From positions 1 through 33,884 of IMG/VR virus record IMGVR_UViG_3300037010_000544: a stretch of DNA of 33,884 bases; one strand, given 5' to 3'. Below the pieces are notes generated by a model. The model did not search any database. It saw nothing but the letters and a program-made list of their open reading frames with translations, and was not told the DNA's origin. Numbering within the stretch: the first letter of the stretch is position 1; each line of letters begins with the position of its first letter. Shown here piece after piece: positions 1-33,884 of the stretch. The DNA is from a virus. Its lineage: Duplodnaviria; Caudoviricetes. Both the position numbers and the translations under genes were made by a program.

Positions 1-245
1 AAGTTCCGTTGGTAAATGCGGGCATCGGTGTACCTGTTAATTCTGTCCTTCGTGGTGTGTGAGTACCAGTTGCCGGGATGCAGAGTGATACGTCCGTCGG
101 GATAGAATCTAATAATGTCAGTGCGGTACAACTGGATTGCCAGGTAATCACCCCTGTCAAAAATACGGGTATTATTTGCTATCGGCTTACCGTTAGCACG
201 ATTACGCGCAGTGTCGAGTAAGTTTCTTGCTTGTGAGTAATTCAT
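1..245 (-). CDS. Hypothetical phage protein, runs off the window's left edge
   Basis: Manual translation MNYSQARNLLDTARNRANGKPIANNTRIFDRGDYLAIQLYRTDIIRFYPDGRITLHPGNWYSHTTKDRINRY...; AGGAGG SD upstream; open to position 1; absent from the ORF track because it is truncated. Confidence 0.85.
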   Translation of the reverse strand, partial: MNYSQARNLLDTARNRANGKPIANNTRIFDRGDYLAIQLYRTDIIRFYPDGRITLHPGNWYSHTTKDRINRYTDARIYQRN

Positions 246-254
246 TACATCCTC

Positions 255-518
255 CTAGGAAAAGAGCAAGTACGAAGGGTTCGCATGCACACGTTCGAAG
301 CGAGTTTCGCTGAAAGCTACGCCGATTATCTGAGCGCCCGTTTCAAGGGTACTGTATTTTGTTTGTGTTATTAGCTCTATGTCGATACGCGGACGTGCTC
401 TACTGAGCATATATTTTTTCAACACTTTGAATATGACCCCGTAGAACCCAGGAGAGGTTTCGTCGCTTTTCGTGAACCGGAGGGTGTCTCCCTCTTGGAT
501 ATCGTCAAACCTAACCAT
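255..518 (-). CDS. Small hypothetical protein (SH3-like beta protein, paralogue of 3598-3861)
   Basis: 87 aa, GGAGG SD; DDIQEGDTLRF...GVIFKV...FERV similar to DDIVPGELYVF...GVVVRA...FERY. Confidence 0.75.
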   Translation of the reverse strand: MVRFDDIQEGDTLRFTKSDETSPGFYGVIFKVLKKYMLSRARPRIDIELITQTKYSTLETGAQIIGVAFSETRFERVHANPSYLLFS

Positions 519-519
519 G

Positions 520-774
520 TTACACCTCCAGCGTAAGCGGAACTACATACCAGAGCGAGTCGTCGAGCGCTGCACGACCCCAGTCTTTTGCTTCTTTCTT
601 ATTGGTGAACGGACCGTAGATTACAGCAGGTGTGTCACCGGCTATGATGCAGTATTGCCGATCAAGACGTTCGCCGTTAACGCCAAACCCTGATACTTCC
701 ATGAACCGCGATAGCTTCGATTCGATGCGAATGAGCCGGCTATGTACCTCGTCAATGTCTTTATTTGTTAGCAT
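520..774 (-). CDS. Hypothetical protein
   Basis: 84 aa, tightly packed in the leftward operon, overlaps the peptidase 3' end, AAGGGG SD. Confidence 0.75.
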   Translation of the reverse strand: MLTNKDIDEVHSRLIRIESKLSRFMEVSGFGVNGERLDRQYCIIAGDTPAVIYGPFTNKKEAKDWGRAALDDSLWYVVPLTLEV

Positions 775-1744
775 TTTTTAACCCCTTCTTCGGATGGAAG
801 TGGGCATATATTACAGCGGCCACTTCGTCGCTGTCCCACATGCAGGCGCTTTCGAGCTGTGACAAACTCATGTTGCGCAAACGCTCTATGGTCAGCGGTT
901 TGGTTTTTTTGTACTTGGTGCCCCAGTCGTATCCTGTGTAAACAGGCGGGATATAAACTTCCTTCGGGTCACGTGCTGTGGGTAAACTTTCCCAGTCAAT
1001 TTTTACTACAGCGTCACGCAGTGCGTGCAAATGTGCTACATCCAACCATTCGCTCGGACCGTGCTCGTTGTAGTATCCACAGCTAAGGTTCGTACATTCG
1101 GGAATAGTATCCCGGTAGTTCGCCGTGTCAGTGAAACTACCCGTTGCTGCTGCATACGTCAGCCCCTGCTCCTTGAGCTGCGCTGACAGTGCCTTGACAA
1201 AGACATCTGAGCAGCACCTTCCGCCGCGCTGGTGGTCGATAATGTCACCTGTACCCTTGCGGTCGAATGCCACAGCGCGTTTGAATCGTCCCAGGAACTC
1301 GGTATTGAATGATAGTGAACGACTACCCAGCCCTCCTATTTCTTCGCTGTGATGGAACACGTAGGTTCCCGGCACACTGGCGTCGATCATTTCAAGAAGC
1401 AGGTACATCCCCGCCCCATCGTCAGCCCCCAGGCAGTCGCGGTCGTAGGTTCCAAACACCGCCGGCCGATCGGGCGAATCAATCGGCGGCTTGACCAGTG
1501 GTGCGTTGTCCAAGTGCACGCTCTCGAAATTTTCATCGTATACAAGGCGCTGAATCCCAGGCTTGGAATGTACCGTGTCGGTGTGGCACGAGAACAGCGT
1601 AGTGGATTCCCCCACCTTGATCACTACGTTACCATTCATCAAGGTATGCGGATACTTGTCCGTAATTACTTCCTTAATAACGAACGCTTCCGATGTCGAT
1701 CCCGCCGGGCGTCGATGGCTCAAGATTTTAATAAGTCTGTCCAT
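761..1744 (-). CDS. M20/M28-family zinc metallopeptidase-like protein
   Basis: Metal-binding motifs in family order: SCHTDTVH, LGADDGAG, SEEIGGLG, AFDR, FTDT, YYNEH; AAGGA SD. Confidence 0.85.
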   Translation of the reverse strand: MDRLIKILSHRRPAGSTSEAFVIKEVITDKYPHTLMNGNVVIKVGESTTLFSCHTDTVHSKPGIQRLVYDENFESVHLDNAPLVKPPIDSPDRPAVFGTYDRDCLGADDGAGMYLLLEMIDASVPGTYVFHHSEEIGGLGSRSLSFNTEFLGRFKRAVAFDRKGTGDIIDHQRGGRCCSDVFVKALSAQLKEQGLTYAAATGSFTDTANYRDTIPECTNLSCGYYNEHGPSEWLDVAHLHALRDAVVKIDWESLPTARDPKEVYIPPVYTGYDWGTKYKKTKPLTIERLRNMSLSQLESACMWDSDEVAAVIYAHFHPKKGLKNANK

Positions 1745-1754
1745 GATGATTCCT

Positions 1755-1997
1755 TTAAATGAATAGCGCGTCGGCTGGGTTGGGGTAGCTGAGATTTTTC
1801 AATTCGTTTTTATCTACCATGTAGTTGTAACGGTTTCTAGTATCGAAATTTATTCGTACTGATCCTGGATGCTCAATTTCGTCGCGTTGAAGGGACGACA
1901 TGACCACTCCTTCATCTCCGTCCACATAGTCACCGTATACACATCTCCGCTCGTCCAGGGAGACGCGCACCCTGTCACCTACTCTAAATTCAGGCAT
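1755..1997 (-). CDS. Small hypothetical protein with KOW/SH3-like N-terminus
   Basis: 80 aa, FRVGDRVRV...GDEGVV; AAGGAGG SD. Confidence 0.8.
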   Translation of the reverse strand: MPEFRVGDRVRVSLDERRCVYGDYVDGDEGVVMSSLQRDEIEHPGSVRINFDTRNRYNYMVDKNELKNLSYPNPADALFI

Positions 1998-2008
1998 GTC
2001 GGCCTCCT

Positions 2009-3586
2009 TTACTCAGTATCCAGCAGGTTGCGAATATCCCAGACCGGATCGAACTTCGCACGCAGTGCTTCCGCTAGCTGGTTGCTCGGCAAATTGAGCA
2101 GATAGTACACAGTGGCCCACGCTTCGGCACGTATAATGCCCGCCCGGCTCTTGGATTTCACCACGTCCTGTAGAAACCCCATCAGCGTTTGTGTTTCCAT
2201 CTTGGCCGGCACGCAGTGCGGATGGTATAGCGCCTTGGAATATGCGTCCCCACCTACGCGCCATGTATTGGTTCGGATTTCATCCGGCGTTGCGAACACC
2301 CGTACACCGTCTTTGACTCCACAGCAGAACGCCCCGTTTGCGTTCCGGATAAACCCTCCCTTGTGGTGTGGCAGTGCATTGTTTCGGTGTGTCCATTCCC
2401 CGCTCCGGAGTTGCACTAACCTAAGAGCTTCTTTATCTACGGTATCAAGGTATCGACGCCCGTCGATGATTATGGTGTTTTCTCGCCGTACATACTCATT
2501 TACTGATTCGCTAACCATTGTCGCCACGTAGTGTGTGTCCCTACAACTCGCGCAAACTTTTCCTCCCCCATGTACTGGCGTGAGCTTGCGCGGGCTAAAC
2601 AGGTTTCCGCAACAAACACAGGGTTCATGGTTCGCGGGATTCTCGATATACACCCTGCCTTCACGGGTAGCTGCAGCGCTATCCGCACCTCGCGTTACGC
2701 GGATATAGTCACCGTCAATCTTCACCATTTGCACAGGAGTATCGAGGTACGGCAGGATATAGAAATCTGGTTTTTCCGGCGCCGGCAATTTCAGCAATCG
2801 AGCGCCTTCGAGTCCTAGCGCCTCACTTCCTCGGCTGAATTCATCTACGAATCCCATTTCCCTGAGCCGGGTGGCGAGCACTGAGTCCCCGTACACACGG
2901 GTATATCTGGGTGGTGTCACGCCTATGTGGCAGACAGTACGTGCGTTGATTCGCCCATCCCGCTTGGTATACGCCACAACAGTGTCCGGCCCTGCGTACG
3001 CACGAACCGGGTGAACGCCTCCGGTGTTTACTTTCCAATACTGCATTTGATCTGGTCTACCGTCCATGCAGCTTTGGGGCCCGTTGAGGTATACCTCTTC
3101 GATTTCGTCTTCGGTAGAAGCCCAGAGTACCAGACCTTCTTCGCATTTTTCGCGGTGCCGGTCTACCCACTGTTTGATTGCCTCATTGTCGAGGTGTTCG
3201 GCGTAGTATTTCTGCAGGTACTTGCCTACCTTCATGCGGATTTGTACGTCTTGCCGCCCTTTTTCAGGGTTCGGTGTGTACGCCAGCATCGTGTTGTCGT
3301 CGTCGCTCACGTGGACGAAATGGAGCGGGTTTACCCATGGTTCGGCGGCAAACACTACCGGCGTGTAGGTGTGTATGAGTGTTTTTAGCTTGGTGTTGTC
3401 TGAGCTACGAATGAGCTCGCGCCAAATCCAGAAGTTTTCTTCGTTAGGTCCGGCGTTGCCCGCGAGTTCGTAGTATTTGACTACCTTCTCATACGCGGGC
3501 CGTAAACCGCATGTTGTAGGGAATGTCCAGAAGCTGTTCAGCCATTCGGTGTATTGTTCGAGGTTTGTTACTTTGTTTTTGCTCAT
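2009..3586 (-). CDS. Hypothetical protein (525 aa) with CxxC...CxxC zinc ribbon
   Basis: Long ORF; start moved to MSKNK because AGGAG SD precedes 3586; CVCCG...CASC motif; GPQSCM and PYLD motifs. Confidence 0.85.
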   Translation of the reverse strand: MSKNKVTNLEQYTEWLNSFWTFPTTCGLRPAYEKVVKYYELAGNAGPNEENFWIWRELIRSSDNTKLKTLIHTYTPVVFAAEPWVNPLHFVHVSDDDNTMLAYTPNPEKGRQDVQIRMKVGKYLQKYYAEHLDNEAIKQWVDRHREKCEEGLVLWASTEDEIEEVYLNGPQSCMDGRPDQMQYWKVNTGGVHPVRAYAGPDTVVAYTKRDGRINARTVCHIGVTPPRYTRVYGDSVLATRLREMGFVDEFSRGSEALGLEGARLLKLPAPEKPDFYILPYLDTPVQMVKIDGDYIRVTRGADSAAATREGRVYIENPANHEPCVCCGNLFSPRKLTPVHGGGKVCASCRDTHYVATMVSESVNEYVRRENTIIIDGRRYLDTVDKEALRLVQLRSGEWTHRNNALPHHKGGFIRNANGAFCCGVKDGVRVFATPDEIRTNTWRVGGDAYSKALYHPHCVPAKMETQTLMGFLQDVVKSKSRAGIIRAEAWATVYYLLNLPSNQLAEALRAKFDPVWDIRNLLDTE

Positions 3587-3597
3587 GATTAATACTC

Positions 3598-3861
3598 CTA
3601 ATTGAATAATTGATCGGATGCGCTCTGTACGCACGGATATCGTTCGAAGAAGTTTACTTTTAGGGGGAGTTGTCTCCCTACCGCATATCCTAAGCTACGG
3701 ATTCCATCGGTTAACTCAATTATTTTGAATACGTAGAACGCATTCGAGCGTTCGTAACGGCCAATAGCCCGAACAACTACTCCTACCCAGCGGGAGAAAG
3801 CGGGGTTTGTAAATACGTACAGCTCGCCGGGGACGATATCATCTGCTGTCAGTTTAGGCAT
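3598..3861 (-). CDS. Small hypothetical protein (paralogue of 255-518)
   Basis: 87 aa, AGGAG SD, similarity to the 255-518 product. Confidence 0.8.
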   Translation of the reverse strand: MPKLTADDIVPGELYVFTNPAFSRWVGVVVRAIGRYERSNAFYVFKIIELTDGIRSLGYAVGRQLPLKVNFFERYPCVQSASDQLFN

Positions 3862-3870
3862 ATCGACTCC

Positions 3871-3905
3871 TAAATAAAAAGGCGGGGCGTTATGAGCGCC
3901 CCGCC
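3871..3905 (-). terminator. Rho-independent terminator (leftward)
   Basis: Minus strand GGCGGGGCG-ctcataa-CGCCCCGCC followed by TTTTTATTTA. Confidence 0.85.
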
Positions 3906-3921
3906 AAAGGCCCGTGATGAA

Positions 3922-4281
3922 TTAGGACAGGAGTGTGAGACTGTGATTGTCCAGATCGTTCGCCGTCAACGATACGAGTTTGTGTGTATCGTCACGACGG
4001 ACAAACACTGCCTTTTCGTCGCCCGTGGCGTCTCGATTGAGACGCTCCACTACGCCTTTGAACTCAAACTTGGCACCACGCCAATGGACATAATCGCCTA
4101 TTTCCACTCCGCAGAAGTCCTCGGAGGTGATGCGTGCATATGGTTCGTCCTGTTCCGGCGCGGAATCGTCTTGTTCGTTGACCAGTGCTGACGCGGATTT
4201 TTCCGGCGCGGTTTGCCCCATGCCTGCGAGCACGGCAAAGAAGTCTACGGTGGGGTTTTCAATAACGACGGTGATCTTCAT
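3922..4281 (-). CDS. Hypothetical protein
   Basis: 119 aa, AAGGAG SD; acidic linker, then an SH3-like segment VEIGDYVHW. Confidence 0.8.
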   Translation of the reverse strand: MKITVVIENPTVDFFAVLAGMGQTAPEKSASALVNEQDDSAPEQDEPYARITSEDFCGVEIGDYVHWRGAKFEFKGVVERLNRDATGDEKAVFVRRDDTHKLVSLTANDLDNHSLTLLS

Positions 4282-4346
4282 GGTGATTCTCCTTGGTTAA
4301 GTTAAATTGTGAGTCAATACTACACGGGGCGCCTCTCGGCGTTAGC

Positions 4347-4481
4347 TCATGCGATGCAAACTACCTTCAGCCTGCCGTTAGACAGACCTAGGAAGTCTAC
4401 CGCAAGAATGAGGGCCTCGACAGAATGCGAGGCGAAAACGGTTAACTGTTCGGTTTTGTTAGACACGATGTAGGTGTGCAT
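4347..4481 (-). CDS. Small hypothetical protein (44 aa), below ORF-track cutoff
   Basis: MHTYIVSNKTEQLTVFASHSVEALILAVDFLGLSNGRLKVVCIA*; AGGAG SD 7 nt upstream. Confidence 0.65.
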   Translation of the reverse strand: MHTYIVSNKTEQLTVFASHSVEALILAVDFLGLSNGRLKVVCIA

Positions 4482-4617
4482 GGCGCTACTCCTGGTTGTT
4501 TTGTTAAACGCACGGTTCTACTTCGGCAGGTTTTGCTAGGTGCGAAGTGATCTACCTCGGTAGGTTTGTTAGCAATTATCCAAATGTTAGCCCCTAATTA
4601 GAAAATGGGGCATTTTT

Positions 4618-4630
4618 TAAGTGCTTGATT
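4618..4630 (-). promoter_or_regulatory. IHF-binding consensus site
   Basis: Minus strand AATCAAGCACTTA matches WATCAANNNNTTR exactly. Confidence 0.6.
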
Positions 4631-4892
4631 TTGCGATAATTATCCAATTATCCAATTATCTGAGTGAATGAACGCAAATTTGTGGGTAGACTTTCTACGG
4701 TGTGTTAACCTGTTAGCTCGTAGATTTTTACCGCTACACGGGGTTTTATATATATACGTATTTCTAATTGTATAAATAGGGGCTAACAAGTTCGTTCCGG
4801 CTAGTGTTTATAGGGCTTCCAGCCTGTTAACCCGTTTTCTAAAACCCCGGATAATTGGATAATTACCCGTAGATGTTAGCTCGCTCCGCTCG

Positions 4893-4905
4893 CAAGTCCT
4901 TGATT
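4893..4905 (-). promoter_or_regulatory. IHF-binding consensus site
   Basis: Minus strand AATCAAGGACTTG matches WATCAANNNNTTR exactly. Confidence 0.6.
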
Positions 4906-5025
4906 TTGCTTGAGGTAGCTAACACGCGCGAGCTAACATTTGTCCTGGTGTTAGCTCAAATTTTTGCTCGCAGGTAGCTAAAATCGCGTGGTAGCGCTTC
5001 ATCCGCTGTTAGCTCGCTACGCTCG

Positions 5026-5038
5026 CAAGTTATTGATT
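5026..5038 (-). promoter_or_regulatory. IHF-binding consensus site
   Basis: Minus strand AATCAATAACTTG matches WATCAANNNNTTR exactly. Confidence 0.6.
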
Positions 5039-5117
5039 TTCCTGCGAGTAGCTAACACAGACAAGCTAACATTTGCCGGCTATTAACCCGCTACGCTCGA
5101 TTTTTTGCTCGATGTAG

Positions 5118-5276
5118 CTAACAGAGTAGGGCTAACAGCCGACAAATGTTAGCTCGGTGGGGCTGTAATGCGCCGCCTCGGTAAGCGCCCGGCCCTCGCG
5201 CCGGATTGGCCTTTATGCAACCGCTGACGACGTAGGCGCGCCGCCGCCTATCCGCTACAAGGCGCGTTTTATGCAT
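5118..5276 (-). CDS. Possible small basic protein (52 aa)
   Basis: MHKTRLVADRRRRAYVV...; AGGAG SD with 11-nt spacer; 3' end runs into the repeat array. Confidence 0.35.
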   Translation of the reverse strand: MHKTRLVADRRRRAYVVSGCIKANPARGPGAYRGGALQPHRANICRLLALLC

Positions 5277-5307
5277 GGGTAGATTATCTCCTGTTCTGGT
5301 GCTGTTA

Positions 5308-5484
5308 TCATTGCCGGGCGCGGTAGTATGCGTCCTGGTCGGCGAGGTGCTGGACTTCGCCTGGTACTGGATAGCCGGTGGGATACCAGAGATTGCACCT
5401 TTGGCCATCAATGCTACTCTCATACGTGGCATTGATCTTGCCGCCCTCTTCATATCGTGCTGCTATGAGAATCCATGTTTCCAT
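5308..5484 (-). CDS. Small hypothetical protein (58 aa)
   Basis: METWILIAARYEEGGK...; GGGAG SD places the start at 5484. Confidence 0.65.
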   Translation of the reverse strand: METWILIAARYEEGGKINATYESSIDGQRCNLWYPTGYPVPGEVQHLADQDAYYRARQ

Positions 5485-5498
5485 GATTTTCTCCCATA

Positions 5499-5536
5499 AT
5501 AAAAACAAAAGGGACTACGGATAATCCGTAGTCCCT
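5499..5536 (-). terminator. Rho-independent terminator (leftward)
   Basis: 12-bp stem AGGGACTACGGA/TCCGTAGTCCCT followed by TTTGTTTTT on the minus strand. Confidence 0.9.
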
Positions 5537-5593
5537 AGAATCAATTAAAACAGGGCAAGAACGCATCGGCGCGCCCTTGCCCTTGTCACCCTA

Positions 5594-6172
5594 TTATGCC
5601 GCTACGCGAAGCGGCTGGAATGCGTTTATACGCATTTCCATCAGGTATTGCGACAAGGCCAGCGCTTCTTCCTCGCTGACCTCGATCAGCTCCCCCTTTA
5701 TGACCAATCCATACATCACGGGATTGGCCGTGACATATTCGCCTTCAATCGTTTCGCCTTCGATAATTTCAGGCGCGGATTCCACAACAGGCGCGGATTC
5801 CACAACAGGCGCGGATTCCACAACAGGCGCGGCGGCCTTCTTTGCCGCCCTTTGTTCCTTTTGGATGCGCCGGATTTCGGCTTGCGCCGCAAATACGGTT
5901 CCCACCATGGCTTGTGCCATGTTTTCGGCGCGGGCTTCAGTCATGGAGAGGTCCCGTTTTCCTGTATTCAGCGGAAGCTTTTTGATCTTCTCACCCAGCC
6001 AGGCCGGCGCGGCCTCAACCAATTGCGCCTTGAGGTTCACCCGTGCGCCGTCTACTACCCTCCCGTTTTTGTGGTACTGATACACCACGTATGCTACCGC
6101 TTCTTGCACTGCTTCTTGCAGGGCAATGTCAGATTTTTTGATAGCGGCAATCAACTGGTTAAACGTTTTCAT
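5594..6172 (-). CDS. Hypothetical protein, first gene of the leftward arm
   Basis: Start MKTFNQL with GAAAGGA SD; alpha-helical N-terminus, (APVVES)3 repeat, C-terminus LRVAA. Confidence 0.85.
   Translation of the reverse strand: MKTFNQLIAAIKKSDIALQEAVQEAVAYVVYQYHKNGRVVDGARVNLKAQLVEAAPAWLGEKIKKLPLNTGKRDLSMTEARAENMAQAMVGTVFAAQAEIRRIQKEQRAAKKAAAPVVESAPVVESAPVVESAPEIIEGETIEGEYVTANPVMYGLVIKGELIEVSEEEALALSQYLMEMRINAFQPLRVAA
5770..5832. repeat. 18-bp in-frame tandem repeat x3.5
   Basis: caggcgcggattccacaa x3 plus a partial copy; encodes APVVES on the minus strand. Confidence 0.95.
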
Positions 6173-6200
6173 GATTTTTCCTTTCATTGAATAAATTAAC

Positions 6201-6236
6201 TAAACAAAAAGAGGCCACGAAAAATCCGTGGCCTCT
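6201..6236 (-). terminator. Rho-independent terminator (leftward)
   Basis: Stem AGAGGCCACG/CGTGGCCTCT followed by TTTTGTTTA on the minus strand. Confidence 0.9.
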
Positions 6237-6239
6237 CAA

Positions 6240-6830
6240 AATTTTCGATAAAGAACCAATTATTCGCGGACAATTGGCGATACCGTTTAATGCGCCTTAT
6301 GCAAAGCGCATTAAAGATTCTGGTCAATTCCAGTCAGAGCCCTTTACTTACCGGTGGCGGCAACCACACACAACCCCATGCAACAAATATGCCAGACAAT
6401 ATGACGGCATGCTTAGATAACATGGGTTAATCCTTGTTCCCTCAATTTTCGCCTTGATTGTTTCGCACACCATGCAAAACTGCATGTAATGCGCCGGCAT
6501 TGGACTATCCGGAAAAACCTTTACGGCGCCTGACCTATTTACATGCCCACGGTGTGCCGTGCGATGTCAGGGACTTGCATGGTCAAATTTCACGATGGCC
6601 GGCGTCATTGCCGGTCAAACTTTTACAGGTATTTGACGACCTGCAAAACTGCGCATCCTGCTGCCTTGTCCGTTTTGTTGACCGCTAACGCACTTGCTGG
6701 TTGATAACGCCTTTGGTGTTTCAAGCGGTATCACCTGAATGCGGTTCGCTTCTGCCATGCCGCGCGGGCATGGTCTTACGTGAACCACGGAATGCAGTCT
6801 AATTGACGCGCAAATTTTGAAAGATCAGGT
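6240..6830 (-). ncRNA. Candidate large structured RNA / leader (unclassified; strand tentative)
   Basis: At least ten stems by eye, including a nested multi-stem domain 6469-6583; no ORF with SD; ends at a minus-strand terminator; G-U wobble evidence for strand is mixed. Confidence 0.5.
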
Positions 6831-6892
6831 ATTGCTACCAATGGCATGGCGTCAACCAGCCGCGCTGGGCTGTGATTTTTTATGGGTCAAAA

Positions 6893-7060
6893 GGCGTCAA
6901 CCCCAGGGTATGGGACCAACCCCGCCCCAGGGGGGGAGGCCGATTTTACCTACCTCACTCACAGCACCCCCCAAATTTCCACTCCTGTAAGCCAGTATAC
7001 ACCCATCAAACTCCCCTCCCCCGTAAAACCCCACACCTGTAACCCCCAATACATTACCCA
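6893..7060. other. C-rich strand-biased region upstream of terS, candidate packaging start / genome end
   Basis: CCCCAGGG x2, a G7 run, many C-runs; position just before the small terminase and between the divergent arms. Confidence 0.3.
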
Positions 7061-7061
7061 C

Positions 7062-7090
7062 TTGACACAAACCTCCCCGCCTGATAGCGT
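7062..7090 (+). promoter_or_regulatory. Sigma70-type promoter for the late arm
   Basis: TTGACA-17 nt-TAGCGT with extended TGn; predicted +1 falls on the ATG at 7097. Confidence 0.65.
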
Positions 7091-7096
7091 TATCCA

Positions 7097-7594
7097 ATGA
7101 CTACCCAATTACCAGCCGTAGCCGATATACCCGCGCTGTTCATTTTTGACGCAGCCGTAGGGGTATACACGCTCGACGAATTGTGCGCGAAGTACGAGTA
7201 CCCGCCTGAATACGCCGCTTACCTGGAGAAAGAACCCGCGTTCCAGAAGGCGGTGCGCGAGCAGGAAGCGGAACTGGACAAGACAGGGGTATCGTTCAAA
7301 ATACGCAGTGGCCTGGTAGCTGAAGAGGCCATGATGATTATCCGGGACAGGATAAAACGCGGTGATACCCCGACGCCTGTCGTGCTGGATGCATTCAAGA
7401 CAATGGCGAAGTTCGCGGGGCGTGAACCCGCCCCTGCAGGTCAGCAGGCAGCACCCGGTAGCGGGTTCAGCATCACGATCAATATCCCCCAGATGGGCAC
7501 TACGCCTGCGTCAACCATGACGTTGGATTCGGTTTCTACCCGCGTAGCGGACACCGCCGAGATAGAAGTTGACCCTGAGTACGAATACTACTGA
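7097..7594 (+). CDS. terS: Terminase small subunit (probable)
   Basis: 165 aa directly upstream of terL; N-terminal HTH-like segment, helical core, FSITINI beta-strand typical of TerS. Confidence 0.7.
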   Translation: MTTQLPAVADIPALFIFDAAVGVYTLDELCAKYEYPPEYAAYLEKEPAFQKAVREQEAELDKTGVSFKIRSGLVAEEAMMIIRDRIKRGDTPTPVVLDAFKTMAKFAGREPAPAGQQAAPGSGFSITINIPQMGTTPASTMTLDSVSTRVADTAEIEVDPEYEYY

Positions 7595-8991
7595 TGAGTG
7601 GACTGGAATATAACCCGACGCCGTCGGTAGTTCCTTATTTCCTGAGCGACAAGTTCGTCAATCTCATCGTGGGCCCTGTCGGTAGCTCCAAGACGACGGC
7701 CTCTTTGATGAAACTGGTGTACGAAGCACAACGCGTAGCTCCGTGCCGTGATGGGATACGCAGATCGAGAGCGGCCATTATTCGCAACACCTCGCAGATG
7801 CTGGACGATAGTACGATCCCAGACTTCGTGAAGTTGCTCGGTGAAGCGGGTGAGTACATGAAAACCGGCAAGCGTATCGTACTCAGGTTTAACGATGTGG
7901 AGCTAGAGGTTTTGTTCCGGGGGCTTGACGACCCGGCGGCGGCGAGACGGCTCCTGAGTACCCAGTTGTCGTTTGGTGTCATCGACGAGTTCAGGGAGAT
8001 TCACCCTGATATTTTCAATGCGCTGACGGGTCGCTTGGGTAGATACCCTGACAAGACGATGAACGGTGTCGGATGCTGCGACGACGCGGGGAAGCAGATA
8101 CACAAGGTGTGGGCCGCGTCTAACCCGCCGGATATGGATTCGTGGTGGGAGAAATATCTCAGCAATCCTCCGGAGAACGCAGCAGTATTTTTCCAGCCCA
8201 GCGGGTTGTCGGACGAAGCAGACTGGAAAAAGTTTTTGCCCGAGGGGTATTATGAAAACCTGATGCTTGGCAAGAGCGAGGAATGGATCGAGACCAACGT
8301 GCACGGGCGTTTCGGTAGGTCTCTGTCGGGTTTGCCCGTGTTTCGCTCGTTTGACCAGGATTACCACGTAGCCAAGGCACCCCTGAAGCCGATTATAAGC
8401 ACGAACCACCCGTTGATTATCGGGGTGGACTTCGGGTTGACCCCGGCGTGTACCATCAACCAGCAAGATGCACGGGGGCGGTTTCTAACGTATCGTTCGC
8501 TGGTGTCCGAGGGCATGGGTATTTTGAGGTTCTGCCGTGAAAAATTGAAACCCATGCTAAATAATGAGTTTCCCGGCCACCCTGTGATTGTAATCGGGGA
8601 CCCTGCGGGAGTACAGCGCGCGCAGACCGACGAGCGCAGCGCGTTTGATATCCTCAAGAGCGAGGGGTTTACCGCGATAGCGGCCAAGACGAACTCCGTT
8701 ACTGCGCGAATCGCTGCGGTGGAGAATCTTCTGTCACGCCAGATAGACGGAGAAGCTGCCTGGTTGATCGACCCAGGGGCCACTGATCTCATACGTGCGT
8801 TGCGTGGGGGGTACAGGTATCGCGCCAAGACTAATGGGGAGATAGAGGACAAGCCGGATAAAAACCAGCACAGCCATATCGCCGACGCATGTCAGTACAG
8901 CGTATTGCACATAGACTCCGTGTTCGGCGCAGCCTTGAAAGCGTCAGCTCGGCGCGAGGTAAAGCGGGCAGTGGCATTTGGATGGACTTGA
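7594..8991 (+). CDS. terL: Terminase large subunit
   Basis: Walker A GPVGSSKT, Walker B GVIDEF, coupling motif ASNPP, nuclease motifs IGVDFG and HSHIADACQY. Confidence 0.95.
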   Translation: MSGLEYNPTPSVVPYFLSDKFVNLIVGPVGSSKTTASLMKLVYEAQRVAPCRDGIRRSRAAIIRNTSQMLDDSTIPDFVKLLGEAGEYMKTGKRIVLRFNDVELEVLFRGLDDPAAARRLLSTQLSFGVIDEFREIHPDIFNALTGRLGRYPDKTMNGVGCCDDAGKQIHKVWAASNPPDMDSWWEKYLSNPPENAAVFFQPSGLSDEADWKKFLPEGYYENLMLGKSEEWIETNVHGRFGRSLSGLPVFRSFDQDYHVAKAPLKPIISTNHPLIIGVDFGLTPACTINQQDARGRFLTYRSLVSEGMGILRFCREKLKPMLNNEFPGHPVIVIGDPAGVQRAQTDERSAFDILKSEGFTAIAAKTNSVTARIAAVENLLSRQIDGEAAWLIDPGATDLIRALRGGYRYRAKTNGEIEDKPDKNQHSHIADACQYSVLHIDSVFGAALKASARREVKRAVAFGWT

Positions 8992-9017
8992 TTTGTGTTA
9001 TTATGCGCGGTATAAGG
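8989..9017 (+). promoter_or_regulatory. Possible internal promoter
   Basis: TTGATT-17 nt-TATAAG in the gap after terL. Confidence 0.3.
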
Positions 9018-9055
9018 TGCTAACTGCTAGTGTCAACCGATTTTAAGGCGTAGGC

Positions 9056-9673
9056 ATGACCATCACGATAATCAGGGGGGAAACATTCAGCCGCGTGCTC
9101 AGGCCAACGGCCAAGCCGTATATCTACATCCTCATCACGGCTATCACAAATTCCGCGCCAGTAAGAATTACAGCACCTGGGCATGGGCTTGTAACAGGAC
9201 AGTTCGTCGCTGTCGTTTCCGTCAAGGGCATGCGAGAGATAAATGCCGAACTGGACTCGAAATGCGAGCCGAAGTTGTCGGCGTACCGTAAGGTTACGGT
9301 AGTGGACGCTAATACGATAACGATCAATGATGTGAACGCATCGGACTTCAGCGCCTACATCTCCGGCGGCTATCTGCAATACTTCACGCCAATTGACATG
9401 TCAGGATGCACTGCACGTCGCAGCATCAAGGACAAAGAAGGCGGAACGGTGTTGCTCAGTCTGACGACAGAGAACGGTGGGCTGACAATCGACAACGTGA
9501 ACCATACCATCACCGAGACAATCTCTGCCGTAGCTACCGCAGCGATTACATGGCGCAAGGGGGTCAGCGACATTGAGCTAGTCACGACTGTTTCCGGCTA
9601 TGTCAGCAAGATAATGGCGGATAGCGGAAACCCGATTGAAGATGTTGTAGTGCTTGGAGAGATTACAACGTGA
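9056..9673 (+). CDS. Virion structural protein (tail/fibre-associated)
   Basis: ITAITNSAPVRITAPGHGL beta-barrel insert within an IIRGETF...PIDMSGCTAR...LLSLTTENGG framework seen in phage tail adaptors. Confidence 0.6.
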   Translation: MTITIIRGETFSRVLRPTAKPYIYILITAITNSAPVRITAPGHGLVTGQFVAVVSVKGMREINAELDSKCEPKLSAYRKVTVVDANTITINDVNASDFSAYISGGYLQYFTPIDMSGCTARRSIKDKEGGTVLLSLTTENGGLTIDNVNHTITETISAVATAAITWRKGVSDIELVTTVSGYVSKIMADSGNPIEDVVVLGEITT

Positions 9674-10158
9674 TCGAGGTTATTGAAGTACATCCTGTAG
9701 TGGTTGAAGAGAGGCAGGTATCGGTAGTTGAGCTTGTTGACCGGCAGGTTATATTCGGAGGTGAGCAAGGCCCATCAGGGCCCCCAGGGCCTCCAGGCCC
9801 AACAGGCGGGACTGCTCTGCAATACCAAGCAGGTGAAGCGCTCGGCGGACACCGCATGGTGGTGCTGGATGACACGGGGAAAGCCATCTATGCCGATAAT
9901 ACGGTACTCAGCCACGCAAACAAGGTGCTTGGCATGACAACCGGGGCAGTCTCTATGGGGGATACTGCAACGATCCAGACTGGCGGTGAAATGACAGAAC
10001 CATCTTGGTCGTGGGTGCTCGATACGCCTATCTGGCTATCGTCGTCAGGGATGCTGACGCAGGTTGCGCCGGTAACTGGATTCAGTCTGATAGTCGCATT
10101 CCCGATCACCGCCACAAAGGTATTCATCAATTTACACGAACCAATATTTCTAAACTAG
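9670..10158 (+). CDS. Fibre/decoration-like protein with a short collagen segment
   Basis: GEQGPSGPPGPPGPTG, then AGEALGG...VLGMT...IWLSSSGMLTQ domain. Confidence 0.65.
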   Translation: MIEVIEVHPVVVEERQVSVVELVDRQVIFGGEQGPSGPPGPPGPTGGTALQYQAGEALGGHRMVVLDDTGKAIYADNTVLSHANKVLGMTTGAVSMGDTATIQTGGEMTEPSWSWVLDTPIWLSSSGMLTQVAPVTGFSLIVAFPITATKVFINLHEPIFLN

Positions 10159-10168
10159 GAGAAACATC

Positions 10169-10684
10169 ATGGCTGGAAGCAAATACATTCAAAACAATGC
10201 AGGCGTGTTGACTGAAGCTGTATCTATTCAAACATCAGGCGGTGCAGGAGACGCTGGAAAAATCCCCGCGCTCGATTCGTCGGGTAGACTCGACACCAGC
10301 ATGATGCCGGTTGGTTCGGGGGTAGAAGCTGATGTCATTCCAGCATCAGAGAACCTGGCGGCTGGCAATCTGGTGAACATTTGGAATAACTCCGGTGCCG
10401 CAAATGCTAGAAAAGCCGATGCTACAACTGCAGGAAAAGAGGCAATGGGTTTTGTGCTGGCCGCCGTTACAGCACCTGCAAATGCTACCGTGTACCGCAC
10501 ATCGCAGAGCAACACGCAGATGTCTGGACTTACTCCGGGGGCAAAGTATTTCTTGGCAACGACAGCGGGTGGAGTTTCCGCAACAGCACCGTCAGGTTCA
10601 GGCAACGTAGTGCAGCCCGTGGGGGTTGCGATCAATGCGACTACGTTATCGTTCAACCCCGGAGACGTGATCGTTCTGGCCTAA
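10169..10684 (+). CDS. Fibre/decoration-like protein
   Basis: AGKIPALDSSGRLD, ASENLAAG...MGFVL...LTPGAKYFL...VVQPVGVA; same domain type as the preceding ORF; AGGAG SD. Confidence 0.65.
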   Translation: MAGSKYIQNNAGVLTEAVSIQTSGGAGDAGKIPALDSSGRLDTSMMPVGSGVEADVIPASENLAAGNLVNIWNNSGAANARKADATTAGKEAMGFVLAAVTAPANATVYRTSQSNTQMSGLTPGAKYFLATTAGGVSATAPSGSGNVVQPVGVAINATTLSFNPGDVIVLA

Positions 10685-10687
10685 ATC

Positions 10688-11053
10688 ATGGCGACAAAAA
10701 AACCACTGGCTAATTACGGTGGGACGGTGCAAGAACTGTCTGCCGGGGACACGATCCCCGGCTCGTACATCTCCAATAATTGGCAGATCAAGACGGCTAA
10801 CTATACAGCAGTATCCGGCGACAGAATTGCAGCAAACACATCCGGCGGCGCATTTACGGTCACTCTCCCAGCTTCCCCTTCGGCTGGGAATTATGTTGAG
10901 TTTTCTGACGGTGGCGGTGCGTTTCAAACAAATAACCTGACAATTAGTCGGAATGGCAGCACCATCATGGGCCTTTCAGAAGACATGACGCTTTCCACCA
11001 ACAATATTAGCGTTGGCCTTGTCTACAACGGAACGACCTGGAGAATCTACTAA
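10688..11053 (+). CDS. Tail-fibre segment protein
   Basis: TANYTAVSGDRIAANTSGGAFTVTLPASPSAG...NNLTISRNG...VYNGTTWRI, a repeat type known from T4-like proximal fibres. Confidence 0.7.
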   Translation: MATKKPLANYGGTVQELSAGDTIPGSYISNNWQIKTANYTAVSGDRIAANTSGGAFTVTLPASPSAGNYVEFSDGGGAFQTNNLTISRNGSTIMGLSEDMTLSTNNISVGLVYNGTTWRIY

Positions 11054-12009
11054 TGAGTGATCTGAAGCAATTTCTTAGTACCAGTCTCGGTCGTCGGACG
11101 GCTATGTATGTACGGAGCAGCCAGACTATTACCGCACTATTTTCTGGGATGTATCGTATTACAGCAATTGGAGCTGGCGGGAGTGGTGCGGCGAAGTCGG
11201 CGGCTAGTCCTTGTACCGCCTCTGGTGGTGCGGCGGGCGGAACGTGCATCAAGGAAATGTATATCGCGGCAGGAACATCCATTGTCTGCACGATTGGGGC
11301 TGGTGGTGCGGCTGCAACTCCGGCTGCTGGTTCTGCGGCAAATGGCAACCCAGGCGGAAACACAACAGTTGTTATTGGTTCTACGACTTTGACAGCCAAT
11401 GGTGGTGGTGGTGGACTACAAGCTGCTGGTGCAGTTTCCGGTGCATCTGGCGGGACTGCTTCTGGTGGGGACATAAACCTAACAGGCGGTGGAAGTGGTG
11501 CGGTCACCGTATCCAATGGTACTGGTGCAACAGGTGGCGGCGCCATAAACGTTGGTTTTGGTGCTTTTGCCAGTGGAAGTGCTGGAACCACTGGATATGC
11601 GAGTGGTGGCGCAGCCCCATTAGCGGCTTCAATAGCTTATTCGAGTGGTGGCGGCGCCGGTGCCGGCGGCCCCAATAGTGGTACTGTTGGTGGGCTGAAT
11701 ATACTTGGTGCAACAGGTTATCCTGCGTCAGTAGCTTTTACCGCAATCCCTATATTCGGCGCCGGTGGCTCCGGCTCCAGCACCGGAGGCGCTGGCAGTG
11801 ATGGTGGCGGTGGTGGCGGCGCAACCGGAGTAGGGGGCGCAGGCGGATTTGGTGGCGGTGGAGGAGCTTGTGGTGGCACCTCCTCTGCCGCCGCCTCCGC
11901 TGGAAAAGGTGGTGTAGGGGCTGGCGGTGGAGGGTGTTTCAATACTAATACTGGCTACACAGCAACCTCCGGTGCTGGCGGCCCTGGCATAGTAATTTTG
12001 GAGTATTAA
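11053..12009 (+). CDS. Glycine-rich tail fibre / receptor-binding protein
   Basis: 318 aa, IGAGGSG...GGGGG-rich, ends GAGGPGIVILEY. Confidence 0.75.
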   Translation: MSDLKQFLSTSLGRRTAMYVRSSQTITALFSGMYRITAIGAGGSGAAKSAASPCTASGGAAGGTCIKEMYIAAGTSIVCTIGAGGAAATPAAGSAANGNPGGNTTVVIGSTTLTANGGGGGLQAAGAVSGASGGTASGGDINLTGGGSGAVTVSNGTGATGGGAINVGFGAFASGSAGTTGYASGGAAPLAASIAYSSGGGAGAGGPNSGTVGGLNILGATGYPASVAFTAIPIFGAGGSGSSTGGAGSDGGGGGGATGVGGAGGFGGGGGACGGTSSAAASAGKGGVGAGGGGCFNTNTGYTATSGAGGPGIVILEY

Positions 12010-12010
12010 A

Positions 12011-12364
12011 ATGCGGTACGAAATCCTTGATGCAGTAAACGGCAATGTGGTCAATACAATTGATGCAAGCGAAGATTTCTGTGCCGCGCACTATCCATTT
12101 TATAGACTGGTCGAAGAACCCATTGTGGCTACTCCGAGTATTCGCACGCTAACCAAACTAGCATACATGAACCGCTTTACAGACGCGGAACTCGCTGGAA
12201 TCTACACAGCAGCTAAATCAGTAATACAGATTGAAGTTTGGCTAGACAAGTTCAAACTCGCAGAGGAAATAAATCTCGATGACCCATCAACAATTTCTGG
12301 AGTGCATGCGTTGGAAGCTGCGGGACTTCTTGCTACTGGTCGTTCCGCTGAGATTCTTGCGTAA
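12011..12364 (+). CDS. Fibre-associated (chaperone-like) protein
   Basis: LTKLAYMNRFTDAE...INLDDP...LEAAGLL...RSAEIL; position directly after the fibre gene. Confidence 0.55.
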   Translation: MRYEILDAVNGNVVNTIDASEDFCAAHYPFYRLVEEPIVATPSIRTLTKLAYMNRFTDAELAGIYTAAKSVIQIEVWLDKFKLAEEINLDDPSTISGVHALEAAGLLATGRSAEILA

Positions 12365-12370
12365 GTAAAC

Positions 12371-12631
12371 ATGGTTATTAAGCAACGACTTCTTAATTTA
12401 CTCATCGCTGTCGATCAGCTACTGTGGGTTACTCTAACGCTTGGTGAGGGTATGCCTGATGAAACTATTAGTGCGGCGTTATACCGCATGGAGCGTGAGG
12501 GAAGGCCCTCTGGAAAGCTGTTGCGGCCCTTTGTTGACGTGCTGTTTAGCCTGTTTGAGCACGATCACTGCAAATCGAGCTTTGAGTCCGAGTTACATGG
12601 TACACAACTACCGCCTGAGTATCATCAATGA
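12371..12631 (+). CDS. Conserved hypothetical phage protein
   Basis: LIAVDQL...PDETISA...VDVLF...DHC motif pattern frequently seen next to fibre and lysis genes. Confidence 0.75.
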   Translation: MVIKQRLLNLLIAVDQLLWVTLTLGEGMPDETISAALYRMEREGRPSGKLLRPFVDVLFSLFEHDHCKSSFESELHGTQLPPEYHQ

Positions 12632-13023
12632 CAGAACTACATAATAGAAGGGCCACAGACGTGTCACAAGATAAGATACTTGTTCTTATCGAGCAGGCTA
12701 ACGATCCGAAAGATCGGGCGTTTCTGATTGTCCTCCAGCAGATCAACGAATCACTGATCGCCAACACTCATATCATCAACGAAGTAGCAGAAAAGCTCGA
12801 CAACCACTTGACGGCTTATGAGGCCCACACCGAGCGAGAGCAATTGCTGCTGAACCAAGGAAAAGGAATGTGGCGAGTGGCGGCCCGTGTGCTCGGGGCT
12901 GTTCAGGCCATTGCAATTGTGCTGATAAGTTTTGCATTTAACGAGATAGTCACTATCAAGAAAGATGTCAGCGATATAAGCGCGTGGGTTAAAGTGCACG
13001 ATGTAAAGGAGAAGTCACAATGA
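12628..13023 (+). CDS. Single-TM coiled-coil membrane protein (holin/antiholin-like)
   Basis: Coiled coil then hydrophobic VLGAVQAIAIVLISFAF; first gene of the lysis cluster. Confidence 0.55.
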   Translation: MTELHNRRATDVSQDKILVLIEQANDPKDRAFLIVLQQINESLIANTHIINEVAEKLDNHLTAYEAHTEREQLLLNQGKGMWRVAARVLGAVQAIAIVLISFAFNEIVTIKKDVSDISAWVKVHDVKEKSQ

Positions 13024-13241
13024 AACTTTATGCAGACTGGAAGAATCTTCTAATACACGCCTGGAGTGTGCGCTTCGCGCTGTTGACGGCGGCGCTAAAT
13101 GGGATGTTCATTGCTATGCCTGTATTCATGGGGATGATTGATCCCCGCCTGTTCGCAGTTTTGACAGTGGCGCTTTCCATTGCCGTAGTGGTTTCTCGCC
13201 TGGTGCGTCAGCCCAAGACACTAGGCGACGACGATGCCTGA
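13020..13241 (+). CDS. Holin (two TM helices)
   Basis: MKLYADWKNLLIHAWSVRF..., two hydrophobic segments, RLVRQPK tail; directly upstream of the endolysin. Confidence 0.75.
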   Translation: MKLYADWKNLLIHAWSVRFALLTAALNGMFIAMPVFMGMIDPRLFAVLTVALSIAVVVSRLVRQPKTLGDDDA

Positions 13242-13731
13242 GCAACCGCGCATTCCTGCATCGACATGGAAGACCGTCGGCGCAACGGCGGCTGTCGTCG
13301 CGTCACTTGCTGCGTATGAGGGCTACCGTGGCGACGCATACGACGATGGCGTGGGGGTGCAGACAATAGGATTTGGCGCTACCCAGACAACATCCGGGCC
13401 CGTCAAACGCGGGGATAAAACCGACCCTGTGCGTGCTGTTATAACCCTCCAGCGCGATGCAGACGCCCACGCTAAAGGGCTGGCTGGTTGCATTGGCGAT
13501 GTTCCGCTTAGCAAGGGTGAATGGGACGCTTATGTTTCGTGGACTTACAACGTCGGGGTGAATAGTGCTTGCCACTCAACGCTAGTGAAGAAGCTCAAGC
13601 AGACACCGCCTGATTATGACGGCGCGTGCAAGGAATTGCTGAAATGGAACAGTGCAGGAGGGAGGGAATTGCCGGGGCTTACCAAGCGCCGCCAGGCAGA
13701 ATATAAAATGTGTGTAGGAGAACAGCCTTGA
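13234..13731 (+). CDS. Endolysin, GH24 lysozyme, probable SAR type
   Basis: Catalytic E-8x-D-5x-T in YEGYRGDAYDDGVGVQTIGFG; YNVG, GLTKRRQAE; Ala/Val-rich N-terminal segment ahead of the catalytic Glu. Confidence 0.92.
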   Translation: MPEQPRIPASTWKTVGATAAVVASLAAYEGYRGDAYDDGVGVQTIGFGATQTTSGPVKRGDKTDPVRAVITLQRDADAHAKGLAGCIGDVPLSKGEWDAYVSWTYNVGVNSACHSTLVKKLKQTPPDYDGACKELLKWNSAGGRELPGLTKRRQAEYKMCVGEQP

Positions 13732-14264
13732 ACCCGTTACCAATCATCGCTGCTGCGCTGCTCTTTGTTTTGGGCTTGGCCTCCGGTTATACATGGGAGC
13801 ACCGCGCAAAGGTAGCCGAGGTGTCAGCGCTTAAAGCCGATATAGCCAAGCGCGAAACTGCCGCCGCCGAAGAAACCCGCCGCCGTATTGAAATGGCAAG
13901 TCACGCTGCCGATCAAGCGCTGGCCGAGCGCGATGCTCGCCTAGCCGATCTCGAAACTACCAACCGGAGACTCCGAAATGACATCAAAACCGCTACTACT
14001 GGCCGCACTTGCCTGTCTGCTGACGCTCGCAGCATGCTCCAGCAATCCCCCGCTTTCGGTGTCAAGTTGCCCTCATCCTCCGGCAGCGCTGCTCCAGCCC
14101 CTGCCACCGCTTCCCCTAATACCAACGACAGCACGGACACCGACGTTGCAACCTGGATCGTCGATGTCGCAGACCTCTACGAGCAGTGCAGGGCGCGGAT
14201 CGACGCGCTGAGAGAGTGGGACAGTAATAACCAAGGAGATTCAAAATGGCAAAACCAAAATTAG
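13728..14264 (+). CDS. Rz-like inner-membrane spanin
   Basis: TTG start after AGGAG SD overlapping the lysozyme stop; N-terminal TM helix then coiled coil. Confidence 0.8.
   Translation: MNPLPIIAAALLFVLGLASGYTWEHRAKVAEVSALKADIAKRETAAAEETRRRIEMASHAADQALAERDARLADLETTNRRLRNDIKTATTGRTCLSADARSMLQQSPAFGVKLPSSSGSAAPAPATASPNTNDSTDTDVATWIVDVADLYEQCRARIDALREWDSNNQGDSKWQNQN
13978..14211 (+). CDS. Rz1-like outer-membrane lipoprotein spanin embedded in Rz
   Basis: MTSKPLLLAALACLLTLAAC lipobox, Pro-rich mature part CPHPPAALLQPLPPLP; wholly within Rz in the +1 frame. Confidence 0.85.
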   Translation: MTSKPLLLAALACLLTLAACSSNPPLSVSSCPHPPAALLQPLPPLPLIPTTARTPTLQPGSSMSQTSTSSAGRGSTR

Positions 14265-14410
14265 GTTCAGGTAAGCGCTTCGCTTCGCTCGAAAAAACTC
14301 TGGCTAATAAAGGCGTGGAAGACCCTGCCGGGTTGGCTGCCGCTATTGGCCGCAAGAAATACGGAACCGAGAAGTTTCAGAAACTTTCTGCCAACGGTAA
14401 GAAGAAGTAA
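14246..14410 (+). CDS. Small highly basic protein (54 aa), missed by ORF track
   Basis: MAKPKLGSGKRFASLEKTLANKGVEDPAGLAAAIGRKKYGTEKFQKLSANGKKK*; AAGGAG SD. Confidence 0.85.
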   Translation: MAKPKLGSGKRFASLEKTLANKGVEDPAGLAAAIGRKKYGTEKFQKLSANGKKK

Positions 14411-14455
14411 GGTTTCATGATATACTCGTCATATCAATTTGTTAGGCTGTCGTAA

Positions 14456-15664
14456 ATGCAGACTAGCTCTATTAAAACGCTACGTGCCTTCGACGGGCTG
14501 AACAATGTTTCAGACCCTATGCGTGGGACCGGGGCTGGAACTGATCAGAACCGTACATGGTCCTGGTGTTCTATCGCGGACAATGTTGATTTTACAAACT
14601 CGCACGGAGTGGCGTTGCGTGAAGGGTACACGCCCCATGTTGCCGCGACGCGCATCACCGGATCGTACAGCTCCTTCGATTACAGCAAGTTTTACATCAT
14701 CGACGCTGGGACGCTTAAACGGGTAAACGCTGACGGTACGACTACCTCTCTGTACGGTATCCTTACAGGTACTGCTTATTGGAGCGAGCAGAACGATATC
14801 GTTTATCTTTCCTGCGGTGCTGACAAGCTACTGATTAAGCCGGATAACACTGTCGCACGGTGGGGTGTGCCCACTCCTTCACAGCCAGACATAGCTGATT
14901 CCAGTGGCAGTCTGTTTGCTGGGTTCTACCAGGCGGTTCTCACCTACACAGATTCGACAGGGCGTGAGGGAGGAGCCAGTCCCGCAGTAGGCGTACAAGT
15001 CTTGGACGGCGGTTTTACACTCAGCAACATTCCACAACTCGCTGGTTATACTGCGCAACTTTACGTGACGGAGGCTGACGGTACGGTGTTCTATCACGTA
15101 GACAGGGTGTTGACAGACTCCTACACGGTTACAAGTCTGCCGCTTGGTCCTGAGCTTACTACGCAGTTCTTGGACGAGCCACCCGAGAATGGTAGCTACA
15201 TTGCCTTTTTGGGCGCCAACGCCTACACGGCTGAGTACATCCCGGAAATCGACCAAACAGTAGTCTGGTTCAGCGCCGAGTTTGGGTATCATCTGTTTAA
15301 CCTGAACAGTGACTATTTCGTTGTCCCTGGGGAAGTGACACAGATGTATGGCGCAGGTGTTGGGCTGGTTATCACTACACAGAACCGTGTGTTTGCGTAT
15401 AATGACGATAAGCTCGCCCAGCTCGCAGAGTACGGCGCCGTTCACGGTCAGCATGCTGACTTAGGCCCAGACGGGTTGATCTACTTCTGGACTAAGCGCG
15501 GGTTGTGCTGCGCAACACCTTTCAAGAACTTGACAGAATCAAATGTTAGCGTAGCCCCTGGTGTACAGGCAGGTGGCGGAATCATCGAACGCGGCGGTTA
15601 CAGGAAGTACGTCGCGGTAATCCATCAGGGCGGTGACGCCTACAATAGGAGACAGGCATCATGA
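14456..15664 (+). CDS. Tail structural protein (nozzle/stabilisation-like, beta-rich)
   Basis: 402 aa, FDGLNNV...ADNVDFT N-terminus typical of podovirus tail proteins; location in the virion module. Confidence 0.55.
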   Translation: MQTSSIKTLRAFDGLNNVSDPMRGTGAGTDQNRTWSWCSIADNVDFTNSHGVALREGYTPHVAATRITGSYSSFDYSKFYIIDAGTLKRVNADGTTTSLYGILTGTAYWSEQNDIVYLSCGADKLLIKPDNTVARWGVPTPSQPDIADSSGSLFAGFYQAVLTYTDSTGREGGASPAVGVQVLDGGFTLSNIPQLAGYTAQLYVTEADGTVFYHVDRVLTDSYTVTSLPLGPELTTQFLDEPPENGSYIAFLGANAYTAEYIPEIDQTVVWFSAEFGYHLFNLNSDYFVVPGEVTQMYGAGVGLVITTQNRVFAYNDDKLAQLAEYGAVHGQHADLGPDGLIYFWTKRGLCCATPFKNLTESNVSVAPGVQAGGGIIERGGYRKYVAVIHQGGDAYNRRQAS

Positions 15665-16110
15665 CGGTACGAATTTCAACTGGAATGCGGGATAAGATGC
15701 TCGACGGTGGGGCTGCCGGCGGAATCAAAGGCTCCCTCGCTCTTGGGTTTATCAACATATACAGTGGGCCTCAGCCGCTTTCAGCGGATACCGGGGCAAC
15801 GGGGACTCTGCTCGGTACGGTGTCAGTAAATGGCGCGGGTACGGGTCTTACGTTTGACCCTGCTGTTGGGGGTGTCATATCCAAGGCAGCTTCAGAGGAC
15901 TGGAAGTTTACAGGGCTTGCTGTGGGGACAGCCGGGTGGTGCCGGTTCTGGCCTGCGGCTGGTAACCCGGCTGTTACGTCTACCACCGAAGCGCGCATTG
16001 ACATGGCTATTGCCTCCAGCGGGAGCGATGTGAGCCTGAGCAATATCAGCATTACGATCGGTGCGCCTAACACCATCGACGTGTACCAACTCACCATGCC
16101 GGCAGCGTAA
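15661..16110 (+). CDS. Virion structural protein (paralogue of 16533-16985)
   Basis: STGMRDKMLD...INIYSGPQPLSAD...TLLGTVS...GTAGWCR...RID. Confidence 0.7.
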   Translation: MTVRISTGMRDKMLDGGAAGGIKGSLALGFINIYSGPQPLSADTGATGTLLGTVSVNGAGTGLTFDPAVGGVISKAASEDWKFTGLAVGTAGWCRFWPAAGNPAVTSTTEARIDMAIASSGSDVSLSNISITIGAPNTIDVYQLTMPAA

Positions 16111-16119
16111 GGGGGTCAC

Positions 16120-16527
16120 ATGAGCAATTCCAATGCAGTTGAAGTGGACATCCTAACATACTACTTCACAGCCGGCGCCCCGATGACGCGACCAACCGCG
16201 TGGTATTTGTCTTTGCACACCGCTGACCCTGGCGACACGGGCGCGACCGAGGTCACGGGGGCGGCGTACACTAATTACGCGCGCCAGTCGGTGACATTCG
16301 CGGCCCCTACGTCTGTCGATGTTGGCCCCTCCACCACATCGAATACGGGTGCCGTTTCATTCCCTGCTCTCAGTGGAACAGGCGTGACGGTGACGCATGT
16401 TGGCATCTGGACCGCGCTTACCGGCGGAACGCTGCTGCGTGTTGGCGCACTGGCCGTAGCGAAAACAGTCGCTGCAGGTGAAGTTCTGTCCTTCGCAATA
16501 GGCGAAGTGATTCTTACTGAGGAATAA
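16120..16527 (+). CDS. Tail fibre-type small structural protein
   Basis: YLSLHTADPG...EVTG..YARQSVTF...VTHVGIW.ALTGG.LL motif pattern. Confidence 0.7.
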   Translation: MSNSNAVEVDILTYYFTAGAPMTRPTAWYLSLHTADPGDTGATEVTGAAYTNYARQSVTFAAPTSVDVGPSTTSNTGAVSFPALSGTGVTVTHVGIWTALTGGTLLRVGALAVAKTVAAGEVLSFAIGEVILTEE

Positions 16528-16532
16528 AGATC

Positions 16533-16985
16533 ATGGCATATAAAACTTCTACCGGGCTGCGGAACAAGCTTCTCGATACCGGCTCGCTAAAAAGCGCGCT
16601 CGACGGCGGGTTCATCAAGATTTACTCAGGCCCCGTTCCTGACACGGCGGACGCGGCGATTGATCCGGCTAACACGCTGCTTTGCACCATTTCAGTGGAT
16701 GGGCTGGGTGTTGGCCACGGTCTGCATATGGATACTGCTGCCGTTGCCGGCGTACTTGCGAAAGCCCCCGACGAGTCTTGGCGCGGAACAAACGTGGCGA
16801 GTGGTACAGCGTCCTTTTACAGACACGTTGCGTCTACTGATACAGGTGCTTTTAGCATTACAGAGCCCAGGATTCAGGGCGCTGTTGGGCTTGTAGGAGC
16901 GGAGCTAAATTTATCTAGTGTAGGGCTATTGAACGGAGCGGCGCAGACAATCGACTACTATGTAATCACGCTACCGACTCTGTGA
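16533..16985 (+). CDS. Virion structural protein (paralogue of 15661-16110)
   Basis: STGLRNKLLD...IKIYSGPVPDTAD...TLLCTIS...GTASFYR...RIQG. Confidence 0.7.
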   Translation: MAYKTSTGLRNKLLDTGSLKSALDGGFIKIYSGPVPDTADAAIDPANTLLCTISVDGLGVGHGLHMDTAAVAGVLAKAPDESWRGTNVASGTASFYRHVASTDTGAFSITEPRIQGAVGLVGAELNLSSVGLLNGAAQTIDYYVITLPTL

Positions 16986-18964
16986 TAAATGTTCACAAAA
17001 TTGTGCTCGACGCGGAGGCGGGGGTATTTCTGCCTTTCGCGTTGAGCCAGATGCGCAGGATTGTGCGGAGGTTGTCACAAGATACGGGGCAGAAGTACGG
17101 AACGCAGCGTTATGAGATTGACGGGGTGTCCATCGTTGTGTATGTCGATATGCCCGCTAACCAGGCATTTGTTAAGCTGTCATCGTCCACAGGGGCGTTT
17201 GAGTTCTTCACACCGAAGTACCAGAATTTCGATTGGTCTGGAGTAACGATCCCTCCTGGGTACATTACTCGCGTCACCTCAGATGGTAAAGCCGTCGCCG
17301 TAGGTCACTCTGACCCCAGTCTACCGAATCCACTAAGCGCAAGCGCGCTGTGGCACCTGTTCGGCTACGCTCATGACCCACAGGTTCAGGCAATTAACCA
17401 GTATCAGTTCTGGCCTAACCGGGCTGGCCCGGCCTGCTGCCTGACCACATGGCATCGTGATGTGCCAACTCCTGACAGCCACGCCTACGGATTCGTCGGC
17501 ACGACGGACTCGCGTTATGATCTGCCACCTACTGTGTCCTCCAAGCCGGGAACTTTGCTTGGCAGCGTAAGCGGTTCCGCGCCGAATACTGACTGGTATC
17601 GCAGGGCAGGGTACGCAGGTGGTTTTTGCTACATGATGTCCGCTGACTGCAAGCTGTACGTTTACCGCGTCGCTGCTGGCGGTACAGTGCCGCCGAATGT
17701 GACCGACTATGTAGTGGTTGATCTACCCCTGCCGGCCAATGTGCGCAAGCCCATAGGGCCGCTTAGCGGAGCGCCCACCGCGCCGCCAGACCCGGCCAGC
17801 TATCCTGATTACCGCTGGTCGTGGCGTTCCGACTGTCAGAAGGTGGCTGCCGTCGTTAATGAGGACATAGGCCCGTACTACGACATTACGCAACTTGTTG
17901 AGTTCAGCGTTGTGACCACCGTAAACCCGGATAACACCTTCTCTGTTTCGGTCACGCTGGACCGAGCGCTGCGGTCGAGCGACTCAGGGGGGAAATACTA
18001 CATCGGCGCTGAGTATGGCTTCAACAACGACATACGGCAGTACGCCAACCCAGAACCGTTGCTGATCGCGTACCTGTCACACTACTTCAGTATGATAGGG
18101 GGATTCCATCGTGTCATAAAATTGTTTGTGGAGGACCCAGTAGGTGTGTTGTTCAGCTTCGTCCTGGACGCCAATTTGGTGGCGTCCGGCGGGCTTGTAT
18201 GCTGGGCCAAAATCATTGCGATAGACCTGCGCTCCTTGTCATTCGTATTCACGACTCACTCACGCGATGCCAAGAGAAATGCGGTGCTAGTGTATGCCTT
18301 CGGCTCGCTGCAGCACAGCCATGGATTCTTCGGGTACGACCCGGCGCAGGCTGCGGCGTTTCATACCGGCTCGCCGGAGGCTGGATTCACACTGTCCGTA
18401 CCAGACCCAAATTCACCAGGCGACATCGTTACATACAGCGATGTACTGCACCCAGACGAGCGCGGTGGGCCGTATCGAACCACACCCAGAACCTCATTCC
18501 AGGTGCATCCAAAAGGCCACTTCAGTATCTGTGCGGGGCCGTTCGTTGTAGGGTCCGTCAACTTGGATAATACCCCCGTTACCGTTGAGCAGCACTACGT
18601 TGATCTGATCGGTTTCAAGCAAGGCGGTCGATACTCGCATATTACCTCGGTGAACGCAGCACATGGGTTAGCGCTGACCGAGGCTGACTACTACGTTGAC
18701 GTAGATCAATTCGTTTACGAAGGTGACTATTTCATGTGCAACGGTGCACTGATTGCGCGGGTCTCACACCCCACTAACGCCAGCAAGGTTGGGTACAAGC
18801 GCTTGGGGGCTCCCGTCTACGGCAAGCACAACGACTTGGATGTATTCGACCTTGTTGGTTCTACCGTTTGCCCCGAATATGATGGCGCTGGGATATACTT
18901 TACGGCGTGGCCTTTTAACCTCCCCTATCCGCGGGGCGATTGCCAGTTTACGGGGGCGCGGTGA
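16982..18964 (+). CDS. Large hypothetical beta-rich virion/tail protein
   Basis: 660-aa ORF with coupled GTGA overlaps at both ends; aromatic- and beta-rich. Confidence 0.7.
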   Translation: MINVHKIVLDAEAGVFLPFALSQMRRIVRRLSQDTGQKYGTQRYEIDGVSIVVYVDMPANQAFVKLSSSTGAFEFFTPKYQNFDWSGVTIPPGYITRVTSDGKAVAVGHSDPSLPNPLSASALWHLFGYAHDPQVQAINQYQFWPNRAGPACCLTTWHRDVPTPDSHAYGFVGTTDSRYDLPPTVSSKPGTLLGSVSGSAPNTDWYRRAGYAGGFCYMMSADCKLYVYRVAAGGTVPPNVTDYVVVDLPLPANVRKPIGPLSGAPTAPPDPASYPDYRWSWRSDCQKVAAVVNEDIGPYYDITQLVEFSVVTTVNPDNTFSVSVTLDRALRSSDSGGKYYIGAEYGFNNDIRQYANPEPLLIAYLSHYFSMIGGFHRVIKLFVEDPVGVLFSFVLDANLVASGGLVCWAKIIAIDLRSLSFVFTTHSRDAKRNAVLVYAFGSLQHSHGFFGYDPAQAAAFHTGSPEAGFTLSVPDPNSPGDIVTYSDVLHPDERGGPYRTTPRTSFQVHPKGHFSICAGPFVVGSVNLDNTPVTVEQHYVDLIGFKQGGRYSHITSVNAAHGLALTEADYYVDVDQFVYEGDYFMCNGALIARVSHPTNASKVGYKRLGAPVYGKHNDLDVFDLVGSTVCPEYDGAGIYFTAWPFNLPYPRGDCQFTGAR

Positions 18965-19476
18965 ACCGGGTAGATTGCCATGTAGCAACCATGCCTTATG
19001 AGCGCATGGACTGGCGTGAACAGTGTATCGCGTCACTTGCTGGCCAGGGGTGCAACATTCACGTGTTCGACGGTTTTGAGCATGATATTGGTAAGACCCG
19101 CAAACACGGCTTCGCACTGGGTAACGCTGAGTTCGTTACATTCGCCGATCCGGACGACTGGGTAGAACCCGGAGCGATTGCCAGGTGCGTCGCCGTGCTG
19201 GACTCCGCTCCGAGCGCAGTCATGGCTTGGACATCGGAGAACTACGTAGACGCGGAGGGGCGTTTTAAGTGCGTGCAACCAGCACCGTCCATCCATCATT
19301 TGCAGGTGTATCGTAGATCGTGGTTAATTGATACAATGATGGGTATTAGTTTAAGCGCCACTACACCAGAGCCGCAGTTGATCGACCTGGCACGCAGCAA
19401 CGCTATTTTCACAGGCACCATCGGGTATAATTGGCGGCATCATGCAGAGTACGATAAAGGCTGGAGGGGTTTCTGA
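18961..19476 (+). CDS. Glycosyltransferase family 2-like (GT-A fold)
   Basis: EQCIASL, GKTRKHGFALGNAEFVTFADPDDWVEPGAIARCV (DxD), HHLQVYRRS, GYNWRHH; GTG start overlapping the upstream stop. Confidence 0.8.
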   Translation: MNRVDCHVATMPYERMDWREQCIASLAGQGCNIHVFDGFEHDIGKTRKHGFALGNAEFVTFADPDDWVEPGAIARCVAVLDSAPSAVMAWTSENYVDAEGRFKCVQPAPSIHHLQVYRRSWLIDTMMGISLSATTPEPQLIDLARSNAIFTGTIGYNWRHHAEYDKGWRGF

Positions 19477-19937
19477 TGGCATACGGGGATTTAGACACTC
19501 GCTGCTTAGGTTTCGAGGGCTTCACTCCAGGAGTAGGTTTCGATGGAATCCCGGTAGCGGGCAATTGGTCACTTCCTGCTGATCCTGTTATACAAACGGC
19601 TGTGCTGCATCGTATAGCCGTAGCTGGGCAAAAGTGGTGGGAGGGTTATCGTCCCCGCGCCATGAAAATCCATGCCACCACATCTCTAGGGTATGGGGCC
19701 GAGTACGTGATCGACGCCAATGGTGGGACTCTGGCAACCTTCGATCCGACATACTACGACGGCTCGACCGAGATTCTGTTCAACTGGGGTGATGGCACCT
19801 ATGATTTTTCATATATTCTTTTCTACATATTCTACGTTGCATTCACTATAACGCGCATCGAGCTCGACCCGCCGCCCGTGCTTAACATACCGAAAGGTTT
19901 CTGGACTAAAGAAATCAAATGCAGGGAGGTGGTATGA
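19476..19937 (+). CDS. Hypothetical tail-associated protein
   Basis: 153 aa, coupled start, C-terminal FWTKEIKCRE. Confidence 0.65.
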   Translation: MAYGDLDTRCLGFEGFTPGVGFDGIPVAGNWSLPADPVIQTAVLHRIAVAGQKWWEGYRPRAMKIHATTSLGYGAEYVIDANGGTLATFDPTYYDGSTEILFNWGDGTYDFSYILFYIFYVAFTITRIELDPPPVLNIPKGFWTKEIKCREVV

Positions 19938-20227
19938 GCACTCTGACCAAGAACCTGTTCATCCATGCGGAAGCTGCTAAGCCGGGAACTCCGGCAGTTC
20001 CAGCACAGTGCTACGACGACGGGTCTGATACACCATCGCCTGATCCGGGGGGTAACCCAATAAAATGGGATGAGTCCGGGGTAGGTACTGGGACTGGCGG
20101 GCTACCTAAGTATGCGTTTGGCCTCTCGAATACAGATGACCCGAATGCTCCAGCGCCTCCACCGCGTCTACGACACCCGGGCGATCTGGTATGGAATGCT
20201 ATATATGGGGTAGGTGATGACTCTTAA
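19934..20227 (+). CDS. Pro/Gly-rich hypothetical protein
   Basis: Start MSTLTKNL at an ATGA overlap with GGAGGT SD; PGTPAVP motif. Confidence 0.6.
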   Translation: MSTLTKNLFIHAEAAKPGTPAVPAQCYDDGSDTPSPDPGGNPIKWDESGVGTGTGGLPKYAFGLSNTDDPNAPAPPPRLRHPGDLVWNAIYGVGDDS

Positions 20228-22208
20228 ATGCTACCCCGGCACTCCAGCCGTACCACCAACCCCAGCAAAGTATGAGACATCGCTGATTACCGGGTGGGAC
20301 TCGTTCGCGGTCGGTGCTGCGCTGCTGACGGATGGGCAGACGTACCATTTCCAGGTTCAGGGCGGCGTATCGGGCGTAGTAACCGGCCTGATGGTTCCCG
20401 CCGAGCTCACCGCGTATGCACAAATTCTGCACGGGCTGTACTTCTCGCACGGTCAAGTGCGAGTCATCGAAGCTGGCGTGCAAGACCCAACTGGCTATGC
20501 TTTTGTCAGCACCGACGTGTTCGGTATCACGCTCAGCGCAGGGGTCGTCACTTACACCCAGAACGATGTCGAAATAGGCACGTCGATTGCAGCGCTGACC
20601 GCCCCAGCGATGATCGGCGCCGCGCTGTACCTGTCCGGTGACCAGATATTCAACGCCACCATTGGGACGATCGTCCCAGCAACCGCCTCGTCGGCGGGCA
20701 CGGGCGACTTGAGGTTCGACCCCGCTGTGTCGAACGCAACGCTTACAGGCATGGGTGGCGCAGTCGTTTACGCCCGGCTGAACGGGCATATCGACGCAAG
20801 CGTCAAGATGGCTGGAAAAGGCGGGGTGACGGTATCCGCCACGCGGACGGCGAAGGCACATGCGACGTTGGCCGGGTCAGGTGGCGTCTCCGCAAACCCG
20901 CATTTTGCATATAGCAGGGCCTCGTTCTTGCCGCTTGGAACCTACGCCTATGAAGGGTCATATAGTTCCAGTTCGAACAGCATGCAGCCGCTTACGTCGC
21001 TTGGAACCGGCGGGCTGTTGACCCCTGACGTAGCATATGCTGATAACTCTATGTGCCCCATAACGGGTTACGGTCACGGGCTTGTTGACACGACGGGTTC
21101 AAGTTCCGAATTTGCGCTAATGTACCCTATGCTGGGGCTGGCGTCTGACCACCGATACGGCGCTTCCAGCAACTACCTTTACCCGCTGATAGGGATTGGC
21201 TTTAAGCTTCCGGTCATCAGCTGGGTAAACGCTAGACTGCCGGCTCTTGGTGCGCGTGCAGTAATTACCAGCCAGCCGCTTACTGGAACAACCGCGTCAC
21301 TTCCCGCGCTGACAGGTGCGGTATTCGGCGGAGCATATGTCAACGCAGCGCTACCCTCTCTCATAGCAACCGTTACCGGAACGGTGCAGTCAACTATGCG
21401 CGCCGACGCTACTTTGCCAGCTTTGTCTGGACTGGCATCCGGGGTTGTAGGCGGAATTTCAAATGCGGCAGGAACCCTGCCTGCGCTGACAGCAGAGGCG
21501 TTTGGTGGCGGCCAAGCACTGGGTACGCTCCCCTCCTTAGAGGCTTCAGGGTCTGGTATCGTCGGTGGTATAGCTGAGGCGGCAGCAGTTCTACCGGCTT
21601 TGACTGGTATCGCAGCCGTTACGACAGAAGCACTCATGCGTGCGGATGTAGTGTTACCGGCTCTTTCTGCAGCGCCATCGGGTCAGGCATGGATTACACT
21701 CCCGGCGCTTACCGCGCATGCATTGGGTGGTGATGTCGTTGCCGTCACATACGAAGCCTACGCGATCAACCTCACAACGGGCGCAGTTAGCCACTATACC
21801 AACTACCCGTTCGACAACATCCTGCGCTTTGGTGGCAGCTATTATGGGGTGAAGTCAGATGGTGTATTCCTGATCGGTGGCAACCTAGACCTGACCGTTC
21901 CCATTAGCGCGCACATCAAGACTTTCCAAACAGATTTTGGCGTCAAGAACTATAAACGGCTTCCTTATATATATGCTTCAGGCCGTAGCGACGGAGGTGT
22001 TACAATAGGTGTAACTCCCGATGAGGGTGTAACCTATGAGTACGATTCCTACTGGGGTGAAGTGCCGGGAAATACAAACCATCGGACGACCATAGGGAAA
22101 GGAATCAAAGGCGTGTACTATAGTTTGGATGTGAAGAACATAAATGGCGGATCGTTTGAGTTGGATGAGATCAGCGTGCAGGTTACACCTACAGTGAGGG
22201 CTGTCTAA
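20214..22208 (+). CDS. Large tail protein with LPAL/LPSL repeats
   Basis: 664 aa; about eight LP(A/S)L repeats at ~17-23 aa spacing; beta-rich C-terminal domain. Confidence 0.7.
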   Translation: MMTLKCYPGTPAVPPTPAKYETSLITGWDSFAVGAALLTDGQTYHFQVQGGVSGVVTGLMVPAELTAYAQILHGLYFSHGQVRVIEAGVQDPTGYAFVSTDVFGITLSAGVVTYTQNDVEIGTSIAALTAPAMIGAALYLSGDQIFNATIGTIVPATASSAGTGDLRFDPAVSNATLTGMGGAVVYARLNGHIDASVKMAGKGGVTVSATRTAKAHATLAGSGGVSANPHFAYSRASFLPLGTYAYEGSYSSSSNSMQPLTSLGTGGLLTPDVAYADNSMCPITGYGHGLVDTTGSSSEFALMYPMLGLASDHRYGASSNYLYPLIGIGFKLPVISWVNARLPALGARAVITSQPLTGTTASLPALTGAVFGGAYVNAALPSLIATVTGTVQSTMRADATLPALSGLASGVVGGISNAAGTLPALTAEAFGGGQALGTLPSLEASGSGIVGGIAEAAAVLPALTGIAAVTTEALMRADVVLPALSAAPSGQAWITLPALTAHALGGDVVAVTYEAYAINLTTGAVSHYTNYPFDNILRFGGSYYGVKSDGVFLIGGNLDLTVPISAHIKTFQTDFGVKNYKRLPYIYASGRSDGGVTIGVTPDEGVTYEYDSYWGEVPGNTNHRTTIGKGIKGVYYSLDVKNINGGSFELDEISVQVTPTVRAV

Positions 22209-24109
22209 TGGCAAATGATGCATCCGCAATTATATCCGATGCCATAGCCGCTGCGCAGGACATGCGCCTAGGGGCTGCTACGGCCATAGATGAGGCGCTT
22301 GGACGGTTGTCGTCGTACCAGGCGCCGCGCACCAGCGACATTCCATACATGCAGATAGGGTCGGACTTCAACCTTGGTGATGCTCCGGAGTTCCACGGCC
22401 AACATTACACCCCGCCGAACAAAGATTTTGGTCCGCGTCCTACGCCAGACCCGAACCCTCCTCCCGATTACGGGGACGCTCCGCGCCTAACTGCGCAACC
22501 ACCGCGGTTCGACGAACCACTCTACCCGAGCGAAATGAGGCCGTTTACCAAGACACCTCCTTCACCGGACGGGCCCACTGTTCCTCCTCCACCTGCTGCG
22601 CTGTCGAACCTGAACTTTGTGCCGCCGCAACCGGTGTCTATCACTGTACCCCCTGCACCGTCAGTCCATCTGCCTGAATTTTCCGCAGTTGCTCCAGATA
22701 CCGGCATAGAAGCGCCTACCGACTTCGAAGCAAGATTCGCGGCAAACTATGCGGGTATGTCCGTCTCCATGCGTAACAGTTTGGATGCGGCGGTAGATGC
22801 GCACCTAAGTAAGATTAACCCTGAATACAGCGCGCAGATGGCTGCGCTGGAAGCCAAGCTCTCCAAATATATGGCGGGGGGCACCGCGCTACCGATAGAG
22901 GTAGAGCAGGCTATCTACAACAGGGCACGTGACAAGACCAACGCTGAGTACCTTAAATCGCGTGACCAGATCATGAAGGAAGGCGCCAGTAGGGGCTTCA
23001 CCATCCCTGGCGGCGCGCAGTACAGCGCACTTGCTCAGTCGCGGCAAGCAGCAGCAGACAATAACGCCCGCGCTGCGATGGATATTGCCATCAAGCAAGC
23101 TGAGATGGAGCAGCAGAATATTCAGTTTGCTATGACTCAATCTGCTAATTTGCGGGGCGTAGTGCTGCAAGCGGCGGCGTCGTTCCTGTCAAGTCTGGTG
23201 CAGATCAACGGGCAAGCCATTGAATACGCCCGAGACGTACTCTCTGCCGCAATTGCGCTGTACGACACGATGGTGAAGCTCGCTACTGTGCGCATTGAGA
23301 TTTACAAGGCCGAGGCTCAGGTATACGAAACTCGTCTGCGAGCTGCGATGGCGATATACGATGTATACCAGGCAGAGATCAGAGGGATTGAAGCGCAAGT
23401 GCACGTCGATCAAGCGCGCGTAGAAGCTTTCACGGCGCAGATGAACGGCTATGGTGCCTTAGCCAATGCGTACAAAGCCCAACTAGATGGGGTGGTGGCG
23501 CGAGCTCAGGTAGAGAAACTGAAGGTCGATATTTTCGGAGCGGAAGTTAGCGCGTATTCCGCTGAAGTCGGGGCTAAACAAGCAGAGTGGCAAGGGTTTA
23601 TTGCGCGGGTACAGGGGGAATCCGCCAAGCAACAAGCCTATGGTGAGCAAGTCAGGGCCTACGCAGCCGAGGTAGATGGGTACAAGACACGTATTTCTGC
23701 CTGGGCGGAAGAGATCAAAGGCGTAACGGCCAGAAATGAAGGGGCGCTTAAAACATATGAAGCGGCGATTCAAGCATATATAGCCCAGGTGCAGGGGGCA
23801 AGTGCGTCGGCCAAGGCTGAGGTTGAATCGTTTGCGACTACTCTACAGGGATATGTGGCAAGGGCGAATGCAGAAGAGGCGCGGGCGAAGGCGAATATAC
23901 AGGCGGCAGCGGCTAACCAGTCAGCGCTTATTGCTGTGCGGGATGCGGACAATAAGAACGTGCTAGCTACGGCTTCCGCGTATAATAGCTATATGACAAA
24001 CGCCGCAAGCGTGGCGGTTAACGCTGCGAACGTGTATTCAAGCATGGCGGGTTCTGCAATGGCAGGTATTAGCGCGCTCGGTGCAACAGTTGAAATGATT
24101 ACTGGGTAA
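22208..24109 (+). CDS. Pro-rich / coiled-coil virion protein (internal or ejection protein candidate)
   Basis: 633 aa; Pro-rich N-third, long Ala/Gln/Tyr heptad-like helical region. Confidence 0.6.
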   Translation: MANDASAIISDAIAAAQDMRLGAATAIDEALGRLSSYQAPRTSDIPYMQIGSDFNLGDAPEFHGQHYTPPNKDFGPRPTPDPNPPPDYGDAPRLTAQPPRFDEPLYPSEMRPFTKTPPSPDGPTVPPPPAALSNLNFVPPQPVSITVPPAPSVHLPEFSAVAPDTGIEAPTDFEARFAANYAGMSVSMRNSLDAAVDAHLSKINPEYSAQMAALEAKLSKYMAGGTALPIEVEQAIYNRARDKTNAEYLKSRDQIMKEGASRGFTIPGGAQYSALAQSRQAAADNNARAAMDIAIKQAEMEQQNIQFAMTQSANLRGVVLQAAASFLSSLVQINGQAIEYARDVLSAAIALYDTMVKLATVRIEIYKAEAQVYETRLRAAMAIYDVYQAEIRGIEAQVHVDQARVEAFTAQMNGYGALANAYKAQLDGVVARAQVEKLKVDIFGAEVSAYSAEVGAKQAEWQGFIARVQGESAKQQAYGEQVRAYAAEVDGYKTRISAWAEEIKGVTARNEGALKTYEAAIQAYIAQVQGASASAKAEVESFATTLQGYVARANAEEARAKANIQAAAANQSALIAVRDADNKNVLATASAYNSYMTNAASVAVNAANVYSSMAGSAMAGISALGATVEMITG

Positions 24110-24125
24110 TAGCGGAGTTTAAGAC

Positions 24126-26216
24126 ATGAGTGGTGCGATACCTGTAAGTGCCTCTGGCGGGCTATTACGCATAGCTTCTAACGCAGACCTTGTGCGGCAG
24201 GAGGAGGCTGCCGCGCGGCAGGCGGCTGAGGAAAACAATAACCAGCCGGTATTACGGGGGCTAGCAGGGCATGTGATGGGGTGCTGGGAATCGGCGCGCG
24301 CCGCTAAAACGGTTATCACGGAAAGATTGTTGTCCGCGCAGCGCGCTCGCCAAGGTAAGTACGACCCCGCCAAGGAAGCAGCCATTAAGGAGTTTGGCGG
24401 ATCAGAGGAGTACGCGCGTATCACGGACAACAAGTGCCGCACTGCCGCTGCGTGGCTTAAAGACGTGTACCTTGGTCAAACCGACATGCCGTGGACGCTC
24501 AAGCCCACTCCAATCCCTTCTCTGCCGGACGATTCGCTCAATAAGATCAAGGCACAGGTTGGTCAGGAAATTGCACAGGCGTTCGCCGCCACAGGCCAAG
24601 CCCCGGCACAGGAGGACGTGGCTGCCCGTATGGATGCGTTACGTGATGCCGAGACTGAGCGCATCAACGAGAGCGCTCGTGAAACTACGGAGCGAATGGC
24701 TAGTAAGATAGAAGATCAAATGGCCGAGGGAGGCTGGGCGGCTGCTTTCGCGGACTTCTTGGACGACCTGGTTACGTACCCCGCAGCGCACTTCAAGGCA
24801 CCTGTTTTGCGTAAGCGTTCTACGGTGGTGTGGAACTCCGAAGGTGGAACCTGGACACCAAGGGTAGAAGAGTCCATCGGTATGGATTTCGAGCGCGTAG
24901 ACCCGTTCCGTATTTATCCTTCGCCGGGGGCCACCGATCCGCAGGACGGTTCGATGTGCGAGATTCTTCCATATTCCCGCGACGACCTATATTCCTTGAT
25001 TGGCGTTCCTGGTTTTGATGAAGCCGCCATCCGGGCAGTGCTGGAAGAGTACGGTAGGGGCGGCCTTATTAATTGGCTTGGTATCAGCCCCGAATACCAG
25101 AAAAATGCCATCAATGATACCCTGCTGAACAGCCAGACTCCGGGAAATGTTGACATCGAGTGCCTGGAGTTCCACGGCCCGGTACGGGGACGTGATCTTT
25201 TAGAGTGGGGCATGGACGAGTCCATGATCGACGACCCGGATAAGGACTACGAAGCTACGGTGTGGCTGATAGGCCGGTGGGTCATCAAGGCGCAACTCAA
25301 CCCAGACCCCCTCAAGAAACGTCCGTATTACAAGGCCAGCTACCAGACCGTTCCAGGCTCTTATTGGGGTAATGGTCTGGTAGATTTGCTCGATGACGTG
25401 CAGGGCGTGGTCAACGCCGCAGTGCGTTCACTGGTGAATAACATGGGAATGGCTAGTGGCCCGATGCTTGGTGTCAACGTGGACCGTCTGGCCCCCGGTG
25501 AGGAATTAACGACGCTCCGTCCGTGGCAGATCGTGCAACTGGTTAACAGCGAGTACGGTAACAATGCCGATCGACCGCTTGAGTTCTTTCAGCCCCAGTC
25601 GAATGTGAACGACCTACTGGTAGTTCTTAACCGATTCTACGACCTAGCTGACGACTTTTCAATGGTTCCTCGCGTCATGGCGGGCCAGTCCCCTACCGGA
25701 GGTGTTGGCCGTTCCGCGTCAGGTATGTCTATGATGATGAACGCCGCGAACAAGGGGCTAAAGGGTATCGTATCTGCGATCGACACGAACGTGCTAACCC
25801 CGATGCTTACTTCGGTGTATAACTACAATATGCTGTTTGACCCCGATATGTCGATCAAGGGAGATGCTCAGGTCGTGGCCTCTGGTGCTACCAGCTTGAT
25901 GCAGCTTGAGTCTTTGCAGTTGCGTAGAAACGAGTTCCTGACATCGACTAACAATCCGAACGATATGCAGATCGTTGGTGTGGAAGGTCGCGCGGAGGTG
26001 CTGAGGGAAGTGGCCAAGGGCCTGGATATCGACGTTAATCGTATCATCCCTTCTCGAACTCAGCTCCAGGCGATGCAGCAACAGAATGACGCCGCGCAAG
26101 CGGCACAGCAGCAACAGGGAGCGGGGCAACCTCCTGCTCCAGGTGGGGTGCAGTTGCAGGACGGTAGTGCGGTGACTAACAATTTTGGGCCAAGCAGCCT
26201 GCGACAGCCCTCGTAG
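24126..26216 (+). CDS. Portal protein
   Basis: 696 aa; ERVDPFRIYPSP, PGSYWGNGLVDLL.DVQ..VNAAVR.LVNN, RSASGMSMMM, Gln-rich tail, all typical of podoviral portals; upstream of scaffold and capsid. Confidence 0.85.
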   Translation: MSGAIPVSASGGLLRIASNADLVRQEEAAARQAAEENNNQPVLRGLAGHVMGCWESARAAKTVITERLLSAQRARQGKYDPAKEAAIKEFGGSEEYARITDNKCRTAAAWLKDVYLGQTDMPWTLKPTPIPSLPDDSLNKIKAQVGQEIAQAFAATGQAPAQEDVAARMDALRDAETERINESARETTERMASKIEDQMAEGGWAAAFADFLDDLVTYPAAHFKAPVLRKRSTVVWNSEGGTWTPRVEESIGMDFERVDPFRIYPSPGATDPQDGSMCEILPYSRDDLYSLIGVPGFDEAAIRAVLEEYGRGGLINWLGISPEYQKNAINDTLLNSQTPGNVDIECLEFHGPVRGRDLLEWGMDESMIDDPDKDYEATVWLIGRWVIKAQLNPDPLKKRPYYKASYQTVPGSYWGNGLVDLLDDVQGVVNAAVRSLVNNMGMASGPMLGVNVDRLAPGEELTTLRPWQIVQLVNSEYGNNADRPLEFFQPQSNVNDLLVVLNRFYDLADDFSMVPRVMAGQSPTGGVGRSASGMSMMMNAANKGLKGIVSAIDTNVLTPMLTSVYNYNMLFDPDMSIKGDAQVVASGATSLMQLESLQLRRNEFLTSTNNPNDMQIVGVEGRAEVLREVAKGLDIDVNRIIPSRTQLQAMQQQNDAAQAAQQQQGAGQPPAPGGVQLQDGSAVTNNFGPSSLRQPS

Positions 26217-26261
26217 CTTGTTAGTATATTTGACATAATGCTATTACAGGAGTATATGACT

Positions 26262-26447
26262 ATGGCAACGAAACCAGCGTTTTTGTTTGGCAAAGGGAAG
26301 AAAGGCCCGGCTGAAAAGTCTGAGCCCAAAAAAGGTGAAATGAAGGAACTCAAGTTGTCACCCGGTGCCCGTAAGAAGGCCGAGGCCAATGAGGCAATGA
26401 CTCCCGCCTTCAAAAAAGGTGGCCCCGTTAAATCCAAGAAATGTTAA
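26262..26447 (+). CDS. Small Lys-rich protein
   Basis: MATKPAFLFGKGKK...FKKGGPVKSKKC; AGGAG SD. Confidence 0.75.
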   Translation: MATKPAFLFGKGKKGPAEKSEPKKGEMKELKLSPGARKKAEANEAMTPAFKKGGPVKSKKC

Positions 26448-26459
26448 GGAGAAGTTGGT

Positions 26460-26669
26460 ATGTCAAGACGTGAGGAACTATCGGTAAATACACTTATCAC
26501 CCCCACGGGCGCGCGCCGCTCTTACGGCCCTGCGGCACCTACCACTGGTAATTGGGGCGTAGGTGATACCGTTATCAATACCGCCCCTACCGCAGGCGGA
26601 GTTTATTGCTGGGTCTGCGTAACGGCTGGCACTCCAGGAACTTGGAAGTCGGTTGCTATCGCGGCCTAA
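26460..26669 (+). CDS. Small protein consisting of a fibre C-terminal-type motif
   Basis: APTTGNWGVGDTVINTAPTAGGVYCWVCVTAGTPGTW; AAGGAG SD. Confidence 0.75.
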   Translation: MSRREELSVNTLITPTGARRSYGPAAPTTGNWGVGDTVINTAPTAGGVYCWVCVTAGTPGTWKSVAIAA

Positions 26670-26896
26670 TGATTAAGCCGAACGAACCCGTGCTGGGGAG
26701 GCTATATGCTATCCGGCACGACACGGAACTAACCAACTGGCTATCCGCCAGTCTGGAAGCGTACCGCGATTCAGCGGTGATGCAGCGCGACGAAACAGAG
26801 CTGCGAATCATTCAGGGGAAGGCCCAAGTTCTGAAAGAGATACTGGAACTGATAGCCAAGTCCCCTGAGACAATCGACAAATTACGGAGAGCCTGA
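26669..26896 (+). CDS. Conserved small protein between portal and scaffold
   Basis: Start MIKPNE at a TAATG overlap; ELRIIQGKAQVLKEIL motif. Confidence 0.75.
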   Translation: MIKPNEPVLGRLYAIRHDTELTNWLSASLEAYRDSAVMQRDETELRIIQGKAQVLKEILELIAKSPETIDKLRRA

Positions 26897-26949
26897 ATGT
26901 ACTGCACCCTTTCTGGGAGAGCATGTACCGGCACCGATAGGAGATAGTT

Positions 26950-27918
26950 GTGAACCCTTCGAAGTTAGCAGAGATGGAAGCAGAAGCAGATCGTGTAATT
27001 CAGGACTTGCATACGGCCAATAATGCCGAGCCAGTCGTGGAAAGCGAAGCCGCTAACACCCCTGAACTGGTGCAGCCAATTGACGACCAGGGCGTTTCTG
27101 ACGCTAAAACAATTGCAGACAGTTCCGCCAATAATGGGGAACTGGACAAGCTAAGAGAAGAATTGAGCACCTCCGAGCAACGGTATCGCACGTTGACTGG
27201 AATGATTGAAGCGCGCAACAGGGAAAACGACTCGCTTCGTGCCCTTGTCGCACAGCTTACACAGTCCGTAGAGCAGCTTAAAGCAAGCGCTCAGACCCAA
27301 CCCGCTGCGGCCCCCTTGGTCAGTTCTGCTGACGAAGAGGCTTTTGGCGGAGACCTGATCGACGTAATGCGCCGGGTGGCACAAGAAACTGCCGCTAAGG
27401 AGCTTGCGAAATTGAAAGGTGAAGTTGGTGCGAACATCGAGCAGCTTAACCGGCAAGTAAATACAGTGGCGGAAGCCACCGTGACTTCAGCGGTAGAGCG
27501 GTTCGAAAGCAAGCTGGATTCGGCGGTTCCTAATTGGCGTGAGATCAACCTTGAGCCAGGGTTTACTGCATGGCTAAACGAGTACGGTATGTTGGAGCCG
27601 CTCAATGCGGCGTATAGCAATATGGATTTGGCTAAGACAGCCAAGTTTTTTAATGGTTATCTGAAGTTTACAGGCGCAGCACGCACAGCCCCGGTGAAAC
27701 CAACCACGGCAGCAAGCGCAGCCAACTTCGTGGCCCCTGGCAAATCCAAGGCTACTCCTGCACCAGCAGATACCCCAACCGGGAAAATCTGGACTGCGGC
27801 AGACATTAACCGTCTATATGAAGACCATCGTACTGGCAGGCTCACGCCGGAGAAGTTTCAGTCTCTCGAAGCAGACCTATTCAAAGCGCAGTCAGAAGGG
27901 CGGTTTACCCGTGGGTAG
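26950..27918 (+). CDS. Scaffolding protein
   Basis: Acidic coiled coil, VPNWREIN..FTAWL, C-terminal AQSEGR; directly upstream of the capsid gene; AGGAG SD. Confidence 0.75.
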   Translation: MNPSKLAEMEAEADRVIQDLHTANNAEPVVESEAANTPELVQPIDDQGVSDAKTIADSSANNGELDKLREELSTSEQRYRTLTGMIEARNRENDSLRALVAQLTQSVEQLKASAQTQPAAAPLVSSADEEAFGGDLIDVMRRVAQETAAKELAKLKGEVGANIEQLNRQVNTVAEATVTSAVERFESKLDSAVPNWREINLEPGFTAWLNEYGMLEPLNAAYSNMDLAKTAKFFNGYLKFTGAARTAPVKPTTAASAANFVAPGKSKATPAPADTPTGKIWTAADINRLYEDHRTGRLTPEKFQSLEADLFKAQSEGRFTRG

Positions 27919-27964
27919 CAGCAGACTGCGGTAGTATCTTTTAACGTATTGAAGGAGATTTACA

Positions 27965-28885
27965 ATGGCATTTCCAACCGTTGCGGGAACCCCGAGTTAT
28001 TCGGGTACGTTTATCCCGGAGATTTGGTCCTCCAAACTTCAGGCCAAATACTACGATGCCACCGTTCTGGCGCAGATTACCAACCATGATTGGGAAGGTG
28101 AAATCAAGGGGCAAGGCGATAAAGTCAAGATTCGCACTATCCCTACCCTCACCATCAGCGATTACGTGTCGGGCCAGACTCTGGCTTTGCAGCGTCCTAC
28201 CAGTAACAACATTGAGCTGCTTATCGACAAGGGTAAGAGCTGGTCTGTGATCCTCGACGATATTCAGCATGTGCAGCAAGACCTCAACGCCATGAACATC
28301 TGGACTGCGGACGCTGCAGAGCAGATGAAGATCGCCGTCGATACCGACGTGCTCGGTGCTCTTACCCCCGATGTGGCCGCTACCAATAAGGGCGCAACTG
28401 CCGGGCGTCTGTCCGGCAACATCAATCTGGGTGCTACCGGCGCCCCCCTGGCTATGACCAAGGTTAATGTCATTGATTCTATCGTTGACTTGGGCCTGGT
28501 GCTGGATGAGCAGAATGTTCCTGAGACTGGACGCTGGATCGTTATCCCTACGTGGATGGCGGCCCTGCTTAAAAAATCTGACCTGAAGGATGCATCGTTG
28601 ACTGGTGACGGTTCTTCTGTGTTGCGTAATGGTCGTCTCGGAACCATTGATCGTTTCACGATTTACTCGTCCAACCTGCTGCCGCGTGTAACCGATGGTT
28701 CTGTGCAAGCGTACACCATGTACGCCGGCACCCGCGACGCTATCTCGTTCGCTACTCAGCTTACCAAGGTAGAAACCCTGCGCGCTGAGAGCACTTTCGG
28801 TGATATCATGCGCGGCCTGAACGTGTATGGTTACAAGGTCACCAAACCGGAAGCCATCGCCGCGATGTACGCCTACAAAGCGTAA
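27965..28885 (+). CDS. Major capsid protein
   Basis: FIPEIWSSKL...WEGEIKGQGDKVKI...NVPETGRWIVI...LRNGRLGTIDRF...FGDIMRGLNVYGYKV; strong SD and biased codons. Confidence 0.92.
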   Translation: MAFPTVAGTPSYSGTFIPEIWSSKLQAKYYDATVLAQITNHDWEGEIKGQGDKVKIRTIPTLTISDYVSGQTLALQRPTSNNIELLIDKGKSWSVILDDIQHVQQDLNAMNIWTADAAEQMKIAVDTDVLGALTPDVAATNKGATAGRLSGNINLGATGAPLAMTKVNVIDSIVDLGLVLDEQNVPETGRWIVIPTWMAALLKKSDLKDASLTGDGSSVLRNGRLGTIDRFTIYSSNLLPRVTDGSVQAYTMYAGTRDAISFATQLTKVETLRAESTFGDIMRGLNVYGYKVTKPEAIAAMYAYKA

Positions 28886-28896
28886 TGTGATAATAT

Positions 28897-28918
28897 AGGG
28901 AGTAGTTAGCTACTCCCT
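28897..28918 (+). other. Stem-loop after the capsid gene
   Basis: AGGGAGTAG-TTAG-CTACTCCCT, no U-tract. Confidence 0.6.
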
Positions 28919-28937
28919 GCTCAAAGGAGATTCAGAT

Positions 28938-29411
28938 ATGACGACTATTGTAAACTACGGCGGCCCGAACCAGCGCCCTATTGTGTCCTACAGCGGGTCC
29001 AACGCTGCCGGTTTTCCGGCCCCGGTTGTGGTTGAAGGCTTCCTCGACTGCACCCGAACCTCGGTGCCTATGGCTCAGAATGATGTGGCTGAGGTTCTTT
29101 CCATCCCCGCCGGTACGTTCATCCAAGGCGTAGTATGGGAAGTGGAAGTTGTTGAAGGCGCCGCACGTAACTTCGCGGTGGGTGACGGCGTTAATACGTC
29201 TGGTTTTGTGCCGTCTACTTCGGCTAATTCGCTTGGCTCTGGTTGCACCGCGCTGACGTTGACCGAAGGTACGCCCAATACCGTTACGGGCTACACCGCC
29301 GGTAAATACTATGCCGCTGCCGACACCATCGACGTGCTGGCTGTAACTGCTGGCGGCCTGACCGGGGCCAAGATTCGCCTGAAAGCCTTTGGCTGGACGA
29401 TCGGTCTGTAA
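28938..29411 (+). CDS. Capsid decoration / cement-like protein
   Basis: 157 aa after the capsid gene; IPAGTFI...VGDG...GKYYAAADTIDV. Confidence 0.65.
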   Translation: MTTIVNYGGPNQRPIVSYSGSNAAGFPAPVVVEGFLDCTRTSVPMAQNDVAEVLSIPAGTFIQGVVWEVEVVEGAARNFAVGDGVNTSGFVPSTSANSLGSGCTALTLTEGTPNTVTGYTAGKYYAAADTIDVLAVTAGGLTGAKIRLKAFGWTIGL

Positions 29412-29421
29412 CACACCCGCT

Positions 29422-29437
29422 AGGGGCTTCGGCCCCT
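29422..29437 (+). other. cUUCGg tetraloop hairpin (stability element or weak terminator)
   Basis: AGGGGC-TTCG-GCCCCT, no clear U-tract. Confidence 0.65.
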
Positions 29438-29471
29438 GGCCCCTGCCCCCTAATTCCTTGAGGACGATACT

Positions 29472-29699
29472 ATGGCAATGCTCCGACACAAACCCACAGG
29501 CGATCTCTACATAAGTACCCCCGCTTTGTTGGCACGCGGTGATATGGAAGTTGTTGCAGAAGAAGTTGTTGCAGAAGAAGTTGTTGCAGAAGAAGTTGTT
29601 GCAGGAGAAGAAGAAAACAAAATTGAAGCTGCACGCGGCAAAAAGAAAGCCGCCGATGAGGACGTTGACCTCGATGCTCTGCTTGATGCCCACGAATAA
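29472..29699 (+). CDS. Small acidic hypothetical protein
   Basis: 75 aa, GAGGA SD, (EVVAE)4. Confidence 0.8.
   Translation: MAMLRHKPTGDLYISTPALLARGDMEVVAEEVVAEEVVAEEVVAGEEENKIEAARGKKKAADEDVDLDALLDAHE
29547..29606 (+). repeat. 15-bp in-frame tandem repeat x4
   Basis: gaagttgttgcagaa x3 plus gaagttgttgcagga. Confidence 0.95.
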
Positions 29700-30358
29700 T
29701 GCTCGGCGCTGACCTTCTCGATACTATTCGCATCGACATGCTGCGCGACATTGCGCAGCCTTACCTATGGTCTGACGACCTGATCTACCGCTACCTCAAT
29801 GAAGCCCAAGAGCGTTTCTGCCGCCGGACTTACGCACTGCTGGACGATGAATCTGATCTCACGACATTCGATACCGAAGTTGGCGTAAGTAGCTACGGTT
29901 TAGACCCAAAGATTTTGATGGTAAACTCAGCGCGCATCGTTACAGAACCTAACGATTTGCTCAGCCGCACACGCCAAGTAATACCTACCCACCTAGCTGA
30001 TAGTACCGGCATTCCATTGCTGTTTACTCAGGACGAAGCCCAAGGGAAAATTAGGCTGTACCCCGTGCCGGATAAGGTCTACACGATTGTTATGCGCGTT
30101 TCTCGCCTTCCTCTGACCAAGATATCCGACACAGTAGCTCCCGAGATTCCGGAACAGTACCATTTGGATTTAGCTGAGTTTGCGGTCTATCGCTGCTTGA
30201 ATAACAACGACCCGGACGGTAGCAACGTCAACGCCGCCCAGAATTTCCTGAAAACGTGGTCTCAGCGTCTACTAGAAGCTAACCGCGAATATTACAGAAC
30301 ACGACTAAACAATAACCCAATGGTTCGGCAGAACTGGACGGGAAAACAACCGAGGTGA
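29699..30358 (+). CDS. Head-tail adaptor protein
   Basis: PYLWSDDLIYRYLNEAQERFCRRT...IRLYPVPD...PEIPEQYH pattern. Confidence 0.75.
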   Translation: MLGADLLDTIRIDMLRDIAQPYLWSDDLIYRYLNEAQERFCRRTYALLDDESDLTTFDTEVGVSSYGLDPKILMVNSARIVTEPNDLLSRTRQVIPTHLADSTGIPLLFTQDEAQGKIRLYPVPDKVYTIVMRVSRLPLTKISDTVAPEIPEQYHLDLAEFAVYRCLNNNDPDGSNVNAAQNFLKTWSQRLLEANREYYRTRLNNNPMVRQNWTGKQPR

Positions 30359-30366
30359 GGTAGCAT

Positions 30367-32235
30367 ATGGGCGACTCATACATATACCCTGGACGCGCGC
30401 TGCAAGCAGGCGGCGGTATGCGTCCTATATCGGATATATCGGATTTATTTACTATAGAGGATACACCTAGACCGGCGGTGCAATCTGCGCCGCAGGCACA
30501 GTCTCCTCGCCCTGCTGTAGGAGGTGCATCGGGTACGTGGGATGCCCCTGTTGTAGGGGGTACATCTGGTACATCTGGTACATCTGGTACATCTGGTACA
30601 TCTGGTACATCTGGTACATCTGGTACATCTGGTACAAGAAACACTCCTGCGCAACCAAGCCCATCGGCGGTGCCAACTACCCAGCCTTTTAGCGCGCCTA
30701 ACGCTGATCGTTATCGTGATATTGCGGACAACCCAAATGGGGGCAACGCCACCAACGCACAATGGAATCAGGCCGCTGCCGACTGGAAAAACGTACTGCC
30801 GGGTCAATCTATCAATGACTACCGCCAAGGCAACCCCGGCGCGATACAGAATCTAAACGTCAGTCCCGCTTCGGGCAACTATAACCCGGATAACGTTCGC
30901 GCTCAGCGCGACCAGGATGCCTATTGGGGGGCGCAGCGTATGCTGGCTAATGCACAGTCCCCGTATGAAAGAAATATGGCTCTGACCGCGCTTAACAACC
31001 TGCGGGCTAATGATGTAGCGCTGCGGGGGCAGGACGTTACCCAATATGGGTACAATCAAGCTCGTGGAACGGAGCAGGATCGCATCGCAGGATTGCAACG
31101 TCTCCAAGATACTAACCCAATGCTGCCGGCTAATGCATATGATGCCATCGCACGTGGGGCACTAAATACATCTCAAGCGCAAGGTCTTGATCTGTCGAAC
31201 CAATATACTCAATCTCTGAATGCGCTGAAGCAGCGCATTATGAGCGATCCGAATCCTAAAACACGCGAGGAGGGGTTGACGCACCTTCAGCAACTGATAT
31301 ACGCAAGCCTGCCGCCGGTCGCAATCAAACAGTATGCGCCGGGAACAGGCTTACCCGAGAGTGAATCTCTCGTCCCCGCGACCGCTGCTCTTAACTCTAC
31401 GTACCAGCGCGCCCCAAGCAGTACCCCGCCTACGAGCCGCGAGCAAATGCTGCGAGACCCGGTATTTCTCAGTAAAACACCCGAGCAGCAAAAAATACTC
31501 TTGGACACTGTAAAATTCGCTGAAGGCGGCCCCATCGGTTACGCTCAAGGCGGCGCAATCCAGAACCCAGCACAAGACCCCATGCAGCAGGTTCACCCAC
31601 TGGTTAGCGAGTACCGGCGCTATGCGGTTATGGCGCAGCAGATGGGGGCTACGCCGGTGTCGTTCGAGGACTTCGGCGCGTTGAGACAGGCAGCAGTTGC
31701 GCAGCAGAGCCAGCCGCAGAGCCCCTATGGTGGAGCGGTTGCACCGCAGAATCAGCCGCAGAGTTTCTCCGATGGAGGCGCCGTATGGAACGACCAGCCC
31801 GTTGACGGTTACGCCGACGGCGGTGGAGTAGCTGGTTGGCTGCGCGAGAAGTTCATGCCGCAGACAACGGCAGCTATACGGGGCGATAACCTACAGCGGC
31901 AGATAGACCAGCAGACTGCCCCACAGCGCGTTGCGTATGTTCCGCCGAACCAACCTACGGCGGAGGTGCATTCCTCTGATCCTGAAACAGAAGCATTGCT
32001 TCGCAAGTACAAAAACGTGGGCTACTCCAGTGGAGGTGCGATCCCCGTAGGGGGGAGCCAAGTACTAGGTCCTGGAGACGGTAAATCTGATTCAATCCCT
32101 GCGGTGATTGACGGACATCGTCCTGCTGCGCTGAGCACAGGCGAGTTCGTTATGCCCGTCGAAACTGTGCGTCATTTCGGCCTAGACCGTTTGAGAAAAA
32201 TGGTGGAAGCCTCCCGTAAACCTCAAGGGAACTAA
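30367..32235 (+). CDS. Internal virion / ejection protein candidate
   Basis: 622 aa low-complexity Q/N/A-rich; five (F/Y)xxGG motifs; C-terminal GPGDGKSDSIPA...LSTGEFVMP domain. Confidence 0.65.
   Translation: MGDSYIYPGRALQAGGGMRPISDISDLFTIEDTPRPAVQSAPQAQSPRPAVGGASGTWDAPVVGGTSGTSGTSGTSGTSGTSGTSGTSGTRNTPAQPSPSAVPTTQPFSAPNADRYRDIADNPNGGNATNAQWNQAAADWKNVLPGQSINDYRQGNPGAIQNLNVSPASGNYNPDNVRAQRDQDAYWGAQRMLANAQSPYERNMALTALNNLRANDVALRGQDVTQYGYNQARGTEQDRIAGLQRLQDTNPMLPANAYDAIARGALNTSQAQGLDLSNQYTQSLNALKQRIMSDPNPKTREEGLTHLQQLIYASLPPVAIKQYAPGTGLPESESLVPATAALNSTYQRAPSSTPPTSREQMLRDPVFLSKTPEQQKILLDTVKFAEGGPIGYAQGGAIQNPAQDPMQQVHPLVSEYRRYAVMAQQMGATPVSFEDFGALRQAAVAQQSQPQSPYGGAVAPQNQPQSFSDGGAVWNDQPVDGYADGGGVAGWLREKFMPQTTAAIRGDNLQRQIDQQTAPQRVAYVPPNQPTAEVHSSDPETEALLRKYKNVGYSSGGAIPVGGSQVLGPGDGKSDSIPAVIDGHRPAALSTGEFVMPVETVRHFGLDRLRKMVEASRKPQGN
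30559..30636 (+). repeat. 9-bp in-frame tandem repeat x8.7
   Basis: ggtacatct x8 plus ggtaca, encodes (GTS)8. Confidence 0.97.
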
Positions 32236-32238
32236 GAT

Positions 32239-33884
32239 ATGGGTGACTGGACGGATGCGTACCTTAAGCCTGCGGCTACTAACGACGCGCCTGCCGGTGA
32301 CTGGACGGATGCGTACCTTAAGCCTGCGGCTACCAAGGTAGGTGCGTTATCCGACATCGCGCAGGCAGTTCCCGCTGAAGGTCGGCGCCTTGGAAGGTCA
32401 GTTCTAAATCTAGGCGCATCGCTGGGCGGTGCGCTCGGTCTGGTGAACGACGATACCGCTGCGGGTATCGTTCACGACAACATGAAGGCCAATGAAGCTG
32501 ACAACTACCAGGCGAGAACCACAGCAGGCAAGGTCGCTCAGGGGCTAACTCACATGGCCCCGGCTATTGCGATGGGTATTGCCAACCCCATAGCGGGTCT
32601 AGGTGCTTTTGCCGCACAGGGTGCGTGGGATGCGGGCACCGGCGCCATTGACCAAGGTGACAGCTTGCGTAATGCCCAGCTCAAGGCTGTCGGGCAAGGT
32701 GCGCTAAACTCAGCCCTAGGTGAAGTCGTAGGTGGTAGCGGAAACGCAGTTCTGTCCAAGCTCCCATATGTCGGTAATGTATTTGCTCCGGCTGCAGCGG
32801 ATACGGCTGGCGCGATAGGTAAGCGGATGGTTCAGGGCGCCGGGACTATGGCGGCTTTCAAACCCGCTGGTACAGCCATTGACTACGCGGCAGACTTGGC
32901 TACTGGCGAAAATAACGGCGCGCAACGTGACTGGCTTCCCAATGCGGCTGACCTGGCTACAGGTGCCTTGATGGGCGTGCCGCACGCTGCGATGGAGTAC
33001 CGTGCCCGTAATAATGTACCTACCGGCGTAACACCGCTGGCTGACGGCTCGTCGATCATGACGCACGAAAACGGTTCGCTGTTTTCATCTCCCACAGCGT
33101 CTGACGCATTTATCAAGATTAACGGTCTGAGTGCTGCGGAGTCTGTCCCAGTCACTGAAAGGATGTTCGACCCCGAAGCCAAAACCGATAATATAGTCGG
33201 CTACGGTGTACGGGTTAACGCTACCCCAGCCATCACCGTGCCTAAGCCACCGGAGGCGCAGCCCGCGGGTGCCAACATACCGGGAACTCCTGGGTTTGAC
33301 ATGGCCCGTTATATGGCCGATAAGATACGCGCCGAACGTACTCAACCCCCCGCGCAGCCTGTAGCGCCCGATATTCCACCAGAGTTGCAGCCGAAGGACT
33401 TGGTTGCTGGTACTGATACCCAGAACCCCGAACCGACGCCATCTGAGCCTATCGTTCCGCCGGAGTCGCAGCCCGTGAGTGCTAACGTACCTGGCACCCC
33501 TGGGTTCGACATGGCTCGCTACATGGCCGACATAATACATGGTGAACGTACCCAAGCCCCCGCGCAGCCTGTAGTATCCGATATTCCGCCAGAGCTACAG
33601 CCGAAAGACTTGGTTGCGCCAAAAGCGTCCACAGCAGAGAAGACAGAACCCGCCACGGTTCAACCGGAACCACCCGCACCAGGCGAGGTCATCGCATCAC
33701 CCGCAGCACAGCCGGTTGCTGCTGCGGAATCACCTGCGCCAGCTGTCTCCCCGCTATTCGAAGATATGGGGATCAAGCCGAACAAGAAGAACGCTGACAT
33801 CGTAGCCCGCGCCGATGCGCTACGGGCGAGTAACCCGGAGGTAGACCTTACCGACGTAGGCGTAGCATTGGCGAAGTACAAGTA
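32239..33884 (+). CDS. Large internal virion / ejection protein, 3' truncated by the window
   Basis: MGDWTDAYLKPAATNDAPAGDWTDAYLKPAATK...; frame appears open to the window end; Ala/Gly-rich amphipathic region then Pro-rich repeats. Confidence 0.8.
   Translation, partial: MGDWTDAYLKPAATNDAPAGDWTDAYLKPAATKVGALSDIAQAVPAEGRRLGRSVLNLGASLGGALGLVNDDTAAGIVHDNMKANEADNYQARTTAGKVAQGLTHMAPAIAMGIANPIAGLGAFAAQGAWDAGTGAIDQGDSLRNAQLKAVGQGALNSALGEVVGGSGNAVLSKLPYVGNVFAPAAADTAGAIGKRMVQGAGTMAAFKPAGTAIDYAADLATGENNGAQRDWLPNAADLATGALMGVPHAAMEYRARNNVPTGVTPLADGSSIMTHENGSLFSSPTASDAFIKINGLSAAESVPVTERMFDPEAKTDNIVGYGVRVNATPAITVPKPPEAQPAGANIPGTPGFDMARYMADKIRAERTQPPAQPVAPDIPPELQPKDLVAGTDTQNPEPTPSEPIVPPESQPVSANVPGTPGFDMARYMADIIHGERTQAPAQPVVSDIPPELQPKDLVAPKASTAEKTEPATVQPEPPAPGEVIASPAAQPVAAAESPAPAVSPLFEDMGIKPNKKNADIVARADALRASNPEVDLTDVGVALAKYK
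32242..32333 (+). repeat. 38-bp exact direct repeat, 54-bp period
   Basis: ggtgactggacggatgcgtaccttaagcctgcggctac at 32242 and 32296. Confidence 0.95.
33250..33617 (+). repeat. Diverged in-frame duplication (~158 bp, 210-bp period)
   Basis: AN(I/V)PGTPGFDMARYMAD...ERTQ.PAQPV..DIPPELQPKDLVA twice, with many synonymous differences. Confidence 0.95.

Follow-up and report, generated by a model that had tools for sequence, protein, structure and literature searches.

The minus strand of the window (the whole stretch of viral DNA analysed, 33,884 nucleotides) encodes a non-coding RNA with a multi-domain fold, running from position 6835 to position 6256. Its sequence and fold are new and lie outside the catalogued RNA families. 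In the reading we favour, at about even confidence, the RNA would act in cis as a boxA- and Nus-assisted antitermination leader; transcription, Nus loading and read-through are inferred. A preliminary description had reported a densely paired, ORF-poor region at 6240-6830. The region was right and is confirmed here, with 15 of its stems rechecked across four sequences, and its bounds are better set at about 6835 and 6256.

The source record is 33.9 kb long and 58% complete. The RNA locus lies between divergent arms, at the head of the leftward (early) arm (Table 1). The rightward arm runs from 7097 and carries terL, portal/adaptor and major capsid genes; a likely sigma-70 promoter of this late arm, with a perfect -35, a 17-nt spacer and a weak -10, is found just before terS at 7062-7090. 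The leftward arm of the window holds mostly genes without functional assignment, and in an 80%-complete relative it runs on into helicase, DNA polymerase and exonuclease. No tRNA gene was found in the window or in this relative, and the proteins scanned from them (28 and 20, a subset of the ORFs) gave no PHROGs match to RNA polymerase. Genome records with related TerL are titled Fluviibacter (67%) and Undibacterium (58%); because they also include unrelated taxa, a betaproteobacterial host is only a guess. The conserved block at 6900-7000 is possibly a genome-end or packaging region.

Table 1. Features of the early arm and of the RNA, in window coordinates
Feature	Position	Strand	Basis or remark
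Probable terS and terL, start of late arm	7097..8991	+	Context
Highly conserved block between the divergent arms	6900..7000		Sequence comparison; recognisable in distant relatives
Probable early-promoter -35 hexamer	6895..6900	-	Positional comparison; same place as the relatives' -35
Second TTGACG	6850..6855	-	Kept in 4/4 sequences
Structured non-coding RNA, ~560-580 nt	6256..6835	-	Covariation; 146-pair model, 23 helices
5' arm of candidate closing helix P0	6828..6835	-	Pairs with 6277-6284; 31/32 cells paired, 2 two-sided changes; tentative
boxA-like element, directly after P0 5' arm	6816..6827	-	Consensus comparison
5' rod domain P1-P6, including side hairpin 6755-6773	6651..6811	-	Most variable, least resolved part
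Pseudoknot 1: hairpin 6620-6648, loop 6631-6637 paired with 6582-6588, inserted hairpin 6596-6617	6582..6648	-	4/7 pairs covary
Pseudoknot 2: 6577-81/6542-46 crossing 6566-71/6529-34, plus hairpin 6548-6561	6529..6581	-	Covariation
Three-way-junction domain P11-P15	6450..6528	-	3 two-sided changes
Long irregular hairpin P16/P17	6375..6426	-	5 two-sided changes
Hairpin 6354-6367 and small 3-bp pseudoknot (loop 6359-6361 with 6339-6341)	6339..6367	-	Tentative
Candidate long-range pairing 6678-6683 with 6322-6327	6322..6683	-	24/24 cells Watson-Crick, 1 two-sided change; tentative
3' hairpins 6286-6315 and 6256-6277	6256..6315	-	Cross-sequence pairing
3' arm of candidate closing helix P0	6277..6284	-	Cross-sequence pairing
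Intrinsic terminator T1, 43 nt before first early start codon	6209..6237	-	Terminator scan; absent in L002
First early gene, 192 aa	5594..6172	-	Protein searches; confined to the clade
Intrinsic terminator T2	5552..5583	-	Terminator scan
Intrinsic terminator T3, directly before RBS and ATG	5510..5536	-	Terminator scan
Intrinsic terminator T4, directly before RBS and ATG heading the rest of the early arm	3881..3905	-	Terminator scan

Several further features of this genome and its relatives were recorded. The first early gene contains three perfect 18-nt tandem repeats (5770-5832) that vary among relatives. For its product, neither a fold match nor, among 4,894 frames, a profile match was obtained, and the atlas gave only unnamed clusters at 0.87; the structure model was of low confidence, and neither an N-like antiterminator nor kinship with the relatives' first genes found support. 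A second long non-coding region at 4490-5150, with direct and inverted repeats and an AT-rich patch, is probably a replication origin. Its repeat units measure 66-133 nt and vary in copy number among relatives, and a search for covariation there found none. A hairpin at ~5064-5154 reaches a folding z of -11 on the minus strand, yet is missing in two close relatives (L002 and L003). Another relative, G001, has the early arm and tail genes in common at 87-93%. Its head module is not the same, with a P22-like portal and a capsid of another family, and an abiF RNA match (L271:3327-3363) falls between two of the head genes.

The evidence for the fold comes from an alignment of the window with three close relatives (L001-L003); these four are the only full sequences and share 80-85% identity across the region. 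A hand-curated minus-strand model was paired in 99.1% of 584 cells, and 32 of its 146 pairs had changed on both sides, the covariation in homologues for which the preliminary description had called. Slid controls of the model gave 0-3 such pairs. Because the model was chosen on the same four sequences, an unguided helix scan was added. Here, a maximum of 5 Watson-Crick covarying pairs per helix was observed, with at least 2 in eight helices and at least 4 in two. Over 150 column shuffles the maxima were 3 pairs per helix, five helices with at least 2 and none with at least 4; the observed signal was reached in 0 of 150. Two coding controls of similar divergence gave no more than 2 covarying pairs per helix, and a second non-coding region (4281-5310) no more than 1. 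Note that a block-of-6 shuffle, whose maximum equalled the observed values, is not a valid null because partner blocks stay intact. As an independent check, contigs from two runs outside the model provided two further versions of helix 6566-71/6529-34, each 6/6 paired, one of them read through the aligner's indel calls (variant table). Folding better than dinucleotide shuffles, as anticipated earlier, held in direction and was modest in size (z of -2.03 on the plus and -2.46 on the minus strand, with 3/100 shuffles as good on either), and 120-nt windows across the RNA ranged from +1.4 to -4.4. Covariation, not folding energy, is the real evidence for the fold.

Pseudoknots 1 and 2 are well supported, with 5/6 and 2/5 pairs covarying in the two helices of the latter; two others are tentative. 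The small pairing of loop 6359-6361 with 6339-6341 is one of 2 among 16,836 triplet pairs with two covarying pairs, and is full in three of the four sequences. P0, of 8 bp, is a candidate end-to-end join. Chance alone should yield roughly one helix with 2 changes, so P0 and the pairing 6683-78/6327-22, with 2 and 1 changes, are both regarded as tentative. The model omits a possible loop-loop interaction, 6301-05/6263-67, in which a single pair covaries.

Much of the preliminary stem list reappeared in this fold. Stems 6354-6367, 6375-80/6421-26, 6389-93/6406-10 and 6548-61 were paired in every cell of the four sequences, as was the proposed pseudoknot 6529-34/6566-71, which holds in six sequence versions; 6256-77, 6286-6315, 6596-6617, 6755-73 and 6743-86 were paired in ~90-95% of cells. 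For 6621-48 and 6701-24 the registers tested left 3/16 and 7/24 cells unpaired, whereas neighbouring registers fit. The nested domain fared worse. Helices 6469-77/6575-83 and 6482-89/6539-46 are paired in the window, yet neither has a two-sided change, and L002 breaks both while the competing helix 6577-81/6542-46 covaries (compensated); 6491-96/6524-29 likewise shows no two-sided change. The nested domain and pseudoknot 2 use the same four short segments with swapped pairings. The former is probably a wrong fold, and the RNA may switch between the two.

The earlier impression that the RNA belongs to no known class agrees with an Rfam search, which returned no match at gathering score and, when relaxed to E<=10, nothing beyond weak matches around the 3' hairpin and terminator. 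Candidates tried and rejected were tmRNA, RNase P, group I/II introns, OLE and HEARO (no Rfam or ARAGORN match). The RNA appears confined to a narrow clade. With blastn against 50,697 phage records, no homologue of the region was found outside it. Two DNA-pattern scans of viral contigs returned 22 and 7 loci, of which only L001-L003 were real, and a scan of metagenome contigs (57/64 parts covered) returned 120, all by chance. Two covariance models run over 95 sources (892 kb) matched the window alone, with no homologue in the 94 other loci. Among five more clade records, the RNA was present only in the known L002 record, the others being fragments. The protein next to the RNA is represented by at least nine clusters. 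Near-identical DNA occurs in mat and sediment metagenome runs; no RNA run is listed among the sequencing runs that contain the region, a result with no bearing on expression. No published large pseudoknotted boxA leader of a phage was found in the literature searched (titles and abstract openings; few subscription papers). Four motifs and two sample numbers had no match in six supplementary files of PMC10690425, and a prior prediction elsewhere in that paper is possible.

BoxA is a bacterial signal that sustains ribosomal RNA transcription. The boxA-like site of the window is promoter-proximal, on the transcribed strand and conserved in position among relatives, the promoter itself being putative. 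One position of the site is variable, with A, T or C across the four close relatives. Compared with the gammaproteobacterial consensus given in 10.1101/091223, there are 2 mismatches in the window and L001 and 1 in L002 and L003. The window site is one of 19 two-mismatch sites on that strand; in the loci of L002 and L003, the one-mismatch site has no equal on its strand. Against the B. subtilis consensus quoted in PMC13753749 the window site agrees at 11/12 positions, and lambda boxA is reported with C at position 9 (PMC3177189). A pattern covering the clade variants matched before 16S, 23S and a tRNA cluster (3/3 matches) in a genome titled Undibacterium, and at the 16S leader in one of three matches in a second genome. 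A genomic match identical to the L002 variant does not adjoin any stable-RNA gene. Weak when taken alone, the window site is a likely boxA through its position and the relatives' sites.

The tandem TTGACG at 6850-6855 and 6895-6900 was seen again, as was the lack of a convincing -10 box: a promoter scan found no sigma-70 site in 5400-7200, and no good -10 box accompanies 6895-6900. Were the second TTGACG to serve as the -35, transcription would begin within boxA.

Downstream of the RNA, the minus-strand terminator first proposed as its boundary was found at 6237-6209. Predicted hairpin-plus-U-tract terminators number four in the 6.9-kb early arm, all within 2.4 kb downstream of the RNA, and zero in the 27-kb late arm. 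A position ahead of a series of intrinsic terminators within one operon is shared with the processive RNA antiterminators put, EAR and conAn2. Since an RBS and ATG follow three of the four within 23-43 nt, little promoter room is left after them. L001-L003 have 4, 3 and 4 early terminators, with stems altered and pairing kept; L002 is without T1, yet retains the whole RNA. Directly after the RNA (6190-6250; L001-L003) gene cassettes are exchanged as terminator-plus-RBS modules with a shared core and different small genes, among them an extra ~120-aa gene in L001 and L003 and a different one in L002. Compared with the window, L002 and G001 have the loop-proximal part of T4 (3881-3905) in inverted orientation on a retained outer stem.

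In distant relatives (TerL 58-67%), the same conserved block and a -35 at the place of 6900-6895 precede an untranslated leader of ~310-680 nt to the first ORF. Among 47 distinct leaders, boxA matched the exact consensus in 9 and lay within one mismatch in 20, with none antisense; the background is 0.0014 (exact) and 0.012 (one mismatch) per scan window. Note that these are not 47 independent cases, because the genomes are related. These 20 carry boxA at the same position as the window does, in shorter structured leaders unrelated to the window RNA, and profiles of five leader clusters gave nothing better than E 0.11 against it. The 47 leaders form 20 clusters with a modular look. Five clusters have at least three members; covariation exceeds that of shuffles in the two largest (up to 5/8 and 4/4 pairs), and the other three are too uniform or small to judge. 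In the same terminator scan 19/26 distant relatives showed no intrinsic terminator, many of them with boxA and a folded leader; thus, folded leaders are not tied to intrinsic terminators family-wide.

These minus-strand leaders upstream of terS (L049-L114, L256 and L257) consist of structured modules that are exchangeable and seem not to have been described before. A pair of boxA-like sites ~100 nt apart is present in many of them, and one type lacks boxA and differs from the rest in both its conserved hairpin and its first gene. In the leaders of L052, L054, L057, L063, L064 and L109 there is a helix with covarying flanks and an internal loop, which may resemble the 11-nt GAAA-tetraloop receptor. 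An Rfam search of the leaders of 18 loci found nothing on the leader strand. Its four matches were to Atu_At1, a Rhizobiales sRNA, above gathering score on the opposite (late) strand upstream of terS (L066:2607-2713, L103:2012-2118, L105:4691-4797 and L095:1537-1643).

As a cis-acting leader, the RNA would function as follows. Host RNA polymerase would start near 6865, and boxA would load NusB-NusE, upon which an rRNA-type Nus complex would form. This complex would shield 600 untranslated bases from Rho and keep the 5' end near the exit channel, allowing the domains and the end-to-end helix to fold. The folded RNA would remain on the elongation complex and raise read-through of the intrinsic terminators, leading to expression of early and replication genes, while polymerases stopping at T1 would release the RNA as a discrete species. 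Consistent with this are the covariation above shuffles, coding controls and the second non-coding region, the boxA sites on the sense strand of the relatives' leaders (20/47 within one mismatch vs. 0 antisense), the concentration of terminators in the early arm (four vs. none in the late arm, three directly before RBSs) and the absence of an RNA polymerase match among the 48 proteins scanned against PHROGs. The preliminary description had offered a novel large ncRNA or a put-like leader. A structured, unclassified minus-strand RNA was indeed found and both roles are viable, but a put-like element is less favoured: the boxA-like site, the pseudoknot 6631-37/6582-88, the candidate closing helix and the terminator-RBS junctions, all absent from that description, tilt the reading to a Nus-assisted leader.

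Several observations weigh against an antitermination leader. The window boxA is two mismatches off the gammaproteobacterial consensus with 18 equals on its strand, the genomic match to the L002 variant lies away from stable-RNA genes, the -10 box is unconvincing and the alternative -35 would place the start inside boxA. Most distant relatives lack terminators in the scan, L002 keeps the RNA without T1, and the full sequences number only four, at 80-85% identity. In addition, the action described for Nus factors in the absence of N is on Rho-dependent termination and on folding (10.1101/091223).

Precedents exist for parts of such a leader. The rrn leader signal (boxA with NusA/B/E/G, SuhB and S4) and the boxA behind the early promoters of T7 resemble the phage arrangement in that a long untranslated RNA opens with a boxA-like site, close behind a promoter of host type (PMC8632103, PMC3709561). 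In the rrn complex, as described, a 5' element is fixed while later RNA loops out and NusA is repositioned; pairing of a 5' arm by boxA with a far 3' arm, as in the candidate P0, is the geometry that the complex is described to favour (PMC8632103). This geometry and the repositioning of NusA would suit P0 formation and weaker intrinsic termination. In contrast to rrn and T7, a 560-nt RNA with several pseudoknots, assignable to no known family, comes after the phage site, as do intrinsic terminators predicted to be strong. The conAn2 antiterminators, found in Gram-positive conjugative elements, are likewise large cis RNAs (~260-600 bp) of poor sequence conservation heading terminator-rich operons, and the pLS20 element has terminal inverted repeats (PMC8191782), comparable to the candidate end helix. 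The phage RNA differs in its pseudoknots and probably proteobacterial host, and boxA does not appear in the main text of PMC8191782. Unlike the bipartite conAn system, the phage has no ConAn1-like or other processivity-factor gene upstream, and a non-coding block and the divergent terS lie there instead. HK022 put and Bacillus EAR share the proposed RNA-based read-through at an operon start; put, however, is given as ~65 nt with two hairpins (PMC8632103), and the phage RNA is nine times longer, with a boxA-like site. The Rfam search matched no described antiterminator of this kind, conAn2 being compared here by its published description. The nearest analogue would be a T7/rrn boxA leader combined with an RNA on the scale of conAn2.

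The main rival, a genuine possibility in which we place distinctly less than even confidence, is a stand-alone, trans-acting large RNA (a ROOL-, GOLLD- or OLE-like scaffold, cage or decoy) that would be the earliest product of infection. BoxA would then only secure transcription and folding, as for rRNA, T1 would set the 3' end, and leaky read-through would feed the genes. BoxA does not separate the two readings, since it is expected before any long untranslated RNA. ROOL and GOLLD are similarly phage-borne, with several multistem junctions and pseudoknots (PMC5737381, PMC12286853), and the phage RNA is of ROOL-like size. ROOL is described with ~580 nt (581 nt), three pseudoknots and six multistem junctions (PMC5737381), compared with 560-580 nt and two firm plus two tentative pseudoknots here, a comparison of size and pseudoknot number. 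A stand-alone role also fits the candidate end-to-end helix with 3' hairpin and terminator in three of four genomes, a structure that far exceeds put, and the persistence of folded leaders in relatives without terminators. However, the covariance models of ROOL (RF03087) and GOLLD (RF02032) gave no match, although one of the ROOL searches is weak by itself, none of its 14 control genomes having matched either. Moreover, the RNA differs from both in its fixed promoter-proximal position, its boxA-like site, its restriction to one narrow clade and its lack of the tRNA neighbours that ROOL and GOLLD often have. No terminator follows the RNA in L002, T2-T4 are left unexplained, and different, shorter folds occupy the slot in relatives, as a position-bound cis element predicts. 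By the tests run, the RNA is not ROOL, GOLLD, put or conAn. A stand-alone RNA accounts for the structural excess and closed ends as well as a leader does, and both are compatible.

It is rather improbable that the region is a chain of small independent modules for processing, stability or translation control of an early mRNA leader, with a T7-like boxA alone antiterminating. In its favour, the relatives' leaders look modular and strong support is confined to local helices, with 1-2 changes in each of the two long-range ones. Yet the clade preserves every domain and the domain order along 560 nt while adjoining genes are exchanged, and the ends would be tied together by P0 and by 6678/6322.

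A single-stranded DNA role, raised at the outset, with the fold serving packaging, ejection or replication close to a genome end, is very improbable, even though the locus adjoins the conserved block upstream of terS and a strand-neutral wobble count is nearly balanced (29 G-U vs. 26 A-C). The pseudoknots, boxA orientation and terminator all fit a minus-strand RNA, the consensus fold reaches -174 kcal/mol on the minus vs. -140 kcal/mol on the plus strand, covarying helices in the unguided scan are more numerous on the minus strand, and a separate repeat-rich, origin-like region exists at 4490-5150. The minus strand is supported as the RNA strand by the consensus energy, the covarying helices and the orientation of boxA and terminator. 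Finally, that small proteins are encoded and the structure is incidental is largely refuted and scarcely credible: open frames of 69-77 codons exist, but they differ among the four genomes, contain indels of 1, 5 and 8 bases and substitutions at all codon positions and have no PHROG match, and neither 6187-6420 nor 6458-6688, the ORFs singled out earlier, is conserved as coding.

Besides conAn2, put and EAR were the only RNA-based antiterminators listed by a 2021 paper (PMC8191782), and the function of large ornate phage RNAs is described as still not known (PMC12286853). The present RNA joins complexity on the scale of ROOL, a boxA-like site and its own native terminators, and therefore both questions are addressable with one construct: whether a large pseudoknotted RNA turns the host rRNA Nus complex into a device for reading through intrinsic terminators, or whether the RNA is itself the product. 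The 47 related leaders form a comparative series of further undescribed folds. Tentatively, and at well under even confidence, we propose that this molecule represents a new class among the large ornate phage RNAs. A closed, four-pseudoknot RNA would be the first to be transcribed on infection, folded via the boxA-hijacked rRNA chaperone complex and then acting on its own (as cage, scaffold or anti-defence decoy) or clamped on RNA polymerase, and the promoter-proximal slot would serve family-wide as an exchange site for undescribed RNA folds.
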